This document shows, one piece after another, positions 1 through 64,000 of a DNA stretch of 64,000 nucleotides. Source of the stretch: Trichoplax adhaerens (Eukaryota > Animalia > Placozoa); contig NW_002060944.1 in assembly GCF_000150275.1 (NCBI RefSeq), positions 7,244,756 to 7,308,755 of the forward strand. Direction: 5' to 3'. The position numbers and the translations under genes were made by a program. Within the stretch, counting starts at the first letter, position 1, and each line of letters opens with the position of its first letter. The notes beneath the pieces were generated by a model. The model saw only the letters and a list, made by a program, of their open reading frames with translations. It did not search any database and was not told the DNA's origin.

Positions 1-1140
1 GATGATGAGTGGTTATTACTGTAGTTAAATCGACCTTCCTGTTATTAACTGCAGCTAAGACCTGTCAAAAAAAGGAGAAATGCCCAAATTAGGTTGCGCT
101 ATACCTTTGCCTACTATTAGTCCTTCCTTCCTACTACAGAGCAGTAGGCTCATTTTATCGTAAATTGCAGTTATAGTGTCTGGCCAATAATAATCGCTGA
201 ATACTAATACAGTAAGCGTGTTGCAGTACTTACTCTTCATATAGAGTAACATAGGCATAAAGCGATGAATCAGATCAGCGGATTCGTAACAAACGTTAAT
301 TAATTATCTGCGTCTTAGACCCGATCTTTAGGGTTCAGAAGTGATGATGGACTAAATAAATAGCTAAAGTTCAAGCCTAATTCATCTATTTCATCTACTA
401 TTAAGTGTGCTAATTGTCAGTGTACTGTATTCTACTGTAGGATTGCACTTAATATAGCATTATATATAAACAATTAAAACATGAAGTGGTCTAATCATTA
501 GTGATTAAGAATTGGTAAGTACCAAATAATAGCTAAAGAACAATCATAATTTATGTATTTCATCTACTATTAAGTATATTAAGCGTATTGCACTGTAATA
601 CTACACTTTTAACAGCGCAATATAAATGTGACCCGATGAATTCTTCTAGCGATACGTATCAAATATCATTTGTATCTTAGACCTGATCTTTAATGATTAA
701 GACATGGTTCTATACGCATACTCGATCGTTAACTAATAACTAGGGATCAATCTTAATGTATTCACTACGTGTAATAATTCTATAATAATTGCGGCTTGAT
801 TCAGTCACAACAAATGACAGTCTACTGCATACGATGTTAACTGAGAGAATTTAACTTATGGCATTACTTTTTCCGGTTCGACTGGATCAACAATAGCAGC
901 TTGATTGGTTTTGGGATCGGTTAACAGATACATATAATTATCCTGTAAGGCTGGAATGACATCAATCTTCATTTCTTTCGCTGATTGATTACTATACCAA
1001 GAAGGGAAAGAGACAATTTTCTGTGTTGGACTTTTAGCGAGGCAAGAAAGAGGGAAAGCTCTTCTAAAAACGCTTGTCACTGCATGAAGAAAAGAATTGG
1101 TTATGCAATGGAAGATAGCATTGGCAAAAGCCATTGCCAT
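1..1140 (-). CDS. HAGH: Hydroxyacylglutathione hydrolase (glyoxalase II), 5' part. Exons 1140-868 and 61-1; continues beyond the window start.
   Basis: [17 protein letters not shown]...[11 protein letters not shown] (conserved Met at 972) splices GT(867)/AG(62) to [20 protein letters not shown], the start of the metallo-beta-lactamase THHHxDH motif. Upstream in-frame ATG at 1140. Confidence 0.95.
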
Positions 1141-3328
1141 TTTTCCTTTCCATCAAACTTAACGACATCACTTGCATAATTTACCTCGTCGACAACTAAT
1201 TTTACACCAATCCAAAATGATAAGATGGCTATAAAATCAATTTACCTGGCACAATGCTGAACATTCAAGGAAAGATTGAGTAAAGTAGTCGAACGTTTAT
1301 TCTTCAGTAGGGTTTACGCCCTCAATTTCAAGGTAACTAAGCACCGGTGCACCGGTAGTATCCAACCAGAGCTCTCTGACCTCTGATGGATTTGTTGTGT
1401 ACATTGTCGTGACATTGTACTATACTACAGTAGTGTTCATACTTGCAATACGAGTACGCAACCATACATGAAATAGCATAAGGGTAGCCACCAACATAAC
1501 ATGAGCAGGCGGCAGTATATTACATCGTGCAAACTGTGCAGTAGAATGCGCGATACTCGACTGATTTTAAGAAATATGGACAGTGGATTTCAGATTGGAG
1601 TAGGATTAGGCGAGTTGATTTTATTTACGATTTGCGAACGAATAAAAATGGAAATTGCAAAACACCACAGCATACCCTTACAGTACTGCCCAACACACAA
1701 TTTAGACACCATCGTCTTCACCAGGATCTTACATGGATGCGAATGGACGGTGGACAGATGGACGACTCGCCCTATCCTATACAACTTCTACTAGGCAGTG
1801 ATTGGACTACGAGATCGATACGCGTATATACCATATACCATGGGCTATTCGATATATGAATTATTGCATTAGCTATTAGAGATACTAATGATACCATGGG
1901 CTATTAGATATACTTAATTATACCATAGACTACTACGGTAGGTAGATATCCAGAAGCATCTAGTTATCCATAATAAGTGGATACTGGACAAGTTCATAAG
2001 TAAAAAATATCATAGAGATTTAGCACGATTTATTTGGAGTTTTTATCTATATATTTACTACTAATAACAAAATTCCCCTAATACTAGAATAATAATAAAA
2101 TGAAGAAGAATGAAAACTAGCGAAATCCGTGAAAATTCTACGGAAAAGTGCAATTTTAAGTTAATAGAGTACTAGTAGCGCGACATACGTACAATCGCAT
2201 GAATACGATTTGATTGACGATATTTCTTATGGACTTGAGTAGTTCTGGTGTCCTTTACATGTCATAATCTGTGTATATCCGGAGATGATATAATCATCTC
2301 AAAGATTTTCCCACACTTTCCTGAAACTGTCCTGCCCTGTACTTGTGATGTAAATGTGATGTTTTAATCTGCAGACACGATGATTATTGTGAAAAAATCT
2401 TTTAACAACGGCATTGCTAAGGATTACTAGATTGACCTCTACCGCCTTTTTTTCAAAGCTAAATTACTCATTTATTCATTCCATTATATTTATTACTATT
2501 GTATAATAATATTGCACTCGTACAAACTGAATGTATACCACAATAGTACTCTTTAATGCACAAGATAATACCCTTACATACCAAATAGCAAGCAGTTTGT
2601 GTCAGTAAAAAGTAATTTTTATTCTTATGAACGCGCAAAGGTCTACAAGTAAGCAGAATTGCACATGTACAAAAGTTCATATTGTCTGTTATATTCTGAT
2701 AATCCTAGTAAATACTAGTAAAATAATGATATATACACAATCTTCTAGTAAATTGGCTGTTTACACGTTGTAGTTAAATGACCATTTATGCTTATATATA
2801 TGCATACGTATTTTGAGTCTTTGATATCAAGCGTCATCATTTTCTTCGGATATGAAATAATTTTTAATCTACATTATTATCACATTAACCTCGTCTCAAT
2901 ACATATACAAATACATTGGCTGTACTAGTGAACTTGAACTAGTTAATTTAAGTAAAAGAATTTACAGTATAATTCACAATTACCTACAGCATAAACCGTT
3001 ACCTTTCATCGTGGTCCGCGATTATACTATATTTTCCAAATACTCTAAACTTTTATGTAATAGTGGTGTGCACATAAGATAAGTTTTGTAATATTTAGAA
3101 TCTAAACCATCTAACTTAGGCAATTAATTATAAATAAATTCGGGAAGACCAATATGATATATGAGAAATAAAATCAAAAACTTATTATGGATTTGCTCAT
3201 ATACATATGAAATGCTTGTGATATAATACAAATTTACAGTCAAAAAATCAATGATTGAAAATACATCGTAATCTGAATACTTTCTAATAATCACATTACA
3301 ATAGGTTAGTTTTATATTTAATATCAGG

Positions 3329-6300
3329 TTATGCTGTCAACTTTTTATATTCCCTTAAACTTGTCAGAAATATCTTTTTAGTCTGTTCCATCATTTGATG
3401 ATAGAGTTTCAAATCTTCATCCTTTCCTTTAGATATAGAGCGAATTGTTTCTCTTAGTGCAGTATTTTCATCTCTCTGAATTTCTAACCTAAAATAAATT
3501 ATAGAATTTGACATCATATATGCGTATAAGCAGGAAGGCAACGGATATAAATCATGATCGCATGTGTTAGCTAAGCTGTTTACGAAAAAGACAATTTATG
3601 TAGTAGTGGTAGTATGGTCTTTCGCAATGATTCAATTAGCATTAACTAATCGATTGTAGTATAAATATACCAACGTGTGAAAGTATCAATTCTGTGCTAG
3701 TTTGCAAAGGTTTATTTATTTAAGTTTATAATTACTTGGAATTTAACTCTTCGATTTTAGTCTCGAAATCAGTTGTAGATGATTGGCGCTGCGCTTTCTT
3801 CCTTGTATCACTTGATTTTAAACCCTGTTGCTGATTAAGTCGACGAGTTTTGTCTAATTCCTTTTCAAGTAAGGCGTTCTGTCGTCGTTGATCTTGAAAT
3901 TGATTTCCAATCTCGATATTTTTATTGGTCAGCTCATTAATCCTGAAATATCCACACCACATATAATATGACTAAGCGATATCAATTTCCAAAACAAGAA
4001 AAACTTGGATACTGAACTTCTGTATAACAATCGTAGCGTGGTTATGTTAACAGACAAATTTTTCAATCAATATTAAGAAATAAATCATAAAGTGCAGTAA
4101 CTCAAACCATAATGGCTCATTCAACAATTAGCCCTACACCTTTTGATATTAAATCTATCACATTTCCGATCAATCTTAAATTTGAAGGAAATTTTGTAAA
4201 AGTTGAGGTAAACATGTGCTGCATTACCGAATAGTATCGTTTTTATAAACATATACAAACTGTCCATGCCTATCTAATCTAATTGTAGCCTAATCCAAAT
4301 ATTACTAGTCCTGATAAATAATGGGTGAAAGTATAAATTAAGTAAGCAGTATTTCACCTCTCTTGCAATATTTTAACCAGTTCAGTCAATCTATCCCTTT
4401 CGATGGAAGTTGTTTGTGCTAATGCTTTATGCTCTTGTAATTGCATGTAAAGATTTGAAGTATCTTTCCTAAAGATGAATCAATAACTTTACAATTCAAT
4501 CTCTGTTTAATTTCTACAAAACTAAATTCAAAAGATAATTCATATTTATATATTCATTAACATATTATAATCTAAGATATTCTATAAAGCAACCGGGTAA
4601 TTTCAGTAATAAATCCGGGTGAAATTTAACATTTTAAATCTTTAGCTTATTTCACTAAAATTGACACAATCAAACATTTTATTCACGATTTATGTACTCA
4701 TTAATATATTTCAATCTGAGATGCTCTATAAATCAACAGGGCAATTTTTAGCAATAAATCTAAAAAAGATTTAATTACCTTGTTCCAGCTGAAACTGGTA
4801 ATTTTGACCGACCCTGAGATTGATTTGATTTTGGAGAATACAATCGACTATCAGGTCGACTATGCTCACTATTAATCGAATCGGATCTTGGTCGTGGAGG
4901 AGGAGGTGTAGGCAAAATTCCACTTGGAATGTCACTATTATTGCTGCTACTGCTAAATGTTCTCATTTTCCCACTTATTGCTAAACACATGTTTAAGAAA
5001 GAATCAATTCATTTACATTTTATAACAATGCTACCGATTATCGTGCAACAATACTAATGTGAGGATGCAAGAGCTAAAAAGATAAATATAGCGTTAAAGC
5101 AATAATTTACGTTTAGGATTGTTATCTGGTTGATCGGAATTTCGTCTTAATTTTTCAATGGTACTTTCTAATGCCTTAATGCGCTCATCTTTGTTATGAC
5201 ACTTTGCTTTTAGTTGTGACGTTAGCTGATGGAGATCTTCTAATTCTTTTCCACGGATTTTAGATTCTGATGTCTTATGCTCTTTTAAATTATTATTTTC
5301 TTTCTATGATAAAAGGATAGAAAAGTATAAGTCTGCTTTAAAATTGAATGTGGACAAAAAGCTTTATACTGTTACCAGAAAGTACTTTCTATATATTTCG
5401 GATAATAATCACGCCACATAAATACTACAAATAATTTCTATGATTTATAAATCATGCGTTTACATCCAGTTATATCAATTAATGGTATAAAAGGCTTGAT
5501 GAATAAGACCGTGCAATTAAGTATTTAATTACCTAACGGTAAAGGTACCGGTATACAGTACAGTAGGTAAATTATACATTTCATAAAGTTCATATCTCTA
5601 CACATATATGAAAATTAAGTGCTAGTACAGCATCCTAAGTGTGTCATATAATCAAACAACAATTTTCAAAGTAGGTTATCGTACAGTAAGTTCTATCCAA
5701 TCTTTAATCTATACAAACCAGCAAAACTTCGATAAATTCATCGTCATGTTTGCCTTTCTCTAACAGTGTTCCCATCTGCGCTTTAGTTCCTTTTAATTCT
5801 TCACTTAATATCTTATTTCTAGCTCTTACGCCCTCGTATTTTTGTTGCATTTGCTTATAGCTTTCTTCTAATTTTTCCAATTCTATTGTAGCTTTCTAGT
5901 CATAAAATTACGATAAAACTTTAGCAAAGAAATGGATGCATTACATTTATTTGAAAATATTAATATGATCATTCAGATAAATGCATAATTAAGAGACTAC
6001 TTCTTGGTTTTCTTTCCGTTGTTTTTCAATTTTCTTTATCGTAGATTGATGCTTAGCATCAATCCCGACTGGAAAGGCATTTATAGCAATGGAAGTTGCA
6101 CCAGATCTTCTGCCTATGGTTCCGTTTTTATTCATTTCAGCAATTTGCTGTTTCAAATCAGTAACCTGATTATGTAATGAATAAATGAAATCACTAGTGA
6201 GCCCTCTCAAGCAATACCGAAGTTAATTATTTTATTGATGAGCTAAAATCAAGGTTCAATTTTTATTGATAGAGTAATTAATAAATCGACTGATATAACC

Positions 6301-8475
6301 GGATATTACTTGTTCCTGTATTAACTGTAGCATAACTCTAGCTAATTTTCTAATTCTGGATGCATGCTATCTATGATGCCAATAAGGCCTTAATCCCATC
6401 TTCTCAGTAAATTACTACATGACCAGCTAAAATAATCTAAAATATCCATCTACTCGTATATCCTATTTCGCAAACCTTGTCTTGTAATGATATAATTTGT
6501 TGTTGCCTGCCTCTCCAATTGCTTGATCGATTTAGTAGATTGTTAATATTTACATTATCACCAAGTTCGCTAATAAGGATCTATACGTACAATCGTAAGC
6601 GATTTTTAATATCGTTAGTAAGATCTTTAATAGAAAATTTAAAAATATATATAAAGTACAGTATTTATCGCAGCTTCTTCAGTAGTTCAATGAATCATGA
6701 ATTAACTTGAAATTTAGTTATTCTGCATGACTCATTTTTCGGCTACGGTATACTTACAGGACAATTGATACGTTATAAAGCATCAAACTTAAGAACGTTG
6801 TGTACCTTGTGCATAGTTTTTAATTCTTGCTTTTGCGATTGGCATTGGGACCGGTATTCGTTTAATTTTGTTGAAGTACGGGCTAATTTCTCCTTAGTCA
6901 CTTCTAACTCTTCTTGTGTATCCTAGAATGTGGATAAAATCAGCAAGAGTTACGTAGTTAAAATAAGCTAGTTACTATCGTAGCAAAATGTATGATTCAG
7001 AAAAAATTCAATGAATCCAATATCACAAATACCTCATTATCCCCATCGTTCTTATTTTTAAAATCGTTTGGAAAATCCAGATTTACTTTTTTTAATTGAT
7101 CTAATTCACGATTAAGTTCAGCGAATTTTCTAGCTAGTTCTTTGGATTGCGTTTTTTCGATTCCAATTTGTGATGAAAGCTCCCGATTTTTTTTCGAGAG
7201 TTCGACAATTCGACTGGCTGCAGTATCACTGCCAGCACCTCGACCTTTTATTAATATACAGCATCATAAAATGTGAATGCTATCGAAAAATATAAGCTTT
7301 TTCTGCTTATTTATCTACTTGTATACTTAGCTAGTACATTACATATAATGATATGGGCATGCTATTTTATTGATATAAATTAATAAGCTACAAGTTGTAA
7401 TGTTATTATATTTGGCAGGGGAAGTCATGAATATACCTGCTAATGCATATTTGCTATTTTCTAGGTTCTTTCGTAATACATTTAGTTCCCCATCTTTCTC
7501 CCTTACTAATTTTCTAAATCGACTATTCTCGTCTTTAAGTTCCTATTACACGTACAAGGTATTTTTAGCTTTGCAATTACATGGTATTGATATCGTTAGT
7601 ACAGTAATTAAATAATATAGCATTGATCAATTTTCAAATAAAAACTAAGAAATCATGTCAACAAATCAAAATTTAAGCATCGGCCTTAAAGACCATATAG
7701 TTAGATTGAATCATGATCTAGATTTAAAATATTTATCAAATCATAATAAAACTCTCAGAAGAACATACACGGATTATTTCTTTTAATTCAGTAATTTCAT
7801 CGTCATTCGTAGACTCGACCGTTCTATCATCATCGTTCTCTTCATCAGTAACTTCCAACTAGATTAAGGATTGTGATGGGTGAATTAGTGTTTAATAATT
7901 ATCAAGTGTGTATTCTTTAAGGATGTATGATTTGATTATTGTGTAGGTATATAGTCTGTGTCAATTGTTTACAACATGCTGCGGAATCGATAATTTCAGC
8001 ATATCAGAGGCATATAACATGTAACTAAAATTGTAGTCGTGCTATTAATGAAGCACACTCAACTTATAAAATTGAATCAATCATCTAATCGAATTTTTGT
8101 GTGTATAGTGAATAACGTTATTAAAATTTATGTTCTGTATACGTATAGAGGTAATCAGCAAGTAGTGGTATCCTAGTATAAACATTACGAATTGTGTTGA
8201 AGATGCTGTGTATTAGTATGCTAGCCTATCATAATAAAGTTTTAACTAGTAATATTAACCTTTAGATTTAAATTTTCTTCTGGCATCCATGATAATTGGC
8301 CGTTAATCTGATTTGAATTTTTATCGTTACTCTGCCGTTTATTGGTTTCTTCTTGACTGGTTGTAATACTTTCGTTGGTTTTTCTTTGTTGTAAACGTAA
8401 TAATCGTTGTTGCTGCTTCTCTTGCAATATTTGATATTGCAACCTTAATGAATTCTGATCTGAGTTTGTAGCCAT
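3329..8475 (-). CDS. CCDC13: Coiled-coil domain-containing protein 13 (centriolar satellite/ciliary protein), multi-exon
   Basis: N-terminus MATNSDQNSLRLQYQILQEKQQQRL and C-terminus LEIQRDENTALRETIRSISKGKDEDLKLYHQMMEQTKKIFL resemble the termini of human CCDC13 as recalled. Many intervening coiled-coil exons with GT-AG boundaries. Confidence 0.85.
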
Positions 8476-8973
8476 TGAAATTTGGTTGATGAAATGAATT
8501 GTGGTATTTCTTGCAATGGTTATTATTCAATTACTATAGAAGATGTTGTAATAATAATTTTACACCACTAATCTATCAAGTTCTTGCTTGTATTAATTAT
8601 CGTTTCGTTGGCGTAATGTTCTTCATTTCACACCTGTTACTTTGATCTATGTCTATCTTGGAGTGCATTTGTATGCCTATCTCGTCACTGGTAGATGAAC
8701 TTCCTAATCACCGTTACAGCTTTGTAGTTTTTAAATCAAATAGCATCGCCCATTTCAATTTTCAATAACTCCTTGTACGATTAATACCGTTAGTGATGAT
8801 TGAAGCAATACGCATATACGTCTTGAAGTACTACGCTATCGAGCAACCTACATCAATGCAGCCATTGCCTAAATTGCGCAAAATGGATATCATCCTATGT
8901 ATCAGCCAAGCCCCAACTACTGTACCGTCTAATGCGTTGAAAGGCAGTAATTTTATTTTATGGAAATTACAGT

Positions 8974-9088
8974 AGTCTATAGTCAATGATATCCATTTTC
9001 CTATGTGAATAGGTTTAGATCAAGACATTACTCTATAGTCAATGAGATCCATTTTAGTATGTTAATAGGTTTCTATCATGATATCACA
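8974..9088. repeat. Two diverged tandem copies of a ~56-bp unit
   Basis: tctatagtcaatga(t/g)atccatttt...at(g)t(g/t)aataggttt appears twice. Confidence 0.8.
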
Positions 9089-9240
9089 GTAGTACCGCGG
9101 TAGTCTGATGGTGGCTGCAAGCCGAGGACTGTTTCCATGGCATCAAACTGGAAGTGCGCAGAATTGCTTTTCCAATTTTCAGAGTTGAAAAGTTTGGATT
9201 GCGCACTCTCGTGACAGTCCGTCCTTAATTACTGTCAATC

Positions 9241-9290
9241 AATAATAATATTATATTATTATTATTATTATTATTATTGTTATTTATTAT
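9241..9290. repeat. (TTA)n/(AAT)n microsatellite
   Basis: Run of ttattattattatta... seen directly. Confidence 0.9.
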
Positions 9291-9619
9291 GATTCAAAAC
9301 CGGCTTGATCGCGCAGCCTTCGCGGCGGATATTCACTGGAAAACCATAATCCAATGAGATTACTATACTGCCGCCAGGACTGCAGGCGATCGAATTAAAA
9401 TTCTCCAAAAGGCGTTTTGATTGGATGAGAAAAAAATGAAAATATTCTGATTGTACTGCTGTATCCGCGATAGTCATGCAAAGTCCAGCAAATAAAGTAG
9501 GTCGAAGCTTGGTTGGTTTTGTAGCGTGTGGTATACTAAACGGTTTCAGTTTTAGGGTATGGTAGCAGCGAGTACTCCTTCATTAATCAATTAAAATCGT
9601 CCCCGGGGGTACGATTTTA

Positions 9620-11130
9620 ATTGAGTACAGTAGTCGCTGATAGTACTGTAGAATAAGGGAAAAATGGTCAGTTTGACCATTCTTTTTGCACTAAAGTGTA
9701 CTGTACAATACATCAGTAGATCAGGTTGCGGTAAATTGTGCGATTGATATCATTGATATTAAACTGCATAAGCTAGTACAGGAATAATAGAATGTTTTGA
9801 TTGATTGGAAAATACCGGACCGACGTCCGGCATTTTGAATCAATCATTGACTTTACTATTTTTCCCGGACAAGTTGATTTAATTTTAATGAAGAGGCGGT
9901 ACAGTAGTGTCAAAAAGTGAGAAGAAGTGGAATTGGTACAGTACAGTGCAAAGATTGATCTACAGTACAGGACGTTACAATGGTTTACTGCACAGTCCAA
10001 TTTACGGTACGTACTGATGTACTGTACTGTACACTACAATACTGTACAGTGTACAGTAGGAACGTATCAATCGGCTACAAAAATGCCACTTTTAACGTTT
10101 ACCTTGGCAACTTTGACATACAGTATAGTAGTGTACACTGTACAGTAATGTCGATGTGTCTATTCGTATTGCGGCACGATGAGTCAGGAATCTCAAATGA
10201 ATTAGGGTTATTATTATGATGAAGTGTGAATACTGTAAATACTGGACTGTCCAGTATGCTGTACAGTACAGTACGTCTCGTTGACTGTACCCATTTTGTA
10301 CTGTAGAATACAGAGTCAGTATCAGGTTGGCACAGTACGGCCGACAAACCAACTGGCATTCTTGACACTGTAGCGACAGTTATTTCCAAAAAACAAAAGT
10401 AAAAACAGCAGTTCTGGTAAAGCCAGTTCTGCTAGTTTCAACTGTTGCTATTGTTTCGAACGCCCCCAGCCTTACCCATCAGTATTGTTGTGTATCACTC
10501 TTTGTTGATAGTAAGTACATAGTGTACAGTACAACAACAATGAACTAGTGAACTCGATGTTGAAAGGTTAAAATCGCAGGCGTTTGTAGACTGTACATTG
10601 TACTGTAGCGAGCTGTGTACACTGTAGAGTAGTGATAGGCTCAATTGCTGATACAGTACAGTAGTCTACTTACTACGGTGTACAGTACACTACACACTAT
10701 TGGATTGTATGCAGCACTGTACTGCACGGTACACATCTGCATATCCAGCAAGGCAGAGAAATACTGTACTGTACAGTACAGTGTACTGTAGAAAAAATAA
10801 ATCAATTCTCTCAGACTGTATGGACAGACAATGCGTCAGGCCAACTTTTGTTAACGCCGATTGTTCTCTCCAGGCTAACCTCTTTCAACAGACATGTTCA
10901 ATTGTTTATTCATAATGTACCTTAACGTGTTACGGCAAATCAGATCTCACAACGTATCCAACAACGGGTCCGTACAATGTACTGTATTGTACTGGACAGT
11001 GAAGGCACAGCATGACGTGCAATACAGCCTACAGTCTACAGTACAGCCAAAAGAAGCTTTGCAGACTTTGTACTGTAAAGTGGAGTACTTACTACCACTG
11101 TCCTTGCGTCCTACAGTGCTCAACTGGGAC
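9620..11130. repeat. Degenerate (TACAG/CTGTA)n palindromic motif array in the divergent CCDC13/bZIP intergenic region
   Basis: Dozens of tacagta, tactgta and actgtacagt motifs in both orientations. They explain the spurious TVQY/YCTV-rich ORFs. Confidence 0.85.
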
Positions 11131-11143
11131 TGTAACCCACACA

Positions 11144-11150
11144 TATAAAG
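11144..11150 (+). promoter_or_regulatory. TATA box of the bZIP gene; CRE/ATF-like TGACGTG about 130 bp upstream (11013-11019)
   Basis: TATAAAG lies ~130 nt upstream of ATG 11280. Confidence 0.5.
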
Positions 11151-11279
11151 TCAATTGCATCAGCTTTTAATCCACTTGTTTTCATTCTGTTGGCGCTATT
11201 GCAAGCTAATTCATTTGCAATCTCGACTACTACTACCGCGACCATTCGTATTTGCTAGCAAGGTGGACTACTGGGTAAG

Positions 11280-12235
11280 ATGATGGCAAACTACCATTAC
11301 CAAAATTATATCGATGAAGCCATGGGATTCGACGACAAAGGTGGAGGAGGACTAGCCATGGAAGAATTTCTATGGAATGAAATGTGCCCAGAAATTTACA
11401 CCGCCAACATGATCGACGACGAAGAGTGTTTTGATCCTGCGGCTCGTGACTCCGCGTGGTATATTTAGCAGTGGTAAGTCAATGACTCTCAATCATCCAT
11501 AGACTAACCAATACTAAATACTGTAGTAGACGGTTGTATTATGTATGATTATTATATCCATAATGATCATCATTGCAACCATTTTCAATGATGATGCTAG
11601 AGATGAATGTTTTTATAATCATCAATGCAATCTTTTTTTCTGACATTAATTTACATCAAATCGCCAGGTTGATACCTAGCGAGTGGGGCATATGGGGCAT
11701 ATGGTTAAAAATTGCGTCAATAAAAAAAAAAACATCGTTGGTAAAATACATGATTCATTCTTACCCTGTTCAACATGTAATGTACTAATTTCCATCACTA
11801 TATAAATTATTTTTGCAATATCGTATAGAATTCAACGGAAATCGACACAGCAATTCGTCTTCTTCTATACCTACAGTTGGCAACACCACATTGCCACAAT
11901 CCATTGATTCTTTAACTACAGAAGAAGAAGCTTTTGTCGATTTCCGCGATGAAGATCTTTCATCAGGCCTCAGTGAAGATATTTCCAATTTCCATGCTAA
12001 CCTTTCAAAAGCAAGAAAACGGATGTCGCATGATGAACGTCGCCAGCGAAATAACTTATCAGCTAAAAAGTCCAGAGAGGCCAAAAAAATCAAAGATCGT
12101 TATCGTTCTATTACAGCAAAATCGCTCGAGACTGAAAATGCCCGCTTGAAACTTGAAATACAAATGATGGAAAAGCAAATTCAAACAATACGCCAACTGC
12201 TGGTGTGTAAAATCAACAATCATTCCACAGCTTGA
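11280..12235 (+). CDS. PAR-family (HLF/TEF/DBP-like) bZIP transcription factor, two coding segments, exact junction unresolved
   Basis: 3' exon basic region RRQRNNLSAKKSREAKK followed by zipper LETENARLKLEIQMMEKQI. 5' ORF (11280-11468) is acidic and contains LAMEEFLWNE, resembling the PAR activation motif MDLEEFLxEN. Confidence 0.75.
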
Positions 12236-13436
12236 ATTAGCTAACCCTATCTTACGGTCAATTTTCACTCTTTCATGAGCAATTGCAATTCAAAAATTAC
12301 TTCTTATCCTTACAGACGCGTATGCGCGTCAAAGTTGGATTACCATATCATTGCTATTTTATACCGATTGCAATTTCAATTGCAATACAGTAGAATCAAC
12401 GAGTCAACCCGGATTCCAATTGACTTGATGCTAATGTATACCTATGTTAATAACCCTTATTTAGTTATAAATTTACTTGTCTACAGTTCCATAACTTACA
12501 TCACTCTTGATGAGCGACTTGAGATGTTCACTCTAGTGGTGCGTTAGCTTAAAATCATATTAGGTAATAAACATAGTGTAAAATTGAAATACAAAATTTT
12601 ACACGTGTACTGTTCACTGTCCGTCTTCGACTGGATCACGCACGGCTGTAGATACAATACCAAGCTCTCCAGATGTACAAGTGATTAGAATTTCTAAATA
12701 GAAATCCAACATGTATTTAATAATTAATGAATTGTTATTCTGATTTATTATTGCATAGCTTCGCGATCATATTTTTACCGTCAGATCTTTGCTGCGTTGA
12801 CGTTAGTAGCGGCATGCAAATGAATTCTAATGAAGTTAATTTATCTCTACAATTGTCGCATTTCAATAAATGCAGTACATATACTTGATGGTAAATGATG
12901 TCTTTTATTGGTAATGATAGTACATTGTGAAAGAATGCGTTGGTGTGTAGTCAATTTAAATCAGCCATGTTGTTATGGCACCTACTGTATATCAAAGGAC
13001 GCACAATTTGTTGTACTTATAAAAAATTGATTTAAAAATGATTAACAATGGATGATAATTATCTTGTTGTGCGTGTACTAAATTTGATTGTCTGGCCTTG
13101 AACCTGTCACTAATAAATATTCTTCCGCTTAAAAATATCAAATTACTTTGAAATCATTTCATTAAAGTCTTCTCATCGTTCGCCTTGGCTAGCCAAATAT
13201 CCATGAAGGGCTGAATCATTAATTTCTTGGAGGAATGTCATACCTTGTCACAAGTCCACTATAATTATGATTACTGATTGTAGAAACAAAGCAATCTACA
13301 GTAGACAAGACATGATTTACGCGTATATTTTCTACTTGATATTATTACTGTAGATCAGCTCATAAAAGCTGATATACTGTACGTAATCAAATATTATGCA
13401 TGTGATAATTTTGCAGCTATAACGAAGCGGTCAGTA

Positions 13437-17968
<4,532 letters not shown>

Positions 17969-18869
17969 CTTGCTGGACTCAGGAACAGCTCGATCTGTTA
18001 TCCTAACGATATCTAGAAAAGCGATCAGCGGATAAATACAAACGTAGCAAACGGTTACGAATAAATTGTTGATTCCAATCGTATTAATGTTTATGGGCAA
18101 ACATCAGCAAGGTGCGGACTAGAATCGATGACAACTGGAGAAATCAATTACAATCGTTAAACTATTACTGCAAATAGATATAAGCACGTCATTAAGATAG
18201 GGTATGAAATAATTACGAATACGGGTATATAAATAATTTGGTCTTCTACTCAAATCCAATCTACTTTATTTCTTTAGCAGAATGCAATCAAGACCTGCTT
18301 ACCTTGCTGTCGACGAGCTCGTTAATCAGTTGAGATTTAGACTAACTTACAACCAATAACTGATAGTGAATTTGTATCATCTAGGCCAGGGATCAATTAG
18401 TCTCAATTATTTATAACTTGGAAGTAGCCATCACTCAAAACCTAGCCGTTCAAGCCCCAATCACCTTATCTAGCTTGCAGAATTTTATGTGAATATTTAG
18501 CTCTCTTGAGCATTTAATATTTGTATAGTTGTATTTCTCCACAATCGTAAAAGGTATACTAATTGTAGTATTCTAAGTCCTGTTGAGTACTTGTATACTC
18601 TTTAATTAATCACTATAATACTATAGTACTGTATATTCCAAAGTCCCGTTAAGTACTATATACTGTATAATTAATTATTCTAATAACTATTTACTGTATA
18701 GTCGATGTTGCTGGAGTGTTCAATCAGAGTGTTGAGTGTTGCTATAGTAAACTCTGTATCTAGCAATCATGAAAGAAACTGTATACTATGGCAGCTCCTA
18801 TTAGCCGCTAGACTTGCACTCGCTAGTGGCTACCAATTCAGTTTCTATTAGGATATCATAAACTTCAAT

Positions 18870-20660
18870 ACTATAAAATGTAGTGATGTAAGTAGAGGAC
18901 TGATCCATTCATTCCTTTAACGAATAATCAAATCTAGTTATCGCAAAGTAACCAAACTACTGTATTGCCATTCATTATACATAGCTGTTAATCTAGCCTT
19001 GGTATTTAATTATTGGACAGATATCAACACTACGTCATATTGAAACTAAACTAAAATATACGCAAATCTTAATATAATAACATAGTGATGTAAGTGAAGG
19101 ATTAATTCATTTATTCCTTTAACGAATAATAAAATCTAGCTGCCACAAGATAATCAAAGTACTATAATGTCATTTACTGTGCATAGCCGTAAAGCTCATA
19201 TAGTCCACTAAATATATCCCATAGTTTAGTATACTGTATATAGTATATGTGTTATACACTAAACTGTAAATTAGAATCTCTCCAATCGAGTCTTTGCATT
19301 TAGTCATTAAACAGATATCAATACCGCGTAATATTTAAACCAAAAATGAGCAAAACTAATGGAATAACACAGTAATATAGGTGAAGGATTAATTCATTTA
19401 TTCCTTTAATGGATATTAAGATTTAGCTATTGCAAAGTCACTAAACTACAGTAGTATCATTTACTGTACAAGTGTGCATAACTACCAAGCTCGTATTGTC
19501 CACTAAATGTGTCTCCCAATTTAATATATGCAAACTATAATCTCGCCAAACTAGTCTTGGCATTTAGTCATTAGACAGATATCAATACTGCATAATGTTT
19601 AAACTATAAATAAGCAAAATTAATGGAATAGCACGGTGATGTAACTGGAGAATTAATCCATTTAGTCTTTCAATGGATGATAAAATCTAGCTATTGCAAA
19701 GTAACCAAACTACTGTAGTATCATTTACTGTGTATATCTATCAAGCGAATACGTATATTCCCTCTAAATATATCCGCAGTTTAGTATATACAAACTACAA
19801 TCTCTCCAATCTAGTCTTGGCATTTAGTCGTTAGACAGATATCAATACTTCATAATTTTGAAACTAGAAAATCGTTTACTGTATGTATTCCTTCCGCGGG
19901 TAATACGAATTGGTATCTTCATAAATTAAACATGACCGTCATATAGTAGTCAAAACTACAAATGAGCAAGCGAATTCGCATTAGAGTAATCTTATAGGAG
20001 GATCAGTTGATTATTCCTTTAACGGATAATAAAGGACTAGTTTTCTCATTCTTTCTAGCTATTACGCAGTAATCAAGTTATCAATGGCCAAAACTAATAG
20101 GATAATACAGTGATGGAATTGGAGGATTAGTTTATTTGTTCCTTCAGCAGATAAAATATGGCTATCGTAAAGTAACTAAACTAATGCACTGTAGTATCAC
20201 TGACTATGCTATCAAGCAAATATTCCTCGAAATCTATCCCACAATTTAATATATGCAAACTCTCCAATTTAATCTCGACATTAGTCATTGGATAGATTAT
20301 CGATACTACATAATATTTAAAGTCCAAATGAGCAAAATTAATGAAACAACACTATGATGTAAGTAAACAAGCAGTCCATTTCTTTCTTCAACGGTATTAT
20401 ATAGGATTATTCTCTTCCTTCATTAAAGATGACCATCACGAAGTAACCAAGATTAAAAGTGAACAAAATGAACGGAATAACATAATTGACGTCAACGGGA
20501 TCAGTTTATTGATTCTTTCGACGGATAATATAGAATTACTGCCTTCATTAATTAAACATAGCTATTACATAGTAATCAAACTACAAAATGAGCAAGGTTA
20601 GTTGAATAATATATTGATATAACTGGATGATCATTATCAATTTTTTTCTTTCATGAATGA
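18870..20660. repeat. Diverged tandem repeat, about 9 copies at variable spacing (~130-350 bp)
   Basis: Core agtgatgtaa(g/c)tg..ggatta.t.catt.attcctttaa.g.ataa...ctagcta.t.caaagtaac.aaacta recurs near 18881, 19083, 19370, 19635, 19985, 20108, 20350, 20480 and 20610. Confidence 0.8.
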
Positions 20661-21599
20661 GATAATATCAGATCGGATACTGTAAAATCGAAGCATGAAA
20701 AATTTTTTGGTAGATTCATCTTGAGGAGTAAACTAGGAGAAAGAAAGCACGAAATGGCATTAGCTAGTATAAATTGAAACCTGGGTAAACTATTTAACTA
20801 ATCGATTAGACTACAAGAAGAACAACGATCAGATCAGCTATAGTGATAAATGGCATGGTGGTCCAGTATTGAAGCAACAACAACAACAATAATCAAGTTA
20901 ATAGAGATGCAAACAACGATATAACTTCCTAGGCTATCATTACAATTCTAATTTTCATTGCCTATGCAATTTACTAATAACTTGTTTCTTATGGAAATAT
21001 AGCAGAGTTAATCAATGCCGTGTATACCTAAACAGACTAATATAAATAGCAGCGCTATTGATGAATCACTTTATAAGTTAAATATATATCAGAATAGTAA
21101 GTAATGGGTGCGACCATGTGTAGTAAAACAACGACGTGAAATAACAAAGACTTGCCCAATTTGATTCTTATTTAAATAATTCCAACTAGGCATGACCGCC
21201 ATGATCCATTTTTAATTATAAAAACTTATTGAAATCAATCCTCTATCGCGATCATTTCAATAGAATAATAGCAAAATTGACCAATCGATTGTTCTACGCG
21301 AGGTAGTGCTAACATCCTTTACAGTCTACAACACCATTAACAACTGTTGGAATGGTTGGTGATCCAGGATAGTAGTCACATTTCGCTCTTATTACTGATA
21401 TCAGTAGATACTTATTTCCGTTACACTTAGACAAATATAAAATTGTCATTGGGTATATTGGTAGAGGAAATTGGTTATTTCTATTTCATCTATTTCCCTT
21501 CTACCGGCTACTAACAAGAAGCTAGTGAGGCTAATTTTCTCTCCATTCTCCCTCTTCTTTGCTGCATTGACTTTGGGATGCAATTAATAAGCACATAAC

Positions 21600-22920
21600 C
21601 TAAGGTAAGTCGGTTATGTTGTTTTAATTCCAACGGCTTGAATTCCAACTAAACAGGACTGCTTAAAACTCTTCAATATCCTTTTCCCGCTTTATATCTT
21701 CAACTGAATAGCATCAAAAGGACATTTTTGTACATGTTCTAATAACGATAATGTACTTTATTGGCTAATATTGACGACAACGTATCTGTCCTTCTTCGAA
21801 CACTACAACATTATTTTTATGCTAGTGAAATATCTAATCTCTAGTTTATCTTCTGCAACATGATTAAATATTATATATCAGCAGTGGAGCTCTTTATTCT
21901 TTAATCGACAATTTGTACATTTCACATCATCTTTAGAGTAGTTTTGTTCGATTTCCTGAAAAAAATGAGAAAACAGGTTTTACATAATAATTTCCATCTA
22001 TTCCATCGTTATTGGACATGGAGATCACTTTAAATTTGCATTAGCATCATGAAATAGACTTAAAAACACTTAGAACAGCATCTTTTAATTCGGAAAGGTT
22101 TAGAAATCGATTTTTTAAGTCCAATTATAAACTAAACATACGAGAGAATGGAAATATTCCGATAATCTTGCAATATACCAGTACTCGTATCGTAAGCCCT
22201 CCTTAAATCATTCCATTTGTGCTAGTTCAGTCCAATTTTGAATCATGGCTAACTCACAGACAGTATCAATTTGCTGTAATCGTCGAATTATCATAGCATT
22301 TAACTTGATTAATTAAGTTTTAATAATCTCCACGTGCCTTCTACTTGTATCCCACACTGGATCATTTATCACAGTTCAACATCCCCTCTACCGAAAATTT
22401 CCTATTCTTAAATATGACGCTGGTTGATTTCTTCTTGAACTTTTAAAATATCCAAGTTCATTTTCCATAGCTCATCGGTAGATATCCAAACAATCACTAT
22501 TTTTGTTCACTATTGGAATCATTTTTCTGCTGATAGATAGAGTGTTCGTTGTGCCTGATTGCAATCAGTGAGCGAAATCATCGATAAACAAGATAAAATC
22601 TGACTTTTCACTCCACTTAAGCAATCGAAAATTTTGTTAACGCCCTCTTTAATACATTACATTTATTAGACTTTAAGTACACACAAATATTTTCTCCCTC
22701 TCTTCTAATAAGGTCAAGGATAAGATTCTGTATCGTTGTTTTTAATATTCCTATTATACCTTTTCGGCAATATCAGGATATTATTCCACTTTTATGTCAT
22801 AAAATAACTTTTAAAATTCACTAGGTTACCATCCTAAGATATTGACAGGGAACCGAACTACATATAAACAGCGGCAGCGACCTTTAGCAAAATGAATACT
22901 AGTTGACGTACTGTAGATTA
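21600..22920 (-). pseudogene. Heavily decayed coding relic, possibly a NACHT/STAND NTPase
   Basis: Long protein-like frames broken by stops. Walker-B-like SDFILFIDDF (~22575-22605), upstream ...CQYL..., downstream VFSF..QE resembling the NACHT-associated F.H..FQE. No intact Walker A. Confidence 0.3.
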
Positions 22921-23087
22921 ACTTCCTGTTGATTGATTTTTCATAGCTACGAAAAGGAAATAACATATTTACTAAGCACTTGGTGTATCAATTATTCTAA
23001 CTGTTACTCAACACCATAATATTACTGTGATTTAATGAACCATAAGTAAAAGTCTATCAGCCATGGATCATCTGTCGCTGCATAAAA

Positions 23088-23452
23088 ATGTTATTCTAAA
23101 GCAACGTCCAATTTCTACTTCCTCCTATACTGGGCAGAGTATAGGTGGTTAGACAAGTGAAACTAAAATGTTACTATTCTCATGGCTATACCCTTTTTGA
23201 TTTTCATCACTGAAAAAATGCTATTCTACCTTTATGTCCAATCTCTACTTTCTCCCATATTGAGTAGAGTATAGATCTCTAGATAAGTAGAAAAATAAAA
23301 TGATACTATTTTCAGAGCTATTACGTTTTTGGTTTTCATCGCTGTAAAAATACTATTCTACCACTATGTCCAATCTCTACAACCTCTTATATTGAGTAGA
23401 GTATAAGTGGTAAGATAAGTAGAAAACTAAAATGCTATTATTCTCATGGTAA
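23088..23452. repeat. Three tandem copies of a ~130-bp unit
   Basis: tattcta...gtccaat.tctac....tatt/ctgagtagagtata.gt..ttagataagt.gaaa.taaaatg..acta occurs three times. Confidence 0.85.
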
Positions 23453-24869
23453 TTAATTTGCTTTCTATAACCCCATCGTCATATCTAGAGAGCGATTTGA
23501 TAGATGGCATCTTACCACACAATCATTTTAGGTTAAACCCAAGTAAATACAGTCGATGGTTTTTCAGTCGAGAAAATCTTAAATCCTATCCTTTTTAAGA
23601 TTCAACGTCTTCTTGTGCGATCCTTAGCTAGCAAAGGGCGTAAGCAAAAACGCGTAATCCTAGCAATTTACAGCTTCTAATGTCGCATAAAATATTTTGT
23701 ATATTGGATAGTTTTATCGTCAAGTTAGTTTATTAACAAATAGTTTACTTAAGCCTAAATTAAACAGCTTTAAACCCCTTTCATAGAATAAAGTAAAAGG
23801 ATTTAGCTAATTGATTAAATCTGTTGAATTCATAGCATTCTTAATTGCCAATATTTGCTATTAGTTAGTAAAAGCATTATTTTTAGTATACCACACCATT
23901 ACTTCGTTAGCAAGACATATAGAAAATTTAGAGCCTCTAACGTGGCATAAAAATTCGTCTTGCCTATTGGGGAATTTCATCGTAATATAGTATTATTTTT
24001 TGAAGAAATGGTCCACTTGAATTAAGTGACTTAGGAACCATTTACCTGATGACGTAACGACAACGATTAGGATAATCGATCACATAAGTCGAATTTATAG
24101 GCTCTACTAATAACTTATTTTTACTAGTAGTTAATGGGACCTTTAGTTTATTCAGATAGAACGTTAAAGCTTTCGCAGGACTATCTTTATCTAGCAAATT
24201 AGGATTACGAGTATACTTGCGCCATTACTAGGTTTAGGGAAATCCATCTGAATATCATTCTTACTGCAAGGCAAAAGCAGGGCAGGTTCGAAAGTTAATA
24301 AAATAACAATGTATCCATTTAGCTATTTTAAGAAAAGATTTATCATTAATTACAAGATAAGCTATTCGATAAAAGAAACAGAAATAAACGAGAAAAATGA
24401 GAGGCGAAGCAATCGTAATAAACAATAATAGTACTGTTCAATTCTGCTTAGCTTAAATTGGATTATCCATTACCTTACAATATGCTAACTGTTTCTAATT
24501 AGTATGTAACAAAACTGATGATTGCAATAAATCCACTCCAAAAGAAAATAATAACATATGAGTGAAATAAAGGGGCAAGTAGAGCTTAATCAAGTTTCAT
24601 AACCCTTCAGCGTCATAACCCCTTGCGATAGTTTTATGACAATTTAATCGCTTCTCAAGTACTCATTCGTATTGACTGCTCATTAAGCAAAGAAAATATT
24701 CCATCTATAAATTTATTCATACTCAAAGATTCTTGTAGCGAACAATGCTTTGTTGTGGTTACAACAACATTTTATCATAAATGAATAAAGAAATCAGAGA
24801 CCCAATAATAAATCTACTTATTTCTGTGTGCAGTAAGATTACTATTGCACTATAGCTATTGCATTTTAA

Positions 24870-25320
24870 AATTTTAGACTTCATTATCGTATTAAATTAT
24901 CCAAATTCATTTATTCTGCGACTGTAATATTAATACATATATGAAGAAATAAGTGATCCAATTATAAATTTATTTGCTCCTGCATAAGTAAAATTTCATC
25001 TGTTAATAAAATTTGGTAAGAATATTTATTTATTGTAGTAGGATTGTCATTGCTTCAAGGTTTTTGCGTTATAAAAGAATTAGACTTTATTACAGTATTA
25101 AAATAATCTAAATTTATTTATTCTGTAACCGTAGTGCAAATGCATATGATATTTATGTATCCGTTGTTATTGCTAATATTCGAAGAAATTAGAGGTACAA
25201 CTGTAAATTTTTATTTTCTTCTGCATAAGTAATATTTCAGGTATTAATATTCGGCTGCAGTTTTTATAGTTAGATTGTCATTGCTTCAAGGATATTACAG
25301 TACAAAAATTAAACTTTACT
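24870..25320. repeat. Two diverged ~220-bp tandem copies upstream of the myosin gene
   Basis: Shared blocks ttagactt..tta, ctgcataagtaa and gattgtcattgcttcaagg. Confidence 0.7.
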
Positions 25321-25533
25321 GTCCTGTTGAAATTAATCTTCGCTGTTTAGAATAGCTATATCCTTATTTTAATGATCCAACTTGATTTATTCCACAAAAA
25401 TAAGGCCCTTATATGATATTAATGCTTCTGTTGGCATAACTAGCTTTTAGTGAGACCTACGACTGATGATAATAAGCGTCTTAATATCTCTCTTGGAACA
25501 CTTTTTAGCCTTATATACAGTACATGGATCACG

Positions 25534-28500
25534 ATGGATAACGACAATCAAGAAATTCACGAATCCATCCTAGATGATACGACTGGTGTTCCTGATTTAA
25601 TCTTATTAGATGAAGTCAGCGACAATGCTATTTTATTCAATTTGCAACAGCGATATTACGATAATCAAATTTATGTAAGACGTATTGAATCGCTAGATTT
25701 TATTCTTTTGGATATCTTTAATAACTAAAGAGAATGATATTTGCTATAATTTCCTGTTTTATGATGCTATATGTAGCTGAAAATATCAATTTGACTATTC
25801 GATCAAATTTTAACTTATTCCATGCTATCGCCAATTTGAATGTGGTCTTTGGATAAAGTTTATGAAATTATTAAATCATCGTCCTGACTTTGCTTTTATA
25901 GACATATATTGGAAATGTAGTCATCTCCGTTAACCCATATCAGAAATTGCCAATTTATACATCCGAAACAATTCTCAACTATCGCGGCAAAAGTCTATAC
26001 GAACTTCAGCCTCACATGTAAGAAATTTAGGATACAAATTGATTAATCTACTTGTCAGCTAACACCAATTTAAAAGTCGCCCATTTTAAGTACAATATTT
26101 CTCGACCAGTGCAATAATACAGCCTCTATTTATTCTGAGATACATAATCCAAATCAATACATATAACCTCTTTCTCTTATTTATAACGCACTTCAGTGTC
26201 TGCATTATCAGTTTGTGAATATCACATGTTTTATTAGTTATGCTATAGCTGACAATGCTTATCGAGCACTGCGAGATCGAGACGAAGACCAATGTGTGAT
26301 TATTAGTGGAGAAAGTGGTTCAGGCAAAACAGGTAACTATGTTAATTAACAAAAATTGACCATCACTATCGTAAAAGAATCGGAGAATTGATTCTGTGAA
26401 TGATGTACTATATAAGCAAGGATCGCTGATAAATTGGCGTAGACTAATCTCAGTATTCAATAACGTTAATAGAAGCATCCAAGGTAGTCATGCAGTACAT
26501 TGCTGCAGTGTCAGGAAAAAGTAAAGATGTTGAATTAGTAAAAGAGCAACTACTTCAAACCAATCCTCTACTAGAAGGTAAGAAATATCGGCTAAGTAAT
26601 GATATAAATTGATAGTTAACGGAGCATATAGAGCATTATAATTATAATTACTTGCCTACGTATAATATTAACTATCAATTAGACCCTTTTCTGGTACAAC
26701 TTTTTGAGCTAACTCAAGTACAATCTAAATAATTACTAATTAGTTTAGCAATTCTACATTCAAAGCTTGATAATCTAGTCGCATAATATACACGCTACGG
26801 TCACTTACACGAGTCTATTTAAAATAATAGTAGCAAAATTTGATAGTCTACTGTATATCCTGATAGATAGATGGGCTATTCACAGCATCTACATTGAAAA
26901 AGCTAATCAAGTTCATAAACAGAATCGATTATTCAGTTATAAATTGTTATACAGTTTCCAGATAGTAAATTAAACATTAAAATTAGTATGAGTATACTGC
27001 AGCCCTCGCTAAATTCCGCAAAGACCATGTACTTACAGTATTATGAAAAATTAGATATTGTCCATGTATCCTAAGTGAATTATACTCATCCACTACCAGT
27101 AACTAATTTAATCCTTATCAATGTTCTATATTAGATGCACTCGATTTGTTGTAATTGAATTGTACCTGTATACTACTAGTCATGAATTCAATTCTCAACT
27201 AATTTCTAATTTTACATTTAGCGTTTGGAAATGCTAAAACTCATCGAAACAACAACTCATCTCGCTTTGTAAGCATACGCTGTACTGCTATATTTATTTC
27301 TCACATCTTTTCGTACAGTTGACTAATAATACTTCATTACCTTAGGGAAAGTACATGGATATCGAATTCGACTTTAAAGGAGATCCTGTCGGAGGTGTTA
27401 TTACAAATTGTAAGTTTAGCTATAGGGCAGACTAGTTAGAATATTCTGGCTAGTCAAATCAATCCTAGATATTAGCGAAATTAATTATTATACTTTTCTT
27501 TGACCTCTCGCTTCTACTACCATATGAAATGGAAAATACTATAAAGATCTTTTAGAGAAGGTAAGGAGATCATAATATGTAGGATTTTGAACTAAAGTAG
27601 TTATTTTAATGATAAAATCTACTTAGTGTGGCTGTTTACTTCTCAACGATAATCTACATGCATATGAAAATACTAAATGTGAGCATTTTGATAGTCTCGT
27701 GTTGTATCTCAAGCTGATGGCGAGAGAAATTTTCATATTTTCTATCAATTACTGGTCGGAGCATCAGAACAAATTTTAGGTGCAGTAAAGTACTCTTTTA
27801 TCCTTCCATACAATGTAGAAAGATATTTTTAAGCATACCTAAATTATACTTTTCATTAACAAATTAGATCATATTAAAATTATCTAAATTTTAAAAATTT
27901 CCATTTCAGATGATTTATATCTAACGGACGATATACGAGATTACAACTACATAAATCCTTATTCAGTAGCAACAGAAATTGACGAAAATGATTTTACGGA
28001 GACTCTAGTGAGTTGATTGTTTATAGCTGTAAAGCTGTAGTAATCCCACATGAAGCAGTTGCTGTTCTGAGATCCTGAAATGACACTGCACTAACTGCTA
28101 CGATCAATCTTTGCATTATAGCAAGCTATGGAAATAGTTGGCTTTCAATCAATTGAGGTCAAATATGTACTGCAACTTCTTGCAGCAATACTTCATATTG
28201 GAAATCTTCAGTTGAGTGAAAAGGAAGATGAGAGTGGAAATGAATTCAGTGAAATTAATTTAAATCGAGGTAGGAATATATTAGCAATTCTCAAATACGT
28301 TTAATATAATTACAAAAAAACTACAGACAACCCCTATATTACTACGTAGTCGAATATATTATAACTCAACTTGATTTAATAAATAAATAATTATTATAAA
28401 CGATTATAAATTCCAATAGTTTTTTCTCATTTATTTCTACTGTATTTACTTTGTAGATCTACAAATTGTCTCAAAGTTAACAAACTGTAAAATTAGCCAA

Positions 28501-31500
28501 TTCCAATATGCTATCACTCAAAAGCTTGTAGAAACAAAATATGAACAAGTAACAACGTCATTAACAATTGCACAAGTTAGTAGCAAAGATTTTTTTACCT
28601 GTACATTATTAGATTGTCTTACTTATTATAAACGACTCAATGCCATTTTCTATCGTACAGGCACGGTATGCTCGAGATGCGCTTGCTAAAGCCATTTACA
28701 GTCGTTTATTCTCATGGATTGTAGATAAAGTTAATGAATCACTGACGGTATGCCATGTGCTAGTTTTCAATATCGTATTTTTTCATAACTACGATTTATA
28801 CTCAATATCATCAGTAGGGAATCGTACAACAGTTTATACGATATAAAAGAAAGATTATGATCGTTGTTACAGGTAAAAGAAACAGCAACGAGGAAAGTAA
28901 TGGGAGTTCTTGATATTTATGGATTCGAAATATTTCAAGTTGGCAAAATTCTTTGTTATTTAATAGTTTACGCATTTAATCCAGTCAAAGCAAGTTAATA
29001 TCTAATAATCTTGACTCAATTTTACCCCACGTAGAATAATTCATTTGAACAATTTATCATCAATTATTGCAACGAGAAACTACAACAAATTTTTATTGAA
29101 ATGACATTAAAATTAGAACAAGAAGAATACGTAAATGAGGTAAGAATATATCAATACGTAACCTTACTATTGCTCAATAAGTTAATACTACGATCAAGCC
29201 TTTATCGTAATTTACTATAAATGTATTTTACTTACCTAGGGCATGCCATGGACCCATATCGATTATTTTAACAATAAAATCATTTGTGATTTAATAGAAA
29301 AGGTAGAAAAACATCATGTGTATTACAGTACAGTATTAAATTCTTGAAGATTAAAATATTTTAGTTGTTTATTTATGAGGAATAAATAAAGTTAACTAAC
29401 ACATTAATATACGTATATTTCATTTTATTTCAACAGAATAATGGAATTTTATCAATGTTGGACGAAGAATGTATTAGACCTGGGAAGGTAAGAAAATTGT
29501 AATTGTACAAATAGTAATAATTAATGGGCTACTTTATTTACCTTATTTATAATAATTTGTCGTGAACGCTAAAAAAGTTGAAATTACCCTGCTAGTATTA
29601 AATGTCTTACTTGCGTAATGTCAAATATGATCCCATAAATCGATAGTTACCTGTAGCAAGACCAACATTATCCGTACTAAGGCTTAAGATTCACCCTGTA
29701 TCAATACATATATTAAAAATGAAAATATTGCATTTATTGGTTCAGAAAGTAATGCGAAGGTGACTGGTTATTGCTATACGTATTATTTAAAAGAATTTTA
29801 TAATATAATATAATATAGGTTAGCGATAAGACGTTTCTTGACAAGTTAAATAACCGATGTAGTAAACATCCTCATTATCAAAGTAAATCGATGAAAGAGT
29901 TTTCTCGTGATTCGACTCTCGATCGAGAATCATTCCGCTTAGTCCATTATGCAGGAAATGTAAGTTTGACTATTCTAATTGCAGCAAAATAGTTAACATA
30001 TGTGTGCAGTATTGACTTAAGAAGAGAACTAGAGCCAAGTGGTCTTAACTTTTTCATTTTTTGATTAGGTAACTTACAATGTTAACGGTTTCATCGATAA
30101 AAACAATGATAATCTACATCGCAATATTTCTCAAGCGATGTATACGAGTGGAAATCCGTTACTGCAATTTCTCTTTATTGAGGGTAATCCAAAATTAGCC
30201 TCTCGTAAAAGACCACCAACATCGGGTTCTCAATTTAAGGTTTATAATAGATATTAAAAGATAATATACTTTCTTTCTATTTTGTAGATTTAAATATGCG
30301 ATGAATTCGCCTACAATTTTTTCTTTCTACTAACGTGTCATTGCCGCATAGAAATCGGTTGCACAATTAATGGTCAATCTTCTGGCTAAAACTCCTAACT
30401 ATATTCGATGTATAAAGGTATTAAATACATACTGTATATATCGTATAATAATAAGTGCAATATTATTATAGTATTTCAAATTTATCTCTAAAATATCGGA
30501 AGAAATCTTAAACACTATCTGCTATTTTATATTAATAGCCTAATGATAAGCAAATTCCGGAAGATTTCGATATTTCTATTGTTCGCCATCAGATCCAATA
30601 TCTCGGGTAATTTTGACTTTAAATATGTCAATAATAAATCAATGTGTGATCAAGTTGCAATATAATGAAATTTCTTAATAAATAAATCTTTAGCTTACTA
30701 GAGAATGTACGAGTTCGTCGTGCTGGATATGCTTTCCGACAAACCTATGCCAAAATTTTATACCGGTATACAAGAACAACTGAACATATCACAATATATT
30801 TGTCACTTTGAAGTATATGTATATATATATACTCGTAAGATATTCGATTAAGGCAATGGTTGAAATACTTATTCGTATATTGCTATGGAATAACCAGAAA
30901 TTTGATTTTAATTATTTGGCTAATTAGATATAAGATGTTGTCGATGGCTACTTGGCCAAGATGGGAAGGTGATACTAAAGCTGGAGTGCAAGAGATGATT
31001 GAAGTAAGAATTACTAAATAATAGGATTGTCTGGGTTCTACAGCTTTAACTAAAGCCAAAGTTATAGATTTACTTTATGCCTTAGTCGAGTTTTAAAAGC
31101 CCAAAATCGCTATCAAAAACAAAATTTCTAAGTAACCTGCAACTTATAGTATCAATTTAAAATTAAACTTCTACAGTAGCTCATAATTAACTTCAGTTAT
31201 CAATTACAACAATTTTAAAATCAGAATCGTCATAAGAATTTATGCTATTAAATACAGTATCAAAAGATTAAAATTTAATATCGCTTCGATGATTCAGTGA
31301 GGTATACAATCGATTAGAGAAACACAAAGGCAGAATGAATATCATAATAACCAATCTTCTATTATAATAATACTTCTTCTTATAGTCATTACCTATTGAA
31401 CCAAATGAATACGCTTATGGTAAGACGAAATTATTCATTCGAAATCCACGAACAGTAAGTAATGGCTCCTAAAATACCGTATATTATTTAAGTATTTTAC

Positions 31501-34500
31501 CCAAATTTATACTAAACAGAAATATTCATGAATTATTGTTAGATAATTAATTACCGTAATATTCTTTAGAACTTGAGGATAAAATATGTTAAGCTAAATA
31601 TTGATGTATTGAAAGCCTTATTGGTTTTTTTAAAACAGTTGTTTAATATGGAAGAATGGAGACGAATGCGATTGTATGATTTAGCGACAGAAATTCAAGC
31701 AAAATTTAGAGGTTTCTATCTGAGAAAATGGGTTAGTTTATGAAAAATCATTTCAGTATGACTACTAATTACTATGGAATGTAAACTCAGGAGAACAATA
31801 TCCGATTATGCCATACTTAATATTGAAATACTATTATAAAGCACGTCGAGGTTTTAATTGTCAAATACAATTGCTTTTAATTTATAGTATTTAAGATTAC
31901 GTCGTAGTCAAATTTCCATTTCAGCGAATTGGCGATGCTATCGTGTAAGTTATGCAAATGGTTTCCTGAGATTGTTTAAATTATTCTATCCTGTACCTGT
32001 ATGCTAATTAACTATCTCTTTTAATTTTGCGATTGGCTTGGCTAAATGTGAACATGCATAGGAACGAGCAAGTTTCCTAAGTGTTCGTTTCGCCTCCATT
32101 GCGGTTCAGCGATTCTGTCGCGGGTGGAAGGTAGTAATGTTGATCGATTGCAAAATAAGCTATATGACTTTTTACAAGATTTGTAGTACAGTAGTTATTT
32201 GCGAGCTTGAATTCCGACTAGATTATCGTTAACTTGAAACACCTGTTGTATTTGATTCTGCCATTATCATCTAGGCGAGAAAACTGTTTAAAGCAATGTT
32301 GTACGAGAAGAAATGTACATGGGCTCAAGGGATAATCACCAAGTTCTTTTATGGATGGAAAGTATGTCATTATTTTTTGTTGAAAATGTCATCAGTAAAT
32401 ATATGCTATAGGTGGCGTAAGTAATTTTTTCTTTCGATAATATTGTTACTACCAGGCTAGAAAGCTATACCGCAAATTGAAATATGAGAAGCAATGTACT
32501 ATAGCACAAGGAGTCATTAGGAGATTTTATTTTGGCTGGAAAGTAAGTTGTGTTAAAACTGCTGAACAACATAACCACCGTTTGCAGTTATACTGTTTTA
32601 TCCGTTTATTAACTCCGATCTGTTCACCTGCTGTATTTTTCCAATTTCGTTTGCATTCCTCTCTAAAATCTTAAATCATATAGCAAATTTTATAATTTAA
32701 AGAGTTCATTACTTAAAATGTCTAGTTTCTTTCGCAACATTGCTCGTAAACCTGTATAGTATCTTATCTCTGTATTATTTGATGTTAGTGAATTACAAAT
32801 TTATTAGTCAGTAGAACTAGCTATTACAGGTCATTTACTGTCTTTAAAGAGGATATTTGCTAGCTCAAGTTCGAATATTTAAACCAACAGCTATTTTTTT
32901 ACTTCATAGGCAAGAAAGTTGGCTCGACTGTTACGCGAAGAAAAACGTCGTAAACTGGCTGTCAATGTCATTCGAACTTTTTTCTTCGGCTGGCAGGTAC
33001 CTTAGTAAATGCTTGAGTTAAAAGAAGGGAGATAGATATTTCTCGTTTCGATCTGTTTATGTTTTCAGTAAGAGATTCATTACAATATTTTTACTAACGT
33101 AGACTACTCATCGTCAGTACTTTTATTTTTTAATCCAGAATATAAATATTTATGATGATAATTTATAGCCCATAAATCTAACTCGTTCTGTTAAAATTGT
33201 AGGCTAGAAAGCTTGCTCGTAAACTACGAGAAGAAAAACGTCGTAATTTGGCAGCTAATGTGATTCGAACTTTTTTCTTTGGTTGGCAGGTTAAGAGTTG
33301 TTTCAGAAAACATTTTTATACAAGGAATTATATACCATATTTAGTCTCTTTATATATTAATGTCGATTTAGGCCAGAAAACTTGTTCGAGCTTTAAGACT
33401 TGAAAGAAAACGCAACAATGCCTCAACAACTATTCGTGCATATTATATAGGCTGGCAGGTGAAAATTTATTAGTGGCTTGTCAAAATATCGATTTTTTAA
33501 ATGTTTACTTTAAATGAATGCTTAACCTAGTAATTTAGAAAAACGATAAGGCTAACAGTAACTTAAATCTGGATATTTCTAGATTCGAAAGAAATATCGT
33601 AAAAAATTTCCTTCTATTGCTGGGCCCAAAGTATACCGATTTTTGCGCCAAAGCTTGGTAAAATAATACTTTCACTTCATTACGATATCGGCACACAAAG
33701 ACTACGATATTGAACTAAAGAGATTATATCCTCTAATATTATCTTATTACCAACTTACCAACTAGAATTATCGATTTTTGAAAGCTGTTATTGATGAGTT
33801 ACCATCGGAATCGCCTATAGAGAAAAATTGGCCGTCTTGCGGTCCTATGTTTGAAGAAATTTCTGACCAATTAAGGGAAATGCATCATGTTTGGCGAGTA
33901 AGTGATCCTTTAGCCTTGTTTAGGTTATTGCTAATTACTGCATAATTCACGGTATACATTATATTATTACCTTTTGAATCGATTAGTGTGCTCGATTTCG
34001 CCGTCGTTTATCTCCAGAACAGCGCGAAATCTACTCGGAAAAACTATTAGCTAGCCAACTCTTCAATAATAAAAAGGAATACTATTCCCAAACGTAAGTA
34101 CTACCAATGTCAATGATTACTCATCAATGCATCCATTTTTGTATTACTGTGTAAATTATCTACCTTTGGCAATTAGAATTGTTGTAGTTAGCTGTAAAAT
34201 TAAAATATATAATTTACTTCTTATACAACTAATATTCGGTTTGAATATAGTGTTGGGGTACCATTCCGTGGTGATTATTGCGGCTTAGGCAAGCATCCAC
34301 TGTGGAAGACGATTACGAAAGGATATGATAAAGATAAAGAAGTTCATTGGGCTGATACTGTTATTAAATTACATCGTGCTAATGGAAAGGTGAGAGAATC
34401 AACTTAACTAATACTGTTTAATTAAAATGGGAGGCGAGTTTAACATTATATTGCTGATTGCATTGCTAAACTAGTTCCATTTCAATTCCGAAATCAGTTG

Positions 34501-35529
34501 CTATACCGTATACGCGTAGATCAGAAAGAACGGAAATAATTGTTCATGTCGTGCTAAGATCCACAATAAAGAGTTTGCTGTAGCAAATGTTGTGTTGTTC
34601 AGCTCAATTACGAATAGAGCTTTGCTAATTTACTGTAATAATCGAGCAATTAAAGTGGACTAAGTCATCAAATAAAAGCTATGTACTAAATATCAATGCT
34701 TTTTGATACTGCAGTACATTGATGTACTCGTAGAACGCTATTAAAGTCAATCCGCGAATTAAGTATTCGATAATTTTCTTAGGAGATAGAATAAATTTAA
34801 CCTTTTGTACTTTGAGTTTCATGAAAAGAGAATCTCTTCATCATGGAAAGCTATCATTTTATTTTAAGATTGCCTCTTCAAGACTATTCAATGAAGGCAA
34901 CCGATTCTAATCTATAATCTCCTTTTGAATTACTTTTTGCAGGGTGTACCGAGAATTTTAGCTGTTACTGGTGCTGCTATAATAATATTAGATTCTAAAA
35001 CACTGAGCTTAAAATATCGTATTCCACTTCACGAATTAGCTACATTATTATTTAGTCCTCATAACGATACAGTTTGCGTTATTCAATGTAGAATGGTAAG
35101 AAAACTGATGATCAATCATTTTACAGCATTAATTTGAGAAATAGAAAATTTTTAATTGGCATCATTTCCGTATGATTTATGTTGTACAGGATAAAACATT
35201 GCCTCATCTGAAGAAAGGGGATTTCTTAATTCAAACTCATCATGTTATCGAATTAGCAACAAAGATAGTACTTGTATTGAAAGATCTCAGCATATCCAAT
35301 GACGAACCTGTCGTTAAAATTGCAAAGAAGTAAGCTTTTCTAATCGTTCTAGCTTAAATTTAAACTGTATATTGACAATTTGATCTGATTTATAATTTGG
35401 CTGGTATTTCGTAGATTTCCAATCAATTATCATGGTAAATGTTTACATGCATCATTTATCAAAGCGGAACAAACTCTTATTGACGCTGTGACCAAAAAAA
35501 AGCGTTCTCAATTTGAAATCTATGTCTAA
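25534..35529 (+). CDS. MYO1B: Unconventional class I myosin, MYO1A/B-type: motor domain, 8 IQ-type exons, TH1 tail
   Basis: [11 protein letters not shown]; [13 protein letters not shown]; P-loop GESGSGKT; [18 protein letters not shown]; DIYGFE; NVRVRRAGY; [10 protein letters not shown]; 29-aa ARK...GW[KQ] repeats like vertebrate Myo1b; TH1-type tail ending FEIYV*. Confidence 0.92.
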
Positions 35530-37162
35530 ATTTTTCTATTCTATTGCAACGACTGGGTTATAATTGGATGTATGAAAACAATTTTCGATTGAAGTCGTAG
35601 GCTAGCTGCATCTCGTTGCGACTAGAGAGCGTAGATAAATTGACTGCAATGACATTGTATTTGTGAAGTGTTTACCCTATGCCATTTATTGGATCACTCT
35701 GTGTTTGTTAATTATAACTATTTGCAAAGAACTGATAATAAAATGATCACTATTCAATCCTATAGGCTTTCTACAGTTCCTAAAGTTCATTTCAAGAGAT
35801 TGTTGTAAGATTAGCTCCTGTACGACCATCATGATTTACTAGTAATTTATTTCTTCTTCCAGTAACGCTACTTATTTGAAGTTGTGTCTGCCACAATTTT
35901 TAGGCATAGCGTTCAAGTTTTGGACTTGAATATTCCTTCATTTTCTTACTACAGTATTTACTGTTGCAATATTTTAGTTGTTCATCAACCCTGTGAGCGG
36001 TTACTTACTAGCACGTTGACGTTTTTCTCTTCATGCTAATTTGACACTCAATTAACTATAATTGGTTTAGTTCAAAGTAGATAATGTCGTCTTATTATTT
36101 CAAGTTGTAGCCCCTAAATACGGCCCATTTGAAGGAGATCAATCTCTCCCGTCAGATTGAATATTTTCTATGAATAGCCTACTTTACCAGCCGATAAATA
36201 AATGATAATCGTGGATTCATTTTTTTGTCCTACTCTATTTTACAAGTTAACCGATTTTATTGACATGATTGCAAACAAGATATATTAATAATGTGATAGG
36301 ACTACAATATATAACAATGAATATCTGCGTCGATAGTGGGCAATCTGTCATGAATTCTTATATATCTTGAAATGAAGTTATACTTCCGTCGATACGCAAA
36401 CATATCCCAATAACAAGGAAGATTGTAGTATCAAAAGCATTTGATTTTACACCATCCAATTGATATACACGGATTTTTTGACGTTCCAATGATGGCCGAA
36501 ATGTGGATTGGTTGCTGTAGTGTATATCTTGAATCGATGTCAACCATAGAATAGGCTAATAGATAGGAAGTTTATTAGCAGCAGGATATAGTGCTGCATA
36601 ACGGAAAGTAAAGTGCAATCATTGCTTTGTGCCTTTCCCATACAAGAATTAAGTCTATGCGAGGTTACAATTGCTATCATGAAACAAGCCATGCCATTGC
36701 CCATTCGCTTGAGTACCACCCTATCAACGTGATTATTGCAAAAGATTGGAATATAGCCCCATCGGACCTACATCTGTTGGTAATAAATATTTGTCTTAAC
36801 TTGTTGATGCCATTGAAAGCCTTGTCAATTTGGCATGTATCAAGTCAATCATCAAACAATTTACTCATTTTAGTATTGATTGTAGCATGGATAATACAAG
36901 CATGTAGTATAAAATTTGAAAAGCCTACGATGATATTACAGTGTACAGATAGATTATAGGTATTCCATTTTCAACATTGTCATGGATAAAGTACAGGGAA
37001 GAAAGGTTGATGAAGAGGCCAAAAAAACATTAGTAAACGATACAGTATAGAAAAGATATGATCATTGTACATGACAGTCTAAGTTACAGTATTGACAAGA
37101 TAGAAAGCGCATGATTGATTCCATCAGCGCGTTTGGAAGCCCTCTGCAGAACGGTCTATCCA

Positions 37163-37557
37163 TTACTGACCACCTGTCTTGTGACCATGTTTCTCAAGTT
37201 CGGCTCTACGCCATGATAATAAAAGCATCATGCATTTAACACATTTCAACATCATTGTAGCCATCCTGAAGTTATTGATGTAGTTGACTTACCGTAACTG
37301 ATTGGAAAAATCATCTTCAATGTTGTCATCATCCCAACTATCTTCCCAGACATGTTCATCCTCTTCATCTTCATCATTTTCATCCCATTCTACCAGCAAA
37401 TAGAATCCAAATTAATGTGACTGCTGTCAATGCTATCATGTCCATAACCTAACACATGCACCACTATTTATTGCAAACCTTCAGCGGGAAATTCTTCAAA
37501 TTCATCATCTTCTTCAAGTAATCCTAAATCAGGTTTTTTCTGCTCGGTAGCTGCCAT
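37163..37557 (-). CDS. SEM1: 26S proteasome subunit SEM1/DSS1. Exons 37557-37479, 37389-37293, 37205-37163.
   Basis: [72 protein letters not shown]. Missed by the ORF track because the exons are short. Confidence 0.96.
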
Positions 37558-37659
37558 GTTGACTAACGAATACAGAGGAATGGAGGAAAGTGGAAGTCAA
37601 CGAGCCAGTGGCCAACAATTCCTTTTGTGCGCTCAATCCACGTTGAAAACGATAGCGCT

Positions 37660-38810
37660 TACAGTACTGTCGACTTGAGTGTATCGTATTACCGTCGGAT
37701 GGATCAATTGCTGCATCATCACGCTCCTGGTCCATCCACTATCCATCCACCACCTACAGTGCAAGACTGGTCAAGCTACAGTACAGTACTGTCGTGATCG
37801 GGTACTGTGTACTGTACAGTACAGTACTGTACGCTAGTGGCCACAGTACTGCACTGTAGAGATGAATCTTGACACTGTAGTCGGACGGACTCCCAAATGA
37901 TACTGTTGCAATACTACTGTACTGTGCAGTACTGTACAGTACATTGAGTGTACAAGTGTACACTGTACAGTACAAGAGTAGCAAAGACTACAGTACTGTA
38001 CAGTACAGTACTGTACTGTACAAGTGTACATACTGTAATTTTCTGCTACTGGGTACTGTACTGTACTGTGTTATACTGTACTGTACCCTATACTGTACTG
38101 TAGAGTACAGAGGTAAGAAAAAACCTCTACAGTACAGTACTGTATGAAGAAAAGTTTTCTGTACTGTATGATCTTCACATTTGCCAGGTGAAAGTTGCTA
38201 CAGATTACTTTTGAGCAGACACAGAACTGTACAGTATTCTGTAGCCGTGAGTCGTTACTTGATTAGTGTAAGTACATGTACAGTACAGTAGAGTACAGAG
38301 GTAAGAAAAAAACCTCTACAGTACAGCACTGTATGAAGAAAAGTTTTCTGTATGATCTTCACATTTGCCAGGTGAAAGTTGCTACGGATTGCTTTTGAGC
38401 AGACGCAGTACTGTACAGTATTTAGTAGCCGTGAGTCGTTACTTGATTAGTGTACTGTACAGTACTGTACAGTGCACATTGTACAGTACATTGTACTGTA
38501 CAGTACTGGACTGGACTGGAACAAGATCAGTTGTCACTCAGGTCTAGTTGTCAGCCTTCAAACTTTCCACTGTGTCCTTGGGGAGTCCATCCGACTACAG
38601 TGCAAAGACTCATCTCTACAGTACAGTACTGTATCACAAGCTATAGGCCAAAGGAGATTGGTAGAATGAGACCATAGTAAGTCTTGGAAATTCAACTGTG
38701 CCACTAACATGCTACCAAAATGGTCAGTAGGCGAAACTACAGTACACTGAGTACAGTGTAGAGTCGCGCTTGGTCAGGTGACTCATCTCACCTACGGTAC
38801 TGCAAAGGAG
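37660..38810. promoter_or_regulatory. Bidirectional SEM1/MANBA promoter region with dense TACAG/CTGTA array, inverted ~55-bp element and internal direct duplication
   Basis: Head-to-head genes (ATGs at 37557 and 39147). Inverted arms 37843-37896 and 38578-38632. Confidence 0.7.
38100..38454. repeat. Near-identical direct duplication (38100-38270 and 38288-38454)
   Basis: gtagagtacagaggtaagaaaaaacctctac...ttcacatttgccaggtgaaag...gtgagtcgttacttgattagtgta appears twice. Confidence 0.95.
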
Positions 38811-39146
38811 CTTTGGTCTTGTTATTGGACAGCGAATGATATCATCAATTGATTATTTGGATGCAGCTACTGGATCCAGGCATGTTAGAAAAGATTCCAT
38901 CATCAATTCAACATTATTCATCTCTATCCTGGATATTCTGGCAGTCGCCATTGGATAGTCGTTGTACCTTGCATTAACGATAGCGACTCTACTCAGGGTA
39001 TCATCTTTTAATATCTGCTTTGAAGGCTATACAGTACCGTACAGTATTGATTGACCTTCCAAAATACTCTTGACTACCTCCTCATTTGCTGAGCAAAGAA
39101 TCAAATCGATCTTTTCGACGTCTCAATTATCCTCGAGGATTCAATC

Positions 39147-42100
39147 ATGGCAGTAAAATATACATGGTTGTTCTTGGCTATGGTACTCACTTTTCTTACT
39201 ATAGATTATCCTATGCGTGCAGATTGTAAGAGGACTCCAACGGGAACATCAGTGATAGATTTACATGGAACATGGCAATTCAAAAACTCAAACGGCAGCA
39301 TAAAAGGCCATGGAACGGTACCTGGTTGTATCCATACCGATTTAATAGCAACCAAGAAAATTGATAATCCATATTATGGCTACAATGATGTCAACTATCG
39401 TTGGATTGCCTTCGATAATTGGACTTATGTAAGAGAATTCACTGGTAAGTCATTTGTTTGATCAGACTACATGATTAGACGGTATGGTAAAAGTCAATAT
39501 TCTTCTACAGGCTACACTATGGTACTTGCTTTGATTGATTGATGTTGTGCTCGTCATGTAATTGCATGCAATGGGTAGTCTCCATACAATTTATCCACAT
39601 CCAATAATATCCAATTGGCTTGTTATAGTAGATGATTCTACCGTACATTACGGCAAAAGAGTGATGACTTTGTAAACCATATCTCCAAGTAATGCATGGA
39701 CATACTACGTATTCCTCTACAGGCTACAACATTGCTCCCTGCAGTGATTGATTTTGCTATACTCGTAATGTACTGTAATCCATCATTATTCATTCACTAA
39801 TTTATTATATCCGTATATTTGAATATTATGATTATTACATGCCATGAATAGTCTCCAAAGGATTTATCCAATCCAAAAATATCGAATTGGTCTGTTATGG
39901 GTTAGACACGGTTGCTTCTGTTGCTATCAATAATAAGGTGGTTGGTACAACTACCAACATGTTTTATAGATATGTGTTCGACGTCAAGCATGCTCTTCGC
40001 ACTGGTAAAAATACAATTGCTATAAAGTTCACTTCTGCTGTAACATACGCTGCTAGTCAAAGTATGGCTTACAAAGACGATATTCCTCCTGATTGCCCTC
40101 CCGCAATTCAACATGGCGAATGCCATCGCAACTTTATTCGAAAAGAACCCTGTTCTTTCAGTTGGGATTGGGGTCCCGCTTTTATAACACAAGGAATATG
40201 GCGCGACATTCAATTGCAAGGCTATAATTCCCCGATTATCAGAGATGTTAAAATTTCTCCGCTATACAATAAAGGTAAGGGAGAATGGATATTATTTGTT
40301 TTCAATGGATACTGAAATGCAAACCTTTTCATTGGGATAGTAATAGCCGTAATAGTGACAAGATTTCTTTGAAATCGTTAAATCGAATCTTGATGTTTTC
40401 AATTGATACTGAAATGAAAACCTTTTCATTGTCATAGTAATAGCCGTAATAGTGACAAGATTTCTTGAAATCAATAAAAGCGTCCTGATAATGTTAAATC
40501 GAATCTTTACTTGTATCTCCAAATGCAGGGAAAAAGGAATGGACTTTAAATACAACTGTTGTATTTTATAGCAGTTCTAATTTTAAGGGTACTGGCAAAC
40601 TGACAATTTCTATCAAACCTAAACTCAAAATTGCTCAACAAACGTGGACAGTATCTTTATCTAAATATCCTTATGTCCTCAATGTTGTTACAAAAATCAA
40701 TGGAAATGTAAATAGATGGTGGCCAATTGGTTATGGAAATCAATCTATGTATACCTTGAAGGTAAATTTTATTATTAATATCACCATAATAAGCAAAAAT
40801 TGAAATTGGTTTGAGATATTAATTTCAAGCTGTAATTGTTCATTAATCTATTAAATAGGCTCAATTTCAAATAGATGGTCATGCACAACCTACTACCTCC
40901 ATTACTAGGCGTTTTGGTTTTCGGACAACCAAACTACTACAGCCAAAGTTAAAGAAAGGATATGGTTTCTTCTTTGAAATTAACGATGTGCCTATCTTTT
41001 TAAAGGGAGCTAATTGGATACCCGCTGATTCTTTTGAAAGTCGTGTTACTCCTACTGTTATCAGAAATTTATTACAGTCTGCAATCGATGCAAACATGAA
41101 TGTAGTTCGTAATTGGGGAGGAGGTATATAATTATCCATCGGTAATGTTAATATTTCGGTTGTTATTGTATATAAGAATGAAATCTGAGATACATTGGTC
41201 TTAGGGATCTACCAACATGAAGCTTTTTATGATATTGCTGACGAGCTTGGATTACTAGTCTGGGAAGAGCTGAAGTACGCTTGTTCAATGTATCCTGTGG
41301 ATAGTAAATTCTTAAATTCGATTAAGAATGAAATAACTTATCAGGTAGGTTGATTTCGACTTGTTTTGGGGGTCTTTTAATTGATTTTAGCCTTCGACTT
41401 GGATAACATCTGAGATACGAGTAATCATCAAATTCTAATCACCTTTAGGTTAGAAGATTACATCATCATCCGTCCATCTTTGTTTGGGGAGGCAACAATG
41501 AAAACGAAGTAGCTATAGCTCAAAATTGGTATGGAACCGATAAAAATCCCTCGCTTTACAAGAAGAATTACGTAGAATTGTATATAAAAACAATACGTCC
41601 TATAGTACTCAGTGAAGATCTATCCAGGCCATTCCTATCTTCGTCTCCTTCAAATGGTGTACAAAGTGAAAAAGATGATTGGTTAGCTACTAATCCCCAA
41701 GATCCATACTATGGTGACGGTAAGACTAGTAATAGCAGTACTTCAAATAACAGTCTTATTAAAATTTTGAGATAAAAAATTAGTTTCCTCTCTATGACTA
41801 TCTGACATACTATATTATGGTTGTTACTACGTAGTGCATTATTACAATTATAGCTCAGACATTTGGAAAACGTCTTCATACCCAACGCCTCGCTTTGCAT
41901 CCGAATATGGATTTCAATCGTATCCTTCATTTGAGGCATTGTCACAGGTTTCCGAGCCTTCCGATTGGAAATTTAACAGTTCATTTATGGAGCATCGTCA
42001 GCACCATCCTCAAGGGACAGCTCAATTGCTTCAACAAATGAATTTGCATTTTACTCTTCCGAGTTCTAACACTAGCAAGAAAAGCTTTGAGGATTATATC

Positions 42101-43241
42101 TTTCTTACTCAGGTATGCAGTATTGATTCTTCTGTACTTAATGGCCATTATGAGATACTTATAGTAGACTATTTATTATGTTGGTGGTTTATTGTATTTT
42201 CTTTAATAAGCGTATGTTATCTCGCGCACTGTCACTCAATTATTCATTGTAGATAGTTCAGGCTGTCGGCTACACTGTCGAAACCGAACATTACAGAAGA
42301 AGAAGGAGTTTACTCGATTCTAGCAATAAAGGGATGACTATGGGTGCTCTTTACTGGCAGTTAAATAGTATATGGCCAGCACCATCTTGGTCTTCCTTAG
42401 AATATGGTGGGCGTTGGAAAATGTTGCAATATTATGCAGCGAAATTTTTTGCCCCTGTAACGTTGTCTATTTATGAAGATCAGGATATTATCCACGTTTT
42501 TGGAATGAATGATTATCAGGTACGTTATTTCTGTACTTGTCTTGCCATAATTGGAGTAATAGTTATTTGATTTAGTATCATTTGATTAAATCTACCTATT
42601 GCAACATAAAGTCCTCTTTCCATGGTTTGGGTTTAATGACACTAAGAACTTGGTCGTCAATGAAGCCATTACATGCTTGGAATTTAACCGTTAATCTCAA
42701 ACCTTTGTCGTCAGTAAGCTTAGATATTAATCTACACATTATTTCTCCAGTAGAATTACTAGGAGACTGGTCCTTACTCTTTTAACCTGCAACTTACTTT
42801 TGTTATTATAAATATTGCTTTCATCAGAAACCGATATTCCACAAAAATTCCAGGACGTTACTGAAAAGTGGCGATTGTTCAAATCGTTTAAAATGTGTAA
42901 TTACGCTGCAATTATACGATAATCATCATAGACCTGTTGGTGCTGCCAGTTCGCTGTATTTGTCTGCTTTTAAGCATCCTGAATTACTAAAAAATCCAAA
43001 ATTAAAAGTAACTGTAAAATCCAAAAGTGCTAGTAGTACTTATAAAATTATGATAAAAAGTTCAGCTATTGCTCCATTTACTTGGCTTAGTTCGGGCTCT
43101 ATCAGAGGTCGCTTTTCGGATAATGGATACTTGACTAGTGATGCAACTACTTTCATTGAATTTTATGCATGGCAGAATATTACTATGAAAATGCTGCAGA
43201 AAAATTTAAAAGTGATGTCATTATATGATGCATACAATTAA
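39147..43241 (+). CDS. MANBA: Lysosomal beta-mannosidase (GH2), about 10 exons
   Basis: Signal peptide; VPGCIHTDL; GLDTVA; FIRKEPCSFSWDWGP; KGANWIP; WGGNNENE; PRFASEYGFQSYPS; MGALYWQLNSIWPAPSWSSLEYGGRWK; GRFSDNG. Confidence 0.96.
40296..40472. repeat. Intronic tandem duplication (~97-bp period) in MANBA intron 2
   Basis: gttttcaat.gatactgaaatg.aaaccttttcattg..atagtaatagccgtaatagtgacaagatttc appears twice. Confidence 0.9.
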
Positions 43242-44391
43242 TTGATTTCTTTTCGATTCTTAAAATTCATGATGTAGTGATAGTTTCTATTTTTTACCAA
43301 ATTTAATATGAGAATTGGATAGTTGCTGGTATAGCGTAGACTGAAAATTTTTACTATCGGTTTTGATACCATTTATTTTTGTAAATACTCTTCCATTGAT
43401 AATCTATAGTTAGTTAACTGTACATGCCGGGAACCCTATATGTACGTTGTCTCTCCATCTTTGTGAACTGACTGAAATTGAGCAAATGTGCACAATACGT
43501 CAGTGCACAATACTGTAATTCATCTTTTTAGAATACTCCTTCAAACATCTCTGTATTTATCCTGATGAAATGTCTTATAAACATTTACGAATTATTCTAC
43601 ATATTGCTATGCCATCGGCAATATGAATAAACTTGAGTACATTGAATAATATTTGATCCCATTATTAAAGCTTCTAACCTATTAATAACCTATTGCTATA
43701 ATTAAGGTTACAGGAGTCTAAGCCTAACGCTAACTCTAACCGTAATCCTGAGTTTTTCAAGGCAAGATATTCAACACTAGCCGTTTAACTTTGTCTGCAA
43801 AGATTTTCAACGTAGTAAATCCGATATAAATTGAGAATAGCTAAAAAGTTCAAATTCTCCACAAAAATTGCAAATCGAAAAGTGAAAGCAACCACTCTAT
43901 GTGCTGTATTAATGGCCTTCTATCCAATTAGTTTGTTACTACACGCAAAAACAGTCTTGATCTTTCAGAGATACAATCATAAGATCATAAGACTAAATTA
44001 CTATAACGATAGTTTTTTCGCTACTAAAATCCACCTTGGTGCATTTTGCCGTCTATGCAAGCTTATACTGTCGAAGTGATTTGGTACCGTAAGTAATCCA
44101 GCACTAAGCATTACTAGAATATGGAGTGCTGAATACTTCGGGGCAAGTTAGGGCACTTTGTAGTCCATGACTACCGTAGAAATATCGTTTAGCTGCTATC
44201 CCTTAAAAGTCTTTGCTGCAGCATTGCAGGATACTCCTGCTGCAAGTCGAGATACATCGTTACTGCGACTTCACGCCATACTGTACCTTGTACCGTTTGG
44301 TGGAATTACCGCACGCTAACTGATATCCCAATCACCATGGTGAGGAGATACTGAGCACTGTAGTAGTGCAGTAGTTGACAGAAACTGTAGA

Positions 44392-47300
44392 ATGCTGCTG
44401 GTTCGACGGCAGCATAACTTCCTTCGAATCACAAGATCTCTTCTCAGTGTACGCTTGATCGCATTTAATCATCCTTCAACCGTCATTCCAGCTAATAAAA
44501 TGGCCTGGGAATGCCAACGAAGTCCTTACTTACGTCAGTTTGAATCAAAAGTTGTTTCTTGTACACCAGCAAAGCTAGAAGGCAAAAATGGCTTTGATGT
44601 CGTGTTGGAAGACACAATCCTTTTTCCTGCCGGAGGTGGTCAGGTCAGTTAAATGACAAGGTTGTTCTTTGCTCCATAGCATGTAATTTATACTTCTTTA
44701 GCCAATTTTATCGACGCTAGTTTAGTCGTCGTGTTCTGTCATCACTTTTGCTTAAGTTGTTCAACAGTTATCATAACCATTTCAGCATAGCTTTACAATT
44801 TGTCTTTCTTATGCCAGAAAAAGGATAAACCATTCAAATTGGATGATACTGTATTTTAGTCATGATATTCATATACTGAACGCTCTTATGCTGTAGCGGT
44901 GATTGTGCGAGCTCGAGGTTGCTCTTAGAGTTGATTTGGATAGGGTTATGCATGCTTGTATCGAAGTGTAATATACTCTTCTAATCTTTGAAGATTTCAA
45001 AAAAAAATAGATATAATGTATCATGTTCTGCTGCCAACTGTATGCCGATATGTTCTAGAATTATACTGTACGATAGATTTGTAAGCGATGAGTAGACGAT
45101 GAGTCTGTACGGTAAATTCTTTCTTATGTTTATATCCTATATTATTCACTTACATGATGGTATCTCCATGCACCTTTCAATCTGTTTATGCGCTTAGCCG
45201 GATGATCGTGGAACAGTAAGTACTAAAAAATCGATTGAGATACGCTTATTTGTGGTAGAAGAGTGTCTTACGTAGGGTGTACCAATAACTCTTACCGATT
45301 TAAAATACAAAAGTATTTTCGATATCAGGATGGAATAGAACGTTTATGTTGAATGATTTTTCAATTTCTGAAGTGTAACTGCTATACATGCTACATTAAA
45401 ATAGAGACAAGCTTAGTGTAAACAACCCTAGGCGTTACTTCTAGGTGTACACTAATAGGTAATAGAATTAATCTTAAGTCAGTTCAAAGTCGGCGTTACC
45501 AATAATTTTCCCAACTCTTTGTACTCTGGATATGTAGTAGAATTAATCTTCAATTGATTCAAAATCTGGGTAACTTCTAGTTTTCTTAACTCTTTGTACA
45601 TCGGATATGCAGTAGAATTAATCTTGAACTGGTTTAAAAGTCTCTTTTTAACTTTCATTCCTTTCTATTACTGTAATAGATTAATGAAGTGCCGGTTCAT
45701 GACGTTCGTAGAGATGGCTCAAAGGCAGTTCACTTTACTGAGAAATCATTAGAAGTTGATGCCAATGCTCATATTGTCGTAGATTGGAATAGAAGATTCG
45801 ATCATATGCAACAGCATACTGGTTAGTATGTAATAGCATTAATACTCCATCAAAATATAAATAGTGTAATAATTTTAGTAGTAGTTTAGTCTGCTGCTGA
45901 TCCTATTCATACACGTATAATCATTATATTGCAGATGAGAGTAGATGGTAAGTTTTATAGTATTTATTTGTGATATCTTACTTTCAATTTTATTCATTAA
46001 CTTCATACAACGTTATAAATCGACCGTGATGATCTTCTGTATAATTCATTAAGTTAAATTTGCCATTTAGCATCGATTCAGTCAAAATATTTGACTATTC
46101 ATAACGGCGGACGATAGATAATTGTTCATGCAAGAATCTTACTAATTGGCCTACTATACATATACAAAATAGAAAGGTTGTAATAAATACAATAATGAAC
46201 CTCCATGACATTTTCGTTCCTCTGCTATTCCTGCTCGAATTGATCATTTTAGGCCAGCACTTAATAACTGCAGTTTTTGAAAATCGTTATGGATATAAGA
46301 CTCTTTCATGGTAAGTTACTCATTGACCTTAGGTGCTTAGCAGTAAAAATCAAACATTAACTTTAGAAATACCTGTATCACGAATTAAACCGTGAAGGAA
46401 TCTAGGAAAAGTTAAATCAAGCATAGAATTATCATGTAAATCGATGACTCAGGAGGAAATTGATTGTGCAGAACTAGAGATTAATAAAGCTATTAAAGCT
46501 AATACTCCAGTTAGTGTGCATCTCTACGAAAAAGACGATCCGGGATTGGAGAAAGTAATGATATGAAAATGTTACAAAATAATGTCGAAAAACATCTCTA
46601 CTTTTTTGGCAAAACTTTATAAAATTATTACGTATTCGTAGATACGCAGTAGAGGTATCCCAGATGATTTTGCTGGACCTGTTAGAGTGGTTGAAATTGA
46701 AAGTATGTTTGTACCTGTATTTATATTTTGAACGACCAAGATTTAATTAATGTCGGCTAAAATTATGATATTAACGGTAGATATTGATGCGAATACATGC
46801 TGTGGTACACATCTAGCAAATTTAAGTCATCTACAAGTAAGAAGGCTGTTCCCTGTTTTCTTCTTATTGTTAATACTTCAAAGTGATAAATGTATAATTT
46901 CAAATAGTGCAGTAATGGCTGATTTTAACCATTCTAATAATACCTTTAATAACAAAAGATGATTAAGTTACTGCATACTGAACCCACACGAGGATGTACA
47001 AGGATTCATTTTCTTGCTGGTAATCGTGTAATGAATACTCTATGCAGTATGATTAATACGGAGAGAAAGTTAACTCAAATACTGAGGTAATAAAGACCCT
47101 GATCTCTATCTAATAGGCTTAAATGACTATATACAATATTTCCAACGCTTGGTCCTAACTGCTATATTACATTATTATTACTACTATTAGCTGCGGTCCA
47201 GAAGATCATGTGGATCAAGTTCAAAAATTACAAAAGACTGCCAAAAGTTCACAAAAAGTAGGATATATTAATTTTTATCCAATAACGTTAGTATAATATT

Positions 47301-48195
47301 AAAGAAATGTATAGATACTGAGATAGTAAGTTAACGATTAAATATTAGGCGGCCCGTAATTATCTCAGAGAAATTGCCACTCTCGAAGCTGAGAAATTTA
47401 ACAATACTAGCGATTTGGTGCTGTGCGTCCATAGGTATGCCAATAATTGGATATCTTTGATTTTTTAGTGAATCACGGTTGTAGATGCCAATATTCACTT
47501 CAATAATTACGGTTTCGTAATAGATATTGATAGTAAAAATTGACTAGCAAGGTCGATCCACGCAATACGTTTATTCATAACCTTCATGAAATAGTTACTC
47601 AATTTAAAAAAAATTACTATACTATAGATGCTAATACGTGCTCTACTTTATTATTTACTAGGGAAGATGGAGATATGGACTTTTTGAATGTAATCAATTC
47701 CAAAATAAGAAACAAGGTAGGATATCAATCATAGTTCTGCTTGAATTGTCCAAACATCTCATTCTCAGATCTACCCAATGTTTACAACGCCAGAATGCAA
47801 TCATTTTCCTGTCCGTTGGATCAAATAGCACGGGAGGACAATTCCTACTGACTGGCCCGCCAAGTCTAATCGACAAGATTGGACCTAGGTAATCCTTTTA
47901 TATTTCCCTGTAAAGCCGTTAACGATCATTACGTGGCAATAGTATTATACGATTTAAATATTTGAACTATGAAATGTATTGTTCAGTTTTCCTTTTATAC
48001 GAATCAGGTTCCTAGAGAGCAAATTTATTAGTAACCACTAATTTACATATTTATTGCATTTACAGTGTTGCGGAAAGGTTACAGGGTAAAGGGGGAGGTA
48101 AAAAAGGTCGTTATCAAGGCAAAGCTAAAGCTTTTAATAAGATAACCGATGTCCAAGAGTTTGTAAAGAATAGTGCCGTTGCTGATAGTTCATAA
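44392..48195 (+). CDS. AARSD1: Alanyl-tRNA editing protein (AlaX-like), multi-exon
   Basis: MAWECQR...LEDTILFPAGGGQ-PDDRGT; DWNRRFDHMQQHTGQHL (HxxxH); IDANTCCGTH (CxxxH); C-terminal GKGGGKKGRYQGK; stop at 48195. Confidence 0.95.
45462..45645. repeat. Intronic ~75-bp tandem repeat (2.4 copies)
   Basis: tagaattaatctt...aactctttgtac...ggatatg recurs at 45463, 45538 and 45613. Confidence 0.8.
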
Positions 48196-48799
48196 CTATA
48201 CTACGGTATTACATTTTGTTGCACTCTACTTGCAATCTACTCTATTCATCTAAATAAGACTATGTGGTATTTTTATGGCAGTAGAATTTACTAATTCGAT
48301 GTCTCAATATTTGATGTCATATTAGTGACTTAAATGGCAAAGCTACTTTTATTGTTATATCATTTGTAAGATTTACATTCGTACGATAGCGTAGTATAAT
48401 CTTGCTTTTCACATGGATAATAGCTTAAAATATGGTAGTTTTCCACTGTTTGCAAATGCTACGCTTGCGTAATGAAGCGGTCTATTCTTCGTCAGGTGGG
48501 CAGATAAATTAAATCAATAAAATGAGGAGGTAGTTAAAAATAGCGCATCTATCCTTTTAACGTAATTGTAATTACATATTGCAGAAATGATGAGGGCATT
48601 TATATTGTCCCTAGTAAATACATATTATGATGATGCTAATCGTCAACAGGAAATGATGGAACAATGCAGATTCTAATGACGACTTTTATTTCTAGAATGG
48701 AATAAAATAAATAAATATTGTAATGAATTCAATTTGTTATCGACTAAAGCTATTAGTAACGTGATTGGTTACCATATTATAATAGTAAGGGTAATAGTG

Positions 48800-51700
48800 A
48801 TAAGTATTCATGTCTATTCCATTTCATTACTTCAAATAGAACGGTAATTGCTAAATAAATTATTTCATCCATTAATTGCTATCGAAAACGTTGTTCATTA
48901 CGTATACCTGGCAATTTTAAATGAAAATCTATAGACAATCGAATACAATCAATAAAATTGCACTTAGGAACTTCTAGAAGGTATTGTTTAAATTCTTAAG
49001 ATCCTAACGGTATTGGGGTCACAATTGAATTACTTACAAACTCAAGGGTACAACACCTTATTTCTATACTATTCGTTGGTGTATAGTATTATCTTTGGGG
49101 ATACATTCAATATGATTAGACAACATCACCCATTATCATCTACTAAACTAGCGAATATACCATTATATATCTTGGATTACAATGTTAGGAAGTTAAAACT
49201 GATATAGGTGCCTTTAAGTTCCGGTTGAATGATAGATATACTTGATAAACAACAATACCGTACCACACCTTAGATGGTTTACATATAGTATGAACCGAAG
49301 TATAAAATTATAGAACATTAAACAAATTTAGGGCCTACGAATATCATCTTCTCTATCGTTACATTTCATACTCTGGCAAATTTTTTATCAGATTTTGTCA
49401 TCAGCAATTATTGTAACTGTTCTTAAAAATTTAGAACTATCTTCTAGCAATATATAATTACTATTTTAACAATCTTTTAGGTAAATGAAAGTGTTTTAAT
49501 CATTTTTCTATTTATGGCTGATCTATCATCTAGTACTGAAAGTTAAAGAAAAGAAATTATTATTTTAAGTTGAACTTTTAAATTGATTTATATCTAAGAC
49601 TTGTTCATTAACTATAGTTATCAACTGAAGATGGCGACTTCGATAGAAATCATCCCTATACAGTACTGGCTTACTGATTTCTAAAGAATAATTTGTTCTT
49701 TATAGTCACTAAAATAATGTACTAAAAATGAATAATATCTATGCTACCTGAATTTATTATTACTTTGTTTATCTACTTATACAATCAATAAATTAGTTTA
49801 GCCACCCATGCATTAACTCTTTCAATGGTTACTGTAAATCTAGTTAATCTTTTACGATTGGTTATTCAAAATTTCGTTAATTGGTCGCCTGTTTTCACCT
49901 ATATTTTACCGTCCCTAATTACCTAAGCCAAGAGGTTTGGCATGTCTTTACATCAATCGGAAAGGAATATCTGGCAACTCGTTTTGCGATAGCTACGTGC
50001 TAGCTTATTTAACCCTAATCTAGAAGATCTTGCTATCGAATTTCCTACGTTTATTTACGAAGCATAATTTGTCGTTTTTATTTTAGTTATAACTGCTCTT
50101 ATTCAGTTGTCGTTATTAACTCCGAATACAGACACAGTAATCGCTTTAATCGACGTTGAAAATTTTTATTCGATTTTGAGTATTAATAGAATATTTAGTG
50201 TGAATTAATGCTTCTGCAGAATTTCAGTCGATTTCAAATTTCATTATATTAAATAAAGTTAATATTCCAGATAGGATCTACTGTGTCAAGGATACGGCTA
50301 AGTAAATCCAATGAATGAAAGAAAATTTATTAAAATCTGATCGCATAAGAAATGTATGCGCACAAATTCTAGTCTCTTTTCAGTAATAAATTGGACTATA
50401 ATCTAAATTCGCTTAGCTATGAAAGGTAATTTTGACATATTGCTTTCGATTATTAAAACTGCCCAACCATGATATAATAGATAATAAATAAAATCAAGGT
50501 GTGTTTTGGTTTGTTTTATACTTAGTGATAGCAAAAAGTACAGTACATCACTATAATGGATCATTATTTTATGTATGAAGTATAAATACTAATAGGAGTT
50601 TACTAGTTACGCAAAGTGGTTATAACCAATTGAAGGACTAGTACAAGTAATAATCAGCAATATATAAATTAATATAATAACGAATCTTATAATGTTCTAG
50701 AACAGACGAATTACAGCCTAATATGAAATTTGAGTATTTTTCTCATCGTTTGATTGAATTAAATTAGTAGAACAGTTAACTGAAAATCATAAATAACCAC
50801 AACCAATCCCTTATGATTATATAATACTACACGTGTATCTCATGATGGTATTATGTATGATTTTAATCGGCGGCGACTTCTTGTTCTTGTATTCCAGTAA
50901 ATCGTCATTATTCTCTTTCTAACTTATTTAATCTTGAGGATACTATTAGTTTGAAATGTAATTATTTCTATCATTAATATTAGTAATCAATTTAAGATAA
51001 TGCTTAAATATTCTCGTAAAATATTAATAATAATACCTGTGAAATTATTAGATCAACTTGAGAAGTAACTAGTCCAAATATCAATCTTGAAGTTCTATTT
51101 TTATTATCATCACCGCATCAACAGATATCAAAATAAAGGTCTTTCAACATTATGATCAAGTAAAAAAGTGACTGACCCAAATGTTAAACTGATATTTTCC
51201 CTTTTAATTACTCATACTCCTATAATAGTAATCTAATTGAGGATAATCTGCTTGAGTGTTTGATAGCTATGGATGGTACTATGGTAACGATAAATTTAAT
51301 ATTTAAAGATATGGCTTGCTAATTCCGTCTTCAATGTTATTCCTAATGGAGATCGAATTCAAGCTTTTGTTTGGCTGCTAAGTTAGCAATTGTCTTGTAG
51401 ACTCCAAATAACCTTGGTAGATAGCCTCAGGAATTAATACCATGAGTTGATGCTTATAAGAAAAGATTGTGTAAACAAACAAATAACATAACAGTCTGCT
51501 ATTAGAAATTGATTTAAATGAAGAATGTAGAATTGAACTGGTCTTATCAACTCTGCAATACCGGATTAATGTCAACAACTTTCGTTGATGGTAGTTTATA
51601 CAGTGATAGTATAGCAAAATCAATGAAATCTAGATAGCTGTAAAGTAAAAAATATAAGTTTATACCGTTCGCGAAGTCTAATAGACGTGAATTCTGCGAG
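48800..51700 (-). pseudogene. Decayed intronless leucine-rich-repeat gene (copy A)
   Basis: Frame-broken LRR-like fragments: SSILHSSFKSISN, LIPEAIYQG, KSLNSISIRNN, VPSIAIKHSSRLSSIRL, MLKDLYFDIC, MPNLL, VYLSFNR, GIFASL, LSNHIECIP, PIPLG. Confidence 0.45.
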
Positions 51701-54700
51701 TTTTAAGAATTATCTAGTTAATTAATGATATACTTGGTTTATTCATACAATATCTTGTATCCCAGTGGAGAAGTCATTACATTAAATTCGAAGGCAGTAA
51801 TCCATTCTAATGTCGAAATTTTTGTTATATAATAAAATGTTCTCTCTATTTATTTTTCAATTCAATTGCCAACAACTAAAATTAAATTTAAAATTAGAAC
51901 GTAATTCAATTTTTAATTTATTCATGTTCTCGTTGTTATCGTATTATTCAAACTGTTATAGTCCAATATCTTGTATAAATACCGATACAACTTGCTCATC
52001 ACGACAAATAGTACTCTTCATTAGCGATTTTCATCATGATTGTCTTGTTTTGCTTTTTTAAATGCAATTTCCACGACTCATTTTAACTAAACTGTCAAGT
52101 AGCAAGTTGTGAAATGATGAACAGAGAATGATAACAGATTAGATTACAATAGATAAAAGGAAAATTGCGTCTAATTTAGTATTCAATAGATTATTGAAAA
52201 ATAGAATACGCAATTTAATTAATTGGAATAGATTACTATTTTATTTTAATATATCCTTGATTTCTATCATTATAGGGAATGGGCATAAATTGGGCTATTC
52301 ATGCTATGGTGAAATATCTAATTTTTTCATAAGATGAAAATCATCGATATTCTTATATACTCATATAGTCCAGACGATCCAAGCTAAAATTTTGATTACC
52401 TCTCACTAAAATCTAATTTCAAGTTTGGCTGGTCTTTTCTTCTTTGCTTGTTTTGTAAATGTAGTCTAGTCAAATAGAATCAGTGTATTTATAATAGATT
52501 ACCCCATTCCTTCCGTTCTATTTTTCTTTCATTTTTACTGTAAAACCCGATTTCAATTAGGATTAAAATCAATATCATTGTCATGCCATTAATATTGTTT
52601 GATGCGATTCATCGATAGTGTCAATAAAATGGTGAATAATAGGGGGCAGGGTAGCGAATAATATAAAAATTAAAAGTATATACCAAAGGTGACGAGATTT
52701 CAATATGAGAAAGATGGTGGTTGCAAGCAAAGTTGATATTCAAATAGATGAGAATTAAGGTTAAAAGGTAATGAAATCGCTAATTGTATCTACCGCAGAG
52801 TATAGATCGTTTTTTAGATAATAAAAAAAGAAATGAATAAAATCAATGGATAAATAAAATAATCTAATCTAACAGAGAAAACAATCAAAAGAAAGATTGG
52901 GTGGAACATTTTATATGCTATGTCTCCTCCCAGTATTATCTTAAATGGAATAAATAAATGGAAATCAATGTTTTATAATGACGATATCAATTTTTTTCCA
53001 AGGCTTTAATTTGACAGTTATTTACTATCGTAATATACCTACGTCAACGTCTGAATCGCCCATGTTCTATTGATAGCTCAATATTTTTAATCCCAACTCA
53101 TATCATCATGCACTTGATAAATTACTTTCAATTCATGGATTGATGTCGGATATGATTGCCAATTTGCATTGATCATCGGTAAGTTTATTCCATTTCTTCA
53201 AGCGCTGTTTTTTCGTGTCATAAAATTAACGAGTGAATTTTAGTAATCTACTCTAACGGCTATTGATCTATTTTAAATGATCAATTAGATTATGCCTGTA
53301 GCCACTAAACATTCTTTTCCCCATTTCAATTTTTCATAACCAATATATCATAGATGTTCTTTTCCTAGAACTCATTGCATGCCTGCTGCCGTCTATAATT
53401 TTGATTTAAGATTTAGTTTACATCAAACTATCCACTGTGCTTTCTGGTCGTTGTATGAATCTACGCTCATTCTTACTATTATTTTAAGTAGAAATTTTCT
53501 CATTTCTATTGCCAAGTTGTCCTTCAATAAGTAACTTTTATCATGTACTTGTAATTCCTAGTATAGCAAGCTCATTAAGGATGATCGATATCATTATCTC
53601 ACAACGCAACTAGATGGCGATACCATTTAAAATCACCTAACTCGTTTCATCCAATATTATTGAATGGTAGCCTATGCAAATAGGGATCTCCTTCCATTTC
53701 TGGTCCTATTTATGCTAATCATATGTCTATATGATGAATTAATTACGGAGTAATGATCAGTATTATCAAACTACTTTTACCATTTAATGACAACACCCAT
53801 AAATAGCATGCACCCCATTTTATTAAATTTACTTCATGTTCAAGGATGCAAACGCCAACTTTCTTTCCATTTCTAACCCTACTTTTGCTATTCAGACATT
53901 CTTACGGTATGATGAAGTAATTGCAGTAATGAATGATCAAATATTATCAATTTACTTAATGATTTCATGACGATACCATTCCATTTTATGTAGCCCTTTT
54001 TGTCTACTGCTGTTCAATACCAATGGTATTTCGATCAGGCCAGAGACTACACCCTTTCCATATATTACTATCTATGCTATCTGTGTGATTCTGAGATGAA
54101 TTTATTAAAGAACGACGATTATCCTCCTCGAGTTACTGTAGGACTTAATCGCGATAGTGATCAGTATCACGTATCTCGTTGTGCAAAAGCTCATTTCATT
54201 TAATATCAAGACATGATAATGTATAACTATTGATTCATGCTCAATACTACTCTTTTATGTAGGGTAATCGCGGTAATCATTAGGACTTACTAACGTAAGA
54301 AATAATAAAGTTAAACCGAAAATAACTTGCCCGATAGGAATAGTTCTAATTCTAGTTGATAATTCTATCTATCTCTTATCCGTTGTATTTATACGGTATC
54401 TAACGCTCTTCCAATATGGATAAGATTTCAGAATTTAATAGTAGATTTTAATCCTGGTTATTTATGCGCTTTTCTCGTCAGCAAAATTCTTTGATTCTGC
54501 TATCCACAGATTGTTTTCTAGCCACTTAAGCAGCCTTACTTTTCATTAAAGTTTGTTGCCATACTATTGCAGCCGCTCTGATCTACATTGATACCTATCA
54601 TATTTATCGCTAAAATCTTACCCGTTTTTATTAGTTTCATTCCAATTGGATGGTAGAGATGAATTTTACGTTCCTTCCGTCTATTAAAATCTGATATCTT

Positions 54701-55739
54701 ATTAGCTATCATTGCACTAAGTTATTTGCGATTTCCATTTCTACTTTTTACGTAATTTTGTCGATATTTCTAATGATACTCGTATTACTGCTAATTATAT
54801 ATTTTATTAAAAAATATTATGCATGCTCATGCCCTCATTTACAATTTCTTCTTAGCAGAGGTACTCAATCGATTAGTACAGTAATTGCATGATGTATAGT
54901 ACTACATGATGAAGTAAGATCAACTCTGCAATTACATATATTTGTAAAAGATACAAAAAGGGTAAGATCTAGCTTCTAAAACTTCTACAAACTTTGATTC
55001 TACTTTGGTGTACCCTGGTCGACTTACGTAACGATGACAGCAAATAAAATCGGGAAACAACCAAACAATAATTTATTCAAACTTATAAGAAGTAAGGGAC
55101 CAAACGACTTTCAAATAATTAATTTCTAAGGTTTAAAAGTGAAGAAATAAGATAAAATTAAAACTGTCAACAACCAAACAACCTTACAAGTACAGCTAAC
55201 AATATCGCTTACAATCCGTGAATCTGAGAGGTCTTTCAAATTTAAATTACTTCTTTTAAAGTAATTCTTTCCTACTCCACTCTAAATTTTCCAATTGTAC
55301 CGCCATTTATAAGCTTTGTAGGGCTCTTAATGGAGTTGAGAACTAAACATTGATTAACCCATCACACTTAAAATAACTTAAGAAATCTACTTTGCACCAT
55401 TTAAGAATCAATCACTCAAAGTTCAGATACAATTTACCTTACGATTCCGTTACAAAACGTTAGAAAACTAACAAATTAACTATCAAACATCAAATTTTAT
55501 GGCTACGCTGATTTTTAACTACTAAACTTTATGCAAATCGGAAAATTTACTTTTAAATATCGAGACTTAGTCATTAAAATAATGATTAAAAGTGGCAACC
55601 GCCATCTTATTTATCTATTTTCGAAACTTAAATTTCGTCATTTAACTTTTATGTTGTTTTCTAAAATTTCTAAGTAATAATTTTCAAATTCATCACCAAA
55701 ATTCACGTTTTAATAATTAGGGCTCCATTTTTTTGTCTT

Positions 55740-58700
55740 TTAATATAAGTTCTATATTGAAATTGATCCAATCAATCAAGTAGGAATCGAATTTTAATTT
55801 ATTTGGATTTAATGCTATTGTCACGCTACATCCTCATTTCGATTGAATAGATGAGTGAATACGGTAGCATCTTATTCAGTCAATTAAAATGTTAAATCGG
55901 CATTATTACTAACTGCTAAGAATTGCCTTCCATTTTTTTTACTTATATTTGAACATTTTAGTCAAGTTGAGTGAATAAACCTAATGGAATAGAAGCTTTT
56001 CCCTCGAAAGCTTTTATTTTAGTAGCACTTTCTACGTATTGTAATGATTGATAAGTTTCGTGTAGTTTATTCTTAAATTTTTGATTAAGTATCGCATGTT
56101 CATGATTAATATATAATCAAGTTTTTATGGAGATTAACATTTCTAGCGATAATTTTATCGGTTATCTCTTTATTTTTATCTGAAAGAAAGAATTTATTAA
56201 ATGAAAGACCCATCAATTTCTTTAAAGTGGACGATTTGTACTGAAAAGGAATGATCAAATTCTGTTTCTAGCATGTTTCAATTTAAGATCGATATCATTT
56301 TGATCTGGTATTTGTTACCGTTATTCCTAAGTTAATTGTACTATTCATCCATGACTTTACCGTTGAAATCCAGCATTACAAATAGCTGTAAATCAGAAGG
56401 GAAAAATTTAGTAAGTCGAATGCTAACGAGATTGCAGTTTTTGAATAAGATCTTCATAAAGATACTAAGTGTTCGAGCGAAATCAGTCACTAGACAAGCT
56501 AATATTTTCAGTTTATTGGCAAAGTCAATACCTATCCTGTAATAATAAGAATGAACTATATAGTGAAAGTCTTCAATACTATGAATTAATTAATAAGCTT
56601 TTACTTTCAGTTTTTTGATTTGTTACTTAAAGAATTGAAATCTATAATCTAAAGAAGTTGTATTATTTTGTTTTAAAAGATAACCGAATTGAACTTGCTT
56701 CAGATTACTATCGTTAACTTCGTACCGCAATTCTGATTTTAAATATGATGATTTATCCAATACCGCGAAATCCTCTAAAATTTCAATATTAGTACCTACA
56801 GTAATCTTATTTTGTCAATCTGATAATGACGTCGGGAGTTTTATATTACTGCGGGTTGATAGATTTAAAATGATATCATAAAAATGAAGCTTATTAGTTG
56901 ATATATATTTAGAATACTATATAGACCAATTTATAGTATGTTCTATATGACATAACGTTTGAAGTCAAAGTTCTATTTAATTCCGGTGCTTTAAAACATC
57001 GGACTGATTTCATAGGCAAATATTAATAATGATTTTAGGATATCGTTACCAACGGTAACTTTGCATCTTAGTAAATTTGGTAAAGATCCCGATATCTTTA
57101 TAGCATGTTTGATAATAATTATACATACGTACATATATAATTTAGAGATTACATCATAGAAAATGATTGTATTCATTTAGCTTTCTTTAAATTTAAAGAT
57201 TAATCCATGTGACAAGTCAATTAATAATTTATTATAACTTAGTTTAGAAATATCAGCGTTGATCTAATTGAACATGATAAAAATAGTTTAAATCAGTATT
57301 AAAAGTAACACGGTATACAATATTGCAGCCAAATAAATGAAAAATCTCAGAAATTTTTATTTTATATCGATTGATTTATTATCGATGGAATCATCCTATC
57401 GTCGTTAATGTGATCAAGATTTCAATAATTTCACCTTGTGTTAAGAATTTGAGATTTATATTGCATAATTATAGTGGCTGAACGCATTTAATTGGTTTTA
57501 ATTGAAGGCAAAAAATTAATCGATATCACATAGCAAACTAATAATCATACTCTCTATACGAAATGAGATCTTGCCTTTAGGATAGCAGTATCGATAGTAT
57601 AGGTCAAGTTTACTGATTGTAACTAATTCATCAAGTTATCAAATCATTGCTAATTTTATAAACTGCATATTAAGAAATTAGATTGTATCTTATCGAAATG
57701 TCATCTTTTCGACTGGCTATTTTTGAACAGTGCAGGATTAATTATGTCCCACTAATTTTAAATAATGAGAATAAAACCACACATTTATAATTATATACAA
57801 AGGTGGATAAAACTACGTTTATCTACAGTATACCATTTCTATTACTACTTGTATATTGGTAGTTAGTACCTACACGCTATTATGTAACTATAACTAGCAG
57901 TAACCTACTCGAATAGTCTCCAAGATTTCTCAAAGAATCATTTCCTGCCGTAGTTAGATGAAATTACATACATTCAACTACATGCTCGTATATCAATAGG
58001 CAAAAATTTTCTGAATATCTGTAATATTTTCTTAATCGATCTGGTATTGGCATTAACGTGTCATTTTAGTCCTTTAATAACTAAAAACTCTCCAAAACTC
58101 TGCTACCAAACTATTTCGTAATCGTCATTAGAATGGAATTGTATATACCCAAGTGTATCTTAAGATAGGTAAAATTCTAAGTTCGTTTAATAAACTGTTT
58201 CCCTGACCAGCATTATTTGTCCTAAAGCAGTATTTTATGACTAAAAGTGGTATTCAAAGGCTTCTATAAAATCATTTTAAATCGTTATTTCTTTAAAATC
58301 TACCGCATTGAAGAGCTGCTTGCGTCATATCAGTTGTTCTGGATAAGTAGAGTGTAGAAATCATCAGAGAATGATAGTCATTGTAATCTGTTCCTGATGC
58401 TTTAGTCCATTCTATTTTGGACTCAAGATGACATATTGATGATTGTATAAGATCGTAAATATTTATAGCCACCATTCTATCATATTGATAGAATAGAATA
58501 TTTATTTGTTGGCGTATCATGGCATTAATTTTTAGTAAGAACTCATTGATTTCGCTGGTTGGTCATGACTCTTCAACTAGTAGTCCAATACAATATTTAA
58601 ATAATTATAAGCCTTGAAATGTTTTATCCGCTTGATTTTTAGAGCAGTTGTCATTTTATTTTACAAGAGGAATATAATAGCCCGCGTGCATTTGAATGGG

Positions 58701-58900
58701 ATTCAATTTAAAGCTATAAATCACACTATATGGGTGTATGTGTTCTTAATTAGTCTACAATCTAAATTAGGTGTGGTATGTTGCAAAGTTAGTATATTAA
58801 TAACAGTTTCATCGGCTAACATGAAACAACTTTAATAGATTTTAGGACTATCTATAAATTTTATCTATAAATCAAGTATAGCCAGCTTGTGCTTTTACTT
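55740..58900 (-). pseudogene. Decayed intronless leucine-rich-repeat gene (copy B) with a degenerate LRRCT-like cap
   Basis: DKTFQGL*, LTTAGNDSLRNL, LKLSYNKL, LPNLL, LFKNCNLVSI, TLKKLMGLSFNKF, SLEML/NLHKNLI (1-nt frameshift), SIPLGLFTQL, then ALNPNKLKFDSYLIDWI (similar to NPxxCDCxLxW). Confidence 0.65.
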
Positions 58901-60613
58901 CGTTGTATGTGCCAATTTTTTCTCAACCTTACGCATTAACGATCTCATTGACTCTAATTGTCAGGCAGCGTAAATAGGCTAAATGTTGTACTAGGTATAT
59001 GAATGAAGTATTACTAGCTTAAGATTGAATAATTTGGTTGTTTTAATCAATCTTATTAACTGTCATTATGATAGAGAAAGGATAGTTTTTAACCGTCTTA
59101 ATTTTACGCTCACTAATCAAGTATTACTCCGCTGTGCTTAGATGTACTCTACTTTAACGTATTCATGATCTCATGAAATCTAATTATGCACTGATTGAAT
59201 GGGCTAAAAAATTGCTTCTATTCTAAATTTTAGCCTCAATTTCTAATTACTTAGAATTAAAATTTTCATTAACTTTAACGCATTCATAATCTTGTTGACT
59301 CCAATCAGGGAACAGACTTAATAGGCTTCATGTTGTATTTATTAATCAAGTATTATAAGCCGAAATAATTTCTTCTTTAATGGGGATTGAATTATGTTTT
59401 TATAAAATGAATAGATGCCGGCCCAGCCTTTTCTTATTCCTTTTTTCCTTTCATTACGTTCTTTGACAGCTGTAGAATAACATTTTGACATTCTAGGATG
59501 ACTACAGGAAGATTTTAAAATTATTTTTAATACCTATCTGTTATGACATAAAATAGACGGCTGCTATAGTTAGTAAAACCACATCTTTTTAATTAATCGT
59601 TTCCATAAATTTTTCATTATCCACTAGGTAAGCCACAAGCCAAGTTCGTCCATTTTAAAGTGCCTTTAGAGAGAATTGAGAAAAGGTAAAATTATGTTTC
59701 TGTTTTCGTAGCTGTATCTACCAAGTCTTTCTCAACGAATGAATAGAAACGACTATTAAAATTCATGCTAGTGTGTAATCAATTGAGATTCTAGTTGATT
59801 GAACTGCAATTTACTTGCAATTTTACATGATCGACTGCAATAATTTCTCCTAAGTTCATTATAGGTAGTTTAAAAATTTTAAACGAATTGCTTTCAAGTC
59901 TTAATAGTTATCTATATTAGCATATACCGCTAATTAGCCATTTCATCGAGAAGATGAAAAGGCACATCTACACTACAGTATATCCCTTAAGTATATAAGT
60001 AATTTTAGCAGCTTTGCTTTGCCTAGAGCTTAAGAAGTATAAAATTAAATCGACATTATTTTTATGGTAATTTTATTCTAGATAGTTTGCTTTAGTTAAA
60101 GATTAAGTGTACAGTAATTATAAATCTACCGCAGTAGTATTCTATTCTATTTCCTATAATTTAAATTGCTTAAAGTTTGGTGATAGAAAGCGACGATATA
60201 TCTGCACAACTAATTATTCAATTTTATTTTAACCGTAATTGTTTCTCATCATCTCTGGAATTTCAGAAGATCGGATTCAATATATTCTGGACGTATTTTA
60301 AGACCGCTGATCTACTTTTACCTGCATATTTTCTCATATCAAAGATACCTCCTATTTCTACGCTCCTTTCTATTCATTTATCAAGAAAATTGAATTCTAA
60401 CCTATTCCATTTCAGACTTATTAACTTGATTTTGATTGAAATCTTTAAGCTACTAGCCTCTCAATTAAATTTTGATTCAGAACTGTCTCTATTATCAATC
60501 AACAACTTACAGAATTAAATTTATATCTTAATTCGAACTCTATCCATAATTATCTATTCCATTGGCTTGGATTATAATTCAATACTGTGGTACTCTATTC
60601 AAGATCTTTATTA

Positions 60614-63600
60614 ATGGCTACTCAATCTTGTTTACGGATCAATTTTATCGGTTGTTTTGCCGTTGTCTTATTATTAATCATGACTCGAAGTCAATCATCA
60701 TTGACAGCAGCCGCAGAACCTTCTCAAATCATGTTGATGTCTGCTGATGAAACTTTAACATCTTCGTTAATATGTAAGTTTGTCATGAATGCTTTAACTG
60801 CATTTAGACGGATAAGATCATGATGGCATACAGGATTAGCATTTATCTGAGGTGCTAACTAGAATGAAAATGGTTCCTTAATCTTCTTTTTATTGGTTTT
60901 TGAATATCTTTCAATTTTATTGGTTTATTTATAGTTTTTTCTTTAGTTGGTTGTCTCCTCTTTTAAGAAAAATTTCATTCCACTTTATTGCTCCTAGTCT
61001 TGAATATCCATCTATGCTTAGGAATACTATTGACGTAGTAGATTGTACTATTTACGAAAAAAGATTTTTCAACTTGCCTTCAATACCTCTTTAGCATATT
61101 CTGATTGTTCTAACTGGTCGTTTTCCTCTTAATAGATTGTTTCCTCTTTTAAGAGTAACTTCATCTTACTTTATCTATGCCAAACTAAAGCAGAACATCT
61201 ACCTACATTTAGGAATAGTATAGATGTAGTTGATTGTCTTTTTCTAAGATCATTTCATTTTACTCTATTTGCATTATACCTTACTTCAGCAACGCAACTA
61301 TCTCAATTCCAGGTAGTAGAAACGAGGTAGATTGCTGCCTTTTCCTAAGATCATTTCGTTTTCCTCTGTTCTCCTTATCCTTCGGCAAAGCATCAATCTC
61401 TATTCCAGATAGTATAGAGATGAGGTAGATAGTCTTTTCCGAAGATCGTTTCATTTTACTCAGTTCACCTTATACATCAGCAAAGCGTCCATCTGTCTTC
61501 CAGATGGTAGAGATGAGATAGATTGTCGTCTATAAAATTCATTTCTTTCTTTGCTTTCTACCTCAGTAAAACGTCTCACCTACTTTGAGAAATAGCATAG
61601 GTAAAATAAGTTACTTCTCCTATATGCACTGTTATATTTTATAAAATGCGAATTTTATGATCTAAAAATCTTCCTGTCTATATCTCACCATGAAATGGAA
61701 AATTTTTATCCACCGTGGTATAATAAACCTGAGCAGTTCTAATTGGTTGTAAACGCGTATTAAAATTGAAAGATTTTCTTTCTGACTAATGTCTTCTCAC
61801 CATTAATTGTAGCTATCCATCGTTTTGATTATTCTACCATAGCGAGCGAATTTTCATCAGATATCATGACTACTGCAACTAAAGGTTAGTATCTCGGACA
61901 TTTATTGGATGTTGATCCTTTTAATCCACAATAATAACCATGATTCTTGTCTTTTGTCATTACTGACTAATTGAAGGAGCAGTAATTCAAGCCAGTAGTG
62001 TTACTATCGGTAAGTTATAGATTCTACTAATGAAATTATCTTGCTGTTAAGAGCTATGCTTGAATTGATCTTTTTCTACTAACACTTCTTACTTATACGC
62101 ATACAACAGAAACTATTGCCTCAACAACTGTCGTAACTACAATTCCAACAACACAACCAACACCTGCAGCAAGTTAGTAAAATCAGCTATAGTGAATAAT
62201 TCTGAGTAAGAGGTTTAATCGTTTATTATATTACTATGAAAAGACAGTAACTGTACTATTTATTAGTCATGCTACGTTATAGTAATTCCGTTGTTAAAAA
62301 GAAATAAAATAAGTCTGAGTAACATAGGACGTGAAGTTGTTCATAGTATTTTTATGGAAAGGTAGCAATTATACTTCAATTTTATCGCAACTGTGCTATA
62401 TTTTAGAAAGAAAGGAACAATTTTAACAGTAATAGCACTTGTTTTCAGCATTGTTATGAAAGACAGCAGCTACATTGCTAATACAATATTATCCTATGCC
62501 ATAGTAGTCTTGAAGTAGCTTTTAAAAGAAGATTGAATCGTTGTGAGGAAAAAGCAATACTAAATTGTGTTATGGGAAATGTTAACTTGTTCCTAGCATT
62601 GCTATGAAAGACAGCAGCTACATTGCTAATACAGCAATACGCTATACTATAGTAACCTTGAAGTAGTTTAAAAAGAAAACTAAATCGTTACGGGGAATAA
62701 AGAATATTAAATCATGTAATAGAAAATGCTAACTTGTTCCTAGCATTGCTACGAAAGACAGCAGCGATATTGCTAACGAAGCTATTCTATAGCAGTCTTG
62801 AAGCAGTTTTAAAGAAGATTGAAGATTGAAATCTTTGAGCAGTTGTGATGTATAAGGGAATGTTAATCATATAGCAGGAAATGCTAACTTGTTCTTAGCA
62901 TTACTATGAAAGAGAGCAGCTACATTGCTGAATCTGCAACATACTACGTTAAAATAGACTTAAAGTAGTTTAAAAGCAGATCACATACAAGGAGATATCC
63001 TATTTATAACAATAATAGTGTATGCGATAAGTGGATATAGTTGTTAGTAATGGTTTATTATATATAGCCTAGATTTAGTTTTAGAGAAGAATAAATAATT
63101 TTTAGTAATAGAGAATGTCAAGTTGTTCATAGCAATACAGTGAAAAAGCAACAGCTTGTAAAGTAAAGTTAAGCTATGTTATAACAGTCTTGCTGTGATT
63201 TTTGAGAGGAATAAGTCTGAGTAACAAGAAACGCCATTCACAGCATCACTATGAGAAGATGGCGGTGATACTATTGGTATGTTAAAGCGGTTTTGCTACG
63301 TTCTTTTGAGAGAGAGGGATCGCTCTGAAAATAGGGGCATTAAGTTGTTTAAGGTATTATTATCGGACGATTCACATCGCGCTTATACTTATAGTTATAT
63401 TTGATTATAGCAGTTCGCTGTGATGAATAGTTCTGAGTAATAAGGAAAAGTTATTCGTAGCATTGCTAAGGGATGATGGGATCTATAATATTTGTGTAGT
63501 AGCGCTAGATTATAGCAAGTTTATTGCAGTTTTATAATGAATTTGAATTACTTACCTTAAAATCGTTTTCTTCCAAGTCCATCAATATCTTGAATATTAA

Positions 63601-64000
63601 CATAAGACCATATATAGCTTTATAAGTTAACACATTTCCTATTGGAAATAAGATCATGATTGCTAGTCTGCCCTAGATCATCTATTTTTCCTATCAATTC
63701 TTTCCTATGACTTATTTGCTGATACTGATCTATTTTTGCACCATTTCTCTATTTTAGCCACTAGGATACCTTGTAATGGTCAATGCCATGCGAATGCTAC
63801 CTGCCAAGGCTCGGGAGGAAATGAAAGATGCGAATGTGAATCTAGCCTAGGATATTATGGAGACGGGATTACATGTACAGGTAGAACAAGAATCAATAAT
63901 TTGAATCCTTTTTTAGTTTACAATTCTGTATACAGCATCTAAGTAACAGTTTAAGGACTATTTATATTGTTATAGAATTTACTGACGATCTACGCATATT
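60614..64000 (+). CDS. Secreted or membrane protein: signal peptide, Ser/Thr-rich stalk, EGF-like domain. 5' part only; continues beyond the window.
   Basis: Phase-1 exons 60614-60773, 61861-61884, 61977-62009, 62110-62172, 63758-63880 and 63976 onward join in frame. MATQSCLRINFIGCFAVVLLLIM is signal-like; CNGQCHANATCQGSGGNERCECESSLGYYGDGITC is EGF-like. Confidence 0.75.
60970..61610. repeat. Intronic diverged tandem repeat, ~95-bp unit, about 6 copies
   Basis: aagatcatttc.tttt.ctc...gcaaagc...atct..attccagatagta.aga..aggtagat recurs. Confidence 0.75.
62220..63500. repeat. Intronic diverged tandem repeat, ~100-150-bp unit, about 9 copies
   Basis: aacttgttc.tagcattgctatgaaagacagcagctacattgctaa...agtcttgaagtagttt recurs. 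Confidence 0.85.

What the first reader, a model, noticed from the sequence alone, without database searches (positions are those of the whole stretch)
31639..33458. Myosin-I lever arm built from a modular array of IQ exons: 8 IQs, five identical-length 87-nt phase-0 cassettes
Seen in sequence: after three IQ exons (31639-31731, 31888-31944, 32062-32130) come five exons of exactly 87 nt, all phase 0: 32275-32361, 32456-32542, 32910-32996, 33203-33289 and 33372-33458. Each encodes 29 aa, ARKL...[IV]I..F/Y..GW[KQ]. Pairs 4/5 and 6/7 are most alike, pointing to successive tandem exon duplications. Established: vertebrate Myo1b has alternatively spliced 29-aa IQ inserts giving 4-6 IQs, and lever length affects its tension sensitivity. 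Inference: this early-branching animal has an expanded version in which any subset of cassettes can be skipped in frame, giving a tunable lever arm (up to 32 combinations) longer than vertebrate Myo1b.
Basis: partly seen in the sequence, partly recalled or inferred. Interest (0 to 1): 0.8.

Follow-up and report, generated by a model that had tools for sequence, protein, structure and literature searches.

The report
Placozoan myosin-I with eight-repeat lever
This Trichoplax myosin-1a/b gene has five duplicated 87-base exons that give it eight IQ-like repeats and likely an unusually long lever arm, but its RNA keeps all five together, and some corals carry even longer arrays annotated as alternatively spliced.

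Summary
The exon array is real: five 87-nt, phase-0, GT-AG exons, each encoding one 29-aa IQ-like unit, in the Trichoplax Myo1a/b orthologue (1193 aa, 38 coding exons). The splicing-tuning idea is not supported here. All 6 runs with spliced contigs (5 studies; 8 runs laid) carry one contig with all five cassettes and no skipping joint, although contigs drop rare forms. Phase 0 is no sign of skipping: 20 of 36 internal exons of this gene are phase 0-0. Eight IQs is not a record either. The 29-aa unit occurs 1-7 times in the longest forms of animal Myo1a/b (hemichordates 1, mammals 3-4, Acropora 6, Montipora foliosa 7 = 10 IQ-like). The full array is already in a public Trichoplax H2 protein. 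What stays of interest: a predominantly full-length, about 30-nm predicted lever, and a repeatedly expanded lever cassette across animals that 9 literature searches did not find described. Calmodulin binding and mechanics are untested.

The parts
25534..35529 (+). Myo1a/b-type myosin-I gene, ATG to stop, 38 coding exons, 1193 aa (motor, neck, TH1 tail)
   Evidence: Model; joints; equals P0001 in 1069 of 1069 aligned residues and P0002 at 1191 of 1193; Pfam Myosin_head and Myosin_TH1
31639..31731 (+). Exon with IQ1 (IQAKFRG), 93 nt
31888..31944 (+). Exon with degenerate IQ2, 57 nt; IQ1-IQ2 spacing 23 aa
32062..32130 (+). Exon with IQ3, 69 nt; spacing 23 aa
32275..32361 (+). Cassette 4, 87 nt, 29 aa; closest to the first coral unit (23/29) rather than to its own neighbours (17/29)
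32456..32542 (+). Cassette 5, 87 nt, 29 aa
32910..32996 (+). Cassette 6, 87 nt, 29 aa; most recent duplicate pair with cassette 7
33203..33289 (+). Cassette 7, 87 nt, 29 aa; 26/29 aa and 70/87 nt identical to cassette 6
33372..33458 (+). Cassette 8, 87 nt, 29 aa; closest to the later coral units (19/29)
33583..35529 (+). Post-IQ and TH1 tail exons

Best explanation
This is the Trichoplax orthologue of myosin-1a/b, whose neck grew to eight IQ-like units by tandem duplication of an 87-nt exon and whose assembled mRNA includes all five copies, so it likely works as a single-headed membrane-actin motor with a fixed lever predicted to be about 30 nm long. Shown: gene structure, splicing of the main form, closest-relative identity, and variation of unit number among animals. 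Inferred: each 29-aa unit (about 6 charged spacer residues plus a degenerate IQ core) binds calmodulin weakly, as the equivalent Myo1b units do, and extends one helix. By analogy with the Myo1b splice forms this would enlarge the working stroke and the force dependence of actin detachment. The symmetric phase-0 exon is what lets the unit duplicate without shifting the frame in many lineages; in corals, molluscs, amphioxus and vertebrates it is also annotated as skippable.
For: Splicing: 3 of 4 runs each gave one contig with all consecutive joints and no skipping joint (the fourth gave only unspliced fragments). The 21 joints cut from that table equal the number of model introns 14-34, leaving no row for a skip. 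Prior: exon-skipping frequency is reported lower in T. adhaerens and sponges, higher in cnidarians (PMC6142364, passages). Identity: best solved relatives are Myo1b (905 bits), then Myo1c (748) and myosin IE (687); short tail with TH1. Neck geometry 23-23-29n is shared with all parsed orthologues. Duplication age: no intron pair is more alike than shuffles (best 11/200), and 10 of 26 shared codons differ silently even in pair 6/7, so the copies are old and kept open. Myo1b lever background: PMC4914028, passages.
Against: Contigs drop rare variants, and the runs' tissue or cell content is not given, so cell-type-restricted skipping is not excluded. The older T. adhaerens model P0001 holds only cassettes 5 and 7; it also lacks the last exon, which points to an incomplete prediction, but its evidence was not seen. 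The cassettes fail the Pfam IQ model. No structure or calmodulin complex was predicted, so lever length rests on assuming a continuous helix.
Confidence: 0.72

Rival explanations
1. One reading: the cassettes are skipped in combinations, perhaps in particular cell types or stages, giving a splicing-tuned lever as in vertebrate Myo1b.
For: Cassettes are symmetric phase 0. Orthologous cassettes are annotated as skipped in corals, molluscs, amphioxus and vertebrates. Model P0001 has only two cassettes. Contigs cannot show absence (tool note).
Against: 0 of 6 spliced contig sets from 5 studies shows a skip. 27 of 37 introns are phase 0 and 20 of 36 internal exons are 0-0, motor-domain exons included. 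Flanking introns are short (82-367 nt), and Trichoplax has a low skipping rate (PMC6142364).
Confidence: 0.2
2. The extra units serve mostly as a spacer or as weak, partly empty light-chain or partner sites rather than as a stiff calmodulin-clad lever; the array may be a tolerated by-product of easy exon duplication.
For: No cassette matches Pfam IQ. Myo1b IQ affinities span 0.2-5 uM and some sites may be empty (PMC4914028). Copy number differs widely between close relatives, such as Porites 2, Pocillopora 4 and Montipora 6-7.
Against: Core positions (I1, aromatic 5, G7, R11) and the 29-residue length are kept in all five copies despite many silent changes. Cassette 4 is 23/29 identical to the coral unit.
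Confidence: 0.08

Closest known systems
Vertebrate myosin-1b (MYO1B) with its alternatively spliced IQ region
   Same: Closest solved motor (905 bits); TH1 tail; neck of three IQs at 23-aa spacing followed by 29-aa units that lack the Q and the R of the consensus.
   Different: Five 29-aa units rather than three (four in many teleosts, sloth and tamandua). No skipping seen here. The vertebrate spliced units form their own group (97/87 support) without any Trichoplax unit, so these are probably separate duplications.
Scleractinian coral Myo1a/b (Acropora, Montipora, Pocillopora, Stylophora; annotated 'myosin-Ib-like')
   Same: Best non-placozoan hits. Same unit; the first coral unit resembles cassette 4 and later units resemble cassette 8.
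   Different: Up to 7 units (10 IQ-like) in M. foliosa and 6 in A. millepora, A. digitifera and M. capricornis, with database isoforms in 29-aa steps down to 1 unit in Montipora and 3 in A. millepora. Unnamed assembled-sequence proteins of this group carry 1-2 units (P0022, P0165, P0153, P0012).
Public Trichoplax models P0002 (Trichoplax sp. H2 'Unconventional myosin-Ib') and P0001 (TRIADDRAFT_20417)
   Same: Same gene; P0002 already holds all five cassettes.
   Different: P0002 has a 23-aa insertion before IQ1 that the RNA joint 31454-31639 does not support. P0001 lacks cassettes 4, 6 and 8 and the last exon.

Membership tests
Class-I myosin, Myo1a/b subfamily | Myosin motor domain closest to Myo1a/b | tested here: met
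   Pfam Myosin_head 853 bits; PDB ranking Myo1b 905 > Myo1c 748 > myosin IE 687 bits; the named hits that carry a myosin subtype name are Ib or Ia
Class-I myosin, Myo1a/b subfamily | Short tail with TH1 domain, no SH3 | tested here: met
   PF06017 79.4 bits; no SH3 family listed at E<=0.1
Class-I myosin, Myo1a/b subfamily | Placement in a motor-domain tree with Myo1c/h, 1d/g and 1e/f outgroups | not tested
   No such tree was built; orthology rests on best-hit scores and neck architecture
Myo1b-type splicing-tuned lever | Tandem frame-preserving 29-aa IQ-like cassettes | tested here: met
Myo1b-type splicing-tuned lever | mRNA isoforms with different cassette numbers | tested here: not met
   6 of 6 spliced contig sets include all five; rare or cell-restricted skipping cannot be seen in contigs
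Myo1b-type splicing-tuned lever | Calmodulin binding and length-dependent force sensing | not testable with these tools
   Needs binding assays and optical trapping
Canonical IQ motif (IQxxxRGxxxR, PF00612) | Q at position 2 and RG at 6-7; score above the Pfam cut-off | tested here: not met
   0 of 5 cassettes hit Pfam; whole protein 16.8 bits against a cut-off of 20.3; cores listed

The most novel reading that the evidence does not exclude
The 87-nt IQ cassette of Myo1a/b is an ancient animal lever-length dial that has been expanded separately in placozoans, acroporid corals, gastropods, sponges, teleosts and xenarthrans. Corals tune it by splicing over 4-10 IQs, while Trichoplax, which rarely skips exons, has fixed the longest predominantly expressed myosin-I lever in this sample (8 units, about 30 nm). 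Splicing control of myosin-I force sensing would then be far older and wider than vertebrates.
Probability: 0.45. Interest if true: 0.55.

Novelty: new variant of a known kind. Interest (0 to 1): 0.33.

Why it matters
Lever length sets step size and force sensing in Myo1b, but this is known only from the 4-6 IQ splice forms of mammals. A natural 8-unit lever that seems fixed, and a coral series annotated from 4 to 10 units, give ready-made material to test whether stroke and tension sensitivity keep scaling with length and whether 29-aa-spaced units form a rigid lever. The contrast between a placozoan that includes all copies and corals that are annotated to skip them is also a neat single-gene case for how exon skipping was recruited in early animals. 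As a locus, however, it is an already annotated gene of a well-known family.

Tried and rejected
No whole genome is held for this window, so paralogues and other placozoan genomes were not searched. No other placozoan genus and no Trichoplax short isoform appeared in three protein searches; this is weak evidence, as the searches are word-limited. The search of 50% representatives (393 hits, 150 listed, unnamed and mostly fragments) gave only 1 parsable neck with the first parser and added nothing. Runs X4 and X12 held only unspliced fragments and say nothing on splicing. Phase-0 symmetry as evidence of skipping was rejected. Recent duplication was rejected: no intron similarity. The idea that cassettes 4 and 8 descend from two units older than the placozoan-coral split is suggested by identities and trees (80/87 and 96/79 support) but not shown: an AU test on 44 of the 69 units (sponge, most mollusc, sloth and Labeo rows and duplicates left out) does not reject one clade of the five Trichoplax units (p 0.369). 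No fold or complex prediction was run: no calmodulin sequence was among the session's sequences, and a pass would mostly reflect solved IQ-calmodulin structures. Two look-ups of earlier scan findings returned nothing. The review PMC3558615 is not held.

Full report
Observation. The eight exons are at the coordinates given, with AG/GT ends. The last five are 87 nt each and read open as 29-aa units. A 38-exon model from 25534 to 35529 translates to 1193 aa without an internal stop. It equals the T. adhaerens model P0001 in all 1069 aligned residues, and the Trichoplax H2 protein P0002 at 1191 of 1193. P0002 already contains all five cassettes; P0001 has only cassettes 5 and 7 and lacks the last exon. 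Pair 6/7 is clearly the closest (26/29 aa, 70/87 nt). Pair 4/5 (17/29, 54/87) is hardly closer than 5/7 (17/29, 52/87). None of the 15 pairs of neighbouring introns is more alike than shuffles (best 11/200), so the duplications are old.

What the gene is. Pfam gives a myosin head and a TH1 tail, and no SH3. Solved relatives rank Myo1b 905 bits, Myo1c 748, myosin IE 687. It is a Myo1a/b-type short-tailed myosin-I; no motor-domain tree was built. The cassettes are IQ-like: 0 of 5 hit Pfam, and they lack Q2 and R6 while keeping I1, an aromatic at 5, G7 and R11. The spliced IQs of vertebrate Myo1b lack the same two residues (PMC8327911, passages).

Is it skipped? Twenty runs were listed and 8 were laid, all kept as contigs. 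In one search, X5, X10 and X13 each gave one contig with every consecutive joint from 31454 to 33987 and no skipping joint; X4 gave six unspliced fragments. The 21 hidden rows equal the number of model introns 14-34. X12 gave only unspliced fragments. So 6 of 6 informative runs, from 5 studies, show the full form alone. Only X13 is on record as RNA; the others are taken as mRNA because their contigs are spliced. Contigs drop rare variants, so minor or cell-restricted skipping stays open. Symmetry is no argument for skipping: 27 of 37 introns are phase 0 and 20 of 36 internal exons are 0-0. Published exon-skipping frequency is lower in T. adhaerens and sponges and higher in cnidarians (PMC6142364, passages).

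Is eight unusual? A search with the neck and tail listed 120 of 454 hits; it favours long necks and is rich in vertebrates and in isoforms of single genes, so rows are not independent. Of the first 123 proteins held, 116 could be parsed: 11 have one 29-aa unit, 19 two, 56 three, 26 four, 1 five (Trichoplax), 2 six, and 1 gave a non-integer count; 7 failed. One of the failed rows, Acropora cervicornis, shows five units by eye. Cluster look-ups added isoform series, counted. Montipora foliosa has 7, 6, 5, 5, 4, 3, 2, 2 and 1 units; M. capricornis 6, 5, 5, 4, 2, 2, 1; Acropora millepora 6, 5, 4, 3; Pocillopora verrucosa 4, 3, 3, 2, 1. Orbicella has 2 and 0, amphioxus 2, 1, 0, Pomacea 3, 2, 0 and Mercenaria 2, 1. 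Nematostella (4 of 4 members), two hemichordates and the Crassostrea rows counted have one unit; Haliotis has three and the sponge Ephydatia four. These isoforms are pipeline annotations, which I recall to be usually RNA-guided; I did not lay reads on them. Unnamed Logan proteins from the same coral clusters carry one or two units (P0022, P0165, P0153), which fits skipping but could reflect species with fewer copies. Eight units is therefore high but exceeded by corals with 9-10.

History. In a tree of 69 units (29 columns, mostly unresolved) the spliced vertebrate units form their own group (97/87). The later acroporid units form one group (96/83), and Trichoplax 6/7 pair up (99/85). Cassette 4 falls with the first coral unit (80/87; 23/29 identical) and cassette 8 beside the later coral units (96/79). 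An AU test on 44 rows does not reject a single Trichoplax clade (p 0.369), so a two-unit ancestor shared with corals is only suggested. Separate expansion in placozoans, acroporids and vertebrates is the likelier reading.

Mechanism. In Myo1b, splicing gives 4-6 IQs, stroke size grows with lever length, and calmodulin affinity of the IQs spans 0.2-5 uM (PMC4914028, passages; PMC13056627, passages). If the neck is one helix at 0.15 nm per residue, IQ1 to the last core spans 30 nm here, 22 nm in six-IQ Myo1b and 39 nm in the longest Montipora form. The best reading (0.72) is a mostly fixed long lever with a larger stroke and steeper force dependence; these last steps are inferred by analogy. Rivals are hidden regulated skipping (0.2) and a weakly occupied spacer (0.08).

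Literature. Nine searches (listings only unless named) found no paper describing IQ expansion or skipping in placozoan, coral, mollusc or amphioxus Myo1a/b. Passages of PMC2375034 and PMC5378345 did not cover it. A 2026 preprint on snail myosin I a/b (10.64898/2026.06.09.731057; first of four parts and passages) reports three IQ motifs and has no mention of splicing. No supplements were read, subscription journals are mostly absent, and curated myosin databases (recalled, not checked) may already hold these gene structures.

Verdict. The feature is real and is a new variant of a known kind. The comparative pattern, a lever cassette that is repeatedly duplicated and widely annotated as skippable across animals, is the more useful lead. 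Interest 0.33.

Noticed in passing
window 27547-27560: A 14-nt micro-exon in the motor domain (YLLEK region); its letters stand between the two sides of joint 27409-27693 in 3 runs and it is needed for the frame.
   Followed up: yes
window about 21573-21604: The myosin mRNA has an upstream non-coding exon about 3.9 kb before the first coding exon: the loose end of 3 contigs matches here and is followed by a GTAAGT donor. The opposite strand nearby reads a short C..CPFDAIQ stretch that resembles the start of ABCE1 (resemblance recalled, not tested) without a clear open frame.
   Followed up: partly
window 32070: In runs X6, X7 and X11 a second contig matches part of the IQ3 exon and runs on for at least 255 unrelated letters upstream; possibly a short copy elsewhere in the genome.
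   Followed up: no
window 34361-34791: An unspliced contig at depth 12 against 220 for the main contig in run X6, reaching into the 553-nt intron of the tail: minor intron retention or pre-mRNA.
   Followed up: no
window 37915-38502 and 23106-23446: Tandem repeats: a TACTGTACAG-rich tract with a 184-nt period downstream of the gene and a 132-nt period array upstream.
   Followed up: no
proteins P0017, P0393, P0023, P0025, P0026: Sloth, tamandua and many teleost MYO1B models have four 29-aa units (7 IQ-like), above the 4-6 range given in the review read.
   Followed up: partly
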